A stretch of 64,000 bases of DNA from the NCBI GenBank assembly GCA_012729475.1, contig JAAYDB010000143.1, forward strand, positions 6,583-70,582. The letters are read 5' to 3'. The translations under genes were made by a program, and so were the position numbers. This document shows positions 1 to 64,000 of this stretch, one piece after another. Below the pieces are notes generated by a model, which searched no databases, was not told the origin of the DNA, and was given only the letters and a program-made list of their open reading frames with translations. Numbering within the stretch: the stretch's first letter is position 1; every line of letters begins with the position of its first letter. The stretch is from Bacteroidota bacterium (lineage in GTDB: Bacteria > Bacteroidota > Bacteroidia > Bacteroidales > VadinHA17).

Positions 1-2
1 AC

Positions 3-212
3 ACCTTATGGGAAAATGTACAGGGGAGAGGAAGCATTACCGGAGTACCCCACCTGAGTACTCATACCTGGCCTGAAATAAACAAAAGCCTTCTTACTGT
101 TGTTGATGACGATATAGCAGATACTGTTCTTGAAAAAGTGAAAAGGATAGATGCCATAAGTGAGGAAGTAGGGATCAGAGCTTTTGTCTGGGATATACTG
201 AAAACTGTATAA
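3..212 (+). CDS. P-II-fold small protein of the PG0541 / transporter-associated type, C-terminal fragment (5' end off window)
   Basis: Frame is open from the window edge to TAA 210-212. Translation is TLWENVQGRGSITGVPHLSTHTWPEINKS...EEVGIRAFVWDILKTV. It matches my memory of ~100-aa Bacteroidota P-II-like proteins; not searched. Confidence 0.55.
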   Translation, partial: TLWENVQGRGSITGVPHLSTHTWPEINKSLLTVVDDDIADTVLEKVKRIDAISEEVGIRAFVWDILKTV

Positions 213-226
213 AGAGGCCTGGATTA

Positions 227-270
227 ATAAAAAAAATACCTCCTTTTAAAACACAAGGAGGTTTTTTTTT
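227..270. terminator. Bidirectional intrinsic terminator between convergent genes
   Basis: 8-bp stem ACCTCCTT (238-245) / AAGGAGGT (255-262) with a 9-nt loop. An A-run lies upstream and a T9 run downstream, so it can work on both strands. Confidence 0.75.
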
Positions 271-287
271 AAATATATAAACACCCT

Positions 288-2444
288 CTATTCTTCCTCT
301 TCTTCTTCCTGGTAGGCTTTTATGACTGCATCCTGCACTTCTGCGGGCACCTGTGCATATTCCGAGAATTTCATGGAGAAAATTGCACGGCCACCGGTAA
401 GTGAACTGAGAGCTGTTGAATACTTATTCATTTCGGCGAGAGGGACTCTTGCTTTGATCACTTCGAATCGCTTGTCACTTGACATACCGAGAACCATTCC
501 CCTTCGTCCCTGAAGATCACTTATCACGTCACCCATACGGTCCGATGGGACCATTATTTCCACATCGTAAATAGGTTCCAGAATTTTCGGGCCTGCGTTT
601 TTGAAAGCCTGGCTGAATGCATTTCTTCCTGCCAGTCTGAAAGAAATCTCATTTGAATCAACAGGATGCATTTTTCCGTCATATACATAGACCCTTATAT
701 CGCGTGCATATGAGCCTGTAAGCGGACCGATTTCCATTTTTTCCATAATCCCTTTAAGGATAGCCGGCATGAAGCGTGCATCAATTGAACCTCCTACTAT
801 ACAGTTAACATATATAAGTTTGCCTCCCCATTCAAGATCTATCACATCACGGTCCCTGACAGACAGTTTAATTTCTTTGCCTGCAATTTTCTGAGTAGTC
901 AGTTCAGGGCTTCCCTCTGTATAAGGTTCAATTATCATGTGGACCTCTCCAAACTGACCGGCTCCGCCGGATTGTTTTTTATGACGGTAATCGGCCTGGG
1001 CTGACTTTGTTATTGTTTCGCGATAAGGTATTTTGGGCGCATTGAAGCTGGCGGATATCCTGTATATATTGTCAAGATGCCATTTCATAATATTCAGATG
1101 ATATTCTCCCTGGCCATGAACGATGATCTGTTTCAGCTCTTTTGAATATTCCACTATAATTGTAGGATCTTCAAGCTGTATTTTGTTGAGAGCTTCTCCC
1201 AGTTTCTCGTCATCACTCTCGCTAAGTGCCTTGATAGCCGTCCGGTATTTGGGTTCAGGGAATTTGATCCCTTCATACTTCCAGTTATTGCCAGGGGCAT
1301 TCAGAGTATGACCTGTTTTAGTGTTTTTAAGCTTGACAAGAGCTCCTATGTCCCCGGTATTAAGTTCCGAAACGCGGGACCTGTTTTTGCCTGCACACAC
1401 ATAGAGCTGTGACAACCTTTCTTTTGTGTTAGTATTGACATTTACCACATCAAGATTCTCGGAGATCTTACCTGATAACACCCTGAAATAGTTTATTTCT
1501 CCTATATGTTCTTCAATAGCCGATTTGAACACGAAAACTGAAGATGGTCCTGCTGTATCGGGCAAGATTTCATTCCCTTTGTCGTTCTTAATATGGGGCA
1601 TATCAGTTATTGAAGGAGCCTCATTGACAATGAAGTTCAGAAGCCGGTCGACACCCATATTATTCTTTGCCGAAATACAGAACACAGGGTTAAGACTTCT
1701 TGCTGCAATACCTTTTGCAATACCTTTTCTTATCTCATCTTCTGTAAGAGTATCATTGGAAAAGAAAGCCTCCATAAGTGCTTCGTCACTTTCTGCAGCT
1801 TTTTCAACCAGAGTACCATGCAGTTCTTCTGCTCTGGCAGCATATTCAGCGGGTATGTCAACTTCCTCGGCCTTGCCTCCCTCTTTCCCGTAACGTAACA
1901 TCTTCATCCTTAGGACATCTATCACAGAGTTAAAGCCTGTGCCTTCATTGACAGGAAACTGGATCAGAACAGCATTATTTGTAAGTCTCTCTTTCATCAT
2001 TTCAAAAGACTTATCAAAATTGGACTTTTCATGATCAAGTCCGTTGATAACAAATAAAACAGGTTTTTCTGAATGTTCGCAGTGCCTGAAATGAATCTCG
2101 GTACCAACTTCTACAGCGTTTTGTGCATTTATTAACATTACCGCCAAATCGGAGGCAAACAGTGATGATATAACACCTCCACAGAAATCGTCCAGTCCGG
2201 GAGTATCAATGATATTGATCTTTTTATTCTCATATTCGGTATACAAAACAGCAGAAAAAACAGTATTCCCGTTTTCCTGTTCTATGGGACGATAATCGGA
2301 AGTGGTATTTTTCCCTTCTATTGTGCCTCTCCTTTCAATGATGCCTCCATTAAAGAGCATTGCTTCCCCAAGGATAGTTTTTCCTGATCCTGAATTACCC
2401 AGCAGAGCAATGTTCTTAATCTGGTCAACCTGGTATGTCTTCAT
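288..2444 (-). CDS. Elongation factor G paralogue (EF-G II-like translational GTPase)
   Basis: 718 aa. P-loop GNSGSGKT, DTPG, and domain-IV loop KKQSGGAGQFG all align along the full length with the canonical fusA in this window. NKxD reads NGLD, and the C-terminus is QEEEEEE. Confidence 0.85.
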   Translation of the reverse strand: MKTYQVDQIKNIALLGNSGSGKTILGEAMLFNGGIIERRGTIEGKNTTSDYRPIEQENGNTVFSAVLYTEYENKKINIIDTPGLDDFCGGVISSLFASDLAVMLINAQNAVEVGTEIHFRHCEHSEKPVLFVINGLDHEKSNFDKSFEMMKERLTNNAVLIQFPVNEGTGFNSVIDVLRMKMLRYGKEGGKAEEVDIPAEYAARAEELHGTLVEKAAESDEALMEAFFSNDTLTEDEIRKGIAKGIAARSLNPVFCISAKNNMGVDRLLNFIVNEAPSITDMPHIKNDKGNEILPDTAGPSSVFVFKSAIEEHIGEINYFRVLSGKISENLDVVNVNTNTKERLSQLYVCAGKNRSRVSELNTGDIGALVKLKNTKTGHTLNAPGNNWKYEGIKFPEPKYRTAIKALSESDDEKLGEALNKIQLEDPTIIVEYSKELKQIIVHGQGEYHLNIMKWHLDNIYRISASFNAPKIPYRETITKSAQADYRHKKQSGGAGQFGEVHMIIEPYTEGSPELTTQKIAGKEIKLSVRDRDVIDLEWGGKLIYVNCIVGGSIDARFMPAILKGIMEKMEIGPLTGSYARDIRVYVYDGKMHPVDSNEISFRLAGRNAFSQAFKNAGPKILEPIYDVEIMVPSDRMGDVISDLQGRRGMVLGMSSDKRFEVIKARVPLAEMNKYSTALSSLTGGRAIFSMKFSEYAQVPAEVQDAVIKAYQEEEEEE

Positions 2445-2935
2445 GTTTAATGATTATTATTTAATTATTAATACTTCTCAATTTAGTATCTTCAGATTTG
2501 AAGACTGTCAGTCAGGATACCCTTTAAAAGATAAACCCTCTGTCTTTCCTTGTAAAAAAAGGATTTTCTGATTGTGTTTTCCCTGCCGGGAAACTGGTAA
2601 GGGAGCCTGTTTTTCAATTTATATTTTTATTACCTCCTTAAAATAGAGGGGACAAAATTAATAATTTTTTAAAAACTGATAATTAAAGAGGTCATAATTA
2701 AGTTTTTTTTATTTTCTTTGCACCAGTTTTTTGAAATACAGGAGTACCGGTTTTCCTTTCATTGGTAAGTTTATAAAAAATTTTCTGCGGGGAAGGTCGG
2801 GAAGTTACCTGTAAAAAACTTACAATTAGGGTTTAACAGACATAGTTGAAAGGGATGGCATGATATACACTTACTGATGTATTGTGTTTATGTATGTCAC
2901 TAAATCAGGATGATAACAAAAATATTAGATACTGG

Positions 2936-2966
2936 TTTGTGTATTAAGATAAAATAAATACCTTTG
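2936..2966 (+). promoter_or_regulatory. Bacteroidota sigma-A type promoter of the ribosomal superoperon
   Basis: TTTG at 2936-2939, a 19-nt spacer, then TACCTTTG at 2959-2966 (TAnnTTTG). It sits 48 nt upstream of the rpsL ATG. Confidence 0.6.
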
Positions 2967-3013
2967 CGAACCATTTTTTTAAGTAACAATTAATACTATA
3001 AATAACTGGAAAT

Positions 3014-3388
3014 ATGCCGACAATTCAGCAATTAGTAAGAAAAGGCAGGAAGAAACTGGTTGATAAAAGTAAAGCTCCTGCTCTGGACTCCTGTCCTCAG
3101 AGAAGAGGTGTTTGTGTACGTGTATATACAACCACGCCAAAAAAACCTAATTCAGCGATGAGGAAAGTAGCCAGGGTAAGGCTTACCAATCAGAAAGAAG
3201 TAAACGCTTATATTCCGGGTGAAGGCCATAATTTACAGGAACACTCCATAGTACTTCTGAGAGGAGGAAAGGTAAAAGATTTACCGGGTGTTCGTTATCA
3301 TCTTGTCAGAGGTGCTCTTGATACCTCAGGAGTGGATGGCCGGACTCAGAGAAGATCAAAATATGGTGCTAAAAGGCCAAAGAAGTAA
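3014..3388 (+). CDS. rpsL: 30S ribosomal protein S12
   Basis: 124 aa, [14 protein letters not shown]...[13 protein letters not shown], an unmistakable S12. First gene of the str operon. Confidence 0.98.
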
Positions 3389-3406
3389 CAATAAAGAGAT
3401 AAGATA

Positions 3407-3883
3407 ATGAGAAAATCAAAACCAAAGAAAAGGATTCTGTTACCGGATCCCAAGTACAACGATCCGTATGTAACAAGGTTTGTCAATAATCTTATGTTCA
3501 ATGGGAAAAAGAATCTTGCTTATCAGATATTCTACAATTCGCTTGATATCGTAGGAGAGAAATTCAAGGATGAAGGCAAGACTCCTCTTGAGATATTTAA
3601 ACAGGCTCTTGAGAATGTTACACCACAGGTCGAAGTAAAAGCACGTCGTGTTGGTGGGGCTACTTTTCAGGTCCCTATGGAAATACGTAATGATCGCAAA
3701 GTAAGTATAAGTATGAAAAACATGATTTCATTTGCACGGAAGAGAGCTGGTCATTCAATGGCTGAGCGTCTTGCAGCTGAACTCATGGCCGCATACAAGC
3801 TTGAAGGGGGTGCTTATAAAAAGAAAGAAGATACTCACAGAATGGCAGAAGCCAACAAGGCTTTCGCTCATTTCCGTTTCTAA
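3407..3883 (+). CDS. rpsG: 30S ribosomal protein S7
   Basis: 158 aa, with ...[16 protein letters not shown]... Follows rpsL. Confidence 0.98.
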
Positions 3884-3908
3884 ATCATTGTCAGCTATCA
3901 GCAGTTAG

Positions 3909-6011
3909 ATGGATAAAAATCTGAAATATACCAGAAACATCGGGATCATGGCCCACATTGATGCGGGAAAGACCACAACTACAGAAAGAATTCTGTATTA
4001 TACAGGTCGTACGCACAGGATGGGAGAGGTTCATAATGGAAATGCCCAGATGGACTGGATGGTTCAGGAACAGGAAAGAGGTATAACTATCACATCAGCT
4101 GCAACAACTGCTTACTGGAAATATAACAACGAAGACTATAAGATAAATATAATTGATACTCCCGGACATGTTGATTTTACTGTAGAGGTTGAAAGGGCAC
4201 TGCGTATTCTTGATGGAGCAGTAGCCGTTTTTTGTGGTGTCGGAGGAGTTGAACCCCAGTCAGAAACTGTCTGGAGGCAGGCTGACAGATACAAAGTTCC
4301 CAGGATCGCTTTTGTCAATAAAATGGACAGGTCGGGTGCCGATTTTTACAGTGTGGTGCAACAGATGAAGGACAAGCTTCATGCAAATGCTGTACCCATA
4401 CAGATACCAATTGGCAGTGAGGATGGCTTCTCCGGAATCATCGACCTTATCAATATGCAGGCTTTTATATATGCTGAAGATGATTTACTGGGTGCGAAAT
4501 ATCAGATTCAGGAGATACCAGAAGATATGATGGGCGAGACTGAGGAGTGGCGTGCCGGCCTGGTTGAAGCTTTGGCCGATGTGGATGACACTCTGCTTGA
4601 ACGGTTTATTGATGATAATGAATCAATAACCGCTGATGAGATAGTGCTTGCTCTGAGAAAAACAGTAATAACAGGAAATGTTATTCCTGTCCTTTGTGGG
4701 TCGGCATTCAAGAATAAAGGAATACAAAGTCTGCTCAATGCAATTACGGCATACCTGCCTTCTCCGCTTGATGTTGGTGCAGTTACGGGTACCGATCCCA
4801 GAAATGAGGAAAAAATTACACGTGACCCGGATAATGACGGCCCCTTATCAGCGCTTGTCTTTAAAATAGCCACCGACCCCTATGTGGGACGACTGGTTTT
4901 TATAAGGATATATTCAGGGATTCTTCATGCCGGAGATACTATCCTTAATGTAAGAACAGGAAAGAGAGAAAGGATAAACAGACTGTATCAAATGCATGCC
5001 AATAAACAGAATCCCAAGGAAAGTGTTTCAGCAGGAGATATATGTGCGGTAGTCGGGTTGAAAGATCTTAAGACGGGAGATACACTCTGTGCTATACATA
5101 AACCGATACTTCTGGAATCGATGGATTTTCCGGAACCGGTACTGGGGGTTGCTATTGAGCCCAAAACTCAGGCTGATGTTGATAAATTATCACTGGCTCT
5201 ACAGAAACTGGCCGAAGAAGATCCTACATTCCAGGTTAAAATCGATCCGGATAGTGGACAGACAATCATCAATGGAATGGGCGAACTTCATCTGGAGATA
5301 CTTGTTGACCGATTACGGAGAGAATTTGATGTGGAATGTAATCAGGGGGCACCTCAGGTAGCATACAAAGAAGCCCTGACAACAACATTCGAGTTACGTG
5401 AAGTATTCCGCAAACAGACTGGAGGAAGGGGTAAATTTGCAGATATAACCGTTGAATTATCACCTGCCGACAACGGAATAAGAGGATTGCAGTTTGTTAA
5501 TGAAGTGAAAGGCGGTAATATACCGAAGGAATTTATTCCGGCAGTGGAAAAAGGTTTCCTTGAAGCAATGTCTAACGGCCCTCTGGCAGGATTTCCAATG
5601 GAAAACCTCAAGGCAGTTCTCAAAGACGGCTCTTTCCATCCTGTTGATTCCGATTCGCTTTCTTTTGAAATAGCAGCAAGACAGGCTTTCAGACGTTTTG
5701 CAGGGAAATGTAATCCTGTCATTCTCGAACCTGTTATGGCAACGGAAGTTGTTACTCCCGAAGAATATGTGGGTGAAGTAATAAGTGATTTTAACAGGAG
5801 AAGAGGAAAGGTTGAAGGCATGGAATCAAAGGCCGGACTGAGGGTCATACGGGCAAAGGTGCCTCTTGCAGAAAGATTTGGCTATGTAACTATACTCCGG
5901 ACTCTTACTTCGGGAAGGGCGACCTCTACAATGGAATTTTCCCATTACGAAGAAGTTCCGGCAGAGATTGCAAAAAGAATTATTGAAATTACAAAAGGTA
6001 AAATTCTATAA
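3909..6011 (+). CDS. fusA: Elongation factor G (canonical)
   Basis: 700 aa with G-motifs [17 protein letters not shown] and NKMD. Lies between rpsG and rpsJ. Confidence 0.98.
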
Positions 6012-6013
6012 AG

Positions 6014-6319
6014 ATGAGTCAGAAAATCCGTATCAAACTGAAATCTTACGATCATAATCTGGTTGATAAATCGGCAGAAAAGATCGTAAAAACAGTAAAA
6101 TCTACCGGGGCGGTGGTCAGCGGTCCTATACCTCTCCCAACCCATAAAAAGATTTATACTGTTCTCCGGTCTCCATTCGTCAATAAAAAGGCTAGAGAAC
6201 AATTTCAGCTGTCTTCTTACAAAAGGCTGCTCGATATTTACAGCTCAACACCAAAAACAATTGATGCTCTGATGAAACTTGAGCTGCCAAGCGGTGTTGA
6301 AGTTGAAATCAAAGTGTGA
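6014..6319 (+). CDS. rpsJ: 30S ribosomal protein S10
   Basis: 101 aa, [21 protein letters not shown]. Starts 3 nt after the fusA stop. Confidence 0.98.
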
Positions 6320-6338
6320 AACCAGTAATGTTTAAGAG

Positions 6339-6962
6339 ATGCAGGGATTAATAGGAAAAAAGATAGGAATGACCTCTCTGTTTGATGAGGAAGGAAAAAA
6401 TATTCCATGTACCGTTCTACAGGCAGGTCCATGTGTTGTAACCCAGGTCAAGACAGTTGCAAAAGATGGTTATTCGGCTGTGCAGCTCGGATTTGACGAT
6501 AAAAAGGAAAAAAACACAACGAAAGCTGAAATGGGGCATTTCAGGAAAGTAAATACCGCCCCAAAGAGAAAAGTTGTTGAATTTTCGGGATTTACCGAAG
6601 ATCAATTCAAGGCAGGAGAGACGGTAACAGCAGAAAAACTCTTCAGCCCTGACGAATGGATCGATGTCAGAGGATGGTCAAAAGGTAAGGGATTTCAGGG
6701 TGTTGTACGACGTCATGGCTTCGGAGGTGTTGGAGGAGTGACTCATGGCCAGCATAACAGAGGCAGAGCTCCGGGTTCTTTGGGTGCATCATCATATCCT
6801 TCAAGGGTACTCCCGGGTATGAGAATGGCCGGACGAATGGGAGGCAATAAAGTAATGTCCATGAGTCTGCGTATCATCAGACTTATGGCTGATGAGAATA
6901 TATTAATAGTTAGTGGATCAGTCCCTGGTCCAAAAGGTGGTTACGTAATAATTACAAAATAA
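6339..6962 (+). CDS. rplC: 50S ribosomal protein L3
   Basis: 207 aa with the N-terminus [13 protein letters not shown]. Confidence 0.97.
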
Positions 6963-7591
6963 TGGAATTAGCTGTTGTCAATATTAATGGTAAAGAAACC
7001 GGAAGGAAAATTATACTCAATGATTCCATTTTCGGTATAGAACCTAATGACCATGCCATATACCTCGATACCAAACAGTTCCGGGCTAATCAGCGCCAGG
7101 GAACTCACAAGGCAAAAGAAAGAGGAGAAGTGTCCGGCAGTACCCGGAAACTCAAAAGGCAAAAAGGAACAGGTACTGCCCGTGCCGGTAGTATAAAGAA
7201 TCCCCTGTTCAGAGGAGGAGGAAGAGTATTTGGTCCGTCTCCAAGGTATTATGGGTTCAAACTTAATAAGAAAGTTAAGCAATTAGCCAGGAAATCAGCA
7301 CTTTCCTATAAGGCTGCTTCCAATAACATTATTGTTGTTGAAGATTTTTCATTCGAAGCTCCAAAGACAAAGGAAATTGTGAAAATAGGCGATATGCTCA
7401 ATATTGCAGATAAAAAAACACTTTTTGTTTTATCGGAACAAAATAAAAATATATATTTGTCATCCCGAAATGTGCAAGGGGTTGAAGTTATAACTGCAAG
7501 TGAATTAAACACATATGAAATTATGAGAGCTTCAACTTTAGTTCTCGCGGAGAGTGCAATTGACGTTTTGCAGGCAACATTTGAAAATTAG
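6962..7591 (+). CDS. rplD: 50S ribosomal protein L4
   Basis: 209 aa, with ...[20 protein letters not shown]... TAATG overlap with rplC. Confidence 0.97.
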
Positions 7592-7604
7592 AAAACTTTG
7601 AGTA

Positions 7605-7895
7605 ATGGAAATTTTGCTTAAACCAATAGTGACGGAAAAAATGACAAACCAGGGTGATAAATATAATCGCTATGGTTTTCTGGTTGCCAAAGATGCAAAC
7701 AAGATTCAGATAAAGAAAGCTGTGGAAGAACTGTATAGTGTTACTGTTGACTCGGTTAACACTATCCGTTACGGAGGCAAATTTAAGTCACGTAACACCC
7801 GGTCAGGTCTTCTGAAAGGCAGGACAGCCTCAGTAAAGAAAGCAATAGTGACTCTTGCTGAGGGTAATAAAATAGATTTCTATAGCAATATATAA
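7605..7895 (+). CDS. rplW: 50S ribosomal protein L23
   Basis: 96 aa, in the S10-operon slot between L4 and L2. Confidence 0.95.
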   Translation: MEILLKPIVTEKMTNQGDKYNRYGFLVAKDANKIQIKKAVEELYSVTVDSVNTIRYGGKFKSRNTRSGLLKGRTASVKKAIVTLAEGNKIDFYSNI

Positions 7896-7901
7896 CTAAG
7901 T

Positions 7902-8726
7902 ATGGCAGTCAGAAAGATCAAACCTGTTACACCAGGTCAGAGAAACAAGATCATCAGTGCCTTTGATACAATCACAGGTACAAAGCCGGAGAAATCTCTC
8001 CTCCTACCGCTGAAAAAATCAGGAGGAAGGAATGTTAACGGCCACAGAACTATGAGGTACATCGGCGGCGGTCACAAAAGGATGTACAGACTAATCGATT
8101 TCCGCAGGGAAAAAGATGGAGTGCAGGCAACAGTTAAATCAATAGAGTATGATCCGAACAGATCATCAAGGATTGCCCTTGTTGCTTATGAAGATGGAGA
8201 AAAAAGATACATCATTGCTCCTGCCGGATTACAGACCGGACAGGTAATTATGTCGGGAAAGAATGCCAGTCCCGAGATTGGAAACACAATGTTTCTCAGT
8301 GATATTCCCCTGGGTACCATTGTGCATAATATAGAGCTTAAACCAGGAAAAGGAGCAGCGATGGCCCGTAGTGCCGGCACTTATGCGCAGTTGTCAGCCA
8401 GAGAAGGGAAATATGCTACCATAAAACTGCCTTCGGGTGAAATTCGAATGGTTCTTGTTTCCTGCAGGGCAACCATAGGGGCTGTATCAAATCCTGACCA
8501 TAATCTTGAAAAATCAGGGAAAGCTGGTCGTTCACGCTGGAAAGGACGTCGCCCGAGAGTGAGAGGTGTTGTAATGAATCCTGTCGATCACCCAATGGGT
8601 GGAGGTGAAGGAAGAGCTTCAGGAGGACATCCAAGATCACGTAATGGTATGCCCGCCAAAGGATACAAAACAAGGGATATTAAAAAATATTCTGCAAAAC
8701 ATATTTTAGAGAGAAGGAAAAAATAA
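7902..8726 (+). CDS. rplB: 50S ribosomal protein L2
   Basis: 274 aa, with [13 protein letters not shown] and [14 protein letters not shown]. Confidence 0.98.
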
Positions 8727-8736
8727 CTGATATAAT

Positions 8737-9003
8737 ATGAGCAGATCAATTAAAAAAGGACCTTTTATAGATTACAAGCTTGAGAAGAGAGTTCTTGAGA
8801 TGAATGAAGGAGTAAAGAAATCAGTGATCAAGACCTGGTCAAGGAGATCAGTAATATCCCCTGACTTTGTCGGGCATACTATAGCAGTTCACAACGGAAA
8901 TAAGTTTATCCCTGTGTATGTAACAGAGAATATGGTAGGTCATAAACTTGGCGAATTTGCACCTACCAGAACATTCAGAGGGCATTCCGGAAATAAAAAA
9001 TAA
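8737..9003 (+). CDS. rpsS: 30S ribosomal protein S19
   Basis: 88 aa, [14 protein letters not shown]...[16 protein letters not shown]. Confidence 0.98.
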
Positions 9004-9022
9004 TTGAAAAACTATTACAGAG

Positions 9023-9442
9023 ATGGGTGCAAGAAAAAGAAATACAGCTGAACAGCGAAAAGAGGCAGCAAAGACCATGTACCATGCTGTCCTGAGAAAC
9101 TGTCCTACATCGCCAAGAAAGATGAGGCTGGTTACCGGACTGATCAGCGGAAAGGATGTGAACAGAGCCCTTGATATTCTGAAATACAGTCCACAGGAGG
9201 CTTCACGCAGACTTGAAAAACTGCTCCTTTCTGCCATTGCCAACTGGCAGGCAAAAAATGAAGGCATAAGGATCGAAGACAGTAACCTCTATGTAAAGAG
9301 AATTCATGTCGATGGAGGTCGTACCCTGAAAAGGCTCCAGACAGCCCCCCAGGGAAGAGCTTACAGACTGAGAAAAAGATCAAATCATGTAACTCTTGTT
9401 CTGGATAGCAGAAATAATGAAATTGAAAACACATCAAACTAA
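9023..9442 (+). CDS. rplV: 50S ribosomal protein L22
   Basis: 139 aa, in the slot between S19 and S3. Confidence 0.95.
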
Positions 9443-9447
9443 TTCAG

Positions 9448-10152
9448 ATGGGACAAAAAGTTAATCCGATAGGAAACAGACTGGGTATTATTAAGGGCTG
9501 GGATTCAAACTGGTATGGAGGAAAGGACTTTTCCGGAAAACTTGTTGAAGATACAAAGATCAGGGAATACCTGAATGCCAGGCTGGCCAAAGCCAGTATC
9601 TCAAAGATTATTATTGAAAGAACTCTTAAGCTTATCACGGTTACTGTCAATACAGCCCGTCCGGGTATTATCATTGGTAAGGGAGGGCAGGAAGTAGACA
9701 AGCTGAAGGAAGAGCTTAAGAAGATAACAAAGAAAGAAGTTCAGATAAATATTTTTGAGGTTAAGAGACCGGAACTTGATGCCAATATTGTTGGCAGCAA
9801 TGTTGCGCGTCAGATTGAAGGTAAGATTTCCTACAGAAGAGCTATTAAGATGGCTATAGCATCAACCATGCGTATGGGTGCAGAAGGTATTAAGATAGTG
9901 GTGTCTGGTCGTCTTGGAGGTGCTGAGATGGCAAGGACAGAGACATATAAGGAAGGCAGAATCCCTCTCCATACTTTCAGGGCTGATATTGATTATGCTC
10001 TTGCAGAAGCTCATACAAAAGTTGGCCTTATTGGCATAAAAGTATGGATATGCAACGGCGAGGTCTATGGTAAAAGAGATCTTAGTCCGAATATCGGTGC
10101 CAGGAATGCCAAGGCCAAAGGCCTGAAGAAAGGGAAGCAGAGGAACAGGTAG
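9448..10152 (+). CDS. rpsC: 30S ribosomal protein S3
   Basis: 234 aa, [14 protein letters not shown]... Confidence 0.98.
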
Positions 10153-10181
10153 CAGAATAAAACAATTTAAGATATTGAACC

Positions 10182-10601
10182 ATGTTACAACCAAAAAGGA
10201 CAAAATACAGGAGGGCACAGAAGGGGAAAATGAAAGGGAATGCACAGAGAGGCAACCAACTGGCATTCGGGTCATTCGGCATCAAGGCCCTTGAGCAGTG
10301 CTGGATTACCGGAAGACAGCTGGAAGCTGCCCGTCAGGCTGTGACACGTCACATGAAACGTGAAGGACAGCTCTGGATAAGGGTTTTTCCCGACAAGCCA
10401 ATAACAAAAAAACCTGCAGAAGTTCGTATGGGTAAAGGTAAAGGAGCTCCCGAGGGATTTGTAGTACCTGTCACTCCGGGCCGTATCCTTCTAGAAGCTG
10501 AAGGAGTGTCTTTTGAAGTAGCAAAGGAAGCCCTTCGCCTGGGTGCCCAGAAACTGCCAATATCAACCAAATTCGTGGTAAGACGCGATTACGTAGAGTA
10601 A
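10182..10601 (+). CDS. rplP: 50S ribosomal protein L16
   Basis: 139 aa, [15 protein letters not shown]... Confidence 0.98.
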
Positions 10602-10617
10602 TAAATAAGTATATAAA

Positions 10618-10821
10618 ATGAAAACTTCAGAAATAAGGGAATTAAGCACACCTGATCTGATCGAAAGGATCGATACAGAAAAGACTATGCTGGTGCGTAT
10701 GAGACTTAATCATGCCATTACACCCCTTGATAACACGCAAAAGCTAAAACAGGCAAGAATCACTATAGCCCGTTTGCTTACCGAGTTACGGAAAAGAGAA
10801 TTAACACAGAAATCTAATTAG
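10618..10821 (+). CDS. rpmC: 50S ribosomal protein L29
   Basis: 67 aa, in the slot between L16 and S17. Confidence 0.93.
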   Translation: MKTSEIRELSTPDLIERIDTEKTMLVRMRLNHAITPLDNTQKLKQARITIARLLTELRKRELTQKSN

Positions 10822-10834
10822 CCTGGAATAAGCA

Positions 10835-11089
10835 ATGGAAAGGAATCTCAGAAAAGAACGTACAGGGGTTGTTGTCAGCAACAAGATGGACAAATCGATT
10901 GTTGTTGCCGTCAAAAGGAAAGTTAAACATCCTATTTACGGTAAGTTTATAAACAGAACCAGAAAGCTGATGGCTCATGATGAATCAAATACATGTAATA
11001 TCGGCGATACTGTCAGAATATCGGAGACCAGGCCTCTGAGTAAAAATAAAGCCTGGAGACTAGTCGAAGTAATTGAAAGGGCCAAGTAA
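10835..11089 (+). CDS. rpsQ: 30S ribosomal protein S17
   Basis: 84 aa, with ...[16 protein letters not shown]... Confidence 0.96.
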
Positions 11090-11091
11090 TT

Positions 11092-11457
11092 ATGATACAG
11101 CAGGAGAGCAGGCTTTTAGTAGCCGATAATTCGGGCGCCAAGGAGGTCTTATGTATCCGGGTGCTGGGTGGTAGCAAAAAACGATACGCTACTGTAGGCG
11201 ATAAAATAGTTGTGAGTGTCAAATCAGCACTTCCTTCAGGCGAGGCAAAAAAAGGAACAGTGAGTAGGGCTGTTGTTGTAAGAACAAAAAAGGAAATACG
11301 TCGCTCAGACGGATCGTATATAAGATTTGATGATAATGCAGTAGTACTGCTGACTAACCAGGATGAGGTGAGAGGAACACGTATTTTCGGTCCGGTAGCC
11401 AGAGAGCTCCGTGAAAAATACATGAAAATTGTCTCACTGGCACCAGAGGTGTTGTAA
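11092..11457 (+). CDS. rplN: 50S ribosomal protein L14
   Basis: 121 aa, [17 protein letters not shown]... Confidence 0.98.
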
Positions 11458-11474
11458 TTATAAAAACGACAACG

Positions 11475-11798
11475 ATGCAAAAGAAGATACATATTAAAAA
11501 GGGTGATACGGTCATGGTAATAACCGGAGAATCAAAAGGTCAGAAAGGAAGGGTTCTTGAGGTTGACAGAAAGGATAACAGGGCTATTGTGGAAGGAATA
11601 AACCTTATTTCGAAGCATACCAAACCCAATTCAAAAGCCCCCCAAGGCGGGATTTTAAAAAAGGAAGCCCCAATCAATATTTCAAACCTGATGCTTATTG
11701 ACCCGGCTTCAGGAAGTCCTACCCGTATAGGGAGAAAACTGAACGATAAAGATAAGTTAGTGCGATATTCAAAAAAATCAGGAGAGGAGATTAAATAA
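11475..11798 (+). CDS. rplX: 50S ribosomal protein L24
   Basis: 107 aa with KOW motif [21 protein letters not shown]. Confidence 0.96.
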
Positions 11799-12349
11799 TG
11801 TATGTACCCGCGCTGAAAAAAAAGTATAAAGACGAGATCGTCCCTGCATTAATAAAGGAATTTGGTTATCCTACTGTAATGCAGGTGCCCAGGCTGGAGA
11901 AAATAGTACTCAATCAGGGTGTTGGACAGGCAATAGCTGACAAGAAACTTTTGGAATCCGGTGTGAAGGAATTATCAGATATAACCGGACAAAAAGCAGT
12001 TCTTACCTATTCCTCAAAGGATATATCCAATTTCAAACTAAGAAAAAATATGCCAATTGGTATAATGGTTACTCTGAGGAAAGACAGGATGTATGAATTC
12101 CTTGAAAGACTGATAGCTGTAGCATTACCCCGTATCCGCGATTTCAAGGGTATTAATGCCAAACTCGACGGAAAAGGAAATTATACACTCGGTATAACTG
12201 AACAGATAATATTCCCTGAGATCGATCTTGACAAGGTTACCAGGATAATGGGCTTGCAGGTCACTTTTGTCACTTCTGCAAAAAGCGATGAAGAGGCATT
12301 GGTTCTGCTGAAAAATTTTGGGTTACCATTTAAAACATCTAAAAACTGA
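11798..12349 (+). CDS. rplE: 50S ribosomal protein L5
   Basis: 183 aa, with ...[16 protein letters not shown]... 1-nt overlap with the rplX stop. Confidence 0.97.
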
Positions 12350-12353
12350 AAAT

Positions 12354-12623
12354 ATGGCTAAGGAATCAATGAAAGCCCGCGAAGTTAAACGAGCAAAACT
12401 GGCTGCCAAATATTCTGAAAAACGAGCAAAATTAAAAGCTGAAGGTAATTATGTTGCCTTAAGCCGCTTACCAAGAAATTCTAATCCCAACAGGCAAAGA
12501 AACCGTTGTAAGCTGACAGGTCGTAGCAGAGGATATATGAGACAGTTTGGAATAAGCAGGATTACATTCCGTGAAATGGCTTCATTTGGAATAATACCCG
12601 GCATTAAGAAAGCAAGCTGGTAG
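12354..12623 (+). CDS. rpsN: 30S ribosomal protein S14 (long, Cys-poor form)
   Basis: 89 aa from ATG 12354, [13 protein letters not shown]...GIKKASW. The in-frame ATG at 12318 lies inside rplE and is rejected. Confidence 0.95.
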
Positions 12624-12661
12624 AAATAAGTAATGGAAATAAACTATATAAACAATAAAAG

Positions 12662-13060
12662 ATGACGGATCCGATTGCAGATTTGCTGACCAGAATAAGA
12701 AATGCCATTATGGCCGGTCATAAAGTAGTGGAGGCACCAGCATCCAATCTTAAGAAAGAGATTGCCAGAATATTATTTGAAAAAGGATATATTCTCAGCT
12801 ATAAAGTGGTTGATGATGAAAGCAAACAGGGAATTCTGAAAATAGCTCTCAAATATAATCCTAAGAATAAAAAACCTGCAATAAAAGGATTGCAGCGTAT
12901 CAGCCGCCCGGGTCTCAGGTACTATTCAGGTGTCGACGACATTCCAAGAGTGTTGAATGGACTGGGAATAGCTATTATTTCAACATCAAGGGGCCTAATG
13001 ACCGACAAAGAGGCAAAGAGGGATAAGATTGGCGGTGAAGTATTATGTTATGTTTACTAA
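12662..13060 (+). CDS. rpsH: 30S ribosomal protein S8
   Basis: 132 aa, [15 protein letters not shown]... Confidence 0.98.
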
Positions 13061-13075
13061 AAGGAGGAAAAATTA

Positions 13076-13630
13076 ATGTCACGAATTGGAAAATTACCTG
13101 TAGCCCTGCCCGGAGGTGTCACTGTCAGCATAAGCGACACCAATCTGGTAAGTGTGAAAGGACCACTGGGTGAACTGAATCAGGTTATAGATAAAGATCT
13201 TAAAGTGGAGGTCGCTGATCAACAAATCGTTTTGTCACGGCCTTCTGATTCAAAAAACCACAAATCCCTTCATGGTTTGTACAGGGCATTGATTGCCAAT
13301 ATGGTAACAGGGGTCTCTCAGGGCTTTAAAAAAGAACTTGAGCTTGTGGGGGTCGGTTATCGTGCTGAAGCAAAAGGACAGCAACTGGAACTAAGTCTGG
13401 GTTATTCACATGATATTATCGTTGAACTTCCAGGAGAAGTGAAGATTGAAACAAGGACAGAAAGAAGAAGTAATCCGGTAATTACACTGACATCAATAGA
13501 TAAACAGCTCCTGGGTCATGTGGCTGCCAAGATCAGATCTCTCCGTCCACCGGAACCTTACAAGGGTAAGAGCATAAAATTTGTGGGCGAGCAGCTCAGA
13601 AGAAAGGCCGGGAAATCTGCAAGTGTTTAA
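13076..13630 (+). CDS. rplF: 50S ribosomal protein L6
   Basis: 184 aa, MSRIGKLPV... Confidence 0.97.
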   Translation: MSRIGKLPVALPGGVTVSISDTNLVSVKGPLGELNQVIDKDLKVEVADQQIVLSRPSDSKNHKSLHGLYRALIANMVTGVSQGFKKELELVGVGYRAEAKGQQLELSLGYSHDIIVELPGEVKIETRTERRSNPVITLTSIDKQLLGHVAAKIRSLRPPEPYKGKSIKFVGEQLRRKAGKSASV

Positions 13631-13650
13631 TTCTGTAAAAGCGTATTACA

Positions 13651-14010
13651 ATGGCTCTAACTAAATTGGAAAGAAGAACAAGGATCCGGATGAGAATCCG
13701 GAAAAAAATAAGTGGTACTGCAGAAAGGCCAAGACTTGCAGTTTACCGGAGTAACAAACAGATCTATGTTCAGGTTATTGATGATCTGAACAGGGTAACT
13801 ATTCTTTCGGCTTCTTCAAAAGAAAAAGAAATTACTTCTAAGTCTGCTGTCCGGAAAACAGAACAGGCAAATCTTGTTGGCAAATTGCTGGCATCCAAGT
13901 GCAAAGAAAAAGGAATAGAGAATCTTGTCTTTGACAGAAGCGGATATAAATATCATGGAAGAGTTAAATCATTGGCTGATGCAGCCAGAGAAGGCGGCTT
14001 AAAATTCTAA
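13651..14010 (+). CDS. rplR: 50S ribosomal protein L18
   Basis: 119 aa, with ...[20 protein letters not shown]... Confidence 0.97.
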
Positions 14011-14016
14011 CAAACT

Positions 14017-14532
14017 ATGGCAGAAGGAATAAGAAAAGTAAAAACCAGTGACCTGGAGCTCAAAGACAGGTTGGTAAGTATACAGAGGGTTACTAAAGTA
14101 ACTAAGGGAGGACGCACATTCAGTTTCTCAGCAATTGTTGTTGTCGGAAACGAAGATGGTATTGTCGGCCATGGTCTGGGGAAAGCCAGTGAGGTAACAA
14201 CAGCTATTGCAAAAGGAATAGAGGATGCAAAGAAAAATCTTATCAGGGTTCCTGTAATAAATGGCACAATACCACACGAGCAGATAGCCAAATTCGGAGG
14301 TGCAAAGGTCTTTATCAAGCCGGCTTCTCCTGGTACAGGTGTCAAGGCAGGAGGTGCTATGCGCGCAGTGCTCGAGAGTGTGGGAGTCAGGAATGTCCTT
14401 GCAAAATCAAAAGGTTCTTCCAATCCTCATAATCTTGTTAAAGCAACTTTAGCTGCACTTCTTCAGGTGCGCGACCCTTACTCAGTGGCCGCACAGAGAG
14501 GTATTAATATGGAAAGAGTGTTTAATGGTTAG
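14017..14532 (+). CDS. rpsE: 30S ribosomal protein S5
   Basis: 171 aa, with ...[21 protein letters not shown]... Confidence 0.97.
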
Positions 14533-14547
14533 TAAAGAAAAACACAA

Positions 14548-14727
14548 ATGACAAAGATTCGAATAACCCAGGTGAGAAGCAGGAACAGAAAACCAGAGAG
14601 ACAGAGAAGAACTCTCCTTGCTCTTGGTCTGAGAAAGTTAAACCATAGCGTGGAGCACGAAGCAACACCCCAGATACTGGGTATGGTTGAAAAAATAAAA
14701 CACCTGGTAAAGGTTGAAAATATTTAA
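14548..14727 (+). CDS. rpmD: 50S ribosomal protein L30
   Basis: 59-aa ORF missing from the track because it is under 60 aa: [59 protein letters not shown]. In the expected slot between S5 and L15. Confidence 0.93.
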
Positions 14728-14753
14728 GGTATAATCTTTATATAAATAGAGTA

Positions 14754-15200
14754 ATGGATTTGAGCAACTTAAAACCTGCAAAAGGATCAGTTAAGAAAAA
14801 CAGACGCCTTGGTCGCGGCCAGGGTTCCGGCAGGGGAGGTACATCCACCAAAGGACATAAGGGAGCGAAATCAAGATCGGGAAACTCAAAAAAAATAGGT
14901 TTTGAAGGAGGTCAGATGCCTCTGCAAAGACGTGTTCCGAAATTCGGCTTCAAAAATATTAACAGAAAAGAATATAAAGGAATCAATTTAGGTGTACTTC
15001 AGAATCTGGCAGATAAGAAAAATCTGGATAAGATCGATCCCGGAGTGCTTATTGAAGCAGGACTGATATCTAAAAATGCACGGATAAAAATCCTTGGGAA
15101 AGGTACACTTGAAAGAAAACTTGAGGTTCATGCACATGCGTTCAGCAAAACAGCTGCTTCTGCAATTGAAACTAAAAATGGAGCAGTCGTAATACTTTAA
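14754..15200 (+). CDS. rplO: 50S ribosomal protein L15
   Basis: 148 aa, MDLSNLKPAKGSVKKNRRLGRGQGSGRGGTS... Confidence 0.97.
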   Translation: MDLSNLKPAKGSVKKNRRLGRGQGSGRGGTSTKGHKGAKSRSGNSKKIGFEGGQMPLQRRVPKFGFKNINRKEYKGINLGVLQNLADKKNLDKIDPGVLIEAGLISKNARIKILGKGTLERKLEVHAHAFSKTAASAIETKNGAVVIL

Positions 15201-15204
15201 TTTC

Positions 15205-16536
15205 ATGAGACTTATTCAGACCATAAAAAATATTCTTAAAATAGAAGATCTTCGTGCAAGATTACTCTATACCCTGGGAATCATTCTCTTATACAGATTC
15301 GGGAAGTATGTCACTCTTCCCGGAATTGATCCCTCACAGCTTGAGGGACTGAGAAACCAGACCTCCTCTGGTATTATGGGATTGCTGGACATGTTCTCAG
15401 GAGGAGCTTTTTCACAGGCTTCAATATTCGCACTTGGAATTATGCCTTATATATCTGCTTCCATTGTGATTCAACTCTTGGGAATAGTCTTTCCCTATTA
15501 TCAGAAATTACAGAAGGAAGGAGAGAGCGGACGTCGTAAAATGAATCAGCATACAAGATACCTGACTGTTATAATACTTATTCTTCAGGCACCTACCTAT
15601 CTGGTCAACCTGAGTGCTCAGCTGCCAGCTTCGGCGTTTATCCTGAAAGGTACTTTTTTCACAATATCCTCTGTGATAATACTTACTGCAGGCACAATAT
15701 TTGTTATGTGGCTGGGAGAAAAAATAACAGACAAGGGTATTGGAAATGGTATCTCACTGATTATTATGATAGGGATTATTGCCAGGCTGCCTTCAAACTT
15801 CGTTTTTGAAGCCGGAACCAGACTGGGAGGAGCAGGAGGAGCTATTGCACTGATTGTTGAAGTGGTATTGCTTTTTGTAGTTGTTCTGGGAACAGTCCTT
15901 CTTGTACAGGGAACCAGACGTGTTCCGGTTCAGTATGCAAGAAGAATAGTGGGAAATAAGCAGTATGGAGGTGTTAGGCAGTATATACCGTTAAAAGTGA
16001 ATGCAGCAGGTGTCATGCCAATAATATTTGCCCAGGCTATTATGATGTTGCCAATTATTATTGCAGGTTTTTCCGTTAATGCAACTTCCGGATTCGTTGT
16101 GGCTTTTTCAGATATGTACGGGTTCTGGTATAACCTCGTAACAGCACTATTGATCATCGCTTTTACATATTTTTATACTGCCATAACGATAAATCCTGTT
16201 CAGATGGCTGAGGATATGAAGAAAAACGGAGGATTTATTCCCGGAATAAAACCAGGCAGAAAAACTGTAGAATTCTTTGATATGATCATGTCAAGAATCA
16301 CTCTGCCCGGGTCAATATTCCTGGCTATTATTGCTATTCTTCCGGCTCTTGCAGTGCAGGTTGGGGTCACTCCCCAGTTTGCACAGTTTTATGGCGGGAC
16401 ATCTCTCCTGATTCTTGTGGGAGTTGTACTTGATACACTCCAGCAAATAGAGAGTCACCTGCTTATGCGTCATTATGATGGTCTGATGAAAACAGGCCGG
16501 ATAAAAGGCCGGACCGGTGGGGTTACGTCAATTTAA
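15205..16536 (+). CDS. secY: Preprotein translocase subunit SecY
   Basis: 443 aa, polytopic membrane protein, with ...GIMPYISASIVIQLL... Follows rplO. Confidence 0.97.
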   Translation: MRLIQTIKNILKIEDLRARLLYTLGIILLYRFGKYVTLPGIDPSQLEGLRNQTSSGIMGLLDMFSGGAFSQASIFALGIMPYISASIVIQLLGIVFPYYQKLQKEGESGRRKMNQHTRYLTVIILILQAPTYLVNLSAQLPASAFILKGTFFTISSVIILTAGTIFVMWLGEKITDKGIGNGISLIIMIGIIARLPSNFVFEAGTRLGGAGGAIALIVEVVLLFVVVLGTVLLVQGTRRVPVQYARRIVGNKQYGGVRQYIPLKVNAAGVMPIIFAQAIMMLPIIIAGFSVNATSGFVVAFSDMYGFWYNLVTALLIIAFTYFYTAITINPVQMAEDMKKNGGFIPGIKPGRKTVEFFDMIMSRITLPGSIFLAIIAILPALAVQVGVTPQFAQFYGGTSLLILVGVVLDTLQQIESHLLMRHYDGLMKTGRIKGRTGGVTSI

Positions 16537-16558
16537 ATATAAATTATTTCGTTCTTTG

Positions 16559-17335
16559 ATGTTGTATCTGAAAACTGATGAAGAGATAGCTTTGATAAAA
16601 GAAAGCAACCAGCTGGTATCGAAAACCCTGGCCGAAGTAGCCAGGCATATACAGCCGGGGGTGAGCACTCTTTATCTGGACAGTATAGCAGAGACATTTA
16701 TCCGTGATCATTCTGCTGTTCCGGCTTTCAAGGGTTATAATGGTTTTCCTGCCACACTCTGTACCTCAGTTAATGATCAGGTTGTTCATGGTATACCGTC
16801 GAAATATACTCTGAAAGAAGGAGATATTATTTCTGTTGATTGCGGAGTGATTCTTGACGGTTGGTATGGTGACAGCGCCTATACTTTCCCGGTGGGAAAT
16901 ATAAAGCAGGAGGTTAAAAAGCTTATCGATTACACCCTTGCTTCCCTGGAAGAAGGTGTTAAAGAAGCTGTTGATGGCAACCGTATTGGTGATATATCGA
17001 ATGCAGTGCAGACAAAAGCCGAAAGCGGAGGATTCACTGTCGTAAGGGAACTGGTAGGACATGGAATAGGGAAAAATCTTCATGAACCTCCGGAAGTACC
17101 TAACTTCGGCAGAAAAGGCAGCGGACATAAAATGTCGAGGGGTTTGGTTATATGTATTGAACCTATGGTAAACATGGGAAGGAAAGAAACTGTACAGTCA
17201 CGTGACGGATGGACTATAAGGACTATTGATGGAAAACCTTCTGCACATTTTGAATATGCAGTTGCAGTTAATAAGGGTAAGGCAGACGTATTGACAACAT
17301 TCGGATTTATTGACGAAGTATTAAATAACATGTAA
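16559..17335 (+). CDS. map: Type I methionine aminopeptidase
   Basis: Taken from ATG 16559 ([16 protein letters not shown]...), with [17 protein letters not shown]. The track start at 16517 overlaps the secY end. Confidence 0.93.
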
Positions 17336-17339
17336 GCCT

Positions 17340-17558
17340 ATGGCTAAACAACCTTCAATTGAGCAGGACGGCACAATTATCGAAGCCCTTTCAAATGCAA
17401 TGTTCAGGGTGGAACTGGAAAACGGGCACGTTATAACAGCTCATATATCAGGTAAAATGCGGATGCATTATATTAAAATACTGCCCGGAGATAAGGTAAA
17501 AGTGGAAATGTCACCATACGATCTGACAAAAGGACGAATAACATTCAGGTATAAATAA
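17340..17558 (+). CDS. infA: Translation initiation factor IF-1
   Basis: 72 aa, ...[24 protein letters not shown]... Confidence 0.97.
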
Positions 17559-17579
17559 AAAATATTAATAGATAAAATA

Positions 17580-17696
17580 ATGAAAGTAAGAGCATCTGTT
17601 AAAAAACGTAGTGCTGATTGTAAGATAGTCAGAAGGAAAGGACGTCTTTACGTTATTAATAAGAAAAATCCAAAGTTTAAACAGAGACAGGGATAA
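17580..17696 (+). CDS. rpmJ: 50S ribosomal protein L36 (Cys-poor form)
   Basis: 38-aa ORF missing from the track: [38 protein letters not shown]. Lies between infA and rpsM. Confidence 0.93.
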
Positions 17697-17734
17697 TTTG
17701 ATTAATTTTGCAACCTATTTAAGAAAAATAATAT

Positions 17735-18112
17735 ATGGCACGTATTGTTGGTGTAGATTTACCAAGAAATAAAAGAGGAGAGATAGGCCTTACGTATATT
17801 TACGGAATAGGCAGAAGCACAGCTCAGAAAGTACTTGACGAGGCTGGCGTAAGCCGTGATGTAAAAGTTGAGGACTGGAATGATGAGCAGATTAATAATA
17901 TCCGCCGTATTCTCAATGAGAAATATAAGCTGGAAGGAGAATTACGTTCTGAAACCCAGATGAATATAAAGAGGCTTATGGATATTGGATGTTATCGGGG
18001 TGTTCGTCACAGAATTGGTTTGCCTGTTAGGGGGCAGAGTACAAAAAACAATGCCAGAACACGTAAGGGCAGGAAGAAAACTGTTGCAAACAAGAAGAAA
18101 GCTACTAAATAA
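17735..18112 (+). CDS. rpsM: 30S ribosomal protein S13
   Basis: 125 aa, [14 protein letters not shown]... Confidence 0.98.
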
Positions 18113-18121
18113 TAATATATT

Positions 18122-18511
18122 ATGGCAAAAAAGACCGGAGCATTAAAGAAAAGGATCGTAAAAGTTGAATCGTCTGGACAGGCGCATATCCATTCATCGT
18201 TTAATAATATTATTGTGACACTGACCAATAATTCGGGTCAGGTCATATCATGGGCTTCAGCCGGCAAGATGGGATTCAAGGGATCCAAGAAGAATACTCC
18301 TTATGCAGCGCAGATGGCATCGGAAGAGTGTGGCAAGGTAGCTTTTGACCTTGGATTGAGAAAAGTAAAAGTATTTGTCAAAGGTCCGGGTTCAGGAAGA
18401 GAATCAGCAATCAGGTCTCTGGCAAATATGGGAATAGAAGTAACGGAGATTGTCGATGTAACACCATTGCCACATAATGGTTGCCGGCCTCCCGGAAGAA
18501 GAAGAGTTTAA
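18122..18511 (+). CDS. rpsK: 30S ribosomal protein S11
   Basis: 129 aa, with ...[18 protein letters not shown]... and ...[13 protein letters not shown]. Confidence 0.98.
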
Positions 18512-18553
18512 TAATTGTAAAGTTTAGTTGTCTGAAATAAATTAATTAGTGTA

Positions 18554-19162
18554 ATGGCAAGATATACCGGCCCAAAATCAAGAGTCGCAAGAAAGTTCGG
18601 AAGCCCTATCTTCGGCCCCGACAAACACCTGGAAAGAAAAAATTTCCCTCCGGGACAACATGGAATAAACAGGAAGAGAAGAAAAACTTCGGAATATGGT
18701 ATCCAGTTACTGGAGAAACAGAAGGTGAAATATACTTATGGTGTTCTCGAACGCCAGTTCCGTAAAGCTTTTGATAAAGCATCACGATCAAAAGGTATAA
18801 CAGGTGAAGTCCTTCTGCAAATACTGGAATCCCGGCTTGATAATACTGTTTATCGTCTGGGAGTGGCTCCTTCAAGAGCTGCCGCACGTCAGCTGGTTTC
18901 ACACCGTCATATTACCGTTAACGGTCAGATCGTTAATATCCCGTCATATGAATTACATGCCGGAGATATTATCGGGGTGAGGGAGAAATCCAAATCCCTC
19001 GAAGTAGTAGCAGATTCATTATCTGTAAATAATTCTGGTAAATACTCATGGCTCGAATGGGATGATGCCCAGATGGCAGGAAAATTTATGAATAAACCTG
19101 AACGCTCCGAAATACCGGAAGAAGTAAATGAACAACTGATAGTAGAATTGTATTCAAAATAA
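18554..19162 (+). CDS. rpsD: 30S ribosomal protein S4
   Basis: 202 aa, [16 protein letters not shown]... Confidence 0.98.
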
Positions 19163-19180
19163 TAATATAAGATAAATTTT

Positions 19181-20173
19181 ATGGCCATATTATCATTCCA
19201 GAAGCCCGATAAAGTAATAATGCTGGAAGCAACCGACAGACTCGGACAATTCGAGTTTCGTCCCTTGGAACCCGGCTATGGTATTACTATAGGCAATGCT
19301 CTGAGGAGGATACTGCTCTCTTCACTCGAAGGGTATGCCATCACAACAGTGAAAATAGATGGTATCGACCATGAGTTCTCAACCATAAAAGGGGTTATCG
19401 AAGATGTTACTGAGATAATACTTAACCTGAAGCAGATCAGATTCAAAAAAATTGTTGAGGATGTCGACCAGGAAAAAGTAACTATTAAGATAGCCAATAA
19501 AGAAGTACTCAAGGCCGGCGATCTTAATGACTTTTTCAGCAGCTTCGAGGTACTTAATCCCGATCTGGTGATCATGAGGATGGAATCTGATGTGAAGATC
19601 AATATGGAACTATCTGTCAGTAGAGGTCGCGGATACGTCCCCGCTGAGGAAAATGAACCTGTTGACAGTGAATTCGGACTTATTGCTATCGATTCTATAT
19701 TTACTCCTATAAAGAATGTGAAATATTCTGTGGAAAACTATCGTGTTGAACAGAAAACTGACTACGAGAAATTATTGATAGAAATAGAAACAGACGGTTC
19801 CATCCATCCGAAAGATGCCCTTAAAGAGGCTGCCAAGATACTTATTTACCATTTTATGCTTTTCTCTGATGAAAAGATAACACTTAATTCCGATGAAAAG
19901 CTGGATAATGAGGAGTTTGATGAGGAGGTTCTCCATATGAGACAGTTGCTCAAAACCAAACTGATAGACCTCGATCTCTCAGTCAGAGCTCTTAATTGTC
20001 TTAAGGCAGCAGAAGTTGAAACACTTGGTGACCTTGTCAAGTTCAATAAGAATGACCTTCTTAAGATCAGGAACTTCGGAAAGAAATCACTTACCGAACT
20101 TGATGAATTACTGGAATCAATGAGCCTTTCATTTGGAATGGATGTAACCAAATACAAGCTTGATAAAGATTAA
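19181..20173 (+). CDS. rpoA: DNA-directed RNA polymerase subunit alpha
   Basis: 330 aa, with ...[17 protein letters not shown]... and a C-terminal domain ...[20 protein letters not shown]... Confidence 0.98.
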
Positions 20174-20197
20174 TTTGAAATTTGTGAGGATATAGAG

Positions 20198-20827
20198 ATG
20201 CGACATTCAAAAACCATAAACCATTTAGGAAGGAAAAGTTTACACAGAAAAGCGATGCTGGCAAATATGGCGGTATCACTTATTATACATAAGAGGATAA
20301 CTACCACAACAGCCAAGGCAAAAGCCCTGAAAACTTATATCGAACCGCTCATAACAAAATCGAAAGACGATTCAACTCATTCCAGAAGAGTAGTGTTCAG
20401 TTATCTGCAGGATAAAGATGCTGTGTCAGAATTATTCAGGGATATATCTCCCAAAATAGCTGACAGGCCGGGAGGTTATACCCGTATCCTTAAAACAGGG
20501 AACCGTATCGGAGATAACGCTGAGATGTGTATTCTGGAACTTGTTGATTATAATGAAGCAATGTTGGGCGGAACAGACACAGGTAAGACCAGAACACGGC
20601 GCAGAAGAACCGGAAAGAAAAAAACAGAATCTGTTTCTAAAGCAGCAAAGAGTGCCGGAACTGCACCTTTAGCTGAGGCTGTAAATACAAAAGGCGACAG
20701 TGCCCCACCGGCAGAGGAAGAAAAAGTTAAAACCGAAGTAACTGATGTAGCCAACAGCACAGAAGAGGCTGAAAAACCCGTTGAAGAAAGCACAGAAGAA
20801 AAAGATAACAAAGAAGAAGATAAATAA
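20198..20827 (+). CDS. rplQ: 50S ribosomal protein L17 with a long charged C-terminal tail
   Basis: 209 aa. N-terminus [24 protein letters not shown]... is typical L17. The last ~85 aa are a low-complexity K/R-then-E-rich tail. Confidence 0.96.
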
Positions 20828-20847
20828 GCTTCTGTTATGATTATCAT

Positions 20848-20886
20848 AAAAGGGATCATCAGTCATAGCTGTATCCCTTTTTTTTG
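20848..20886 (+). terminator. Probable intrinsic terminator of the ribosomal superoperon
   Basis: AAAAGGGAT (20848-20856) pairs with ATCCCTTTT (20873-20881) and runs on into a T-run. The 16-nt loop makes it only moderately convincing. Confidence 0.5.
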
Positions 20887-20920
20887 TATATTGCATTAAT
20901 GTTTAATAAAAATTCAATAA

Positions 20921-22201
<1,281 letters not shown>

Positions 22202-22218
22202 AATATCCTATGGATATT

Positions 22219-22256
22219 AACCCTTCCCGTTTGACTTAAGACGGGAAGGGTTTTTT
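22219..22256 (+). terminator. Intrinsic terminator of eno
   Basis: 10-bp G+C-rich stem CCCTTCCCGT (22221-22230) / ACGGGAAGGG (22241-22250), followed by T6 at 22251-22256. Confidence 0.9.
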
Positions 22257-22350
22257 ATGCAGTGTTGTGTAGCGCTGTCTGTTGTTTATAACAACAAACT
22301 CAGATCTGTTTCCTGATGCCTTATTCTTCGTTTCTGTCACATTTTCCAAC

Positions 22351-22372
22351 GTTATTAACAATTGTTAATAAC
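22351..22372. promoter_or_regulatory. Perfect 22-bp palindrome (candidate dimeric regulator operator)
   Basis: GTTATTAACAATTGTTAATAAC equals its own reverse complement. It sits about 40 nt upstream of the -33 element of the candidate RNA promoter. Confidence 0.45.
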
Positions 22373-22411
22373 TCTTGTTCATATCAGGTTTACAACAAGG
22401 AATATAAATTA

Positions 22412-22442
22412 TTGACATGAGTCATTATTTAAAGTATATTTG
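22412..22442 (+). promoter_or_regulatory. Bacteroidota-type promoter driving the candidate ncRNA
   Basis: TTG at 22412-22414, a 20-nt spacer, then TATATTTG at 22435-22442 (TAnnTTTG). The surroundings are very A+T-rich. Confidence 0.55.
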
Positions 22443-22446
22443 GTAT

Positions 22447-22950
22447 ATCAGGTGAGCGATAAAGGGCTGCTTGAAAGATGTGGAAACGGAAATGGTTTCT
22501 TAGTTGAGACAGTATCCGGTTCATTCAAACCTAAGGGTTTGCGCATCAGCAAAGCCGAAGTCTGTACTAAGGGAACCTGGTTGCAAATTAATCCCCGATG
22601 TACGGAAAGTCGAAGAATACCGGAAACGTTCTTTCAACGACTAAGTAACAGGGCTTCATAGAGACAGAAGACTTCGGTCCGATCTCAGATGAAAAAGTAC
22701 ATGATCCTTAGGGTGACTGTACCAGCCTGAATGACACTTCGTCCCGGAAAGTCCCGCCGAAAGACGGGAACAAAAGGACAGCCGGATGGACCTTCTGTAA
22801 AAAGAAGGACCGGAAGGCCATGGGTTACAGAACACTGCTTCGGCAGGAATATGTAACCGGCCATAATAACAGTAACCTGACGCCGTTTGCGGCTCTGGTT
22901 GCAGACGGTGAATGGGAACTACTCTTAAGGATTAGTTCCCATTATTGTTT
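22447..22950 (+). ncRNA. Candidate ~500-nt structured non-coding RNA of unrecognised family
   Basis: Bounded by its own promoter and terminator. Hand-counted G+C is 48.5% over 22441-22920, against 22-28% in the 120 nt upstream. It holds at least six local hairpins, four capped by UUCG, GAAA or UUUG loops. There is no convincing ORF on either strand. The ends given are predictions. Confidence 0.5.
22911..22950 (+). terminator. Intrinsic terminator ending the candidate ncRNA
   Basis: 11-bp stem AATGGGAACTA (22911-22921) / TAGTTCCCATT (22933-22943) with an 11-nt loop, then ATTGTTT. Confidence 0.75.
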
Positions 22951-23062
22951 GATTGCTGCCTTCATTAACAGCTGGGTATTCTCATTGCCCCGATATTGGT
23001 ACCCCCTGACATTACGGAAAATATGTCACGGATTTGTCTTTTTTTCTGTGATCATATTCTCG

Positions 23063-23070
23063 TATATTTG
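23063..23070 (+). promoter_or_regulatory. -7 box of the UbiD-family gene promoter
   Basis: TATATTTG ends 17 nt upstream of ATG 23088. Confidence 0.45.
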
Positions 23071-23087
23071 ATCCATATAACCATCTT

Positions 23088-24980
23088 ATGGCATACTCAG
23101 GATTGATACGCTTCATAAGGGCACTTGATGAAGCAGATGAACTATTAAGGATTAAAATTTTTGCCGATCCGGTCCTCGAAATAACCGAGATAACTGACAG
23201 GGTATCCAAAGCCGGAGGGAAAGCTCTGCTCTTTGAAAATACCGGAACACATTTCCCCCTTCTTATTAATGCTTACGGGTCTGCAAAAAGAATGTCCATT
23301 GTTTTTGGCAGGAAGAATACAGAAGAAACTGTGAATGAAATAATCTCACTGTTCAGCCTTTTCTCAAATGCCTCAGGCACATGGCTCAAAAAACTATCAT
23401 CTTTACCTGCCCTGATCAAAGTAACAGGTTATATGCCGGTAAAGACGAAGCGTAAAGGTATTTGTCAGCAAATTATAATAAAAGATCCCGATCTCTCAAT
23501 ACTTCCTGTTCTGAAATGCTGGCCACACGATGGAGGAAGGTTTATTACCCTGCCAATGGTACACACAGTGCATCCTCTTTCCGGAGATACCAATGTAGGG
23601 ATGTACAGAATGCAGATCATGGACAGGAATACGACAGCTATGCACTGGCAAAGACATAAAACCGGAGCAAATCACTGCGAGGCATGGAGAAAAACCGGAC
23701 GTAAAATGCCCGTCTCAGTAGCTCTTGGAGGCGATCCTGTATATGCCTATTCAGCCACTGCTCCTATGCCTGAAAATATGAACGAATATATACTTGCAGG
23801 TTTCCTGAGGAAAAAGAAAGTAAAAATGGTCAAATGCATTACCAATGACATTTACGTCCCTGATGATGCCGATTTTGTTATTGAAGGATATGTTGATCCC
23901 AATGAAGAAATGACCGTTGAAGGTCCTTTTGGTGACCATACAGGCTTCTATTCACTGCCGGGTTTGTATCCCAGGTTCCATGTGACCTGTATAACCCATG
24001 CTGCCAAAGCTTGCTATCCGGCCACTATTGTAGGGATACCTCCCATGGAAGATGCATGGCTTGCCAAAGAAACAGAGAAAATATTCCTGGCACCACTGAA
24101 ATTAGTGATACAACCTGAAATAGAAGATCTTCATATGCCCGATGCCGGAGTAGCACATAATCTGGCTATAGTAAAAATCAACAAATCATATCCGGGTCAG
24201 GGAAAAAAAGTGATAAACTCCTTATTCGGAGCAGGGCAGATGATGTTCACCAAATACATGATTGTTGTAAACGGGGATATTGATATACGGAATTATAAAA
24301 GCTTATTCACCCATGTCAGTAAAAATGTGGATGTGCGTTCTGATCTGATCTTTACCACAGGTCCTCTTGATGTTCTGGATCATTCTTCCGACTCGTTCTC
24401 CGTAGGAGGGAAAATGGGCATTGATGGTACGGAAAAGATGAAAGAAGAAATAGGCAGTTATGGAGATTTCAATAAAAATAAAGGACACTCTGACAAGGCA
24501 GGACCAGAAGAGTTTCCGGGAGAAAATGAAGGGAAAACAAAAATTAATATTTTTCCGGAACTCAATATGATGGTGTTGGGTCTTAATACCCGTAGCGACA
24601 AGGAACTTGTTGAGCGCACAAAAGTGTTTCTGCGTAATAAAAAAGACCAGACCTCCTTCCGCTTTATTGCTGTTGTAGATCACACTGTTGACATAACAGA
24701 TATTTTTATGGTATCATGGCAGCTGCTGTCGAATGCCGATCCCCTAAGAGATATTTTGATCATTCATGATAACACTGTATTTATTGACGGATCACTAAAG
24801 GTTTTCACCAATCGTGGTTTCCCCAGAGAATGGCCGAATATTGTATGTTCTTCGGAGGAAACAATAAAGGCTGTTGACGAAAAATGGAAATCTCTTGGCG
24901 TGGGGCCTTTCATTCCTTCTCCATCATTAACCTGTTCAGCACTTTACCTTCAGGGTGATGGTAAAGTGATTGTAACTTAA
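23088..24980 (+). CDS. UbiD-family (prenyl-FMN dependent) decarboxylase, long form; probably menaquinone biosynthesis
   Basis: 630 aa. The N-terminus ...LIRFIRALDEADELLRIKIFADPVLEITEITDRVSKAGGKALLFEN... and ...GGKMGIDGTEK... are UbiD hallmarks. There is a C-terminal region about 140 aa longer than E. coli UbiD. Confidence 0.85.
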   Translation: MAYSGLIRFIRALDEADELLRIKIFADPVLEITEITDRVSKAGGKALLFENTGTHFPLLINAYGSAKRMSIVFGRKNTEETVNEIISLFSLFSNASGTWLKKLSSLPALIKVTGYMPVKTKRKGICQQIIIKDPDLSILPVLKCWPHDGGRFITLPMVHTVHPLSGDTNVGMYRMQIMDRNTTAMHWQRHKTGANHCEAWRKTGRKMPVSVALGGDPVYAYSATAPMPENMNEYILAGFLRKKKVKMVKCITNDIYVPDDADFVIEGYVDPNEEMTVEGPFGDHTGFYSLPGLYPRFHVTCITHAAKACYPATIVGIPPMEDAWLAKETEKIFLAPLKLVIQPEIEDLHMPDAGVAHNLAIVKINKSYPGQGKKVINSLFGAGQMMFTKYMIVVNGDIDIRNYKSLFTHVSKNVDVRSDLIFTTGPLDVLDHSSDSFSVGGKMGIDGTEKMKEEIGSYGDFNKNKGHSDKAGPEEFPGENEGKTKINIFPELNMMVLGLNTRSDKELVERTKVFLRNKKDQTSFRFIAVVDHTVDITDIFMVSWQLLSNADPLRDILIIHDNTVFIDGSLKVFTNRGFPREWPNIVCSSEETIKAVDEKWKSLGVGPFIPSPSLTCSALYLQGDGKVIVT

Positions 24981-25028
24981 CATAAACATTTTTACTGTTT
25001 TATAGACTAGTAAGACTGCTTTTTTTAC

Positions 25029-25036
25029 TAAATTTG
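25029..25036 (+). promoter_or_regulatory. -7 box upstream of the PP2C phosphatase gene
   Basis: TAAATTTG. It lies too close to ATG 25047 for a normal leader, which favours ATG 25113 as the start. Confidence 0.4.
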
Positions 25037-25112
25037 TCTTTATCTGATGGGATGTGTCTGCTTTACATACTATTGTTATCTGTTGTTATCATCAGGCAGA
25101 TTACTTGTTGCT

Positions 25113-26084
25113 ATGGCTCAGGGAAATACTGATATTGATTTTTCCGGATTTAATATAACTATCCTGTTGGCGGGAATATTTATCGGACTGGCAGTTATAC
25201 TGGCTTTGGCGTATCTGGCAAACAGCTTGTTCGGTGTCAGAAAAAAATTAAAAGAAAAGACTAAAGCTCTTGACAGGGCTGAACAGTTGATAAGCCACCT
25301 CGAATTGCGGGATAAGGATATGACCGATTCACTTATCTATGCACAGAGGATACAGGAAGCCCTGTTTCCTTCAGAGGACTTTTTCCGTAATTATTTTCCC
25401 GATTCTTTTGTTTATTTCAAACCGAAGGATATTGTAAGCGGTGATTTTTACTGGGTAGGAGAAAAAGGAGATAAGATATTTGTAGCTGCAGCTGATTGTA
25501 CGGGCCATGGCGTTCCGGGAGCCCTTATGTCGGTCATAGGACTCGATATTATCACTAAGACGATTCTTGAAGCAAATATTGAAGATCCTTCCGCAGTGCT
25601 GGAAGTGATGAATAAAGACCTTGAAAAAATGTTCAGCCGGGAGAAAAATATTGGGACGATTATCCGTGACGGGATGGACCTTGGTCTTTGTGTCATTGAC
25701 AGAAAGAGGAAAAAAATTGAATATGCAGGTGCTTTCTTTCCTATGTATCTTATCCGTGATAATACTTTAACTGAGATTAAAGGGGATAAATTTATCATTG
25801 GAATGAATCCCAAAGGGCTGAAATATACCATTCATGAAATTGATATAAAGGAAGATGATATAGTTTACATATTTTCTGACGGATATGTTGATCAGTTTGG
25901 AGGGGCTGAAAACAAAAAATTCATGTACAGACGGTTCAGATACCTCCTTTTGCAGATACACAGATTTTCTTTTAAAGATCAGAAGTCAATCCTGGAAGAA
26001 AATATGCGGTCGTGGATGATGGAGAACAGCCAGGTTGATGATATTATGGTTATAGGGTTCCGGCCTTTGACAGGGGGCAGTTAG
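25113..26084 (+). CDS. Membrane-anchored PP2C / SpoIIE-family serine phosphatase (RsbU-like)
   Basis: One TM helix (ITILLAGIFIGLAVILALAYL), a coiled-coil stretch, then ...DIVSGDFYWVGEKGDKIFVAAADCTGHGVPGALMS...FSDGYVDQFGG... An alternative start at 25047 is possible. Confidence 0.85.
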   Translation: MAQGNTDIDFSGFNITILLAGIFIGLAVILALAYLANSLFGVRKKLKEKTKALDRAEQLISHLELRDKDMTDSLIYAQRIQEALFPSEDFFRNYFPDSFVYFKPKDIVSGDFYWVGEKGDKIFVAAADCTGHGVPGALMSVIGLDIITKTILEANIEDPSAVLEVMNKDLEKMFSREKNIGTIIRDGMDLGLCVIDRKRKKIEYAGAFFPMYLIRDNTLTEIKGDKFIIGMNPKGLKYTIHEIDIKEDDIVYIFSDGYVDQFGGAENKKFMYRRFRYLLLQIHRFSFKDQKSILEENMRSWMMENSQVDDIMVIGFRPLTGGS

Positions 26085-27406
26085 ATATATTTCTTAATTT
26101 TTTCGATCAACGCTGAAGGTTGAAAAGGTTTGCTGATATAATCATCAATACCGGCCGATATACATTTCTCCCTGTCTCCCAGCATTGCGTTTGCTGTAAT
26201 TGCAATTATGGGAATATGTGTACTTGTACTTGATTCAAGTGCTCTTATTTTTTCTGCAGCCAGAAGACCGCTCATAACCGGCATCTGTATATCCATAAGG
26301 ATAATGTCGAAGCTGGATGTGCCAAACTTGTCAAGAGCCTCTTTCCCATTTGAAGCAGTATCAATACTGTGTACAAGCGGCTGAAGGGTCAGCAGTGTTA
26401 TTTTCTGGTTTATCAGATTGTCTTCAACAAGCAGAATTTTAATATCTTTTAATTCCTTATGCACTCTCTCTTTTTGCATAAGTTCTCCTATTGTAGGCGA
26501 GACAGTATGTGTTTTTATATCATTTATAATGTTGGTGAAAGGCAATCTGAAATTCAGAACAGTGTAACTGACTCCGAACTCCTGATTATATGTCCCTCTG
26601 CTGCCTGATATCATTCTTGCTGCCAGGCTCCTGTTTATCTCCTTTTCATTGATCAGTACAATAACTTTATCTATCTCTATGCGGAACCCTATCAATATTT
26701 CATTAAGACTTTCTTTTTCATTCTGAAGACTGATAGCGACTCTGGTCCCTCTTTCCGAACTGTGGTTTTCAATAGTATTGAAGATATCCAAAAGGATCTG
26801 TTTGAGAATAATAGGATCGCCAAAACACTCACAGTCATTGTAGTTCGTATTGTTGAGTTCAAATTCGATGTTGGCTTTGTCTTTAAGATTATAAAGCTCA
26901 ATAGTGTTCTGGATTGTGGAAAGAATATTGAATCGTATATATTTTCTTGGTTCCAGGGTTATATTATCAGCTGACTGCATAGTCAGTTCATTAACAGTGG
27001 TTACCATGTTGTTTGTAGATGCCATGAATGTCTCAAGCAGTTCTTTCTGTTTTTTCTGGAGACCTGATTCCATAAGCATATCAGTTATTATTACCACATT
27101 ATTCAAAGGTTCTCTTATCTTATGGGAAAAATCAGATATGAGATTATCCATTTTTTCGTTTGAAGCCGAGATTTCCCTGAGAGAATTTCTTGCATTGTTG
27201 AGAAGATAAATAATTTTTTTCGTGAGTAATATACCGATAGCTGCTGTTATTATTAATATAACACCGGCAAAGAAAGGTGTATCAGCAATTATCAGTATTA
27301 TACCTGTAATCAGACCGGTTAAGGCTGCATAAGACCACATGGTAATTCTTTTGAGTGCAGACCGGCCAGCTTCACCAATTATTGTTTTCCCGGGATCTTT
27401 AATCAT
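26081..27406 (-). CDS. Hybrid sensor histidine kinase / response regulator with a degenerate ATP-binding domain
   Basis: 441 aa. Two N-terminal TM helices, HisKA H-box DFSHKIREPLNNV, and an intact C-terminal REC (LLVEDNLINQ...DIILMDIQMPVMSG...ISKPF). The HATPase region lacks clear N, G1 and G2 boxes. Confidence 0.8.
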   Translation of the reverse strand: MIKDPGKTIIGEAGRSALKRITMWSYAALTGLITGIILIIADTPFFAGVILIITAAIGILLTKKIIYLLNNARNSLREISASNEKMDNLISDFSHKIREPLNNVVIITDMLMESGLQKKQKELLETFMASTNNMVTTVNELTMQSADNITLEPRKYIRFNILSTIQNTIELYNLKDKANIEFELNNTNYNDCECFGDPIILKQILLDIFNTIENHSSERGTRVAISLQNEKESLNEILIGFRIEIDKVIVLINEKEINRSLAARMISGSRGTYNQEFGVSYTVLNFRLPFTNIINDIKTHTVSPTIGELMQKERVHKELKDIKILLVEDNLINQKITLLTLQPLVHSIDTASNGKEALDKFGTSSFDIILMDIQMPVMSGLLAAEKIRALESSTSTHIPIIAITANAMLGDREKCISAGIDDYISKPFQPSALIEKIKKYI

Positions 27407-27492
27407 AATTTCAGGTTGAGAAGTGTAAAAATAAACAAAATAAGTAAAAGATATACATCAACAAGATATATAAGCCTTTTAAATGAAATCGT

Positions 27493-27500
27493 TAAATTTG
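27493..27500 (+). promoter_or_regulatory. -7 box upstream of the two-gene secreted-protein operon
   Basis: TAAATTTG, 46 nt upstream of ATG 27547. Confidence 0.45.
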
Positions 27501-27546
27501 CAGTAACGGTATGATATTTGAACTGAAAAAGAAAAAAGACATCGTT

Positions 27547-28305
27547 ATGAAAATGACAACCGGGATTCTTATTTGTATGGCCATTGCTGGTTTTTCAGGT
27601 CCAAACTATCCTGTGGCTGCACAGGAGAAGGTGGAAATGGTTAAATATACTCCTGATTTCAAATTCACTGACGGAGTATATCTGAGTTTTGAACAGGTAA
27701 GAAATAATAAGCCCATCCCCAAGGCCAAGCTTCTTACTTCTACTGATTATAATGACAAGGACTTTTTTAAGAATTTATTTGAATCAGAAAAGATTTATTA
27801 TTATGATGAGATGGGGATAAGACAGGAAATAGACAGATCATCGGTGTGGGGTTATTCAAGAAACGGCGTTCTTTACGTGCAGATACAGAACAATTTTAAC
27901 CGTATAACATTTGTTGGTTCTATCAGTCATTTTATTGCTGATATTTTGTCATACGATTCACGTTATTATAATTCTCCCTATGGTTATGGTTACTATAATC
28001 CTTATTCATATTATTCTCCCTATTCTTATTACGGATATGGTGGCTATAGCCCTTACGGATACTATGGCTATCCCTATGGGAGGAGTTCCATGACAAGGAG
28101 TGACGTTAAACAGTTTATTTTTGATTTTGAATCTGGAAAGGTCATGGATTTTGACCTTGAGAATACGAAGCTGATGTTAATGAAAGATGAGCAACTGTAT
28201 GAGGAGTTTGTACTTTTACCCAGGAAAAAACAGAAAGAACTAATGTTTGTTTATATCCGTAAATTCAATGAAAAAAACCCTCTTTATATACCTGAAGCCC
28301 AATGA
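27547..28305 (+). CDS. Secreted hypothetical protein with an internal Tyr/Gly/Pro/Ser tract
   Basis: Taken from ATG 27547, MKMTTGILICMAIAGFSGPNYPVAAQ (signal peptide). No family recognised. Confidence 0.7.
   Translation: MKMTTGILICMAIAGFSGPNYPVAAQEKVEMVKYTPDFKFTDGVYLSFEQVRNNKPIPKAKLLTSTDYNDKDFFKNLFESEKIYYYDEMGIRQEIDRSSVWGYSRNGVLYVQIQNNFNRITFVGSISHFIADILSYDSRYYNSPYGYGYYNPYSYYSPYSYYGYGGYSPYGYYGYPYGRSSMTRSDVKQFIFDFESGKVMDFDLENTKLMLMKDEQLYEEFVLLPRKKQKELMFVYIRKFNEKNPLYIPEAQ
27949..28089 (+). repeat. Tyr-rich low-complexity tract inside the CDS (20 Tyr in 47 aa)
   Basis: SYDSRYYNSPYGYGYYNPYSYYSPYSYYGYGGYSPYGYYGYPYGRSS, counted by hand. TAT/TAC and GGx codons recur imperfectly. Confidence 0.9.
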
Positions 28306-29165
28306 AAAATATTAAGAAAGCCCTTGTTGTTGTGTGTGTGGTTTGTCTATCAGCCATAGCTGATGGACAGGCTCCTTTCCCATCTCCTGATGAAATAAAG
28401 CAATTCAGTTCTTCAACAACCTGTGTTGTGTTTGAAGAATCTACTTTTTCTGCTTTCAATGCTTACATAAAGGATGCTATGGATGACTACTGGGAAATAA
28501 CGCCTTTTGAGTTCATTGACAGGGATGAATTCAATACCAGGAAAAATGATCCTTCGTTTTCATTTATTTTGCTCACAGAAACGGTTTTTGAAAAAGACAG
28601 ATCAAATACAACATATAATTTCATCAATCTCATTCAGGGGAAAAAAGTTGGTTCACTGGCAGAGAATCCCGAGATATGTGCTGTTCCCCTTTCATCTTCT
28701 TCTGAAGACGATTTTGATTTTGGATATAAGCTCGGTGCTGTTTTATCTTTTATGCAGCAACATGCACGACTCATTCTTGAAGACCCCTCGAAAACCGGAA
28801 TGAGATACCTGAAGTATTATAATGTCAATGTTCCTGATGTACAGGGCAGGACTATCCTGGTCAGGAAAGAAGATCTGTCTCCGGCTATATCCACCATTGA
28901 GCAGATCAGGGATATTTATTCCGGCAGGATAGAGATTGTATCCGAAGAAGAAATCGTAAAAGCTATTGAAGAAAAGAGAGCAAACACCGTCATTCTTCAT
29001 GAAGTAAGTCCTGCTGATGACGACCAGGGTCAGGGAATATGTTTTAAGATGCTTATCGGTACGGATAATGCCAGGATGTATTATTATAACGAACATAATA
29101 TTAATTCAAGAAATCCCGGCGGTCTTTTACCTTCCGATCTGAGACGTCTTGCAAGGTTTAATTGA
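28302..29165 (+). CDS. Secreted hypothetical protein
   Basis: 287 aa, signal peptide MKNIKKALVVVCVVCLSAIADGQA. ATGA overlap with the upstream gene suggests translational coupling. Confidence 0.7.
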   Translation: MKNIKKALVVVCVVCLSAIADGQAPFPSPDEIKQFSSSTTCVVFEESTFSAFNAYIKDAMDDYWEITPFEFIDRDEFNTRKNDPSFSFILLTETVFEKDRSNTTYNFINLIQGKKVGSLAENPEICAVPLSSSSEDDFDFGYKLGAVLSFMQQHARLILEDPSKTGMRYLKYYNVNVPDVQGRTILVRKEDLSPAISTIEQIRDIYSGRIEIVSEEEIVKAIEEKRANTVILHEVSPADDDQGQGICFKMLIGTDNARMYYYNEHNINSRNPGGLLPSDLRRLARFN

Positions 29166-29210
29166 TGCATCATTTGAATAATATTGACGTCTTTTCAATA
29201 AAAACATAAC

Positions 29211-29567
29211 ATGGAAGAAATAAGACAATTTTCAGAATCAGAGAGAAATTGGGCAATGATATGTCATTTATCGGCTTTTGCAGGTTTCTTTTTCCCTTTT
29301 GGAGGTATTATAGGGCCCCTGATTTGCTGGCTGTCAAGAAAAGATGAATCAATGTGGGTTGATGAAAACGGAAAGGCTTCAATGAATTTCCAGCTTTCAA
29401 TACTTCTGTATATGGTCCTGGCTATTCCTCTGTGTTTTATTCTGGTAGGTATTCCCATAATAATCATTTTAGGTTTCCTGAAAGTTATCTGTATAGTAAT
29501 TGCCAGCATCCGTGCAGCAAAAGGTGAAATCTTCAGATACCCCATTTCAATACCTTTTATTCAGTAA
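29211..29567 (+). CDS. Small membrane protein, DUF4870-like
   Basis: 118 aa, ...ERNWAMICHLSAFAGFFFPFGGIIGPLICWL... plus two further TM helices. Family name is from memory. Confidence 0.65.
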   Translation: MEEIRQFSESERNWAMICHLSAFAGFFFPFGGIIGPLICWLSRKDESMWVDENGKASMNFQLSILLYMVLAIPLCFILVGIPIIIILGFLKVICIVIASIRAAKGEIFRYPISIPFIQ

Positions 29568-29620
29568 TAATTCAGGGTCTCCTTTTTCTTTCCTTCCTTT
29601 GGTATATTCTTTTGTCTTTA

Positions 29621-29628
29621 TACTTTTG
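29621..29628 (+). promoter_or_regulatory. -7 box upstream of hisS
   Basis: TACTTTTG, 18 nt before ATG 29647. Confidence 0.4.
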
Positions 29629-29646
29629 TCTTTTATCTTATAAGCA

Positions 29647-31038
29647 ATGTCTACAAGACCTTCTATACCCAAAGGAACCAGGGATTTTTCTCCCGATGAA
29701 ATACTAAATAGGGAGTTCATTTTCGACACTATTAAGAGTGTTTTTAAATTATATGGATATCAACCTGTTGAGACGCCTGCTATGGAAACTCTTTCCACAC
29801 TTCTCGGGAAGTATGGTGATGAGGGAGACAGGCTTATATTCAGGATACTGAACTCCGGTGATTTCTTTTCAGGCCTGAGTGATTCTGAATTGTCGGAAAG
29901 GAACCTGAGTAAAATAGCAGGACAGATATGTGAGAAAGGTTTGAGGTATGACCTGACTGTTCCTTTTGCCAGGTATGTGGTACAGCATCGTGATGAGATA
30001 GTCTTCCCTTTCAGAAGGTATCAGATACAACCAGTCTGGAGAGCTGACAGACCCCAGAAGGGTAGGTACCGGGAATTTTTCCAGTGCGATGTTGATGTCA
30101 TAGGAAGCGATTCATTGTTAAATGAATATGAATTAATAAGGATTATTGACAATGTTTTTTCCAAACTGAAGATCAATATCCGGATAAAGCTCAATAACAG
30201 AAAAATACTGTCGGGTATAGCTGAATATATTGGTGAGTTCGAAAGAATCACGGATATTACCACTGCTATTGACAAGATAGAGAAAATCGGCCTTGATGCG
30301 GTTAACCTTGAATTAAAAGACAAAGGGGTGTCCGAAGAAGCTGTCAGGAAGCTGCAGCCTTTGCTTGCGATTGAGGGTGGAGCAGAGACAAAGCTTGACA
30401 GGCTGGAGAATCTTTTGTCAAAATCAGCTACAGGGATGAAAGGTGTTTCTGAAATGAGGGAGCTTTTCTCTTATGTTGAGTCCGGTATTCTTTCAGGGAT
30501 GGTGGAACTTGATATTACCCTGGCCCGGGGACTGAACTATTATACGGGTACCATAATGGAAGTTAAGTCTGCAGATGTTAGTATAGGTAGTATTTGCGGA
30601 GGCGGAAGATATGATAATCTGACAGGTGTTTTTGGTATGGATGGTATATCCGGTGTGGGAATATCTTTCGGGGCAGACAGGATATATGATGTTATGAAAC
30701 AGTCAGATCTGTTCACCGGGATTATCTCTGCCTCATCACAGGTGCTGGTTATTAATTTTGGTCAGTCTTCTGTCGAATACGCTTTTAAGATCCTTGAATT
30801 ATTGAGAAATCTTGGAGTAAAAACAGAGTTCTATCCCGATCCTGTTAAGATAAAAAAGCAGATGACGTATGCTGATAACAGAAAAATTCCTTTTATTATT
30901 ATTCCCGGAGAAGATGAGTTAAAGGCCGGAGAGGTGACAGTAAAAAATATGGCTTCAGGAAAACAGAAAAAGATACCCTTCAGAGAGCTTAAATCTTTTG
31001 TTTTGTCTGATATATCACCTCTGCGGCAAATCACCTGA
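29647..31038 (+). CDS. hisS: Histidine--tRNA ligase
   Basis: 463 aa, ...[40 protein letters not shown]..., ...GGGRYDNL... Confidence 0.96.
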
Positions 31039-31114
31039 TCCATTAAGGGTTTTGCCTGTGGGTTTTTGTCCCGCAAAGCTGTAGCTGTATTTTCGCTTAC
31101 AGAACGAAAAAATG

Positions 31115-31122
31115 TAAATTTG
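31115..31122 (+). promoter_or_regulatory. -7 box upstream of ychF
   Basis: TAAATTTG, 28 nt before ATG 31151. Confidence 0.4.
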
Positions 31123-31150
31123 ATTATTAAATAACTATAACTGAAATATA

Positions 31151-32248
31151 ATGGCTCTTCAATGCGGAATTACAGGCATAACCAATGTGGGAAAGACAAC
31201 CATTTTCAATTGTCTGTCAAATACCAAAGGCGAAACAAATGCTTTCGCATTCAGTGCCTCCAGATCCAATATCGGTGTTGTACAGGTACCTGATAGACGG
31301 TTATATGAACTGGAGAAACACCAGGTTACGGAAAAAATAATCCATACCACTGTTGAAATGGTTGACATACCCGGACTTGCCAAAGGATCGAATAAGGGTG
31401 AAGGTGTCGGGAATAAATTTCTGGGTGACATTCGCAGTACAGATGCTCTTATTCATGTTCTGAGATGTTTTGATGATGAGTCTTTGCCTCATGTTGACGG
31501 ATCTGTTGATCCGGTACGGGATATGGAAACGATTGATCTGGAATTACAGGTTAAGGACCTGGAGTCAGTTGAAAAAAAAGCAGAAAGACTCAGGAAAGCC
31601 GCCAGATCGGGCGACAAAGAAGCTGCAGCCAGTCTTTTGGTGCTTGAACGCTTCCGGGAACACTTTGAAAATTTTAATAATGCCCGTACTCTTGCTTTAA
31701 AAGAAGAAGAAAAAAAGGTTGTCGATGATCTTTTTCTGCTTACTATGAAACCTGTTTTGTATATATGTAATGTGGATGAAAAATCAGCTGTAAGCGGAAA
31801 TCATTACGTTGATGCTGTAAAGAAATATCTGGAAGGCAGTGATGCTGAAGTAATAATCATTGCCGGAAAGACTGAAGCAGAGATAGCCGAACTGGATAAG
31901 CCTGAAGATCGTGCTGCTTTTCTCAGTGATGCAGGGCTTGATGAACCGGGTGTTGATAAACTGGTAAGAGCTGCTTACAGGCTTCTTGACCTGCAGACTT
32001 TTTTTACTGTAGGACCAAAAGAAATACGTGCATGGACTATCAGGAAAGGTATGACAGCCCCCCAGGCTGCCGGAGTTATCCACAGCGACCTGGAGAGAGG
32101 CTTTATAAGAGCTGAAGTGATGAAATACAACGATTTTATCACCCTGGGGTCAGAACACGCATGCAAGGAAGCCGGGAAATTTTATATTGAAGGCAGGAAT
32201 TACATTGTGGAAGATGGTGATATCCTTCACATCAGATTCAATGTCTAG
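31151..32248 (+). CDS. ychF: Redox-regulated ATPase YchF
   Basis: 365 aa, ...CGITGITNVGKTTIFN..., with C-terminal TGS-like ...RAWTIRKGMTAPQAAGVIHSDLERGFIRAEV... Confidence 0.95.
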   Translation: MALQCGITGITNVGKTTIFNCLSNTKGETNAFAFSASRSNIGVVQVPDRRLYELEKHQVTEKIIHTTVEMVDIPGLAKGSNKGEGVGNKFLGDIRSTDALIHVLRCFDDESLPHVDGSVDPVRDMETIDLELQVKDLESVEKKAERLRKAARSGDKEAAASLLVLERFREHFENFNNARTLALKEEEKKVVDDLFLLTMKPVLYICNVDEKSAVSGNHYVDAVKKYLEGSDAEVIIIAGKTEAEIAELDKPEDRAAFLSDAGLDEPGVDKLVRAAYRLLDLQTFFTVGPKEIRAWTIRKGMTAPQAAGVIHSDLERGFIRAEVMKYNDFITLGSEHACKEAGKFYIEGRNYIVEDGDILHIRFNV

Positions 32249-32256
32249 TATTATGT

Positions 32257-33957
32257 ATGATAAAAGGACTATTCATAATATTCTTTTTTCTGCTATCTGC
32301 CGCTGGGGAGTGTTTTTCCCGGAGTGATGATCTGAATGACGACAGATTAAGGCAGATTGTCTGTGATTACGGTCAGGCACGAGTCACAATCCCTTTCCTG
32401 GGTATCCGGCAGACAAATGAACTCAGCCGTAAGCTCTCCATAAGTTCTGTAAGAAATAATACAGTTGAGATAGTCCTGTCTCCTCTGACCCTGGAATGGT
32501 TCATTGATCAGAGATTAAACTATAAAATCAGGACACCGTACGACCCAAAGGATCTGATAACAGCTTCAGACAAGGGTCAGGCAGCGGAATGGAACACTTA
32601 CCCTTCCTATTCACAGTACATTGAAATAATGCAGGGATTTGCTGAAAACTATCCCGCTATATGTCTTCTTGATACAATAGGAACAAGTAATTACGGGAAG
32701 TTGGTTCTTGCTCTTAAAATATCGGATAATGTGTCGGTTGATGAGGATGAACCTGAGACATTCTATTCATCAACAATTCACGGAGATGAGACCGGCGGAT
32801 TTGTCCTGATGCTAAGGCTTGCAGATTATCTTTTGATGAATTATCAATCTGACGTAAGAGTAAGTGAAATGATAAATAATCTGGAGATATGGATCAACCC
32901 TTTGGCTAATCCTGATGGAACTTATGGTACTGGTGATCTGATTAGTTCTCCCATACGTTTTAATGCCAATGGCTACGATCTGAACAGGAACTTCCCGGAT
33001 CCTGCAACCCCAAATACAGTGACACAGACAGAAACAACTGATATGATCACTTTTATGAGGGAGCATAATTTTGTGCTATCGGCAAATTTTCATTCAGGGA
33101 CCGAGGTGGTTAATTATCCATGGGACAGCCGTGCCCGACTGCATGCTGATGATGAATGGTTTTACTCTGTCAGTAGAAAATATGCAGATACTGTTCATCG
33201 ATATTCTGTTCCCGGTTATATGACTTTTTTACAGGATGGAGTTACCAACGGATATATGTGGTATTCAATAAACGGAGGACGTCAGGATTTTGTGACCCGG
33301 GAGTTACAGGGGCGTGAGGTGACTATTGAACTGGATTATGATTACATTACACCGGCGGAAGATCTTGGTTCATTATGGGAATATAATCACAGGTCGTTGC
33401 TGGGATATCTTGAAAACGCTTTAAGTGGCATACATGGCAAGGTGACCGACAGCAAAACAGGCGATCCGGTGAAAGCCCGTATATTTGTTTCCGGGCATGA
33501 TATCGACAGTTCACATGTTTATTCACGTTCTTCAACAGGCACTTTTGTCAGACTTATTTCCCCGGGTGCCTGGGACCTGTTGGTCACTGCTGAAGGCTAC
33601 CTTCCTGTGAATGTTGATAATGTCCTTGTTACAGAAAACAGCATAACAAACCTGAATATTGAAATGCTTCCTTTTGTCAACCCTGTTGATACCATCGGGA
33701 CACCTGTGCTTATTCTTTATCCGAGCCCTGCCAGGGAATCAGTGAGAGCTGTATTACCGGAGGATTTTTCAGGACAGGTACGTATCGCACTGTATGATTC
33801 CGGAGGCCGGAAGATCAGGGATTATTATGAAAATGCTACAGAGGATCTTCCCCTGATGTTAGATGTCAGACATCTTCCTGATGGAGTCTATGTTGTGCTT
33901 GTCAGTAAAACCGGATCATCCCTGAGGTGCAGGAAAAGATTTGTTGTTGTCCGCTAA
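32257..33957 (+). CDS. M14-family zinc carboxypeptidase with a T9SS C-terminal sorting domain
   Basis: 566 aa with a signal peptide and ...STIHGDETGG..., ...NPDGTY...NANGYDLNRNFPD... The C-terminal ~80 aa is a Por-secretion-tail-like beta domain (ILYPSPARE...GVYVVLV...). Confidence 0.85.
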   Translation: MIKGLFIIFFFLLSAAGECFSRSDDLNDDRLRQIVCDYGQARVTIPFLGIRQTNELSRKLSISSVRNNTVEIVLSPLTLEWFIDQRLNYKIRTPYDPKDLITASDKGQAAEWNTYPSYSQYIEIMQGFAENYPAICLLDTIGTSNYGKLVLALKISDNVSVDEDEPETFYSSTIHGDETGGFVLMLRLADYLLMNYQSDVRVSEMINNLEIWINPLANPDGTYGTGDLISSPIRFNANGYDLNRNFPDPATPNTVTQTETTDMITFMREHNFVLSANFHSGTEVVNYPWDSRARLHADDEWFYSVSRKYADTVHRYSVPGYMTFLQDGVTNGYMWYSINGGRQDFVTRELQGREVTIELDYDYITPAEDLGSLWEYNHRSLLGYLENALSGIHGKVTDSKTGDPVKARIFVSGHDIDSSHVYSRSSTGTFVRLISPGAWDLLVTAEGYLPVNVDNVLVTENSITNLNIEMLPFVNPVDTIGTPVLILYPSPARESVRAVLPEDFSGQVRIALYDSGGRKIRDYYENATEDLPLMLDVRHLPDGVYVVLVSKTGSSLRCRKRFVVVR

Positions 33958-34084
33958 AGAAATGCTTATTTTTCCTATGGATTATGTATTCCTATTGTAA
34001 CTCTGTCCAAAAAGCCTACTTTTGGAACTTGGTAAATTTTGTAAAAATTAAATACTAAATACAACAAAAACTGTCCGGAGATAT

Positions 34085-35755
34085 ATGAACAATAATAAAT
34101 CACTAAAGGGAATACTGATACTCTTTCTTTCTGTTTTTTTTATAAGCCTGGCCGGAGGCCAGAGTGCCTATATACCTCCGGATAAACCCAGACTTGTAGT
34201 TGGGATAATTATTGAACAATTAAGGTACGATCAGCTTGAAAAGTTCCGTAACCGTTTCGGAGAAAACGGCATCAGGAAATTATTGAATGAGGGTACCTAT
34301 TTCCAGAATGCATCATATAATTATATCCTTACTCAATCGGCACCCGGACATGCGACAATAGCTACAGGAGCAGAGCCTTCTGTTCATGGGATAACATCTG
34401 ATGACTGGTATGTACCGCTTAAAGATGAGCTGATAAATTGCACAAAGGATCTGTCAGTTGCTCCGGTGGGTGGTAGTTTCGAATCAGGCTTGCATTCTCC
34501 GGTGAATCTGCAGTCTTCGACATTTTCAGATGAGCTCAAAATGATGACTAATAAAAACGCTAAGGTCTTTGCTGTCGGAATGAAAGAGGGCCCGGTTATT
34601 TTTTCTGCAGGGCATGCAGCTGATGCTGCTTACTGGTATGATAATACTACCGGAACATGGATGTCGAGTACATATTTCACAGATTCTCTTCCTGGCTGGG
34701 TGCTCGATTTCAATGCAATGAAATATTCTGAAACATATCTGACAAATACATGGGAATTATATAAATCAGATGCAGATTATTCTGACTGTCTTCCCGATAT
34801 TAATTTCCATGAAACGGGTTTTGATGGGATTAATTATTTCCCGTATGATATGAAGAAGATAAGCGCAAAGCGTAAGAACAATGTGGATCGTGATTATTCG
34901 ATGCTAAGAGAGATACCTTTGGGAAATACATTTACAACAGATTTTGCTATCCGGTTGATAGAGAACGAGAGCATGGGGCAGGATGACATAACAGACTATA
35001 TATCTATTTGTTACACATCTACTGATTACATAGGTCACAGGTTTGGTCCGTCATCAATGGAGATGGCCGATGCTATTTTACGTCTGGACAGGGATATTGA
35101 GAATCTTCTTAATTATTTGAATAACAGCCTGGGAAAAAGGAATATACTGGTATATTTCACTTCTGCTCATGGTATTTCGGAAATTCCGGGAGTTTTGGAA
35201 AATAACAGGATCCCTTCAGGTCATTTCAAACAAAATCAGGCTTTACAGCTTCTCCGGAGTTATCTTAATGCCTCATACGGAGAAGGAGACTGGATAAAAG
35301 GGTATACTGACAGACAGATATTTTTAAACAGGACTCTTATTGAGGATGCAAAACTATCTCTTGATGAAGTACAGAAGAAAGTAGCCAGGTTCATTGTACA
35401 ATTTTCAGGTGTTGCCTCGGCATATCCTTATTCAGCTTTTGAGACAAATGATTTCAGTAGTGGTAATCTGAAGAGGATATTAAATAATTTCAGTCCCCAA
35501 CGATCGGGAGATGTTATTATTACGCTTAATTCAGGCTGGATTGAGAGGGGAGATGAAAATTATGTTGCAGATCATGGTTCTCCTTATGAATATGATACAC
35601 ATGTTCCTCTGATATGGTATGGGTGGGCAGTAAACAAAGCAACGGTGACACGGAAAGTGAATATGACGGATATAGCTCCGACACTTTCATCATTATGCAA
35701 AGTTCCTGTTCCCAATGCATGTACAGGAGAGCCTATGTTTGAATTGTTCAGGTAA
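34085..35755 (+). CDS. PafA-like alkaline phosphatase / nucleotide pyrophosphatase family protein
   Basis: 556 aa with a signal peptide. ...PRLVVGIIIEQLRYDQL..., ...TQSAPGHATIATGAEPSVHGITSDDWY..., ...STDYIGHRFGP..., ...MTDIAPTLSSL... resemble PafA as I recall it. Confidence 0.8.
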   Translation: MNNNKSLKGILILFLSVFFISLAGGQSAYIPPDKPRLVVGIIIEQLRYDQLEKFRNRFGENGIRKLLNEGTYFQNASYNYILTQSAPGHATIATGAEPSVHGITSDDWYVPLKDELINCTKDLSVAPVGGSFESGLHSPVNLQSSTFSDELKMMTNKNAKVFAVGMKEGPVIFSAGHAADAAYWYDNTTGTWMSSTYFTDSLPGWVLDFNAMKYSETYLTNTWELYKSDADYSDCLPDINFHETGFDGINYFPYDMKKISAKRKNNVDRDYSMLREIPLGNTFTTDFAIRLIENESMGQDDITDYISICYTSTDYIGHRFGPSSMEMADAILRLDRDIENLLNYLNNSLGKRNILVYFTSAHGISEIPGVLENNRIPSGHFKQNQALQLLRSYLNASYGEGDWIKGYTDRQIFLNRTLIEDAKLSLDEVQKKVARFIVQFSGVASAYPYSAFETNDFSSGNLKRILNNFSPQRSGDVIITLNSGWIERGDENYVADHGSPYEYDTHVPLIWYGWAVNKATVTRKVNMTDIAPTLSSLCKVPVPNACTGEPMFELFR

Positions 35756-36482
35756 TATCTTGTCTGGAAATGGTATCCCGTAGTCTGCAGGCTTCTGTCA
35801 GGAGTTCCGGGTTATCTTCGCAACCGTTGCCCAGTATAATAAGATTGGCGCCCGCTTCAAATATATCTGATATTTCATTTTTACTCTTAATACCTCCGCC
35901 TACAGCAAGAGGTATGGATATTTCTTTTTTTACTGCTCTGATCATTTCTGTGGGAACATGATTTTCTGCCCCGCTTCCTGCTTCAAGATAAATCATTTTA
36001 AGACCAAGCATCTCGCCTGCCAGAGCTGTGGCTACTACAATATCTGTTTTGTCGGGAGGGATAGCTTCTGTCTGGCTAATATATTCCACGGAGGTCTTTG
36101 AGCCGCAGCCAATGAGTATATACCCGACAGAAATAACTTTTTCCTTTATTTTCATCAGGTAGGGGGCAGCTGTCACGTGGTTTCCAATAAGCAGTTCCGG
36201 ATTTCTTCCTGATATAAGAGAGAGGAGCAGGACCACATCGGCGTCATAACTCAGTTGCAGGAGATTGCCTGGAAAAAGGACGACAGGAAGTGAACATAAC
36301 TGTCTGACTGAATGGATCATTTTATCTATACTCCGGAAAGTAAGGCTGCCTCCGGCCATTATATAGTCTGTCCTGGCTTCAACGGCTGTCTTTATTTTTG
36401 CAGGCAGAGTCTTTTCATTAACCTTATCGGGATCGAGAAGGAGTGCAACACTTCTTATCCCCGGAAAGTTTTGTGTCTTCAT
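35748..36482 (-). CDS. Geranylgeranylglyceryl phosphate synthase family protein (PcrB/GGGPS)
   Basis: Taken from ATG 36482 (MKTQNFPGIRSVALLLDPDKV...), with ...IYLEAGSGAENHV...LAVGGGIKSKNEISDIFEAGANLIILGN... The track start at 36548 lies deep inside the upstream gene. Confidence 0.85.
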   Translation of the reverse strand: MKTQNFPGIRSVALLLDPDKVNEKTLPAKIKTAVEARTDYIMAGGSLTFRSIDKMIHSVRQLCSLPVVLFPGNLLQLSYDADVVLLLSLISGRNPELLIGNHVTAAPYLMKIKEKVISVGYILIGCGSKTSVEYISQTEAIPPDKTDIVVATALAGEMLGLKMIYLEAGSGAENHVPTEMIRAVKKEISIPLAVGGGIKSKNEISDIFEAGANLIILGNGCEDNPELLTEACRLRDTISRQDIT

Positions 36483-37116
36483 AGTTCTTTTTTGTCCACA
36501 CAATGGCATAATTATCATATCTGGAGTAATTAAGGTCAAAAGACTCATCTATCTTTCTGGTTTTGACCTTACCCCTGAATTCTCCGCTTTCTTCCACTTC
36601 AAAGGGCTCTATAGTAATGTTATTCCTTATCCTTATACCTTCCTTGTCACATATTTTGTACAGAGATTCTTTTGCACACCAATGAAGATACAGATGATAT
36701 TTCCTTTTTTCCGGATTTCTGGTGATTTTTTCCCGGCGGTTAACAAACTTAAAAGCAATAGCTCCTATGTTTGATCCCATATATTCAAGATCAATACCCA
36801 CTCTCTCATCTGTACTGCAAATAATGGCCGTTAGTTTTTGGGAATGGGAGATGCTGATAAAACGGGATCCATCCTTCAGGAAGGGTTTGTTATTCTTATT
36901 GTACACTATCTTTGCTTCTTTTCCTAACAGTTCTGCCAGCAGGGCCCTGACACTTAAAAACTCAAGTTTGCGCGATGTGCTGGCAAAAAGCCTGTAACGT
37001 TTTTTCTCATCAGGATCAAGATTCACCATTTCCATGAGTGTTTTTATATCCTCCTCGATCTTCCACACTCCGAGTATGGTTGAGTCATTGAGATAATGTT
37101 TAGTAATACAGCCCAT
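36424..37116 (-). CDS. 4'-phosphopantetheinyl transferase superfamily protein (Sfp/AcpT-like)
   Basis: 230 aa with motifs ...ISISHSQ..., GIDLE and WCAKESLYK. Confidence 0.8.
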   Translation of the reverse strand: MGCITKHYLNDSTILGVWKIEEDIKTLMEMVNLDPDEKKRYRLFASTSRKLEFLSVRALLAELLGKEAKIVYNKNNKPFLKDGSRFISISHSQKLTAIICSTDERVGIDLEYMGSNIGAIAFKFVNRREKITRNPEKRKYHLYLHWCAKESLYKICDKEGIRIRNNITIEPFEVEESGEFRGKVKTRKIDESFDLNYSRYDNYAIVWTKKNYEDTKLSGDKKCCTPSRSR

Positions 37117-37134
37117 TATAGAAGTCGTATCATT

Positions 37135-37728
37135 TTATTCCCATTTCAGGGTTTCAATCATGTGTGCAATGTCCTGTCTGAAAAAATCTATTACCGGTGC
37201 AAGTGAATCAGGGTTTGGTTCCGAAGAAAAATAAAGAGAACCTCTTAAAAAGTGATTAATACTGTCTGTCACAAAAAACTGTACCGCAGTGGCAGTATTT
37301 CCTTTCAGATCGTATAATATCCCGAAGACCCTTTTGTCAGTGTTATATATCAGTTCTTCATTTATCGCATCTGCTCTGGTAATATGGTTTTTCACATTCA
37401 TCCTGTAAGTTTGTTCTATGAGGCTTGCAAGATCTCCCTGTACCGGTTTGTAAGTAAGATATATTCTGGCATTATATACCGGTATATTGATATTAAACCA
37501 TCCTTGTTCCATATTATCAGGCTCGTAAGCTATTTCACCGTAAGCCGGATATTCAAATGTAAGTGGCAGGTACTCATGTTGCCTGATGCCAGTATCGTTA
37601 AAGTGCACATATTCCTTTTCCGGGAGATCAATACGGAAATATCCCCGGGGTTTTGGGACAGGTGTTTCCCCGCAGGCATAGAAGGAAAAAATAATAAAAA
37701 GCAATATTATAATCTTATTCTTCTTCAA
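37135..37728 (-). CDS. gldD: Gliding motility lipoprotein GldD
   Basis: 197 aa with lipobox ...FSFYAC. ...PKPRGYFRIDLPEKEY..., ...IYLTYKPVQGDL..., ...FFVTDSINHFLRGSLYF..., ...HMIETLKWE match my memory of GldD. Adjacent to gldE and ssb, as in Flavobacterium. Confidence 0.85.
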   Translation of the reverse strand: MKKNKIIILLFIIFSFYACGETPVPKPRGYFRIDLPEKEYVHFNDTGIRQHEYLPLTFEYPAYGEIAYEPDNMEQGWFNINIPVYNARIYLTYKPVQGDLASLIEQTYRMNVKNHITRADAINEELIYNTDKRVFGILYDLKGNTATAVQFFVTDSINHFLRGSLYFSSEPNPDSLAPVIDFFRQDIAHMIETLKWE

Positions 37729-39058
37729 GATGTACTTCCTCCCTGTTTATTTCCACACGTATTTCTTTTATTCTTCTTTTATCAGCTGATTCAATGGTAA
37801 AAGTAAAAATACCGAATTGGATTACCTGGTTTTTTTTTGGTATTTCACCTGTAAGTTCAAGAATCAAACCAGCCAGAGTCTCAGATTCTCCTTTAGCAAT
37901 ATCGAATAAATCTTCATCAATATTCAGCAGTTTCTCAAAGTCGTTCAAAAGGATTTTACCCTGAAAAACATAAGTGTTATCGTTTATTTTTCTGTATAAT
38001 ATTTCATCGTCGTCACTTTCATCTGTTATCTCTCCGACAATTTCTTCAAGGATATCTTCAAGAGTAATGATGCCGGATGTTCCGCCATATTCGTCAATTA
38101 CTACTGCCAGGTGTATTTTATTTAGTTGAAACTCTTTAAGCAGTTCATTGATTTTTTTTGTTTCAGGAACGAAATACGGGGGTCTGAGAAGTGTCTGCCA
38201 TCTGAAGTTGTCGTCTTTTTGCATATGTGGGAGAACATCTTTTGCATAGAGGATCCCTTTCACATTGTCAAATGATCCTGAGTACACAGGGATTCTTGAG
38301 AAACCGGAATCAATGATTATGGGTATGATCTGACTGAAAAGGGATTCGATGTCGACAGCTGTAACATCAATTCTCGGGCACATAATAGCATTGACATTTA
38401 TATTACCGAAGTTCACGATCCCTTTCAGTATTTTTTTATCTTCATCCAGTTCATCGGTTGTCAGTTTGAGAGCATCAGAAAGGTCATCAAGACTAATTTC
38501 CTGTTTTCTTTTTTTTGTTCTTTTTTTCACAAAGGATGTAGACACTACGAGAAAGGATGTAACCGGATTCAGTATTTTTATCATCCATCTGAGCGGATAA
38601 GCCATTCTCAGGGCGAATGTAAGATTGTTTCTTGATGCAAATACTTTTGGCAATATCTCGCCGAAGAAAAGAAGAATAAAAGTAATTACGACGGCTTCAA
38701 CAATAAAGCCTAATACGGGGGTGGCACTAAAATCAAATAATCTTGTACTAAGGAAGGCCGACAACAGTACAATAGTTACATTGATTGTATTGTTTGCCAC
38801 AAGTATAGTGCTGAGTAATTTATCCGGTATCCCGAACATTTCAGTGACTATTTGTTCTTTTGTGTTTCTGCTGTTCCTGAGTTTTTCCAAATCCTCCGGT
38901 CGCAGAGAAAAATAAGCCACTTCAGAACCGGAAACCATGCCTGATGCCAGTAACAGCAAAGCAAGTGTTATAAAGCCTGCTATCATGCTGCTATCAACAT
39001 GATTAACAACAATGGCTGTATGAATTACGTTAAAATATAATGAATAAACCGCTCCCAA
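37715..39058 (-). CDS. gldE: Gliding motility-associated protein GldE (DUF21-CBS-CorC transporter-like)
   Basis: 447 aa. N-terminal TM DUF21 region, a CBS pair and a CorC_HlyC C-terminus. 14-nt overlap with gldD. Confidence 0.8.
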   Translation of the reverse strand: MGAVYSLYFNVIHTAIVVNHVDSSMIAGFITLALLLLASGMVSGSEVAYFSLRPEDLEKLRNSRNTKEQIVTEMFGIPDKLLSTILVANNTINVTIVLLSAFLSTRLFDFSATPVLGFIVEAVVITFILLFFGEILPKVFASRNNLTFALRMAYPLRWMIKILNPVTSFLVVSTSFVKKRTKKRKQEISLDDLSDALKLTTDELDEDKKILKGIVNFGNINVNAIMCPRIDVTAVDIESLFSQIIPIIIDSGFSRIPVYSGSFDNVKGILYAKDVLPHMQKDDNFRWQTLLRPPYFVPETKKINELLKEFQLNKIHLAVVIDEYGGTSGIITLEDILEEIVGEITDESDDDEILYRKINDNTYVFQGKILLNDFEKLLNIDEDLFDIAKGESETLAGLILELTGEIPKKNQVIQFGIFTFTIESADKRRIKEIRVEINREEVHLEEE

Positions 39059-39081
39059 CTGAAAATCATTTAATGAAAAAA

Positions 39082-39639
39082 CTAGAATGGCAGATCATCT
39101 TCACTCTGATTCACGGAGGAGTCGTCAGAAAATGTTCTTCCGGGTTCTGAATCATTGCTGATGGGATTCTCTTTATCACTCCAGTTCTTATTGCCCGAGT
39201 CAGATTCTGATTCATATTGTGAGTCAGGTTCATTGATCCGTCCGGAAGATCCTGTTTTATTTCCCTCATTTGTCCCGGAGGATTCCGATTGGGAATAATT
39301 GTTTTGTGATGGTTTTTTATCGAGTACCATTATGGTATCGGCAAGGATCTCCGTGATGTATTTATTATTACCATCTTTATCAACATAAGATCTTGTCTTT
39401 ATTTTCCCCACAAGGTAAACCTGGCTGCCTTTCTTTACCGTTTTCTCTGCTACTTCGGCAAGAGCTCTCCAGAGTACAATATTATGCCATTCAGTGGTTG
39501 TTATTGTTTCTCCCTGCTGATTGGTGTATACTTCACTCGTTGCCAAAGGGAATGATGCTTTTGCAACTCCCTTGTCAAAATACCTTACAACCGGATCTTT
39601 TCCGACATTGCCGACAAGAATTACTTTATTGATTGACAT
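39082..39639 (-). CDS. ssb: Single-stranded DNA-binding protein
   Basis: 185 aa. OB fold MSINKVILVGNVGKDPVVRY...TEWHNIVLW..., a long disordered linker and an acidic tip DDLPF. Confidence 0.95.
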   Translation of the reverse strand: MSINKVILVGNVGKDPVVRYFDKGVAKASFPLATSEVYTNQQGETITTTEWHNIVLWRALAEVAEKTVKKGSQVYLVGKIKTRSYVDKDGNNKYITEILADTIMVLDKKPSQNNYSQSESSGTNEGNKTGSSGRINEPDSQYESESDSGNKNWSDKENPISNDSEPGRTFSDDSSVNQSEDDLPF

Positions 39640-39911
39640 ACAGTTATCTAATTACTGGTTAAAGGTAATAACAAGAATGTAAAGTTAAGAAAAAAAACAC
39701 TTTATACAATTGTTGGATTATTAAAAGGTACATCATCACAAATTACCTGAGATAAAAAAAAGAAATAGAATAAGCGGGCTGGTTTGTATGTCAGGGTTTA
39801 AAATTAAATCTTGCCGGGTACTATTGTGATATACTGCTGTAATTAAGTCAATAATAAAATATTATAAAAAAAATTATATCTATCTATTTGAATTTTAATA
39901 AATAATATTTC

Positions 39912-39919
39912 TATATTTG
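39912..39919 (+). promoter_or_regulatory. -7 box upstream of the HU / bS22-like operon
   Basis: TATATTTG, 58 nt before ATG 39978. Confidence 0.45.
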
Positions 39920-39977
39920 CAGGGTTGAAAAAAAAGAATACTCAAAATAATTTGTTGAATTTTAAACTTCAGGAAAA

Positions 39978-40265
39978 ATGACTAAAGCAGACATTGTTAA
40001 TGAAATTGCCAAAAGTACTGGTATAGAAAAGGTAACTGTACAAAGAACTGTTGAGGCCCTCATGGAAACTGTAAAGCAATCGATGGTAGCTGGTAATAAT
40101 GTTTATCTGAGAGGTTTCGGGAGCTTTATTGTAAAGAAGAGAGCCAAGAAAACTGCAAGAAATATATCAAAGAACACAACTATTATTATTCCTGCTCACA
40201 ATATTCCGGCTTTTAAACCGGCCAAATCCTTTATAAATAAAGTTAAGACCAACACAAAGAAATAG
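39978..40265 (+). CDS. HU-family DNA-binding protein
   Basis: 95 aa, MTKADIVNEIAKSTGIEK...VYLRGFGSF.VKKRA.K.ARN...IPAHNIPAFKP... Confidence 0.92.
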   Translation: MTKADIVNEIAKSTGIEKVTVQRTVEALMETVKQSMVAGNNVYLRGFGSFIVKKRAKKTARNISKNTTIIIPAHNIPAFKPAKSFINKVKTNTKK

Positions 40266-40274
40266 TTACTTTAT

Positions 40275-40364
40275 ATGCCAAGCGGAAAAAAAAGAAAAAG
40301 ACATAAGATGGCCACACACAAACGTAAAAAACGTTTGCGTAAGAACAGACATAAGAAGAAATAG
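40275..40364 (+). CDS. 29-aa highly basic peptide, probably ribosomal protein bS22 (AURKAIP1/COX24-like)
   Basis: ATG 40275 to TAG 40362-40364: MPSGKKRKRHKMATHKRKKRLRKNRHKKK. Starts 9 nt after the HU stop and is followed by a terminator. The identification is from memory of Bacteroidota annotations. Confidence 0.65.
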   Translation: MPSGKKRKRHKMATHKRKKRLRKNRHKKK

Positions 40365-40397
40365 AATTTCACTTTGTGGTCTTATAATAAACAAATT

Positions 40398-40432
40398 AAA
40401 CCTAAAGGTCCGGTGATCTTTAGGTTTGTTGT
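40398..40432 (+). terminator. Intrinsic terminator after the HU / bS22-like operon
   Basis: 10-bp stem AAACCTAAAG (40398-40407) / CTTTAGGTTT (40418-40427), followed by GTTGT. Confidence 0.65.
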
Positions 40433-40472
40433 ATATGGGTGAATGAATTAATTGAAGATATTTTTACACTGA

Positions 40473-42044
40473 TTGATATCGGAAGTGGTAAACAAGGATC
40501 TGATTATTGATGTTGGAGATTCCGAGGTTTCTTTGGCATTGCTTGAAGACAGGCAACTGATTGAGCTCAATAAGGAGCAACAAAACATAAGGTATTCAGT
40601 AGGAGATATTTATCTTGGCAAAGTAAAAAAAATAATGCCGGGGTTAAATGCTGCTTTTGTAAATGTCGGATACGAGCGTGATGCTTTTTTGCACTATCTT
40701 GATCTTGGGGCTCAGTTCAGGACACAGCAGAAGTATTATCTTTCTGCACTCCAGAAACAGGGGAGGATGACCTCCGTGCACAAATTTAAATCTGAACCTG
40801 ACATTGATAAGGATGGTAAGATAACCGATGTCCTTACCCAGGGGCAGACTGTTATTGTCCAGATAACCAAAGAACCAATTTCCACAAAAGGTCCCCGCTT
40901 GTCATCAGAGATATCTATTGCCGGAAGGAATCTTGTGCTGATACCTTTTTCAGATAAAGTATCCATTTCCTCGAAAATTGAAAGCACAGAAGAGAAAAAC
41001 CGGCTTAAGACCTTGATGCATAGTATCAAGCCGAAAAATTACGGGGTGATTGTCAGAACAGCTGCTGAAGGTAAAAAAGTAGCAGTGCTGGATGTTGAAT
41101 TACGGGAACTGATAAAGAAATGGGAAACAGCTTTCTCTTCGGTGAAGAAGGAGATAAAGGCTCCCAGACTCTTCATCGGAGAGATGAACCGGACTACAAC
41201 AATGATACGGGATATGCTTAATGTCACCTTTAACAGTATATATATAAATGATCAATCTCTGGCCGATGAAGTGAGGCAGTATATCAGGGAAATTGCTCCC
41301 GAAAAGGCAAAAATAGTAAAACTATATAACGGGACTATTCCCATTTTTGATCATTTCGGTATAAATAAGCAGATAAAAGCCCTTTTCGGAAAAACAGTAT
41401 CCTTCCGTCATGGAGCCTATCTGATTATTGATCATACCGAAGCTCTTCATGTAATCGATGTAAACAGCGGAAACCGTTCAAGAACAGGTAATGATCAGGA
41501 ATCAAATGCCCTCGAGGTCAATATGGAAGCTGCTACGGAAATAGCACGACAGTTGAGACTAAGAGATATGGGAGGGATTATTGTAATCGATTTCATCGAT
41601 ATGCTGTCGACTGAAAATAAACAGATACTGTATGACAGGATGAAAGACCTGATGGCCGGCGACAGAACAAAACATAATATTCTTCCTTTAACAAAGTTCG
41701 GACTGATGCAGATAACCCGTCAGAGAGTCAGACCCGAAATGAAAATAGTGACAAATGAAAAATGCCCGGCATGCCAGGGTTCAGGTGAAGTTAAACCAAC
41801 AATACTCTTTACTGATGAAATGGAGAAAAACCTCGCTTTTATTGTTGATAAGATAAAAACAAAAAAAATCATTCTGAATGTTCATCCCTTTGTTGCTTCT
41901 TTTCTGAAAAAAGGTTTCATCCCTTTGTTCAGAAAGTGGAACTTTAAATACAAAATAAACCTTAAAGTTCAGCCTGTTACATCTTATCATATGCTGGAAT
42001 ACCATTTTTACGACCGTTTCAATAATGAAATAGACCTTACATGA
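40473..42044 (+). CDS. rng: Rne/Rng-family ribonuclease (RNase G-like)
   Basis: 523 aa. S1 domain ...IYLGKVKKIMPGLNAAFVNVGYERDAFLH..., catalytic ...HVIDVNSG... and ...GGIIVIDFIDM... The TTG start given by the track is uncertain. Confidence 0.85.
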   Translation: MISEVVNKDLIIDVGDSEVSLALLEDRQLIELNKEQQNIRYSVGDIYLGKVKKIMPGLNAAFVNVGYERDAFLHYLDLGAQFRTQQKYYLSALQKQGRMTSVHKFKSEPDIDKDGKITDVLTQGQTVIVQITKEPISTKGPRLSSEISIAGRNLVLIPFSDKVSISSKIESTEEKNRLKTLMHSIKPKNYGVIVRTAAEGKKVAVLDVELRELIKKWETAFSSVKKEIKAPRLFIGEMNRTTTMIRDMLNVTFNSIYINDQSLADEVRQYIREIAPEKAKIVKLYNGTIPIFDHFGINKQIKALFGKTVSFRHGAYLIIDHTEALHVIDVNSGNRSRTGNDQESNALEVNMEAATEIARQLRLRDMGGIIVIDFIDMLSTENKQILYDRMKDLMAGDRTKHNILPLTKFGLMQITRQRVRPEMKIVTNEKCPACQGSGEVKPTILFTDEMEKNLAFIVDKIKTKKIILNVHPFVASFLKKGFIPLFRKWNFKYKINLKVQPVTSYHMLEYHFYDRFNNEIDLT

Positions 42045-42132
42045 TATTTATTTATCTGTATTGATGTCATGAACATTTTATCTGAAGTGTTGTTTAATTT
42101 TTTGTTAAATGCAGATCCAGGAAAAAAAAGTA

Positions 42133-44115
42133 ATGATGTATAAAAGGTTTCTCTTTTCAGTAATCATTTTTTTACTTTCAGTAACTCTTTATGGTCAGAT
42201 TTTTGATCCTGTATCGTGGGCTTTCAGCTATGAGAAAACAGGGGAGAATCGGTATGAACTTATAATCACAGCGTCTGTTGAAGAAGGTTCTCATATCTAT
42301 TCTATGGATATTCCTCAAGGAGGACCAATACCAACCTCAATTAGCATTGAAGCTTCAGGAGATTTTACTGCTGAAGGCGAAGCCTGGGAGCTAACAGAGC
42401 CCGAGGAACTTTTTGATGAAGCTTTCGGAATGAAAATAAAATCATTCAGTGAAAAAGCAGAATTCAGACAAAAAATTATTTCTGAAAAACAATCTTTTTC
42501 TGTCAACGGAATGGTTAATTATATGGCCTGTAACAATACCACCTGTTCTCCTCCGAAAGACGTTGAATTCAGTATAAACATCTCAGACCATGCAAGTGAG
42601 GATGACAGCTTTATTGCTGCACAGGAAACAAAAAAAACTTCTTTTGGAGGAAAAGGATTGCTGGCTTTTTTCCTTATTTCTCTGCTTGCCGGTTTTGCAG
42701 GGATACTGACACCCTGTGTCTTTCCAATGATACCCATGACAGTTGCTTTCTTTTCATCAGGATCAGAACATAAAAGAGATTCTTTTTTCCGGGCACTGAT
42801 ATTTGGTTTCTCTATTGTAGCTATTTATTCTTCTCTGGGTTTGATAGTATCACTCACCAGTGCCGGTGCAGGATTTGCTTCAGCATTGAGTACACACTGG
42901 ATACCAAATCTGATATTTTTTTCTCTTTTTGTCATATTTGCTGCATCCTTTCTTGGAGCTTTTGAAATAGTCCTTCCTTCAAAATGGGTGACTGCTTCTG
43001 ATAACCGTGTAGACCGGGGCGGTATACTGGCTTCTTTTTTCCTCGGACTAACTACTGTTATTGTTTCATTTTCATGTACCGGACCAATAGTAGGGGCACT
43101 TCTTGTAGAAGCAGCATCCGGTGATGTTTTGAAGCCCCTGGCAGGAATGTTTGGCTTTGGGGTGGCTTTTGCCCTTCCTTTTACTTTGTTTGCCCTCTTT
43201 CCTTCAATACTCGGCAAAATTCCAAAATCAGGAGGATGGCTTAATGCTGTCAAAGTAGTGCTGGGCTTCCTGATGCTGGCATTCAGTATGAAATTCCTTT
43301 CAACAATCGATGCAGTATATTCTTTCGGTATAATTTCAAGAGATATTTTCCTTTCTGTATGGATAGTCCTTTTTTCTCTCCTGGGTTTCTATCTTATGGG
43401 AAAGATAAAATTTGCACATGACAGTAATCAGGATCATATTGGCGTTTTACGCTTATTCCTTGTTATAGTGGTATTCTCTTTTGTTGTTTATTTGATACCC
43501 GGACTTTTTGGTGCTCCACTGAAAGGATTATCTTCATTCCTCCCTCCCCAATCAGATTCATGGGTAACAGAAAAACAAACAAATAATACCCCTGCAGATA
43601 GTTCTCCGACTGTACTCTTTTCAGATATCACCACAAATAGTCAATGTGGACAGCCAAAATACGGTGATATATTTAAAATGCCTTACGGTTTGAACGGATA
43701 TTTCGACTATGAACAGGGTCTTCAATGTGCCAAGGAAATCAATAAACCTGCCTTGATATATTTTAAAGGACATGCCTGTGCCAACTGCAAGCTTATGGAA
43801 GCCAGGGTATGGTCTGACCCCGAAATACTCAGCAGACTGAGAGAAAACTTTGTGATTATATCCCTTTATGTGGATGACAGAACCCGGTTGCCTGAAGAAG
43901 AATGGTTCGTTTCTGAAATTGACGGAAAGATTAAAAAAACCATTGGTAAAAAGAATGAAGACATAGAAATATCACTCTATAAAACCAATTCCCTGCCATT
44001 CTATGTTATTGCCGGTCATAATGCTCATCCCCTTAATGAACCCATGGCTACGACTATGAATACCGAAAAATATAAGAAATGGCTTGATGAAGGGTTAAAG
44101 GCTTTTAATAAATAA
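42133..44115 (+). CDS. dsbD: DsbD-family protein-disulfide reductase (N-domain + CcdA-like TM core + thioredoxin-like C-domain)
   Basis: Taken from ATG 42133 (MMYKRFLFSVIIF...). TM-core cysteines in ...LTPCVFPMIP... and ...SCTGPIVG..., C-terminal CxxC in ...GHACANCKLME... Confidence 0.8.
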   Translation: MMYKRFLFSVIIFLLSVTLYGQIFDPVSWAFSYEKTGENRYELIITASVEEGSHIYSMDIPQGGPIPTSISIEASGDFTAEGEAWELTEPEELFDEAFGMKIKSFSEKAEFRQKIISEKQSFSVNGMVNYMACNNTTCSPPKDVEFSINISDHASEDDSFIAAQETKKTSFGGKGLLAFFLISLLAGFAGILTPCVFPMIPMTVAFFSSGSEHKRDSFFRALIFGFSIVAIYSSLGLIVSLTSAGAGFASALSTHWIPNLIFFSLFVIFAASFLGAFEIVLPSKWVTASDNRVDRGGILASFFLGLTTVIVSFSCTGPIVGALLVEAASGDVLKPLAGMFGFGVAFALPFTLFALFPSILGKIPKSGGWLNAVKVVLGFLMLAFSMKFLSTIDAVYSFGIISRDIFLSVWIVLFSLLGFYLMGKIKFAHDSNQDHIGVLRLFLVIVVFSFVVYLIPGLFGAPLKGLSSFLPPQSDSWVTEKQTNNTPADSSPTVLFSDITTNSQCGQPKYGDIFKMPYGLNGYFDYEQGLQCAKEINKPALIYFKGHACANCKLMEARVWSDPEILSRLRENFVIISLYVDDRTRLPEEEWFVSEIDGKIKKTIGKKNEDIEISLYKTNSLPFYVIAGHNAHPLNEPMATTMNTEKYKKWLDEGLKAFNK

Positions 44116-44138
44116 AGTATAATACTGTCTTATATCTT

Positions 44139-45233
44139 TTACAGCTCCTGTTTCAGATATATATTTCCCCTTGTAGCATCAATGGTTACATGCATATTAC
44201 CGGGATTATTACCGACAGAGCCATATACCATAACTTTCCCCTGCTCATCTGCAGGGTCTTTCCTGATGAGGTCGGAATTTTTTTCAGGAAGCACCAGTGA
44301 GCTGTTCAGATGTTTAATATCCAGATTATAAGAGGCTGACCTTTCAAAGACCAGATTTATATCGGTAAATCCTGATTCAATGCTTATTTTTTCGAAGGTC
44401 TTTTCAATGTGATCGGCAGTAAGACTGCCGTATCTGATTTCCAAACCTATTTCTTTTTCAAGAATATCTATACTTAAATTACTGAAATAAGAATCTCCAC
44501 TGATACTGTTTATCCTGCCGGCAAAAAACTTATCCCGTCTTGATTGTATATTTACCACCCTGGTGTTTTTCAGTTCAAAACGGGATGATACTGAACTTAT
44601 TTTCAGATCGCCGGATTCTCTTATCTCTATCTCAGAGAAAGATGCATTGATTGTGGCACTCTCTAAACTGTTTATTGTTGCATCACAGAATGAAAGTTCT
44701 ATCTTTTCTGCTTTGTTAAGCTTATTTGCTTTGAATGATCCGTTTTCCAAATCTATAAAAAACACAGAGGTATTGTTATCAATAAATACATCTCCGTATT
44801 TATTGGTTATCCTCATGCCGAGATGATCCGGTGCATATATGTTGTAATTTATTTTTATTCTTGATTCATAAGGAATAAGTTTATCGGTCATGCCCTTTAT
44901 CGTCTCAAGAAAAAAATTAATATTTTGCATGAACTCTGTTTTAATACTGAGAAGCCGGTCTGTTTCTGAAACGTTGATATCAATCCCGTCAAGTATGTTA
45001 TGCAGGCGTTTCAGGTTTGTTGTGGTTGCTTCCACTTCGGCAACTATTGATACATAATCCTTATCCCAGGAGTTGATATGGATATTCCCGTATTTGTTAA
45101 CAATTTCTATAGTGGTATTTTCAGAAACATTAACTGTTTTATTAAAGCTCCTGGTTTCTGTAAAAGATTGGCCATTAAGCAACTCCATGAACAGCATACA
45201 AGTCAGCAGAGAGAATGAAATCTTATAGTTCAT
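44139..45233 (-). CDS. Secreted beta-rich hypothetical protein (DUF4097 / putative-adhesin-like)
   Basis: 364 aa with a signal peptide. Repetitive ...G.I.I... beta-strand pattern, e.g. NKYGNIHINSWDKDYVSIVAEVEA. Family assignment is from memory. Confidence 0.55.
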   Translation of the reverse strand: MNYKISFSLLTCMLFMELLNGQSFTETRSFNKTVNVSENTTIEIVNKYGNIHINSWDKDYVSIVAEVEATTTNLKRLHNILDGIDINVSETDRLLSIKTEFMQNINFFLETIKGMTDKLIPYESRIKINYNIYAPDHLGMRITNKYGDVFIDNNTSVFFIDLENGSFKANKLNKAEKIELSFCDATINSLESATINASFSEIEIRESGDLKISSVSSRFELKNTRVVNIQSRRDKFFAGRINSISGDSYFSNLSIDILEKEIGLEIRYGSLTADHIEKTFEKISIESGFTDINLVFERSASYNLDIKHLNSSLVLPEKNSDLIRKDPADEQGKVMVYGSVGNNPGNMHVTIDATRGNIYLKQEL

Positions 45234-45765
45234 AGTTGATGTTGTGTTGGTTATCTGTTTTATCTGTCACATTACCCAGGATGTTTTCAAGGAGATCAGT
45301 CCTTATCCTGTAATTACTCACCATAGCTTCAATTACTTCCTGATTATTAATATTATCATGTAAATCATCCTTAAGGTCAACATAGCTCTTTTCAAGATTC
45401 AGAAGGTCGTCAGACAGTTCTTTTTGTATTTCAGGATGCTTCGACAAGAAAGGCAGTGCTTGTAAGTACAGTTCATTGATCAGATTATTGTAATATATCT
45501 CCGTCTCTTTCAGTTTCAGCTCTGTTTTCTGGTTAATGGTGTATTCCGAGTTACGGTAATCCAGGTATTTTATTCGGTTTTTACCGGTATAATAAAGAGA
45601 GACAGAAGCAATGATTATGACTATGGATGCAGCAGAAAGCCATTTGATTAATTCTTTACGGCTTCCGTTAAGGTCATCCTTTATTCTTTGCCATATCTCA
45701 TTTTGATGAGTATGCCCGCCGGGGTCTTCTTTTTGGGGTTCATTATATCCACTGATATGGTTCAT
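45223..45765 (-). CDS. Single-pass membrane protein resembling the TM plus periplasmic helical part of Bacteroidota anti-sigma factors
   Basis: 180 aa. A short cytoplasmic N-terminus, TM WLSAASIVIIIASVSLYY, then a helical E/L/K-rich region. 11-nt overlap with the downstream gene. Confidence 0.45.
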   Translation of the reverse strand: MNHISGYNEPQKEDPGGHTHQNEIWQRIKDDLNGSRKELIKWLSAASIVIIIASVSLYYTGKNRIKYLDYRNSEYTINQKTELKLKETEIYYNNLINELYLQALPFLSKHPEIQKELSDDLLNLEKSYVDLKDDLHDNINNQEVIEAMVSNYRIRTDLLENILGNVTDKTDNQHNINYEL

Positions 45766-46059
45766 TGTCTGATTATTTGACTCTATTCTCAGTATATCCC
45801 GTCGGGGAAATATATTTTCCGGGGTTAATCAGGTCTGGTCATATTCACAATAAACATTTTCACTTTATTCTTCAGCCGGCAAAAATATTCTCCGGGAATT
45901 TATTCACTTCTCTTTCAAAAGGTGATTCGCCAAAGGTATATATCTTTTCATCTACTATAACCGGCTGCTTATGAAAATGGTCCGGCTATAATTGTAAATT
46001 GATAAAAATAAGCATATTTTTACATTTAATAGCGGGTTGATTTGAGCAACTGTTAAATA

Positions 46060-46545
46060 ATGAAGCAATTTATTGTATTTTTTATTATAATCATTTTAAC
46101 ATTACCTGTCGCAGCACAGCATAAGAATCAGCAGGATGTGATATCCAGTGCAGGATCTGTTGATTCAGCGCCCGGAATTAGTTTAAGCTGGACACTTGGA
46201 GAGACTTTCATCCCTACATTTCATTCATCAGATCTGATTGTATCTCATGGCTTCCAACAACAACTTGTTGTTACAGTGGTAGGAGAAGAAATTGAGTTTC
46301 CGGCCGATGTAACTGTTTATCCCAATCCGGCCAGTGACATAATAAAAATATGTTTTGCTATGCCACCGGAAGAGTGTATTTCTGTAAGTCTTTTTAATTC
46401 TGCGGGGAAGCTGGTTATAACTGATTTTATTGAAGCATTCATGCCGGAAAAGCACCTTGACATGCACGATCTTTCAGGAGGTATTTATTATCTGAAACTC
46501 ACCAGTGGTAACCTGAGTAACATATATAAAGTTGTAAAACTTTAA
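46060..46545 (+). CDS. Small secreted protein with a T9SS C-terminal sorting domain
   Basis: 161 aa with a signal peptide. C-terminus ...VYPNPASDIIKI...GIYYLKLTSGNLSNIYKVVKL is typical of a Por secretion tail. Confidence 0.75.
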   Translation: MKQFIVFFIIIILTLPVAAQHKNQQDVISSAGSVDSAPGISLSWTLGETFIPTFHSSDLIVSHGFQQQLVVTVVGEEIEFPADVTVYPNPASDIIKICFAMPPEECISVSLFNSAGKLVITDFIEAFMPEKHLDMHDLSGGIYYLKLTSGNLSNIYKVVKL

Positions 46546-46590
46546 AGAAGCTTTTTTGTTGAAAAGCAATTTTCCATTCTTTTCATGGCT

Positions 46591-46624
46591 GCCCCTTTCC
46601 GCCAGTTGGCGGAAAGGGGCTTTT
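46591..46624 (+). terminator. Strong intrinsic terminator
   Basis: 13-bp stem GCCCCTTTCCGCC (46591-46603) / GGCGGAAAGGGGC (46608-46620), loop AGTT, then TTTT. Confidence 0.9.
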
Positions 46625-46663
46625 AGCCAAATGTTAAATTGTGAGAGTATTAGGTAAAGGTTC

Positions 46664-46671
46664 TATATTTG
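46664..46671 (+). promoter_or_regulatory. -7 box upstream of the small-ORF locus
   Basis: TATATTTG, with TTG at 46639-46641 lying 22 nt upstream. 39 nt before ATG 46711. Confidence 0.45.
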
Positions 46672-46710
46672 TTTATGTGAAATGAGTATTGACCTAAAAG
46701 ATTCAATATC

Positions 46711-46870
46711 ATGAATAAAATTATTATTAAGGCAGTTTTTATCATTTGTTGTTTTTGTTATTGTTGAAAATGCGAATGCTGTGTTTTGTGAAAGTACTAA
46801 CGCTGTTGAAGAGACCAGTCTGCTCCGCTTGTCCCCGGAGGAGGACACAGGTTTGATAAAGAACAAATGA
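46711..46870 (+). pseudogene. Small secreted-peptide gene split by a 1-nt frame change, or a genuine 18-aa Cys-rich micropeptide
   Basis: As written, ATG 46711 gives MNKIIIKAVFIICCFCYC then stop (46765-46767). Deleting one A from the A4 run at 46717-46720 gives a 52-aa ORF, MNKLLLRQFLSFVVFVIVENANAVFCESTNAVEETSLLRLSPEEDTGLIKNK. That ORF has a textbook signal peptide and ends at TGA 46868-46870. Confidence 0.4.
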
Positions 46871-47031
46871 ACAACCTTGTCGATTTCTGCGATATGGTCT
46901 TTTATGGGAAACAACTGACTCCAAGACAGAAAGCAAAATTCTACTCAAATCCATATTTCCCGACATTCCGGGAATACTATGGAGGACTTGAAAAAATGAT
47001 GCCGTGGATCAATGATGTTCCTCATAAATGA
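46867..47031 (+). CDS. 54-aa hypothetical small protein
   Basis: MNNLVDFCDMVFYGKQLTPRQKAKFYSNPYFPTFREYYGGLEKMMPWINDVPHK. Its ATG overlaps the TGA of the upstream shifted frame (ATGA). Below the track cutoff. Confidence 0.4.
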   Translation: MNNLVDFCDMVFYGKQLTPRQKAKFYSNPYFPTFREYYGGLEKMMPWINDVPHK

Positions 47032-47067
47032 TAAAGGATTATTTATGAAAGAGATTCTGAGAAAAGA

Positions 47068-47091
47068 ACCTGGTCATTGTTATGACCAGGT
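47068..47091 (+). terminator. Perfect 10-bp hairpin after the small ORFs (possible terminator, no clear U-tract)
   Basis: ACCTGGTCAT (47068-47077), loop TGTT, ATGACCAGGT (47082-47091). Confidence 0.35.
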
Positions 47092-47186
47092 GATGTATTC
47101 AGCTGTGTTAATTAAAGTTAAATAGCTATTACTCTATTCTCCCAAATTTCAAATTTATTATATTGCATCGTTCAAAATGTGGAGGG

Positions 47187-48389
47187 ATGAAGAATTTTTT
47201 GCTTGCGGTAATAGTTTTGACTCTTGCTTCTTCGTGTGAGACAACCGATAAACAATTATCAAGAAGGGCAAACAGGCTACATCAAAAATTTCTCACTGTG
47301 GATACCCATTGTGACACTCCTTTGAATCTAATGGGAGATGATTTTGAACTCGGGGAGAAAAATGAACTGGGTTGTGTGGATTTCCCAAGAATGGTTGAAG
47401 GAGGCCTTGACGCTGAATTTTTTGCTGTGTTCATAGTCCAGGGACCCAGGAATGATTCTGCTTTTAATGAGGCTCACAGAACAACCCTTGAGATCCTTGA
47501 TACAATTTATAATAATATTGAAAGGAATGCCTCTCTTGCTGAGCTGGCTTATTCTCCTGAAGATGCTTTCAGAATAAAAAGAGAAAAGAAGCGGGCGATA
47601 TTTATAGGACTGGAAAATGGCTATCCTATAGGAACAGATCTGGGTCGTGTAAGACATTACTATGATCTGGGAGCACGCTATATCACTCTTTGTCATTCGG
47701 GAAATAATGATATATGTGACTCTTCCACTGATCCTAATGGTCCTGAAAATAATGGCTTGTCACCTTTCGGAGAAGAAGTGGTAAAAGAAATGAACCGTCT
47801 GGGTATGATGGTAGATGTGTCGCATATCTCTGATAAGTCTTTTTATGATGTAATTGCTGTATCGGAAGCTCCTGTTATAGCCTCACATTCTTCATGCCGG
47901 GCCCTGTGTTCCAGTCCGAGGAATCTTTCAGACGACATGCTTCAGGCTCTCAAAGCCAATGGAGGCGTGATACAGATATGTATACTAAGTAATTATATAA
48001 AGACACCTGAACCTAATCCCGAACTTGAATATAATCTGAGTGAACTTGTTGAAAGATATGGTGATCCGGCTAATTTACCGGAAGAGGATATTGAGAACTA
48101 CAAGAAAGAAAGACGCGAAATTTATGATAAATACAGGCGACTGGCTACTGTGTCGGATGTTGTGGATCATATTGACCATGCTGTGCAGATTATAGGGATC
48201 AATCATGTTGGTATAGGAACTGATTTTGATGGAGGAGGAGGGGTTGAAGGTTGCAGATCGGTTGCCGAAATGAAGAACATCACCATTGAAATGTTACGAA
48301 GAGGATATACCAGACAGGAGATAAAAAAGATCTGGAGTGGAAATTTAATGAGAGTCTTCAATGAGGTTCAGGCTCTTGCAAAGCAATAG
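47187..48389 (+). CDS. Membrane (M19, renal-type) dipeptidase lipoprotein
   Basis: Taken from ATG 47187, preceded by GGAGGG: MKNFLLAVIVLTLASSC (lipobox). ...FLTVDTHCDTPLNL..., ...VDVSHISDKSFYDV..., ...GIGTDFDGGGG... Confidence 0.85.
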   Translation: MKNFLLAVIVLTLASSCETTDKQLSRRANRLHQKFLTVDTHCDTPLNLMGDDFELGEKNELGCVDFPRMVEGGLDAEFFAVFIVQGPRNDSAFNEAHRTTLEILDTIYNNIERNASLAELAYSPEDAFRIKREKKRAIFIGLENGYPIGTDLGRVRHYYDLGARYITLCHSGNNDICDSSTDPNGPENNGLSPFGEEVVKEMNRLGMMVDVSHISDKSFYDVIAVSEAPVIASHSSCRALCSSPRNLSDDMLQALKANGGVIQICILSNYIKTPEPNPELEYNLSELVERYGDPANLPEEDIENYKKERREIYDKYRRLATVSDVVDHIDHAVQIIGINHVGIGTDFDGGGGVEGCRSVAEMKNITIEMLRRGYTRQEIKKIWSGNLMRVFNEVQALAKQ

Positions 48390-48417
48390 TATGGCAGTTC
48401 TTGTCATACTTCGTTAA

Positions 48418-49494
48418 TTATAGTCTGACACGCGAAAATCTGAGAGTCTTCAGTATCCACGATGGCAAAGGGAGTGGTTTTCTCTTGCGGAGGTCGATAT
48501 ACCAGCCAATTTTTTTCAATACCGGGACTTTGTGTGTTTCCACAAACTCTATTAATGTTCCGTCGGGATCTTCTATATAGGAGAAATGACCCGCTGCCTC
48601 GCCCATATCGAAACTGTTACCTTTATGGCTTTGTTTACTGTCGACAGTGAAAGCAAAACCTTTACCGGCACAATAAGTTCTTAGTGCATCCATCCCATTG
48701 ATGTCGAAGCAGATGTGTATGAAACCCGGGTCTCCCCAGAAACGTCCCTCCAGAACTTTTTTCCCTTGTTTTTCAAGAGGGCATATCAGTTCTATATTAC
48801 TCTGTCCGAAGACTCTGCTGAATGGACCTGTAAAGGGTTTTGAAGATCTGAGCAGCACTCTGCGGAAATTGTTATTACCTCCAGGCACATTTTGAAGGTC
48901 AGGGAAGACGCCTGACGAGTCATAAACAACATCATCATACCCGAGGATATCAGAGTATACTGTTCTGGCTTTTTCAATATCTGATACCCCTATAATAACA
49001 CCGTAGGATCCGCCTGTTATCTTTTTTTCATCCATGAACCAGTTATCTCCGGGGACTATCTGGAAGATATTTCCAAAAGGATCTTTCATGAAGAAGTTCA
49101 TGTTTCCGGATGGATCAGCAGCCGGCTCATTTAATATAGCCTGGCCATTCTGACTGAAGAAGGAATATGCCTGACTGACATTTTCAACCTTCATCTTACA
49201 GGCCAGGATACCTTTGTCTACAAGTTGTATCTCTTCTTCAATCATCTTAGGTTCTCTGCCTTTATACTGCCATATCTCGAATCCTCCTCCACTCTGCAGA
49301 TTGATAGCCAGAACAGCATGCCTGCTCCTTGCCTCACCCCCGGTATACGGTAACATAAGCCTGGCTTCAGATTTATCTTCAAAGATCCGGCAGTCCATAC
49401 CGAAGTTTTGAATATACCATCTCCATGCTTCTGTAAGTTCTTTCACTCCGATACCTACTTGTTGTATCCCGCAGATATTATATCCTTTATCCAT
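48418..49494 (-). CDS. VOC-family (glyoxalase / extradiol dioxygenase fold) protein, multi-domain
   Basis: 358 aa. Repeated beta-alpha-beta-beta-beta modules, e.g. ...IQQVGIGVKELTEAWRWYIQNFGMD..., ...FMKDPFGNIFQIV..., ...SYIEDPDGTLIEFVE... Confidence 0.7.
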   Translation of the reverse strand: MDKGYNICGIQQVGIGVKELTEAWRWYIQNFGMDCRIFEDKSEARLMLPYTGGEARSRHAVLAINLQSGGGFEIWQYKGREPKMIEEEIQLVDKGILACKMKVENVSQAYSFFSQNGQAILNEPAADPSGNMNFFMKDPFGNIFQIVPGDNWFMDEKKITGGSYGVIIGVSDIEKARTVYSDILGYDDVVYDSSGVFPDLQNVPGGNNNFRRVLLRSSKPFTGPFSRVFGQSNIELICPLEKQGKKVLEGRFWGDPGFIHICFDINGMDALRTYCAGKGFAFTVDSKQSHKGNSFDMGEAAGHFSYIEDPDGTLIEFVETHKVPVLKKIGWYIDLRKRKPLPLPSWILKTLRFSRVRL

Positions 49495-49501
49495 TATTTT
49501 G

Positions 49502-50308
49502 TTATGTTGGTTTTACTTTGTCTGCTATCCTGAAGAAAAGCCACGGACACAATCTCCGGATATGTAATAATAGTAACTCTTTTCCTCCTACCAGTATCTC
49601 TTTTTTATTGTTCATTATACCTTTAATAATTATCAGGGCTGCTTTTTCCGGACTTATGCCACCGGCCAGTCCCTCATCCATCTGTCCGGTTTCTTTACCT
49701 TCTGCATTGAGAGCATGAAGTGAGATATTTGTTCTTACCCTTCCTGGGATAATTACTGATACCCTGATGTTATGTTTTTTATTCTCCAGGAACACTGTTT
49801 CGAAGAATCCGTGAAGAGCCTGTTTTGAAGCTGAATAGCCTGATCTTAGAGGAAATCCGAATCTGCCTGATATACTGCTTGTTGCCACTAAGTGTCCTGA
49901 TCTCTGTTTTATCATGTGTATAAGTACCGCCTTGGTCAGTGCTATTGTCCCGAAATAGTTTATCTCAAATATTTTTCTGTCAAGCCATAAAGGTGTTTCC
50001 TCAACCCGCGATCTCTGGCTTATACCTCCTATATTCAGCAGATAATCGATCTTGCCCAGATTCTTAATTTGTTCATCCACCAGAGCAGTAATATCAGATG
50101 TGTCAGCAAGGTCGAAAGGAGCAATGATAACTCTGGAAGATCCGCTGCCGCAGGCAGCCTTGACTCTCCTGAGGCCCTGTATGTCATTTGAAGATATAAT
50201 AACTGTGGCTCCTTCTTTGACAAATTGGTAAACGAGGGCTTCTCCAATACCAGAAGATGCACCCGTTATCCAGGCTGTTTTGCCGTACATGATACCATTT
50301 TGACTCAT
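49502..50308 (-). CDS. Classical short-chain dehydrogenase/reductase (SDR)
   Basis: 268 aa with TGASSGIGEA and YSASKQAL motifs. Confidence 0.88.
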   Translation of the reverse strand: MSQNGIMYGKTAWITGASSGIGEALVYQFVKEGATVIISSNDIQGLRRVKAACGSGSSRVIIAPFDLADTSDITALVDEQIKNLGKIDYLLNIGGISQRSRVEETPLWLDRKIFEINYFGTIALTKAVLIHMIKQRSGHLVATSSISGRFGFPLRSGYSASKQALHGFFETVFLENKKHNIRVSVIIPGRVRTNISLHALNAEGKETGQMDEGLAGGISPEKAALIIIKGIMNNKKEILVGGKELLLLHIRRLCPWLFFRIADKVKPT

Positions 50309-50310
50309 AA

Positions 50311-51639
50311 TTATAAAGCAGTTACCAGGCTTACCAGTTCATCATGGTCCTTTTTGAGAGTGATATACTCCTTATTTCCGGACCATAGGTAGTTTTTGAT
50401 ACGAAATCCTCCGATAATTCTCATAAGTACCAGATAATAGTTCCAGGCAAACAGACCCGACACAGGTATTGTAAGAAAAACCAGAATTGAAAGCCACCAG
50501 GGGGAGAAAATTATGAACGAGAGAATAAGGAATAAAGGAGTAAGAATTAATGCCAGGGCAAAGGAAAGTCCGTATTTCATTGTGCTGTGGAACTGAGCAT
50601 CTTTGATCTTGCGTGTCTGAAGATTTGGTAGTAAAAGAAAAGTAAGATTAAATATATTTCCATAAATGAAAAGGGGAAGAAATAATAGTAATCCGCAGGT
50701 CCCTGCCAAAAGCCAGCCAAGAGGATGTTTCTTTTTTGCCAGAAGTCTGTAATTTGTTTTTAACTTCCCGGCTTTCTTTTTAACCTTCAGGGTTAAGGAA
50801 CAAATCTTATTATATAATGAGAGGTCGGTTTCTTTTAGTTTATTAAGCTTGTCAATCATTATCCTGTCCCGGAATAATTTAGGAAAACGGATGTCGTCAC
50901 TGTATTTTCCGTTGATAAGGCTTCTCAGTTCATCGATAGCTTCATAATCTTCTTTAGATTCGATATGAACTATTAATTTTTTTATTTCCGAAGACAGTTT
51001 TTTTCTCAGCTCATTAAGGGCTATTTCCGGTGTTTTTTTGTATAGACTGTGAAATTCGGAGACTTCAACAGGATTACCGTATACCACAGTCAGTACCTGC
51101 CGGTATCGCGTATAATGAGTGAATTCAATGCCAACAGGAATAATTTTGATATTCAGATTGAAGCCGGAAGCTTCATCAGCCTGAAAAGCTATTCTGCAGA
51201 TACCTTTTTTTAATTGACGCAATCTTCTGAAACCGGCATGATTGCCCTCCGGAAGGATTACCAGACCGTTTTTATTGCGTAAGACATTAATAGTTCTCTG
51301 GAATATTTCCTCATTACTTTTAAGAGATTCGTATCCGTCTCTTATCCTGTAAACGGGTAACATCTTAAGATAATAGAGAATAGATGCTATGAATTTATTC
51401 TTAAAAATATCGGCTCTTGCAAGGAACACCGGCTGTGTTTTGAGAGAATATACAATAGCCAGAGCATCCATCAGTGCATTCTGGTGGTTTGGGGCAAAAA
51501 TAAGATGTTTGTCATAATCTATTTTGTCACGACCAAGAACAATGACTTTTCTGTAATAAACATTATTATGCCAGAAACCTGAGACTTTTCTTATTAATGT
51601 ATAACCCTTTGAGTATTTTTCAATATTGTCTTTACCCAT
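50311..51639 (-). CDS. PlsC-type acyltransferase fused to a C-terminal multi-TM domain
   Basis: 442 aa with H(X)4D motif NHQNALMDAL and ...ILPEGNH... The C-terminal ~130 aa form hydrophobic helices. Confidence 0.75.
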   Translation of the reverse strand: MGKDNIEKYSKGYTLIRKVSGFWHNNVYYRKVIVLGRDKIDYDKHLIFAPNHQNALMDALAIVYSLKTQPVFLARADIFKNKFIASILYYLKMLPVYRIRDGYESLKSNEEIFQRTINVLRNKNGLVILPEGNHAGFRRLRQLKKGICRIAFQADEASGFNLNIKIIPVGIEFTHYTRYRQVLTVVYGNPVEVSEFHSLYKKTPEIALNELRKKLSSEIKKLIVHIESKEDYEAIDELRSLINGKYSDDIRFPKLFRDRIMIDKLNKLKETDLSLYNKICSLTLKVKKKAGKLKTNYRLLAKKKHPLGWLLAGTCGLLLFLPLFIYGNIFNLTFLLLPNLQTRKIKDAQFHSTMKYGLSFALALILTPLFLILSFIIFSPWWLSILVFLTIPVSGLFAWNYYLVLMRIIGGFRIKNYLWSGNKEYITLKKDHDELVSLVTAL

Positions 51640-51790
51640 CCCCTGAATATACCATTTCTGTTATTTACAAAACCGTGTTATATGGATATAGTACGGATGG
51701 GTGCAAGTTAGAAAAAATGGTTTTATGGTGATTCAGATAATATATTTTAAAAGATGATTTATTTGAAATTTACGTCTTTATACTACTATA

Positions 51791-52195
51791 TTAAAGACTG
51801 TCCGGATCACTTTTCCATTTGTCAATGATCCTTCTTTCTTTTTTTGTAGGACGTCCTCTTCCTTTCTCTCTGAAACCGAAAGGATCGCCTGTATTTTTTA
51901 TTTCCAGTTTCTTTTTTTCACTATCCGGAGTAAGGTCACTGATATAGTTTTCCACCAGTTTGGCAGATACTCTTGAGCTGAGCGGGCTGATTATTTTATA
52001 TGTGTAAGTTACAGGAGGCTTTTTTATGGTAAGCGTTTCATTTCCTTCTATTATTCTGGAGGGTTTGGCATTAATACCGTTGACAAGGATCCGTCCCATT
52101 TTGCAGGCACTTATGGCAAGTCCTCTGGTCTTAAAAATTCTGACAGCCCAAAGAAATTTATCAAGTCTTACTGATTGATCTTGAGTGCGGGCCAT
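51791..52195 (-). CDS. S4-domain RNA-binding protein (Hsp15/HslR-like)
   Basis: 134 aa, ...VRLDKFLWAVRIFKTRGLAISACKMGRILVNG... Confidence 0.85.
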   Translation of the reverse strand: MARTQDQSVRLDKFLWAVRIFKTRGLAISACKMGRILVNGINAKPSRIIEGNETLTIKKPPVTYTYKIISPLSSRVSAKLVENYISDLTPDSEKKKLEIKNTGDPFGFREKGRGRPTKKERRIIDKWKSDPDSL

Positions 52196-52205
52196 TTCTG
52201 ATATG

Positions 52206-52829
52206 TTATTTTTGGGGTGCTTTATTGTCGCTGTTATTCGGGGGACTCTCTCTTTGAACTGATCTCCCTGCCTTATTGAAAGCAGTCATTGTTATTTCTG
52301 TTCCTGCAGTGCAGAATGATTTTATCATTTCCATAACAATGGCTATTCTTTCTTCGAGAAATTTTTTCTCTTCGCCGGTCCACCGGCCTAGAACATAGTC
52401 AACCTGTCTTCCTTTACTGTACTCATTGCCTATTCCTATTCTTATTCTTGCATATTCATTTGTTGAAAGAACAGAGTTTATATGAGCCAGGCCGTTATGT
52501 CCTCCATCACTTCCTTTTCGGCGCATGCGTATACTTCCGGGGGGAAGGGCCAGGTCATCCACAATCACAAGAAGGTTTTCAATAGCAATTTTTTCCCTGT
52601 TCAGCCAGTATCTCACAGCATTCCCACTGAGATTCATATAGGTTGATGGTTTAAGGAGGATCAGTTCTCTGCCTTTATGCTTTACTCTGCATATATAACC
52701 AAAGCGTTTGTCTTCAAACGAAGCATGCGAAGCTGAAGCAAAAGTGTCCAGAACTTTAAAGCCAATATTATGACGAGTATCAGAATACTTGTCGCCAATA
52801 TTTCCCAGGCCAACTATCAAATATTTCAC
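52206..52829 (-). CDS. pth: Peptidyl-tRNA hydrolase
   Basis: 207 aa, MKYLIVGLGNIGDKYSDTRHNIGF..., ...GGHNGL... Confidence 0.95.
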   Translation of the reverse strand: MKYLIVGLGNIGDKYSDTRHNIGFKVLDTFASASHASFEDKRFGYICRVKHKGRELILLKPSTYMNLSGNAVRYWLNREKIAIENLLVIVDDLALPPGSIRMRRKGSDGGHNGLAHINSVLSTNEYARIRIGIGNEYSKGRQVDYVLGRWTGEEKKFLEERIAIVMEMIKSFCTAGTEITMTAFNKAGRSVQRESPPNNSDNKAPQK

Positions 52830-52970
52830 ACGTGTATTTAAATATTATTTTATTGACCGTATGGAGCTTACATGAATTGAATAATAATTAACTTTTGTCG
52901 GGTTCTGCTCATGTAAGTTTCATTGTGCCTGTATTAACAGGAAAATCCGGGATTATTTTCCGGGTTTAGT

Positions 52971-53624
52971 TTAGGATTTTTCTTTGGTATCCTTATCTTC
53001 TGCAGATTCAGCAGGAGTTTCACCTTCCTTAGCAGCTTCTCCTTCAGCTTCTTCTTCTCCTTCTGCTTTGACTGCCACACGTGATGTTGCAACAGTAACG
53101 ACTGTTGTGATTTTCGGATCAAGTAATTCCAGTTTATCAAAAGCCAGATCACCGACTTTGATGGAATGATTGATTTTCAGATTTGTGACATCAACAGTGA
53201 GTTCTTCAGGCAGATCTTCGGCCAGACCTTTTACTTTAAGGCGTCTTTTTTTCGAAATAAGTTTTCCTCCTGCTTTAACACCAGCTGAATCGCCTGTTAT
53301 TTTTACAGGAATTCTCATCACTACGGGTTTCCCATCAATAATTTTTATGAAATCGGCATGTAATAGTTTATCTGTTACAGGATGGAATTGTGTATCCTGG
53401 AGGATAGCGTTATAATCCTGACCATCAATTTTCAGTTTCACCAGATGTGCTTCATGTGTATAGATAAGCTTCTGGAAGCTGAGTTCATGAGCATAGAAAT
53501 GGATATTCTGATCCTTGTCATATATTACACACGGAACATTTCCGTCTTTCCTGATACGTTTGCTGCTTTTCTTTCCAAGATCTTTCCTTAATGAAGCCTT
53601 AATTTCTATTGTTTTCATTCCCAT
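52971..53624 (-). CDS. rplY: 50S ribosomal protein L25 / general stress protein Ctc
   Basis: 217 aa, ...LRKDLGKKSSKRIRKDGNVPCVIY..., two-domain Ctc form with an acidic tail. Conserved pth-rplY-prs neighbourhood. Confidence 0.92.
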   Translation of the reverse strand: MGMKTIEIKASLRKDLGKKSSKRIRKDGNVPCVIYDKDQNIHFYAHELSFQKLIYTHEAHLVKLKIDGQDYNAILQDTQFHPVTDKLLHADFIKIIDGKPVVMRIPVKITGDSAGVKAGGKLISKKRRLKVKGLAEDLPEELTVDVTNLKINHSIKVGDLAFDKLELLDPKITTVVTVATSRVAVKAEGEEEAEGEAAKEGETPAESAEDKDTKEKS

Positions 53625-53718
53625 GGTATTATTGTGCTACTAAAAGTGATCTCCCGATGACTTCCCATTACACGTTAGACATTTTTGAAAATTGGTGTGC
53701 AAATATATTATAAAGGGA

Positions 53719-54639
53719 TCAGAATACAAAATTTACACTGATGGAACGGTTATTGGTAACGGCCTGTATTGTTTTGGCAAAAATATCAGCTATTGAGAGC
53801 ACTTTTATTTTTTCCGAATGTTGCCGGAGGGGTATTGAATCGGTTATAACCAGTTCCTCGATGGCTGATTTATTAATTCTGTCAACTGCATTTCCTGAAA
53901 GAATAGGATGTGTTGCAAAGGCTCTTATACTTTTGGCTCCCTTTTCCTTCATCATATCGGCAGCCAGGACCAGAGTGCCGGCGGTATCCACCATATCATC
54001 AATAATAACTACATTTCGGCCTTCCACCTCACCGATGATGGACATTTCCTCCACAACATTGGGTTTTTTCCTGAGTTTATAACAGAGAACTATTTCAGTC
54101 TGGAGATGGCGGGAATAAGCGTTGGCTCTTTTTGAACCACCCATATCAGGAGCTGATATGGTCAGATCTTTAAGTTTGAGATTTTCAATGTATGGAGCAA
54201 ATATTGCTGAACCAAAAAGGTGATCAACAGGTACGTTAAAAAAACCCTGTATCTGGTCGGCATGCAGGTCCATGGTTATCACTCTGTCAACACCTGCGGT
54301 ACTCAGCAGGTCGGCTGACAGCTTTGATCCTATTGATACCCGTGGCCGGTCTTTCCTGTCCTGGCGTGCAAAACCGTAATAAGGGATTACGGCAATCACC
54401 TTATATGCTGAAGCCCTTTTGGCTGCATCGATCATAAGCAGAAGTTCAAACAGGTTGTCGGCAGGAGGATTGGTCGACTGAACTATGAAAACCATATTGC
54501 CTCTTACCGATTCATCAAAGCATGGTTGAAATTCACCGTCACTGAAATTTGTTACTGAACTTCTGCCAACTTCAATGCCAAGTTTATCTGCTATCTTTTC
54601 TGCCAGTTGCCGTGATGCCCTGCAGGAAAAAAGTTTCAT
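53719..54639 (-). CDS. prs: Ribose-phosphate pyrophosphokinase
   Basis: Taken from ATG 54639 (MKLFSCRASRQLAEKIADKLG...), with ...YYGFARQDRK..., ...DLHADQIQGFF..., ...IIDDMVDTAGT... Confidence 0.95.
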   Translation of the reverse strand: MKLFSCRASRQLAEKIADKLGIEVGRSSVTNFSDGEFQPCFDESVRGNMVFIVQSTNPPADNLFELLLMIDAAKRASAYKVIAVIPYYGFARQDRKDRPRVSIGSKLSADLLSTAGVDRVITMDLHADQIQGFFNVPVDHLFGSAIFAPYIENLKLKDLTISAPDMGGSKRANAYSRHLQTEIVLCYKLRKKPNVVEEMSIIGEVEGRNVVIIDDMVDTAGTLVLAADMMKEKGAKSIRAFATHPILSGNAVDRINKSAIEELVITDSIPLRQHSEKIKVLSIADIFAKTIQAVTNNRSISVNFVF

Positions 54640-54721
54640 TGGTGCTATTCCATACATGGATAGTGTGGATTGATTAGATGATCAACAATAGTGCTTACAA
54701 AATTAACTATTCCTGACAATA

Positions 54722-55330
54722 TCAGAGAGATTTTGAAAAATTGTTGATATATTCTTCTATGAATTTCAGAATATCTTCTCGTCCAGTGCGTTTAACTGTT
54801 GAAGAAATAAATGTCTGAGGCAGACTTTCCCATACATTAAGCATTATTCTGTCGTATTCCTTAACAGCTTTGTCCATGGTACCCAGGCTTATTTTGTCAC
54901 TTTTGGTGAAAACCCTGGCAAAAGGAACTCTGTTAATGCCAAGGAATTCCATGAAATCCAGGTCGGATCTTTGAGGCTTATGTCTCGAATCAATAAGGAC
55001 GAACAGACATATAAGGGTTTCCCTTTTCAAAATATAATCCCTTACATTTCCCGACCATGATTCTCTCAGTTTCACCGGGACTTTTGCATAACCATAACCG
55101 GGCAGATCCACAAGAAACCAGTTTTCGTTAATGAGATAATGGTTGATGGTTCTTGTCTTACCGGGCTCTCCTGATATTCTTGCAAGTTTAGACCATCCAG
55201 TCAGCATATTTATAAGAGATGATTTCCCTACATTTGACCTGCCGATAAATCCGAATTCCGGCAGCCGGGCAGGGGGGCATTGTTGAAGGGTAGAGCTGCT
55301 TTTCTCAAAGGTGGCTGAACGGATAATCAT
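54722..55330 (-). CDS. engB: Ribosome biogenesis GTPase YihA/EngB (YsxC)
   Basis: 202 aa, ...FIGRSNVGKSSLINMLTG..., ...DLPGYGYAK..., ...TKSDK... Confidence 0.92.
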   Translation of the reverse strand: MIIRSATFEKSSSTLQQCPPARLPEFGFIGRSNVGKSSLINMLTGWSKLARISGEPGKTRTINHYLINENWFLVDLPGYGYAKVPVKLRESWSGNVRDYILKRETLICLFVLIDSRHKPQRSDLDFMEFLGINRVPFARVFTKSDKISLGTMDKAVKEYDRIMLNVWESLPQTFISSTVKRTGREDILKFIEEYINNFSKSL

Positions 55331-55338
55331 ATTACTGA

Positions 55339-56109
55339 CTATTTGAGATCATTATATGGCAGATCGATCTCTTTGTATATGAAATGCCTGTTCCTGAAAG
55401 GAGTTACCATTTCTGCCACAACCCCTATCTGATTCTGACCCGGAGCGTCAGATTTTCTGAGGTCCAGCTGAGCTTTACCCTTTACAGTATTAAGGGGTCT
55501 GATCAATGTAGTGTCTATAACATCATTCCGTATCTCACCCTGATGGAATTTAACATTTATATTTCCATCAGATAATTCAAGCCCTATCCTGTAAACGCCT
55601 TTGGAATCATATTCATCTGTTGTATTGACAACAATTTCAGGATAATCCCTGTAGAGGTTACCGTCACCGAGATATTCTTCGATATAGGTAGTTCGCCGTC
55701 CTTTGTCGAAACCTAGTTTGGCTCTTAGTTTGCCTGTCCGGTAATACTGTATCTGGATCCCGTGAATGGTGTCATTTACATAAGGAGTCTTTCTGAAAAG
55801 CTGACCTTCTGTGAAATAATAATGGCTGGTGTCCTGCCTTAATCCGTTTTCATACCAGAAAGTCTGGTATAATTCTCCTGTCCTGTAATATGTTTTTGTC
55901 AACCCTTCGCGAATACCATTTTTAAATGTTACTTCTTTTACTACCAGGTTATTGCTTCCGGCATATTGTTTTATACCTGTGAATCCTGTATCTGGAACCA
56001 TAACTGTGTCATTGTCAGTTGTTACAGGTTTGTTTGCGCCACCCTTCCCTGAACAGGCTGCCAGGGTTACTATCAGGATGATGGTGATTGTTGCTGGAAA
56101 GATTTTCAT
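55339..56109 (-). CDS. Lipoprotein with MORN-variant (YwqK-like) repeats
   Basis: 256 aa with lipobox LAAC. Repeated ...G...G....YY..G.L motifs, e.g. NGIREGLTKTYYRTGELYQTFWYENGLRQD. Confidence 0.6.
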   Translation of the reverse strand: MKIFPATITIILIVTLAACSGKGGANKPVTTDNDTVMVPDTGFTGIKQYAGSNNLVVKEVTFKNGIREGLTKTYYRTGELYQTFWYENGLRQDTSHYYFTEGQLFRKTPYVNDTIHGIQIQYYRTGKLRAKLGFDKGRRTTYIEEYLGDGNLYRDYPEIVVNTTDEYDSKGVYRIGLELSDGNINVKFHQGEIRNDVIDTTLIRPLNTVKGKAQLDLRKSDAPGQNQIGVVAEMVTPFRNRHFIYKEIDLPYNDLK

Positions 56110-56110
56110 A

Positions 56111-57121
56111 TCAGTTTATAATATTTTGGTTTTTTACATCTCCTTTAATAAATACTTCAAGAATAGTAGCTTCAGGAGAGGGTTCAAGTGCTATGTCATT
56201 TATCATAGCAGGCAGAAGGACTGTCTCTCCCTTTATCACAGACTCAGACTGGTTATCCCATAGTATCCTGAAAGCTCCTTCCGTACAGATAAAAATTACA
56301 AATGAGTCTATTAAAAAATAATCCTTACTTATAAGTTCATTAAAATTAATAATATTTGTTGTGAAAAACTCACAATCAACAAGGTTTTCTGTCTTGTTTT
56401 CTGAAGGAATACCCGAAATTTTATTTTTCCCTGCAGCGTTGAAGTCTATAGCATCAAGGGCCAGGTCTGTATGCAGCTCTCTTGGCTTTCCGTCAAATCC
56501 ATGCCTGTTCCAGTCGAATATTCTATAGGTGATATCGGATGTCTGTTGTATTTCGACAAGAACATTCCCTGCACCTATTGCATGTATACGGCCTGCTGGT
56601 GTGAAAAAAACATCGCCCGGATCAGTGTACTCAACATTTAGCAGTTCTGCAGGTTTACCTGAATCAAGAGCTGCCACAAATTCCTCCCTGCTGCATGCTT
56701 CCCTGAATCCGGTATATATCCTGGAGTTCTTTTCATTTTCAAGAATATACCACATCTCTGTTTTTCCGTAAGCCTTATGTTTTTCCCTGGCTTGTTTGTT
56801 GCCGGGGTGTACCTGTATTGAAAGATCTTCTTTTGCCTCGATAAGCTTTATCAGTAATGGAAATTCCACGCCAAATCTGTCGTAAATAGAATCACCTGTT
56901 ATATCTCCCATATATACTTCGATAAGTTCTTCCAGATTGTTACCTGCAAGGAATCCATTGCTTACTACTGAGATATTACCACTTAAAGCCGAAATTTCCC
57001 AACTTTCACCATACTTAAGCTCAGGATCAGCTTTCTTATTATAATGGGTGACCAGAGATGTTCCTCCCCATATCTTTTCTTTCAAAATGCTTTCAAACTT
57101 AAGCGGGTACAGCTCTGACAT
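56111..57121 (-). CDS. manA: Class I mannose-6-phosphate isomerase
   Basis: 336 aa, MSELYPLKFESILKEKIWGG..., ...LSIQVHP..., ...AGRIHAIGAGNVLVEIQQTSD... Confidence 0.85.
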   Translation of the reverse strand: MSELYPLKFESILKEKIWGGTSLVTHYNKKADPELKYGESWEISALSGNISVVSNGFLAGNNLEELIEVYMGDITGDSIYDRFGVEFPLLIKLIEAKEDLSIQVHPGNKQAREKHKAYGKTEMWYILENEKNSRIYTGFREACSREEFVAALDSGKPAELLNVEYTDPGDVFFTPAGRIHAIGAGNVLVEIQQTSDITYRIFDWNRHGFDGKPRELHTDLALDAIDFNAAGKNKISGIPSENKTENLVDCEFFTTNIINFNELISKDYFLIDSFVIFICTEGAFRILWDNQSESVIKGETVLLPAMINDIALEPSPEATILEVFIKGDVKNQNIIN

Positions 57122-57234
57122 CTTACAATATGTTTTAGGTTTACCGGCAGGCAGAGATTAATTATTAATGGTGGTAATTAGTTGTTATTTTGAACTTTTA
57201 TTGCTGCAAATTTACATATAAATGATGAAACTAA

Positions 57235-58032
57235 TCATTCTGCCATACTTAACAATGCTTCAGCAACTTCATTAGGTTTATCTGAATGAAGCCAGTGACC
57301 GGCATTTTTCACTTTCCTGATCACTGCATCCGGAAAGATCCTGATGATATCCTGAAAATCATTTTCAGGAAGATAGGACGATTTTTCACCCTTCAGAAAT
57401 GTTACAGGGAATCCTGTCAGTCCGGGGTAATATCCTGACGGACGCGGCAATCCGTCCATTATACTGTCGATATTACTCAGGAGTGCAGGTATGTTTAATT
57501 TCCATCTGAACTTGTTTCCTTCTTTACGTTGCAGATTTTTCATCAGGAAATTTCTGATCTTATCAGAGGGAATATCCTGTAACAATTGTTTTTCAATTGT
57601 CTGTCTGGAAGTGATTCCTGAAAGGTCAAGTGCCTTCAGGGTATTGAGGATGTTGAGATGGAAGTTGTATTCCGCATTGTTCTCTTTCGGTGTTTGGAAG
57701 GGAGATATGTCAGCAATAAGCAGTCCGGCCAGTTTACCCGGATTTTCGACAGCGAAAAAAGCTGCCACTTTCCCGCCCATGCTATGACCCGCCAGATAAA
57801 ACTTACCTTGTATATGATCATTTGAGAATTCAAGTAAATCTGTTACCAGATTCTTATAGTCATGAACAGGGCTATGCGGTGATAATCCATGATTCCTCTG
57901 ATCCGGCAGATGTACAGTATATCTGTAGCTTATCTTTTTTGCAATCGGGATCCAGTTATCTGAAGAGCCGTACAAGCCGTGGAGTATTATGAGTGGGGGA
58001 CCCTGACCGTATTTCCTGTAAAATAATTCCAT
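57235..58032 (-). CDS. Alpha/beta hydrolase
   Basis: 265 aa, ...PPLIILHGLYGSSDNW..., nucleophile elbow GHSMGG. Confidence 0.85.
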   Translation of the reverse strand: MELFYRKYGQGPPLIILHGLYGSSDNWIPIAKKISYRYTVHLPDQRNHGLSPHSPVHDYKNLVTDLLEFSNDHIQGKFYLAGHSMGGKVAAFFAVENPGKLAGLLIADISPFQTPKENNAEYNFHLNILNTLKALDLSGITSRQTIEKQLLQDIPSDKIRNFLMKNLQRKEGNKFRWKLNIPALLSNIDSIMDGLPRPSGYYPGLTGFPVTFLKGEKSSYLPENDFQDIIRIFPDAVIRKVKNAGHWLHSDKPNEVAEALLSMAE

Positions 58033-58038
58033 CGGCAG

Positions 58039-58755
58039 TTAAGTAGCCAGTTGCCTTTTGTAGAGCTGTATAGTGTTTTCCAGACCCAGGTAAAGAGCGT
58101 CTGCTATTAGTGCATGTCCTATTGATACTTCCATAAGCCATGGGATATTGCTATGGAAGTAATTCAGATTATTGAGGTTGAGATCATGGCCTGCATTAAG
58201 ACCGAGTCCTGTCTCCCTGGCTATTTCAGCTGCCTTTATAAAGGGAGCTATAGCTTCAGCTGCATTGTGGCTGAAGCCGCTTGCATAAGGTTCTGTGTAT
58301 AATTCAACCCGGTCAGCGCCTGTAGCAGCAGCATTCTGAATGTTTACTGCTTTTGTATCAACAAAAAGAGAGGTTCTGATACCTGCTTTTTTAAAAGTAG
58401 TTACGACGTCTGTAAGAAATGACCTGTTACTGACGGTATCCCATCCGGCATTTGAGGTAATTGCATCGTGCCTGTCGGGTACCAGTGTTACCTGGTCAGG
58501 CCTGACAGAGAGAACCAGATTGATAAAACTGTCGGAGGGGTTGCCTTCAATGTTAAATTCAGTTGTGATTATTGATTTGATCTCAGTCACATCTTTATAT
58601 CGTATATGCCTTTCATCGGGCCGGGGATGTACGGTTATGCCATCGGCCCCGTAGAGCTGACAATTGACTGCAGCATTAAGGACATTCGGAATATTACCCC
58701 CTCTTGCATTTCTTAGTGTTGCTATTTTATTTATGTTTACACTTAACTTTGTCAT
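58039..58755 (-). CDS. pdxJ: Pyridoxine 5'-phosphate synthase
   Basis: 238 aa, [20 protein letters not shown]..., ...HPRPDERHI..., ...LNAGHDLN... Confidence 0.95.
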
Positions 58756-58830
58756 CGCTTAAATTATATTGAGGATACAAAATTAATATAACTCTCTTTT
58801 TTTTACTATTTTAGTTGAAAATTAATATTT

Positions 58831-59496
58831 ATGACTGCAAATGATCTGATATCTCAGGTTATACCTTCTCTTAAAACATCGGATACAGGACAGACCGCTC
58901 TGAACTGGATGGAAATATTCAGGATATCACATCTGCCTATAGTGAATAATCAGGACTTTCTGGGACTTATCTCGGATAATGATATATACGATATGAATAA
59001 GCCTGAAGAAGCTATTGGTAATCATGAATTGACTCTTCTTAAGCCTTATGTGAAAGATAATCAGCATCTTTTTGAAGTGGTAGGTCTTGCTGCCAGGCTT
59101 AAGCTATCAGTTGTTCCTGTGCTGGATGACCGTAATCATTACAAGGGGGTGGTCACAACAAGTGATCTTGTACAGCATATAGCCGGGATATCTTCTATGG
59201 ATCAGCCGGGAGGGATAATTGTTCTTGAGATGGTGGAAAGGGATTATTCACTCAGCCAGATAGCTCAGATAGTGGAGAGTAATAATGTAAAAGTTTTGAG
59301 TATGTATATTACATCACCGTCTGACTCTATAAGGCTCGAGGTAACCTTGAAGGTCAATGCCACAGATCTGCTTTCTGTTATCAGAACCTTTGAAAGGTAT
59401 AACTATGATGTAAAGACATGGGTCAGTACAAATGACTCTATTGATCAGTTTTATTCAGAACGTTTTGATCTTCTGATGAAATACCTTAATATGTAA
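58831..59496 (+). CDS. CBS-domain pair protein
   Basis: 221 aa. CBS-like ...HLPIVNNQDFLGLISDNDI... and ...VVPVLDDRNHYKGVVTTSDL... Usual Bacteroidota slot between pdxJ and nadK. Confidence 0.75.
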   Translation: MTANDLISQVIPSLKTSDTGQTALNWMEIFRISHLPIVNNQDFLGLISDNDIYDMNKPEEAIGNHELTLLKPYVKDNQHLFEVVGLAARLKLSVVPVLDDRNHYKGVVTTSDLVQHIAGISSMDQPGGIIVLEMVERDYSLSQIAQIVESNNVKVLSMYITSPSDSIRLEVTLKVNATDLLSVIRTFERYNYDVKTWVSTNDSIDQFYSERFDLLMKYLNM

Positions 59497-59502
59497 AAGG
59501 TT

Positions 59503-60384
59503 ATGTTACGAAGTGTTGCCATATTCAGTAAAGATACCAATGCCAGGACGAAAGATTCTGTACAGAAGCTTATTGATGAATTCAGCGCAAGAGGAATAGT
59601 TGTTCAGCTCTTTCAGCGATCTGGCGAGATGAATCATCCTTACACCGGTAGTTCTCTTGTTTTTATTAAAGACATTAAATCCATATTATCACATCTGCCT
59701 GATATGATTTTCAGTGTGGGAGGTGATGGTACTTTTCTTGAGACAGTCCTCAGGGTGAAAGAAACGGGCGTTCCTGTGGCAGGTGTTAATACCGGGAGGA
59801 TGGGGTTTCTTGCAAATATTCCAAATGAAGATCTGGATCAATCCGTTGATCTGTTGTGCAAGGGTAGTTATGAAATAGTTGAACGTTCTATGCTGGAAAT
59901 ACAACGGCCTGCCAAAATTTTTGGAGGTGATGCTGCCTCGGCTTTGAATGAGATTACTATCCAGAAAGCCAGTATGAGTATGATAACCATTCATGTCTAT
60001 GTGAATGATGAGTTTTTAAATACCTACTGGGCCGACGGATTGATAGTGTCGACTGCCACAGGGTCAACAGCTTATAATCTGAGTGTTGGGGGACCTATTC
60101 TTTCTCCAGAAGATGAAAGTATTATCATTTCCCCCATATCACCTCATAATCTTACTATAAGACCTATAGTCCTGTCGGGCGAGAGCCGGCTCAGGATGAT
60201 GCTGGAAGCCAGGGCAGATGAGTTCCTTGCTACCTGCGATTTCAGATACAGGAAACTTCCTTTAGGTGAAGAAATACATATAGTGAGAAGTGATATCCGG
60301 CTGAAGACGGTGATGCTAAAGGGGAGGGGCTTTTACAGTACTTTGCGTAACAGGTTGATGTGGGGTGCGGATAAAAGAAACTAA
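59503..60384 (+). CDS. nadK: NAD kinase
   Basis: 293 aa, ...GGDGTFL..., ...GVNTGRMGFL..., ...STATGSTAYNLS.GGPI... Confidence 0.95.
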   Translation: MLRSVAIFSKDTNARTKDSVQKLIDEFSARGIVVQLFQRSGEMNHPYTGSSLVFIKDIKSILSHLPDMIFSVGGDGTFLETVLRVKETGVPVAGVNTGRMGFLANIPNEDLDQSVDLLCKGSYEIVERSMLEIQRPAKIFGGDAASALNEITIQKASMSMITIHVYVNDEFLNTYWADGLIVSTATGSTAYNLSVGGPILSPEDESIIISPISPHNLTIRPIVLSGESRLRMMLEARADEFLATCDFRYRKLPLGEEIHIVRSDIRLKTVMLKGRGFYSTLRNRLMWGADKRN

Positions 60385-60516
60385 AAAGCACCTGACGGTA
60401 CTCACATCCGGTATATTTGACTATTAATCTATATATTATTACTAATTTTGTATAGTGATCTTACTTGCTCTAAAATTAGATTATTATATTTGTAACAGCA
60501 ATAAAAAAAGCATAAA

Positions 60517-61263
60517 ATGAAAAGAACCCTTCTTATTGTTTTAATATCCTGCCTTATTGTCCCTTTTTCTTATGGTCAGTTATGGAAAATGAGAAGATGG
60601 GAACTGGTGGGTGGTGCAGGCCCTTCTTTCTTCTTTGGAGATGTGGGAGGATATTCCCGTACAGATAATTTACTGGGTTTTCGTGACATTACTTATCTGC
60701 AGACACGTTATAATATTAACGGCAACCTGAAGTACAGGGCTACAAGGGTGATGAATCTACGGCTCAGTTTAACCTATGCTCTTTTCAATGCTACTGATAT
60801 TCGGGGATCGAATGAAAACAGGGACTATCAATCCATGACATCTCTTTTCGAACCTTCTTTTATCGGAGAGTATTATTTTATAAAGAACAGGGCTGAGATG
60901 AGTTACCTTTTCATCAAGGGCCGCAGAAGCTTTTTTTCGCAGATAATGCGCTCACTTGACTTTTATGCTTTTACCGGTGTCGGGGGAGCCGCCTATACTG
61001 TTAAACCTAATGATGCTCTTTTGGACAGGGATATGCCTACAGAAGGATTTGCTGCCATTATACCTGTAGGAATAGGAACCACCCTTATATACAATCCGAA
61101 TATCAATTTCGGGGTTGAGCTGGGTGCAAGATATGCTTTGTCTGATTATCTTGACGGATATACTTCACAATTTTCCAAGGCAAATGACGTTTATTATTTT
61201 TTAAACTTTACTTTGACATACAAACTGAAGACAGGCCCAAGGGGCTGGCCATCTTTCAGATAA
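60517..61263 (+). CDS. Outer-membrane beta-barrel protein (DUF6089-like)
   Basis: 248 aa with a signal peptide, alternating beta-strand pattern and a C-terminal aromatic residue. Paralogue of the next gene. Confidence 0.6.
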   Translation: MKRTLLIVLISCLIVPFSYGQLWKMRRWELVGGAGPSFFFGDVGGYSRTDNLLGFRDITYLQTRYNINGNLKYRATRVMNLRLSLTYALFNATDIRGSNENRDYQSMTSLFEPSFIGEYYFIKNRAEMSYLFIKGRRSFFSQIMRSLDFYAFTGVGGAAYTVKPNDALLDRDMPTEGFAAIIPVGIGTTLIYNPNINFGVELGARYALSDYLDGYTSQFSKANDVYYFLNFTLTYKLKTGPRGWPSFR

Positions 61264-61284
61264 TAATGAACGGGGTCATTTTTA

Positions 61285-61962
61285 ATGAAACGATTACCTT
61301 GGATTATCTTTCTTATAAGCATTTTTACTTCCGCTGCAGGGCAGCGTAGTGCTGATTATGGCATTCTCGGAGGAATATCTTCATACCTCGGAGATATCAA
61401 TCCAAACAGACTTCTTTATTCCCCTCAGCCGGCCGGCGGAATTTTTTACCGATATAATCTCCATCCGCGACAGTCACTGAGGGCTAATATACTTTACGGA
61501 GGGCTAAGAGGCAATGACCTTGATTTTAATAACAGCTTCCAGCAATCCAGAGCTGAATCTTTTTCAGCTACGGTAGGAGAAGTAGTTTTGCAGTTTGAAT
61601 TCAATTTCTTACCATATACCACCCTGGGCAAAACCTGGGATTTCACACCCTATATTGCTGCAGGAGCCGGTGCAGCATTTATTAATTCGGAATATTCCTC
61701 CATTGAACCGGTAATCCCGTTTTCATTTGGCTTTAAGGTAAATATCCATAAAAATATGGGTCTTGAAGCAGAATATGGATTTCGTAAATCTTTTTATGAT
61801 AACTTTGACGGGCTTAACGATATGGTATCTCCGTCAGATTACGGATTGATTCATAACAATGACTGGTATTCATTTATGGGTCTGGCATTCACCTGGAAGA
61901 TATTCAACAGGATGACAGCTTGCCCTACCTATAATGATGTGGACGGTAAAAGAAAACGGTAG
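61285..61962 (+). CDS. Outer-membrane beta-barrel protein (DUF6089-like)
   Basis: 225 aa with a signal peptide. ...GILGGISSYLGDINP..., ...GLEAEYGFRKSFYDNFDG... Upstream of uppS-bamA, as usual in Bacteroidota. Confidence 0.6.
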   Translation: MKRLPWIIFLISIFTSAAGQRSADYGILGGISSYLGDINPNRLLYSPQPAGGIFYRYNLHPRQSLRANILYGGLRGNDLDFNNSFQQSRAESFSATVGEVVLQFEFNFLPYTTLGKTWDFTPYIAAGAGAAFINSEYSSIEPVIPFSFGFKVNIHKNMGLEAEYGFRKSFYDNFDGLNDMVSPSDYGLIHNNDWYSFMGLAFTWKIFNRMTACPTYNDVDGKRKR

Positions 61963-61965
61963 AAT

Positions 61966-62739
61966 ATGTCATTAGTAAAGGAAATTAATAAATCACAGCT
62001 TCCACAGCATATTGCAATAATCATGGATGGGAATGGCAGATGGGCCCTCAGACATGGTAAAGACAGGATATTCGGGCATCATCAGGGAGTGGAATCAGTA
62101 AGAGTGGTAATTGAAACTGCTGCTGAACTTGGGATAAACTACCTGACTCTTTATGCTTTTTCCACTGAAAACTGGGAAAGACCGGATGAAGAAGTTGCAG
62201 CATTAATGGGACTCATGGTTCAGTCACTTAATGATGAGACCGATACCCTTCTGAAGAATAACATCAAACTCTCAGCAATAGGAGATATTGACAGGCTTGA
62301 TGAAGATGTGAAGAAAAGATTATTCGAGACTATCCAGGTAACATCGGTCTCGACAGGACTTAACCTGGTTGTGGCACTTAGCTACAGTTCACGCTGGGAA
62401 ATAATAAAAGCCGTAAAACAAATAGCAGGTGAAGTGGCAAACGGAAGCCTGGAGATAAACAGTATTGATCAATCCCTTTTTGATCATTATCTCTCAACAA
62501 AAGAAATACCCGATCCTGACCTGTTGATAAGAACAAGCGGTGAATTGAGAATAAGTAATTTCCTTCTTTGGCAATTGGCTTACAGTGAGTTGTATTTTAC
62601 AGAAATACTTTGGCCTGATTTTGGTAAGGAAGATTTTTATAAGGCAATTATTCAATTTCAGAAAAGAGAAAGACGGTTTGGCAAAACAAGCGAACAGATA
62701 TCTGAGAAAAAGTGTAATGATGGAGAGAAATCATTTTAA
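61966..62739 (+). CDS. uppS: Isoprenyl transferase (undecaprenyl-diphosphate synthase)
   Basis: 257 aa, ...HIAIIMDGNGRWA..., ...LTLYAFSTENW.RP..., ...IRTSGE.RISNFLLWQ.AYSE... Confidence 0.96.
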   Translation: MSLVKEINKSQLPQHIAIIMDGNGRWALRHGKDRIFGHHQGVESVRVVIETAAELGINYLTLYAFSTENWERPDEEVAALMGLMVQSLNDETDTLLKNNIKLSAIGDIDRLDEDVKKRLFETIQVTSVSTGLNLVVALSYSSRWEIIKAVKQIAGEVANGSLEINSIDQSLFDHYLSTKEIPDPDLLIRTSGELRISNFLLWQLAYSELYFTEILWPDFGKEDFYKAIIQFQKRERRFGKTSEQISEKKCNDGEKSF

Positions 62740-64000
62740 AAAGATTATTGCGGGGTTGTTAACGATTGTGACTTGCATTCCTCTGTTTTCTCAGGAGAAA
62801 ACAGAGATTTTAGATTATTCAAAATCAGATATATATGTTTTGGGAGGTATTACTATCTCAGGAATCAGATTCCTCGATCTTAATGCACTGGTGGGCTTAT
62901 CAGGACTGAAAGAAGGACAGGAAATGAGAATACCCGGAGAAACTGTTTCCAATGCTGCCAAAAAACTATGGAACCAGGGTCTGTTCTCCGATGTCAGGAT
63001 AACCATTGACAGCCTGAAAGCTGATACGGCATTCCTGAATATCTATCTCCAGGAAAGACCAAGATTGTCATCTATCAGTTTTACAGGACTTAAAACTTCA
63101 GAAATTAATGATATTACAGATAAAATCAATATGCCTATAGGGTCACAGATAACTTCATATATACTTGAAAATACCAGAAAGATCATCACTGATCATTTTG
63201 TCGAAAAGGGTTTTCTTAATACAACAGTTGATTTTATTCAGAAAGATGATCCTACACAGCCCAATAATCTTACCCTTACAATTAATGTTGACAAAAAGGA
63301 GAAAGTAAAGATAAAAGAGATAACATTTAAGGGTAATGAATATTTTGATGAGAAGAAGCTCCGGCGCCAGATGAAAGAAACAAAACAGAGGGATCTCAAT
63401 ATATTCAAACCATCAAAGTACATCGGACAAAAATATGATGAGGATAAGAAGAATCTCACCATTTTTTATAATGATAATGGTTTCAGGGATTTTGAGATTG
63501 TCTCCGATTCAATGTACTGGATATCTGAGGACAGGGTTGGTATTCAGATAAATATTGATGAAGGCGATCAGTATTTCCTCAGGGATGTTGAATGGGTGGG
63601 CAACAGTGTGTACCGGAGAGAGGATCTTGAAAGGGTTTTTAACATCAAGAAAGGATCGGTTTATAACCAGACACTGATAAATGACAGGCTTACCGGAGCC
63701 AGTGGAGCAGAAGATGCTGTGAGTAATCTGTATCTCGACTATGGTTATCTGACTTCTCAGCTGTCTCCTGTGGAAGCAAATATAGAAAACGATTCGATCG
63801 ATCTTCAGATAAGAATATACGAAGGTGAACAGTCCTATATCAATAATATTATCATTACAGGTAATACTAGGACGAATGAGCATGTGCCAAGACGAGAGCT
63901 CTATACTCTTCCCGGTGATCTTTTCAGTAAGTCGGATATAATGCGATCCATTCGCCAGCTTGGTGTCCTTGGCCATTTCGATCCCGAGAAGATCAATCCC
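62717..64000 (+). CDS. bamA: Outer membrane protein assembly factor BamA, N-terminal part (3' end off window)
   Basis: ATG 62717, MMERNHFKKIIAGLLTIVTCIPLFSQ..., then POTRA repeats (...ISGIRFLDLNALVGLSGLKEGQEM..., ...ITFKGNEYFDEKKLRRQM...). Open to the window end and absent from the track because it has no stop. Overlaps uppS by 23 nt. Confidence 0.9.
   Translation, partial: MMERNHFKKIIAGLLTIVTCIPLFSQEKTEILDYSKSDIYVLGGITISGIRFLDLNALVGLSGLKEGQEMRIPGETVSNAAKKLWNQGLFSDVRITIDSLKADTAFLNIYLQERPRLSSISFTGLKTSEINDITDKINMPIGSQITSYILENTRKIITDHFVEKGFLNTTVDFIQKDDPTQPNNLTLTINVDKKEKVKIKEITFKGNEYFDEKKLRRQMKETKQRDLNIFKPSKYIGQKYDEDKKNLTIFYNDNGFRDFEIVSDSMYWISEDRVGIQINIDEGDQYFLRDVEWVGNSVYRREDLERVFNIKKGSVYNQTLINDRLTGASGAEDAVSNLYLDYGYLTSQLSPVEANIENDSIDLQIRIYEGEQSYINNIIITGNTRTNEHVPRRELYTLPGDLFSKSDIMRSIRQLGVLGHFDPEKINP

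Follow-up and report, generated by a model that had tools for sequence, protein, structure and literature searches.

Large, complex and highly conserved bacterial RNAs of unknown function are very rare, the usual list consisting of OLE, GOLLD, ROOL, HEARO and raiA. OLE (RF01071, ∼600 nt), from Bacillota that are anaerobes or extremophiles, forms part of an operon and is adjacent to oapA, the gene of its partner. OLE is reported to act in trans as a particle, assembling with OapA/B/C into an RNP and forming a homodimer visible by cryo-EM (PMC9723947, PMC12286853). ROOL and GOLLD (∼580 and ∼800 nt, respectively) are large ornate RNAs that contain multistem junctions and are made as stand-alone transcripts; their function is unknown, and they are described as candidates for RNA-only assemblies (PMC12286853). 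They are often found in prophages and close to tRNAs, and few of their nucleotides are invariant, with 10 positions at ≥97% in ROOL (PMC5737381). The raiA motif (∼200–250 nt, Bacillota and Actinomycetota), also of unknown function, is a structured RNA that stands alone and is highly conserved. L17DE, which is small and found in Bacillota (Lactobacillales, Listeria), is a structured element just downstream of rplQ.

The RNA described here (∼504 nt) is encoded at positions 22447–22950 on the + strand of the window, which is the whole 64,000-nt stretch of DNA that was analyzed. Its start is inferred to lie just after a −7 promoter box, and it extends to a U-tract. Like OLE, it is large and multi-domain, contains many invariant nucleotides and is present in one copy per genome, mostly in anaerobic or environmental bacteria, and the function of OLE was likewise long unknown. 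However, it occurs in a different phylum, is not matched by the OLE covariance model, has its own promoter and terminator with no constant neighbor, and is organized around a closing helix, an invariant internal loop and a multi-way junction. In contrast to ROOL and GOLLD, it has no nearby tRNA and no model match, no matches were found in IMG/VR viral contigs, phage genomes or plasmids, and it is inherited vertically beside ribosomal-protein genes. In addition, 131 of its alignment columns are ≥97% conserved (85 sequences, median pairwise identity 72%), albeit within a narrower clade. The sampled diversity is essentially that of a single order (Bacteroidales as defined by GTDB, with Prolixibacteraceae included) and, thus, such conservation counts are inflated relative to those of multi-phylum families. 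The raiA motif is about half the size, comes from other phyla, gives no model match and is named after a frequent neighbor gene, whereas the neighbors vary here. L17DE is in Rfam and gives no match; the adjacency of the Bacteroidales RNA to rplQ, which it directly follows in several loci (L005, L081, L106, L129 and L172), is a lineage-specific synteny and is not constant.

Comparison with catalogued RNA families

Rfam 15 (4227 families) was searched with permissive filters. No match at E≤1 was found inside the RNA in the window region or in 10 divergent homologous loci, and the whole window gave none at gathering thresholds. The RNA alone at E≤10 returned three chance matches of 9–14 bits to unrelated families, whose gathering scores are 59–110. 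The statement in the initial annotation that no family could be matched by eye stands.

Individual families were also considered. For tmRNA, the Rfam model was negative, and ARAGORN predicted neither a tmRNA nor a tRNA within the window. RNase P RNA of type A (RF00010) is comparable in size (∼330–450 nt versus 270–650 nt) and shares a closing helix, an invariant core, a dispensable periphery and a housekeeping-like gene that is present once and carries a promoter and a terminator of its own. However, neither RF00010 nor RF00011 was matched, even at E≤10 in the case of type A, and the P4 strands GGAAAGUCC and ACAGAAnnCGGCUUA are not visible by eye in the consensus. RNase P also lacks a large invariant internal loop above P1, whereas the Bacteroidales RNA has one, as well as hairpins 3′ of the closing helix. 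OLE, GOLLD, ROOL, raiA and HEARO/omega have no model match, and no IscB or TnpB is adjacent to the RNA. Similarities seen by eye to SRP domain IV (CCGGAAGG) and the 16S 3′ end (GUAACA.GG, CCGGAAGGU), as well as short strings that we take to resemble E. coli M1 RNA (CCAGUGAGCGAU, GAAUGAC), are regarded as chance since no model supports them.

A very divergent member of one of these families (RNase P, tmRNA, 6S, SRP, OLE, GOLLD, ROOL, HEARO/omega or raiA) could have been missed by covariance models, and the RNA does behave like a housekeeping RNA, being single-copy and vertically inherited next to rpoA-rplQ-eno, with a consensus promoter and a closing 5′/3′ helix as in RNase P. Given the uniformly negative searches of both the window copy and its divergent homologs, the ARAGORN result, and the lack of P4 strands, IscB/TnpB or phage association, we consider this very improbable. 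The RNA belongs to no catalogued family and is tied to no neighboring gene. No description of it was found in the literature that was searched, although a prior description cannot be fully excluded.

Gene boundaries and genomic context

The RNA lies between eno (20924–22201, with its own terminator at 22219–22252) and a UbiD-family gene for a menaquinone-pathway decarboxylase (23088–24980), which is directly downstream on the same strand; the ORF-to-ORF gap is 886 nt. The sequence and coordinates originally given for the candidate region are correct, as is its G+C enrichment, for which the figures need adjustment: 22441–22920 has 47.9% G+C (not 48.5%) and the flanking genes 42–43% (not 37–40%), compared to 25% for the 120 nt upstream and a window mean of 39.8%.

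The promoter proposed in the initial annotation consists of a −33-like TTG (22412–22414), a 20-nt spacer and a Bacteroidota −7 box, TATATTTG (22435–22442, TAnnTTTG). This arrangement is borne out by the homologs. The TAnnTTTG box is found at a constant distance in 99 of 100 non-redundant copies, its first T being 19–20 nt 5′ of an invariant GAGCG, and a TTG is located 19–21 nt 5′ of the box in ∼80 of the 100. Sequence conservation begins at this box. A sigma-70-type scan of the same promoter gave TTGACA-17-TATATT (11/12).

The proposed terminator is likewise common to all homologs. It consists of a hairpin, AAUGGGAACUA...UAGUUCCCAUU (22911–22943), followed by the tail UAUUGUUU (UAUUGUU(U) in the RNA; whole element 22911–22950). 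As an intrinsic terminator it is unusually invariant: 10 of 12 stem pairs do not change in the 28 genomes retrieved through the neighboring protein, and the rare changes are compensatory (ACU/AGU to AUU/AAU, ACC/GGU or ACG/CGU). A simple terminator scan of the window did not flag 22911–22943, since its tail does not consist of T alone. Conservation stops after the U-tract, such that the RNA is conserved between, and not beyond, the two ends of 22447–22950.

The UbiD-family gene raises the question of whether the RNA is a long cis-regulatory leader, i.e. a riboswitch or an attenuator. Both in the window and at 32 GTDB loci, the RNA is on the same strand as, and immediately 5′ of, this gene, and the terminator at its end could serve as an attenuator. 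However, a separate TAnnTTTG box precedes the ATG of the decarboxylase gene by 23–31 nt in 29 of the 32 loci, a box also present in genomes without the RNA, and the distance from the RNA terminator to the ATG ranges from 55 to 517 nt. The UbiD-family gene occurs without the RNA in Verrucomicrobiota, Chitinophagales and a Rikenella-like MAG. Conversely, the RNA is located beside unrelated genes in ∼24 metagenome loci and in a Draconibacterium sp. assembly. These neighbors include a GH29 fucosidase with a convergent argS (the context in Draconibacterium), citrate synthase, acetyl-CoA hydrolase, a phosphodiesterase, a PHP protein and clpS, and the next gene is sometimes convergent with the RNA. 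The terminator stem also lacks a conserved alternative pairing partner. A leader function is, therefore, barely tenable, and the RNA was not assigned to the riboswitches or leaders. The genes around the RNA comprise rpoA, rplQ, eno, the UbiD-family gene and one with a SpoIIE domain in some loci and other metabolic genes in the rest, and no constant neighbor that might be a partner was found across these contexts. The conserved promoter and terminator, the separate promoter of the downstream gene and the unrelated contexts together support the original view of an independent transcript.

Distribution and conserved secondary structure

Searches of GTDB Bacteroidales with nhmmer identified 28 full-length and 4 split matches, i.e. 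32 genomes. The RNA matches the 28 full-length loci with E-values of 1e-52 to 1e-91, whereas the adjoining proteins are only ∼60% identical. At least 119 metagenome contigs also contain the RNA, which is thus widely conserved outside the genome of the window. In total, 136 full-length copies were collected (101 non-redundant at 93% identity), with lengths of 273–651 nt. A seeming 270-nt insertion in one locus (L018) is a run of N. Carrier genomes include OW818650.1, OY970276.1 and GCA_054684775.1. The environmental distribution of the RNA is wide, covering peat, sediments, digesters, activated sludge and the ocean. Metagenome copies were retrieved by a 3′ sequence pattern, and the 32 genomes through the UbiD-family protein. 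As a result, the invariance of the 26 pattern positions is circular in the metagenome set, and only the 32 genomes give an unbiased view of it. Outside the retrieval pattern, 37 unpaired columns are ≥97% conserved.

The region contains ORFs of 73 and 83 aa on the + strand and of at most 59 aa on the − strand, consistent with the initial annotation (none of ≥60 aa on the latter). The 83-aa ORF is annotated as a gene in the public metagenome loci L056 and L058–L060, and one or two small proteins might be encoded. However, the two ORFs are kept open in 0/27 and 2/27 homologs, respectively, frameshifting indels occur in 25–27 of 27, and the longest stop-free stretch changes strand and frame from one homolog to the next. 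The 83-aa ORF extends beyond the end of conservation. No Pfam or NCBIfam match was found for the ORFs, and the substitutions among the 27 homologs show no codon 3-periodicity. The coding interpretation was rejected on these grounds and can, for practical purposes, be dismissed.

Evidence for a folded RNA comes from both energetics and covariation. The + strand has a minimum free energy of −174.8 kcal/mol and a z-score of −6.1 relative to dinucleotide shuffles (versus −3.1 for the − strand). A model based on 28 sequences contains 120 pairs, of which 51 show double changes; the corresponding number is 10–16 for slid controls and 18.4±2.8 for shuffles. In this 28-genome set, 97.2% of the cells are paired, versus 27–47% with slid partners, and none of 500 shuffles reached the observed values. 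Compensatory change is abundant in the helices of the larger set of 85 non-redundant sequences, where 70 of 140 predicted pairs are compensatory in at least two sequences (without a phylogeny-based test of significance). The top mutual-information pairs lie within the structure model, and the extra signals merely confirm local stems dropped by RNAalifold; a mutual-information search for pseudoknots or other long-range pairs revealed none that was both non-nested and convincing. G-U pairs that are invariant or frequent (38/470, 235/322, 50/456, 63/125 and 421/453) place the RNA on the + strand, in agreement with the orientation of the promoter and terminator and the fold z-scores.

The initial annotation had listed outcomes that would refute its proposal: a match to a known family, an intact ORF or codon-periodic change, a lack of conservation, and a lack of compensatory changes. 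None of these was encountered; transcript data are not available. Covariation backs five of the seven helices it proposed (22526–41, 22608–42, 22669–80, 22788–22811 and 22448–53/22875–80), and the other two, described below, needed correction.

The RNA is closed by helix P1, in which UCAGGU (22448–22453) pairs with ACCUGA (22875–22880). Its pairs covary (UA/UG/CG, AU/GC and GU/GC/AU), and the Draconibacterium copy has two double changes (UCAGAC/GUCUGA). P1 is separated from the next helix, P2, by a near-invariant, A-rich internal loop, GAGCGAUAAAAG opposite AAUAACAGUA. The 5′ strand of this core loop (22454–22464, GAGCGAUAAAG in the window, with GAGCGAUAAAAG as the consensus) is ≥96% identical at each position in 74 metagenome representatives retrieved without the motif. 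In the 3′ strand (22863–22874, AUAAUAACAGUA), AAUAACA-UA is identical in 27/27 representatives retrieved through the UbiD-family protein, and the G is present in 26/27, a set that is unbiased for the motif. The sequence fits a bulged-G (sarcin-ricin/loop E) pattern, with P1-GAG (22454–56) opposite AGUA-P1 (22871–74). From sequence alone, we infer that this loop may contain a bulged-G module (GA facing AGUA) as well as a UAA/GAN-like module. Covariation is uninformative for either assignment, as the nucleotides concerned are invariant.

P2 (GGCU, 22465–22468, with GGCC, 22859–22862) changes in step from A-U to G-C (22 versus 5 sequences), and two of its pairs covary in the 85-sequence set. It opens into a multi-helix junction with five domains, while P6 and the terminal hairpin come after P1. 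Domain 1 (22469–22555) contains stems 22469–72/22552–55 and 22477–82/22542–47 and hairpins 22483–22522 and 22526–22541. In its helices, 17 pairs are compensatory in at least two sequences, and the apical loop CUUA is ≥97% conserved. Domain 2 (22557–22740) is closed by 22557–60/22737–40, where 3 of 4 pairs covary, and consists of a hairpin at 22562–22605 (5 of 6 pairs covary), a hairpin with a GAAA loop at 22608–22642 and a variable sub-domain at 22645–22735. Domain 3 (22741–22779) is a GUCC...GGAC hairpin, present in all variants, with a variable inner stem that gives the two top mutual-information pairs in the alignment (22752/22769 and 22754/22767).

The domain 4 hairpin (22781–22818) is formed by 22788–96/22803–11, in which 6 of 8 pairs covary; the loop nucleotides (GUAAAA in the window, consensus GUAACA) are ≥97% conserved. 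Domain 5 (22822–22858) corresponds to the fifth helix of the initial annotation (22816–22862), of which GGUUAC/GUAACC and CUGC[UUCG]GCAG, separated by an internal loop, are supported. Its outer stem has 97.6% canonical pairs, 2 of which covary, and in its inner stem 4/4 pairs covary in A1, with the mutual-information pair 22836/22845 being 95% Watson-Crick. The outermost GGCC/GGCC pairing is better accounted for by P2, a long-range helix (22465–68/22859–62). The proposed hairpin GCCG[UUUG]CGGC (22882–93) is not conserved. Covariation instead favors a more extended hairpin, P6 (22881–22910, CGCCGU..GCGGC[UCUG]GUUGC..ACGGUG), outside the closing helix, with a UCUG loop and compensatory changes in 8 of 11 pairs.

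Natural variants range from ∼270 to ∼650 nt, with domains 1 and 2 being expandable or dispensable. The domain 2 sub-domain is deleted in ∼405-nt variants (L025, L026, L029 and L034), the whole of domain 2 is missing from mini variants, and domain 1 is reduced to two small hairpins in one of these (L159, 270 nt). None of the variants lacks P1, the core loop, P2, domains 3–5, P6 or the terminal hairpin.

Possible function and significance

Taken at the level of sequence signals, from which the transcript ends, abundance and processing are inferred, 22447–22950 (+) is, with high confidence, predicted to be a real, stand-alone, uncatalogued structured RNA. The best overall explanation, to which we assign a probability of roughly 70%, is that of a stand-alone structured RNA gene whose product acts in trans as a folded particle. 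The RNA would be transcribed from its own TTG/20 nt/TATATTTG promoter and end at its own hairpin and U-tract, and would act neither by cis-regulation nor mainly by antisense pairing. The particle would most likely be the RNA core of a ribonucleoprotein or else an RNA-only higher-order assembly, a mechanism that remains tentative as no partner protein or target has been identified. The invariant internal loop may provide the main recognition or active surface; its sequence is compatible with UAA/GAN-like elements that come after a putative bulged-G (sarcin-ricin-like) module (P1-GA opposite AGUA-P1). A second site, for protein binding or stabilization, could be the invariant terminal hairpin.

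The same features might also be expected of a ribozyme, in which the invariant junction and internal loop would form the active site, for self-processing or for reaction in trans, with the periphery stabilizing the fold. In RNase P and in group I and II introns, the peripheral domains merely stabilize the fold, and here too dispensable peripheral domains surround a fixed core. The size, the multi-domain build and the 37 conserved unpaired columns are compatible with catalysis, as is the view that functions that are catalytic, or unusual in other ways, are enriched among bacterial RNAs of large size and complexity (PMC5737381). However, no known ribozyme model matches; there is no conserved cleavage-site context, no flanking exons and no repeated copies; the sequence hints at no substrate; and the large conserved OLE, ROOL, GOLLD and raiA show that catalysis is not required. 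A ribozyme is thus an unlikely, though not negligible, possibility.

Alternatively, conserved single-stranded stretches such as the invariant loops CUUA (domain 1), GUAACA (domain 4) and AACGUUCUUU could pair with mRNAs or sRNAs, with the remainder as a scaffold, making the RNA a trans-acting regulator or sponge. As here, the genes of bacterial sRNAs stand alone and have a promoter and a terminator of their own. Still, ∼500 nt and 140 conserved pairs far exceed the needs of seed pairing, conservation extends over >100 positions, junctions included, and no targets could be predicted, leaving this possibility more doubtful than catalysis.

We return to the folded, trans-acting particle encoded by a stand-alone gene. 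The RNA is a candidate for a new class of large bacterial RNA of unknown function. It is probably the founding member of an undescribed class of large (270–650 nt), ornate RNAs, encoded by a stand-alone gene across environmental Bacteroidales, including Prolixibacteraceae/Draconibacterium. As a ribozyme, an RNP core or an RNA particle that assembles itself, it would have a function that is unknown but probably fundamental. On this reading, the conservation of the core is on a par with that usual for RNase P or OLE.

The RNA accounts for the 886-nt inter-ORF gap, and the spurious 83-aa gene call can be removed from public annotations. Draconibacterium is a genus with cultured members; the wide environmental spread and the presence of a Draconibacterium sp. 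carrier make experiments, and cryo-EM on the mini variants, directly feasible. RNA-guided nucleases and RNA-only nanocages are examples of the new biochemistry that large RNAs of this kind have repeatedly brought to light, and the present one offers a defined gene with a promoter and a terminator, a secondary structure backed by covariation, and natural minimal versions of ∼270–310 nt.

Locus, distribution and conservation

The element (22447–22950, plus strand) lies at the end of a ribosomal-protein/rpoA cluster, following rpoA (19181–20173), rplQ (20198–20827) and eno (20924–22201), the last of which has its own terminator (22219–22252). It is followed by genes for a 630-residue UbiD-family protein (23088–24980) and a SpoIIE-domain phosphatase. 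The UbiD-family protein matches TIGR03701, the NCBIfam model of the futalosine-pathway menaquinone decarboxylase, at 577.7 bits (cut-off 495.9). There is no credible open reading frame in the 886-nt gap that separates eno from the UbiD-family gene. The initial annotation describes this sequence correctly, as re-checking against the window confirmed. G+C content is 47.9% in 22441–22920, 25% in the 120 nt upstream, 42–43% in the flanking genes and 39.8% in the whole window. The folding energy of the plus strand is −174.8 kcal/mol, with a z-score of −6.1 relative to dinucleotide shuffles, versus −3.1 for the minus strand. A weak cmscan match of the eno terminator hairpin (22179–22267, minus strand) to the Neisseria sRNA IR_84 (25.5 bits, E = 0.096, gathering score 51) was rejected as a generic terminator resemblance.

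The genome sample comprised 55 loci, each coding for a relative of the UbiD-family protein and drawn from GTDB with a single genome for every species. Searching these with the window element using nhmmer gave full-length matches in 28 Bacteroidales loci (E = 1e-52 to 1e-91) and matches in two pieces in 4 more, all immediately upstream of the UbiD-family gene in this sample of UbiD-relative loci. The adjoining UbiD-family proteins are only 54–63% identical. The Verrucomicrobiota and Chitinophagales loci of the sample carry the UbiD-family gene, with no element found by nhmmer. A degenerate 3′ pattern, which matched every known copy beforehand, located the RNA on at least 119 metagenome contigs. 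At least 136 full-length copies are known overall, at least 101 of them non-redundant at 93%, and lengths are 273–651 nt among the matches listed. The source organism of the window is found repeatedly in biogas and anaerobic-digester assemblies. An alignment of 85 sequences (median pairwise identity 72%) has 131 columns with conservation of at least 97%; the retrieval pattern does not cover 107 of these, among which 37 are unpaired. An apparent 270-nt insertion in one copy (L018, 3152–3421) is a run of N, either masked sequence or a scaffold gap, and is not real.

The surrounding gene block varies. The RNA directly follows rplQ in five loci without eno (L005, L081, L106, L129 and L172), and eno is reduced to a fragment in two others (L012 and L037), indicating that eno was lost repeatedly while the RNA stayed. 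A Rikenella-like metagenome-assembled genome keeps the rpoA-rplQ-eno-UbiD-SpoIIE order, with only 228 nt separating the UbiD-family gene from eno and the RNA absent from this interval (L027, 2580–2808); that lineage has either lost the RNA or relocated it.

Evidence for an independent, non-coding transcription unit

The conserved stretch begins at the promoter and ends after the U-tract. A TAnnTTTG box is present in 99 of 100 non-redundant copies, its first T 19–20 nt upstream of GAGCG, and about 80 of the 100 have TTG a further 19–21 nt upstream. This arrangement is the Bacteroidota −33/−7 promoter type. A terminal hairpin (22911–22943) with a U-rich tail was found in every copy, so the promoter and terminator first proposed for this RNA are both upheld. 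Among the 28 genome-derived copies retrieved through the neighboring protein, 10 of the 12 pairs of the hairpin stem never vary, and the rare changes are compensatory. A hairpin that serves only as a terminator is rarely so invariant in sequence, which suggests a second role, inferred to be, for example, protein binding or 3′-end protection. Some 50 nt 5′ of the −7 box, members of the eno-RNA-UbiD clade share a semi-conserved block, GGTTTAyAACAAC (~22385–22397; same position in loci L001–L014), which is absent from other context types; possible explanations are a site for a regulator, an UP-like element and a leftover of the 3′ region of eno.

Adjacency in the genome sample might suggest that the RNA is a leader of the UbiD-family gene, a reading that is very improbable. 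In 29 of the 32 loci that carry the RNA, that gene has its own TAnnTTTG box, 23–31 nt ahead of the ATG (window 23063–23087), and it likewise has one in loci without the RNA. This implies that its 5′ UTR is very short, nearly leaderless, and that the two are transcribed independently. The distance from the RNA terminator to the ATG ranges from 55 to 517 nt. Moreover, the RNA occurs in unrelated contexts in about 24 metagenome loci among the matches listed: flanked by a GH29 fucosidase gene and a convergent argS, 3′ of the citrate synthase gene on a TARA Oceans scaffold, beside genes for acetyl-CoA hydrolase, a phosphodiesterase or a PHP protein, and 3′ of a clpS-like ORF. An independent transcript, as the initial annotation had inferred, is therefore supported.

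The copies linked to argS come from Prolixibacteraceae; the ArgRS encoded beside them is 80–88% identical to proteins labelled Draconibacterium sp. One such copy (~530 nt), with argS and a GH29 fucosidase gene on either side, is found on a 1.7-Mb contig of an assembly labelled Draconibacterium sp. (GCA_054684775.1, BAAFUQ010000011.1; L181 ~6046–6578, minus strand). Its closing helix, UCAGAC/GUCUGA, differs from that of the window by two compensatory changes. The protein name carries no MAG flag, and this assembly may represent a cultured, experimentally accessible host.

A coding gene can be practically dismissed. The two plus-strand ORFs are retained in 0 and 2 of 27 homologues, frameshifting indels are the rule, and variability lacks 3-periodicity, in agreement with the absence of coding signal noted from the sequence. 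The 83-residue ORF (window 22820–23071; L056 2733–2984) overlaps the RNA 3′ end and is annotated as a gene in several public metagenomes without a Pfam hit; the call is most likely spurious, as the ORF is not conserved in homologues.

Secondary structure and size variants

RNAalifold applied to the 28 genome-derived sequences gave 120 pairs, 51 of which changed on both sides, versus 10–16 with 3′ partners slid by 1–3 columns and 18.4 ± 2.8 in shuffles. An explicit pair counter found standard pairs in 97.2% of cells (27–47% in the slid controls), and none of 500 shuffles attained any observed measure. With 85 non-redundant standard-length sequences, the model comprises 140 pairs in 25 helices, and 70 of these pairs show compensatory change in at least 2 sequences. 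The top mutual-information column pairs are pairs of the model; the same search of the alignment gave no convincing pseudoknot. The strand is fixed as plus by G-U pairs that never vary, since on the opposite strand these would read A-C.

The closing helix P1 (22448–22453 with 22875–22880) is followed by a core internal loop (22454–22464 opposite 22863–22874) and the long-range helix P2 (22465–22468 with 22859–22862). Five domains extend from a multi-helix junction: 22469–22555, 22557–22740, 22741–22779, 22781–22818 and 22822–22858 (domains 1–5). Hairpin P6 (22881–22910) and the terminal hairpin lie outside P1. Five of the seven helices originally proposed are retained; the short hairpin at 22882–22893 is replaced by P6, and the outer GGCC/GGCC of the fifth helix by P2, the pairing that covaries (A-U to G-C).

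Size differences map to the periphery. Variants of ~405 nt lack the apical sub-domain of domain 2, which is enlarged in those of 530–650 nt. Mini variants of ~270 nt (L159, 2185–2457) and ~310 nt (L074, 4964–5275; L132; L176) have no domain 2 and little of domain 1; P1, the loop, P2, domains 3–5, P6 and the terminal hairpin are all retained. Scored with R1, a covariance model that covers the 3′ half (64 sequences), the copies in L074, L132 and L176 give end-to-end matches of 63–66 bits. The L074-type variant lies downstream of the clpS-like ORF, with the 5′ core motif altered to UCAGGCAAGUGAUAAAAGG.

Among 74 metagenome representatives whose retrieval did not depend on the 5′ strand of the loop, GAGCGAUAAAAG, each position of that strand is at least 96% identical. 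The 3′ strand, AAUAACAGUA, does not vary, apart from one G, in the 27 representatives obtained through the UbiD-family protein. The strands adjoining P1 would fit a bulged-G (sarcin-ricin-like) module, P1-GA opposite AGUA-P1, with UAA/GAN-like elements next to it. This reading remains an inference, since invariant positions cannot covary.

Relationship to known RNAs and possible function

No family could be recognized initially, and cmscan with all 4227 Rfam 15 families found no match within the element at E ≤ 1; the only three matches at E ≤ 10 (9–14 bits) are to unrelated families. Nothing in the whole window reached the gathering threshold, ten divergent homologous loci gave nothing at E ≤ 1, and ARAGORN detected neither a tRNA nor a tmRNA. 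The RNA resembles OLE and raiA RNAs in being stand-alone, highly conserved and without known function, and RNase P RNA in its layout of closing helix, invariant core and optional peripheral helices. It failed every membership test for these three that could be run, and a divergent member of a known family is improbable. As no published description was found in the literature either, we rate it a new RNA class, with a small risk of prior description.

The RNA had no match in plasmids or phages by BLASTN, or in IMG/VR by pattern scan. The data establish a stand-alone, single-copy gene, from promoter to terminator, for a complex folded RNA with an invariant core, expendable periphery, no fixed gene neighbor and no phage link; the transcript ends are placed from sequence signals only. 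From these properties we infer that it acts in trans as a particle, most likely the RNA core of a ribonucleoprotein or an RNA-only assembly of the kind recently reported for OLE, ROOL and GOLLD (PMC12286853). Its recognition surfaces would be the terminal hairpin and the internal loop above P1. We give this proposal a probability of roughly 0.4. A ribozyme is a less likely possibility that is not excluded, and a base-pairing regulator, somewhat less likely still, is not excluded either. RNAs of this kind are rare (PMC5737381), and the interest of this one lies in that rarity, its clean gene definition, its natural minimal variants and a possible cultured host.
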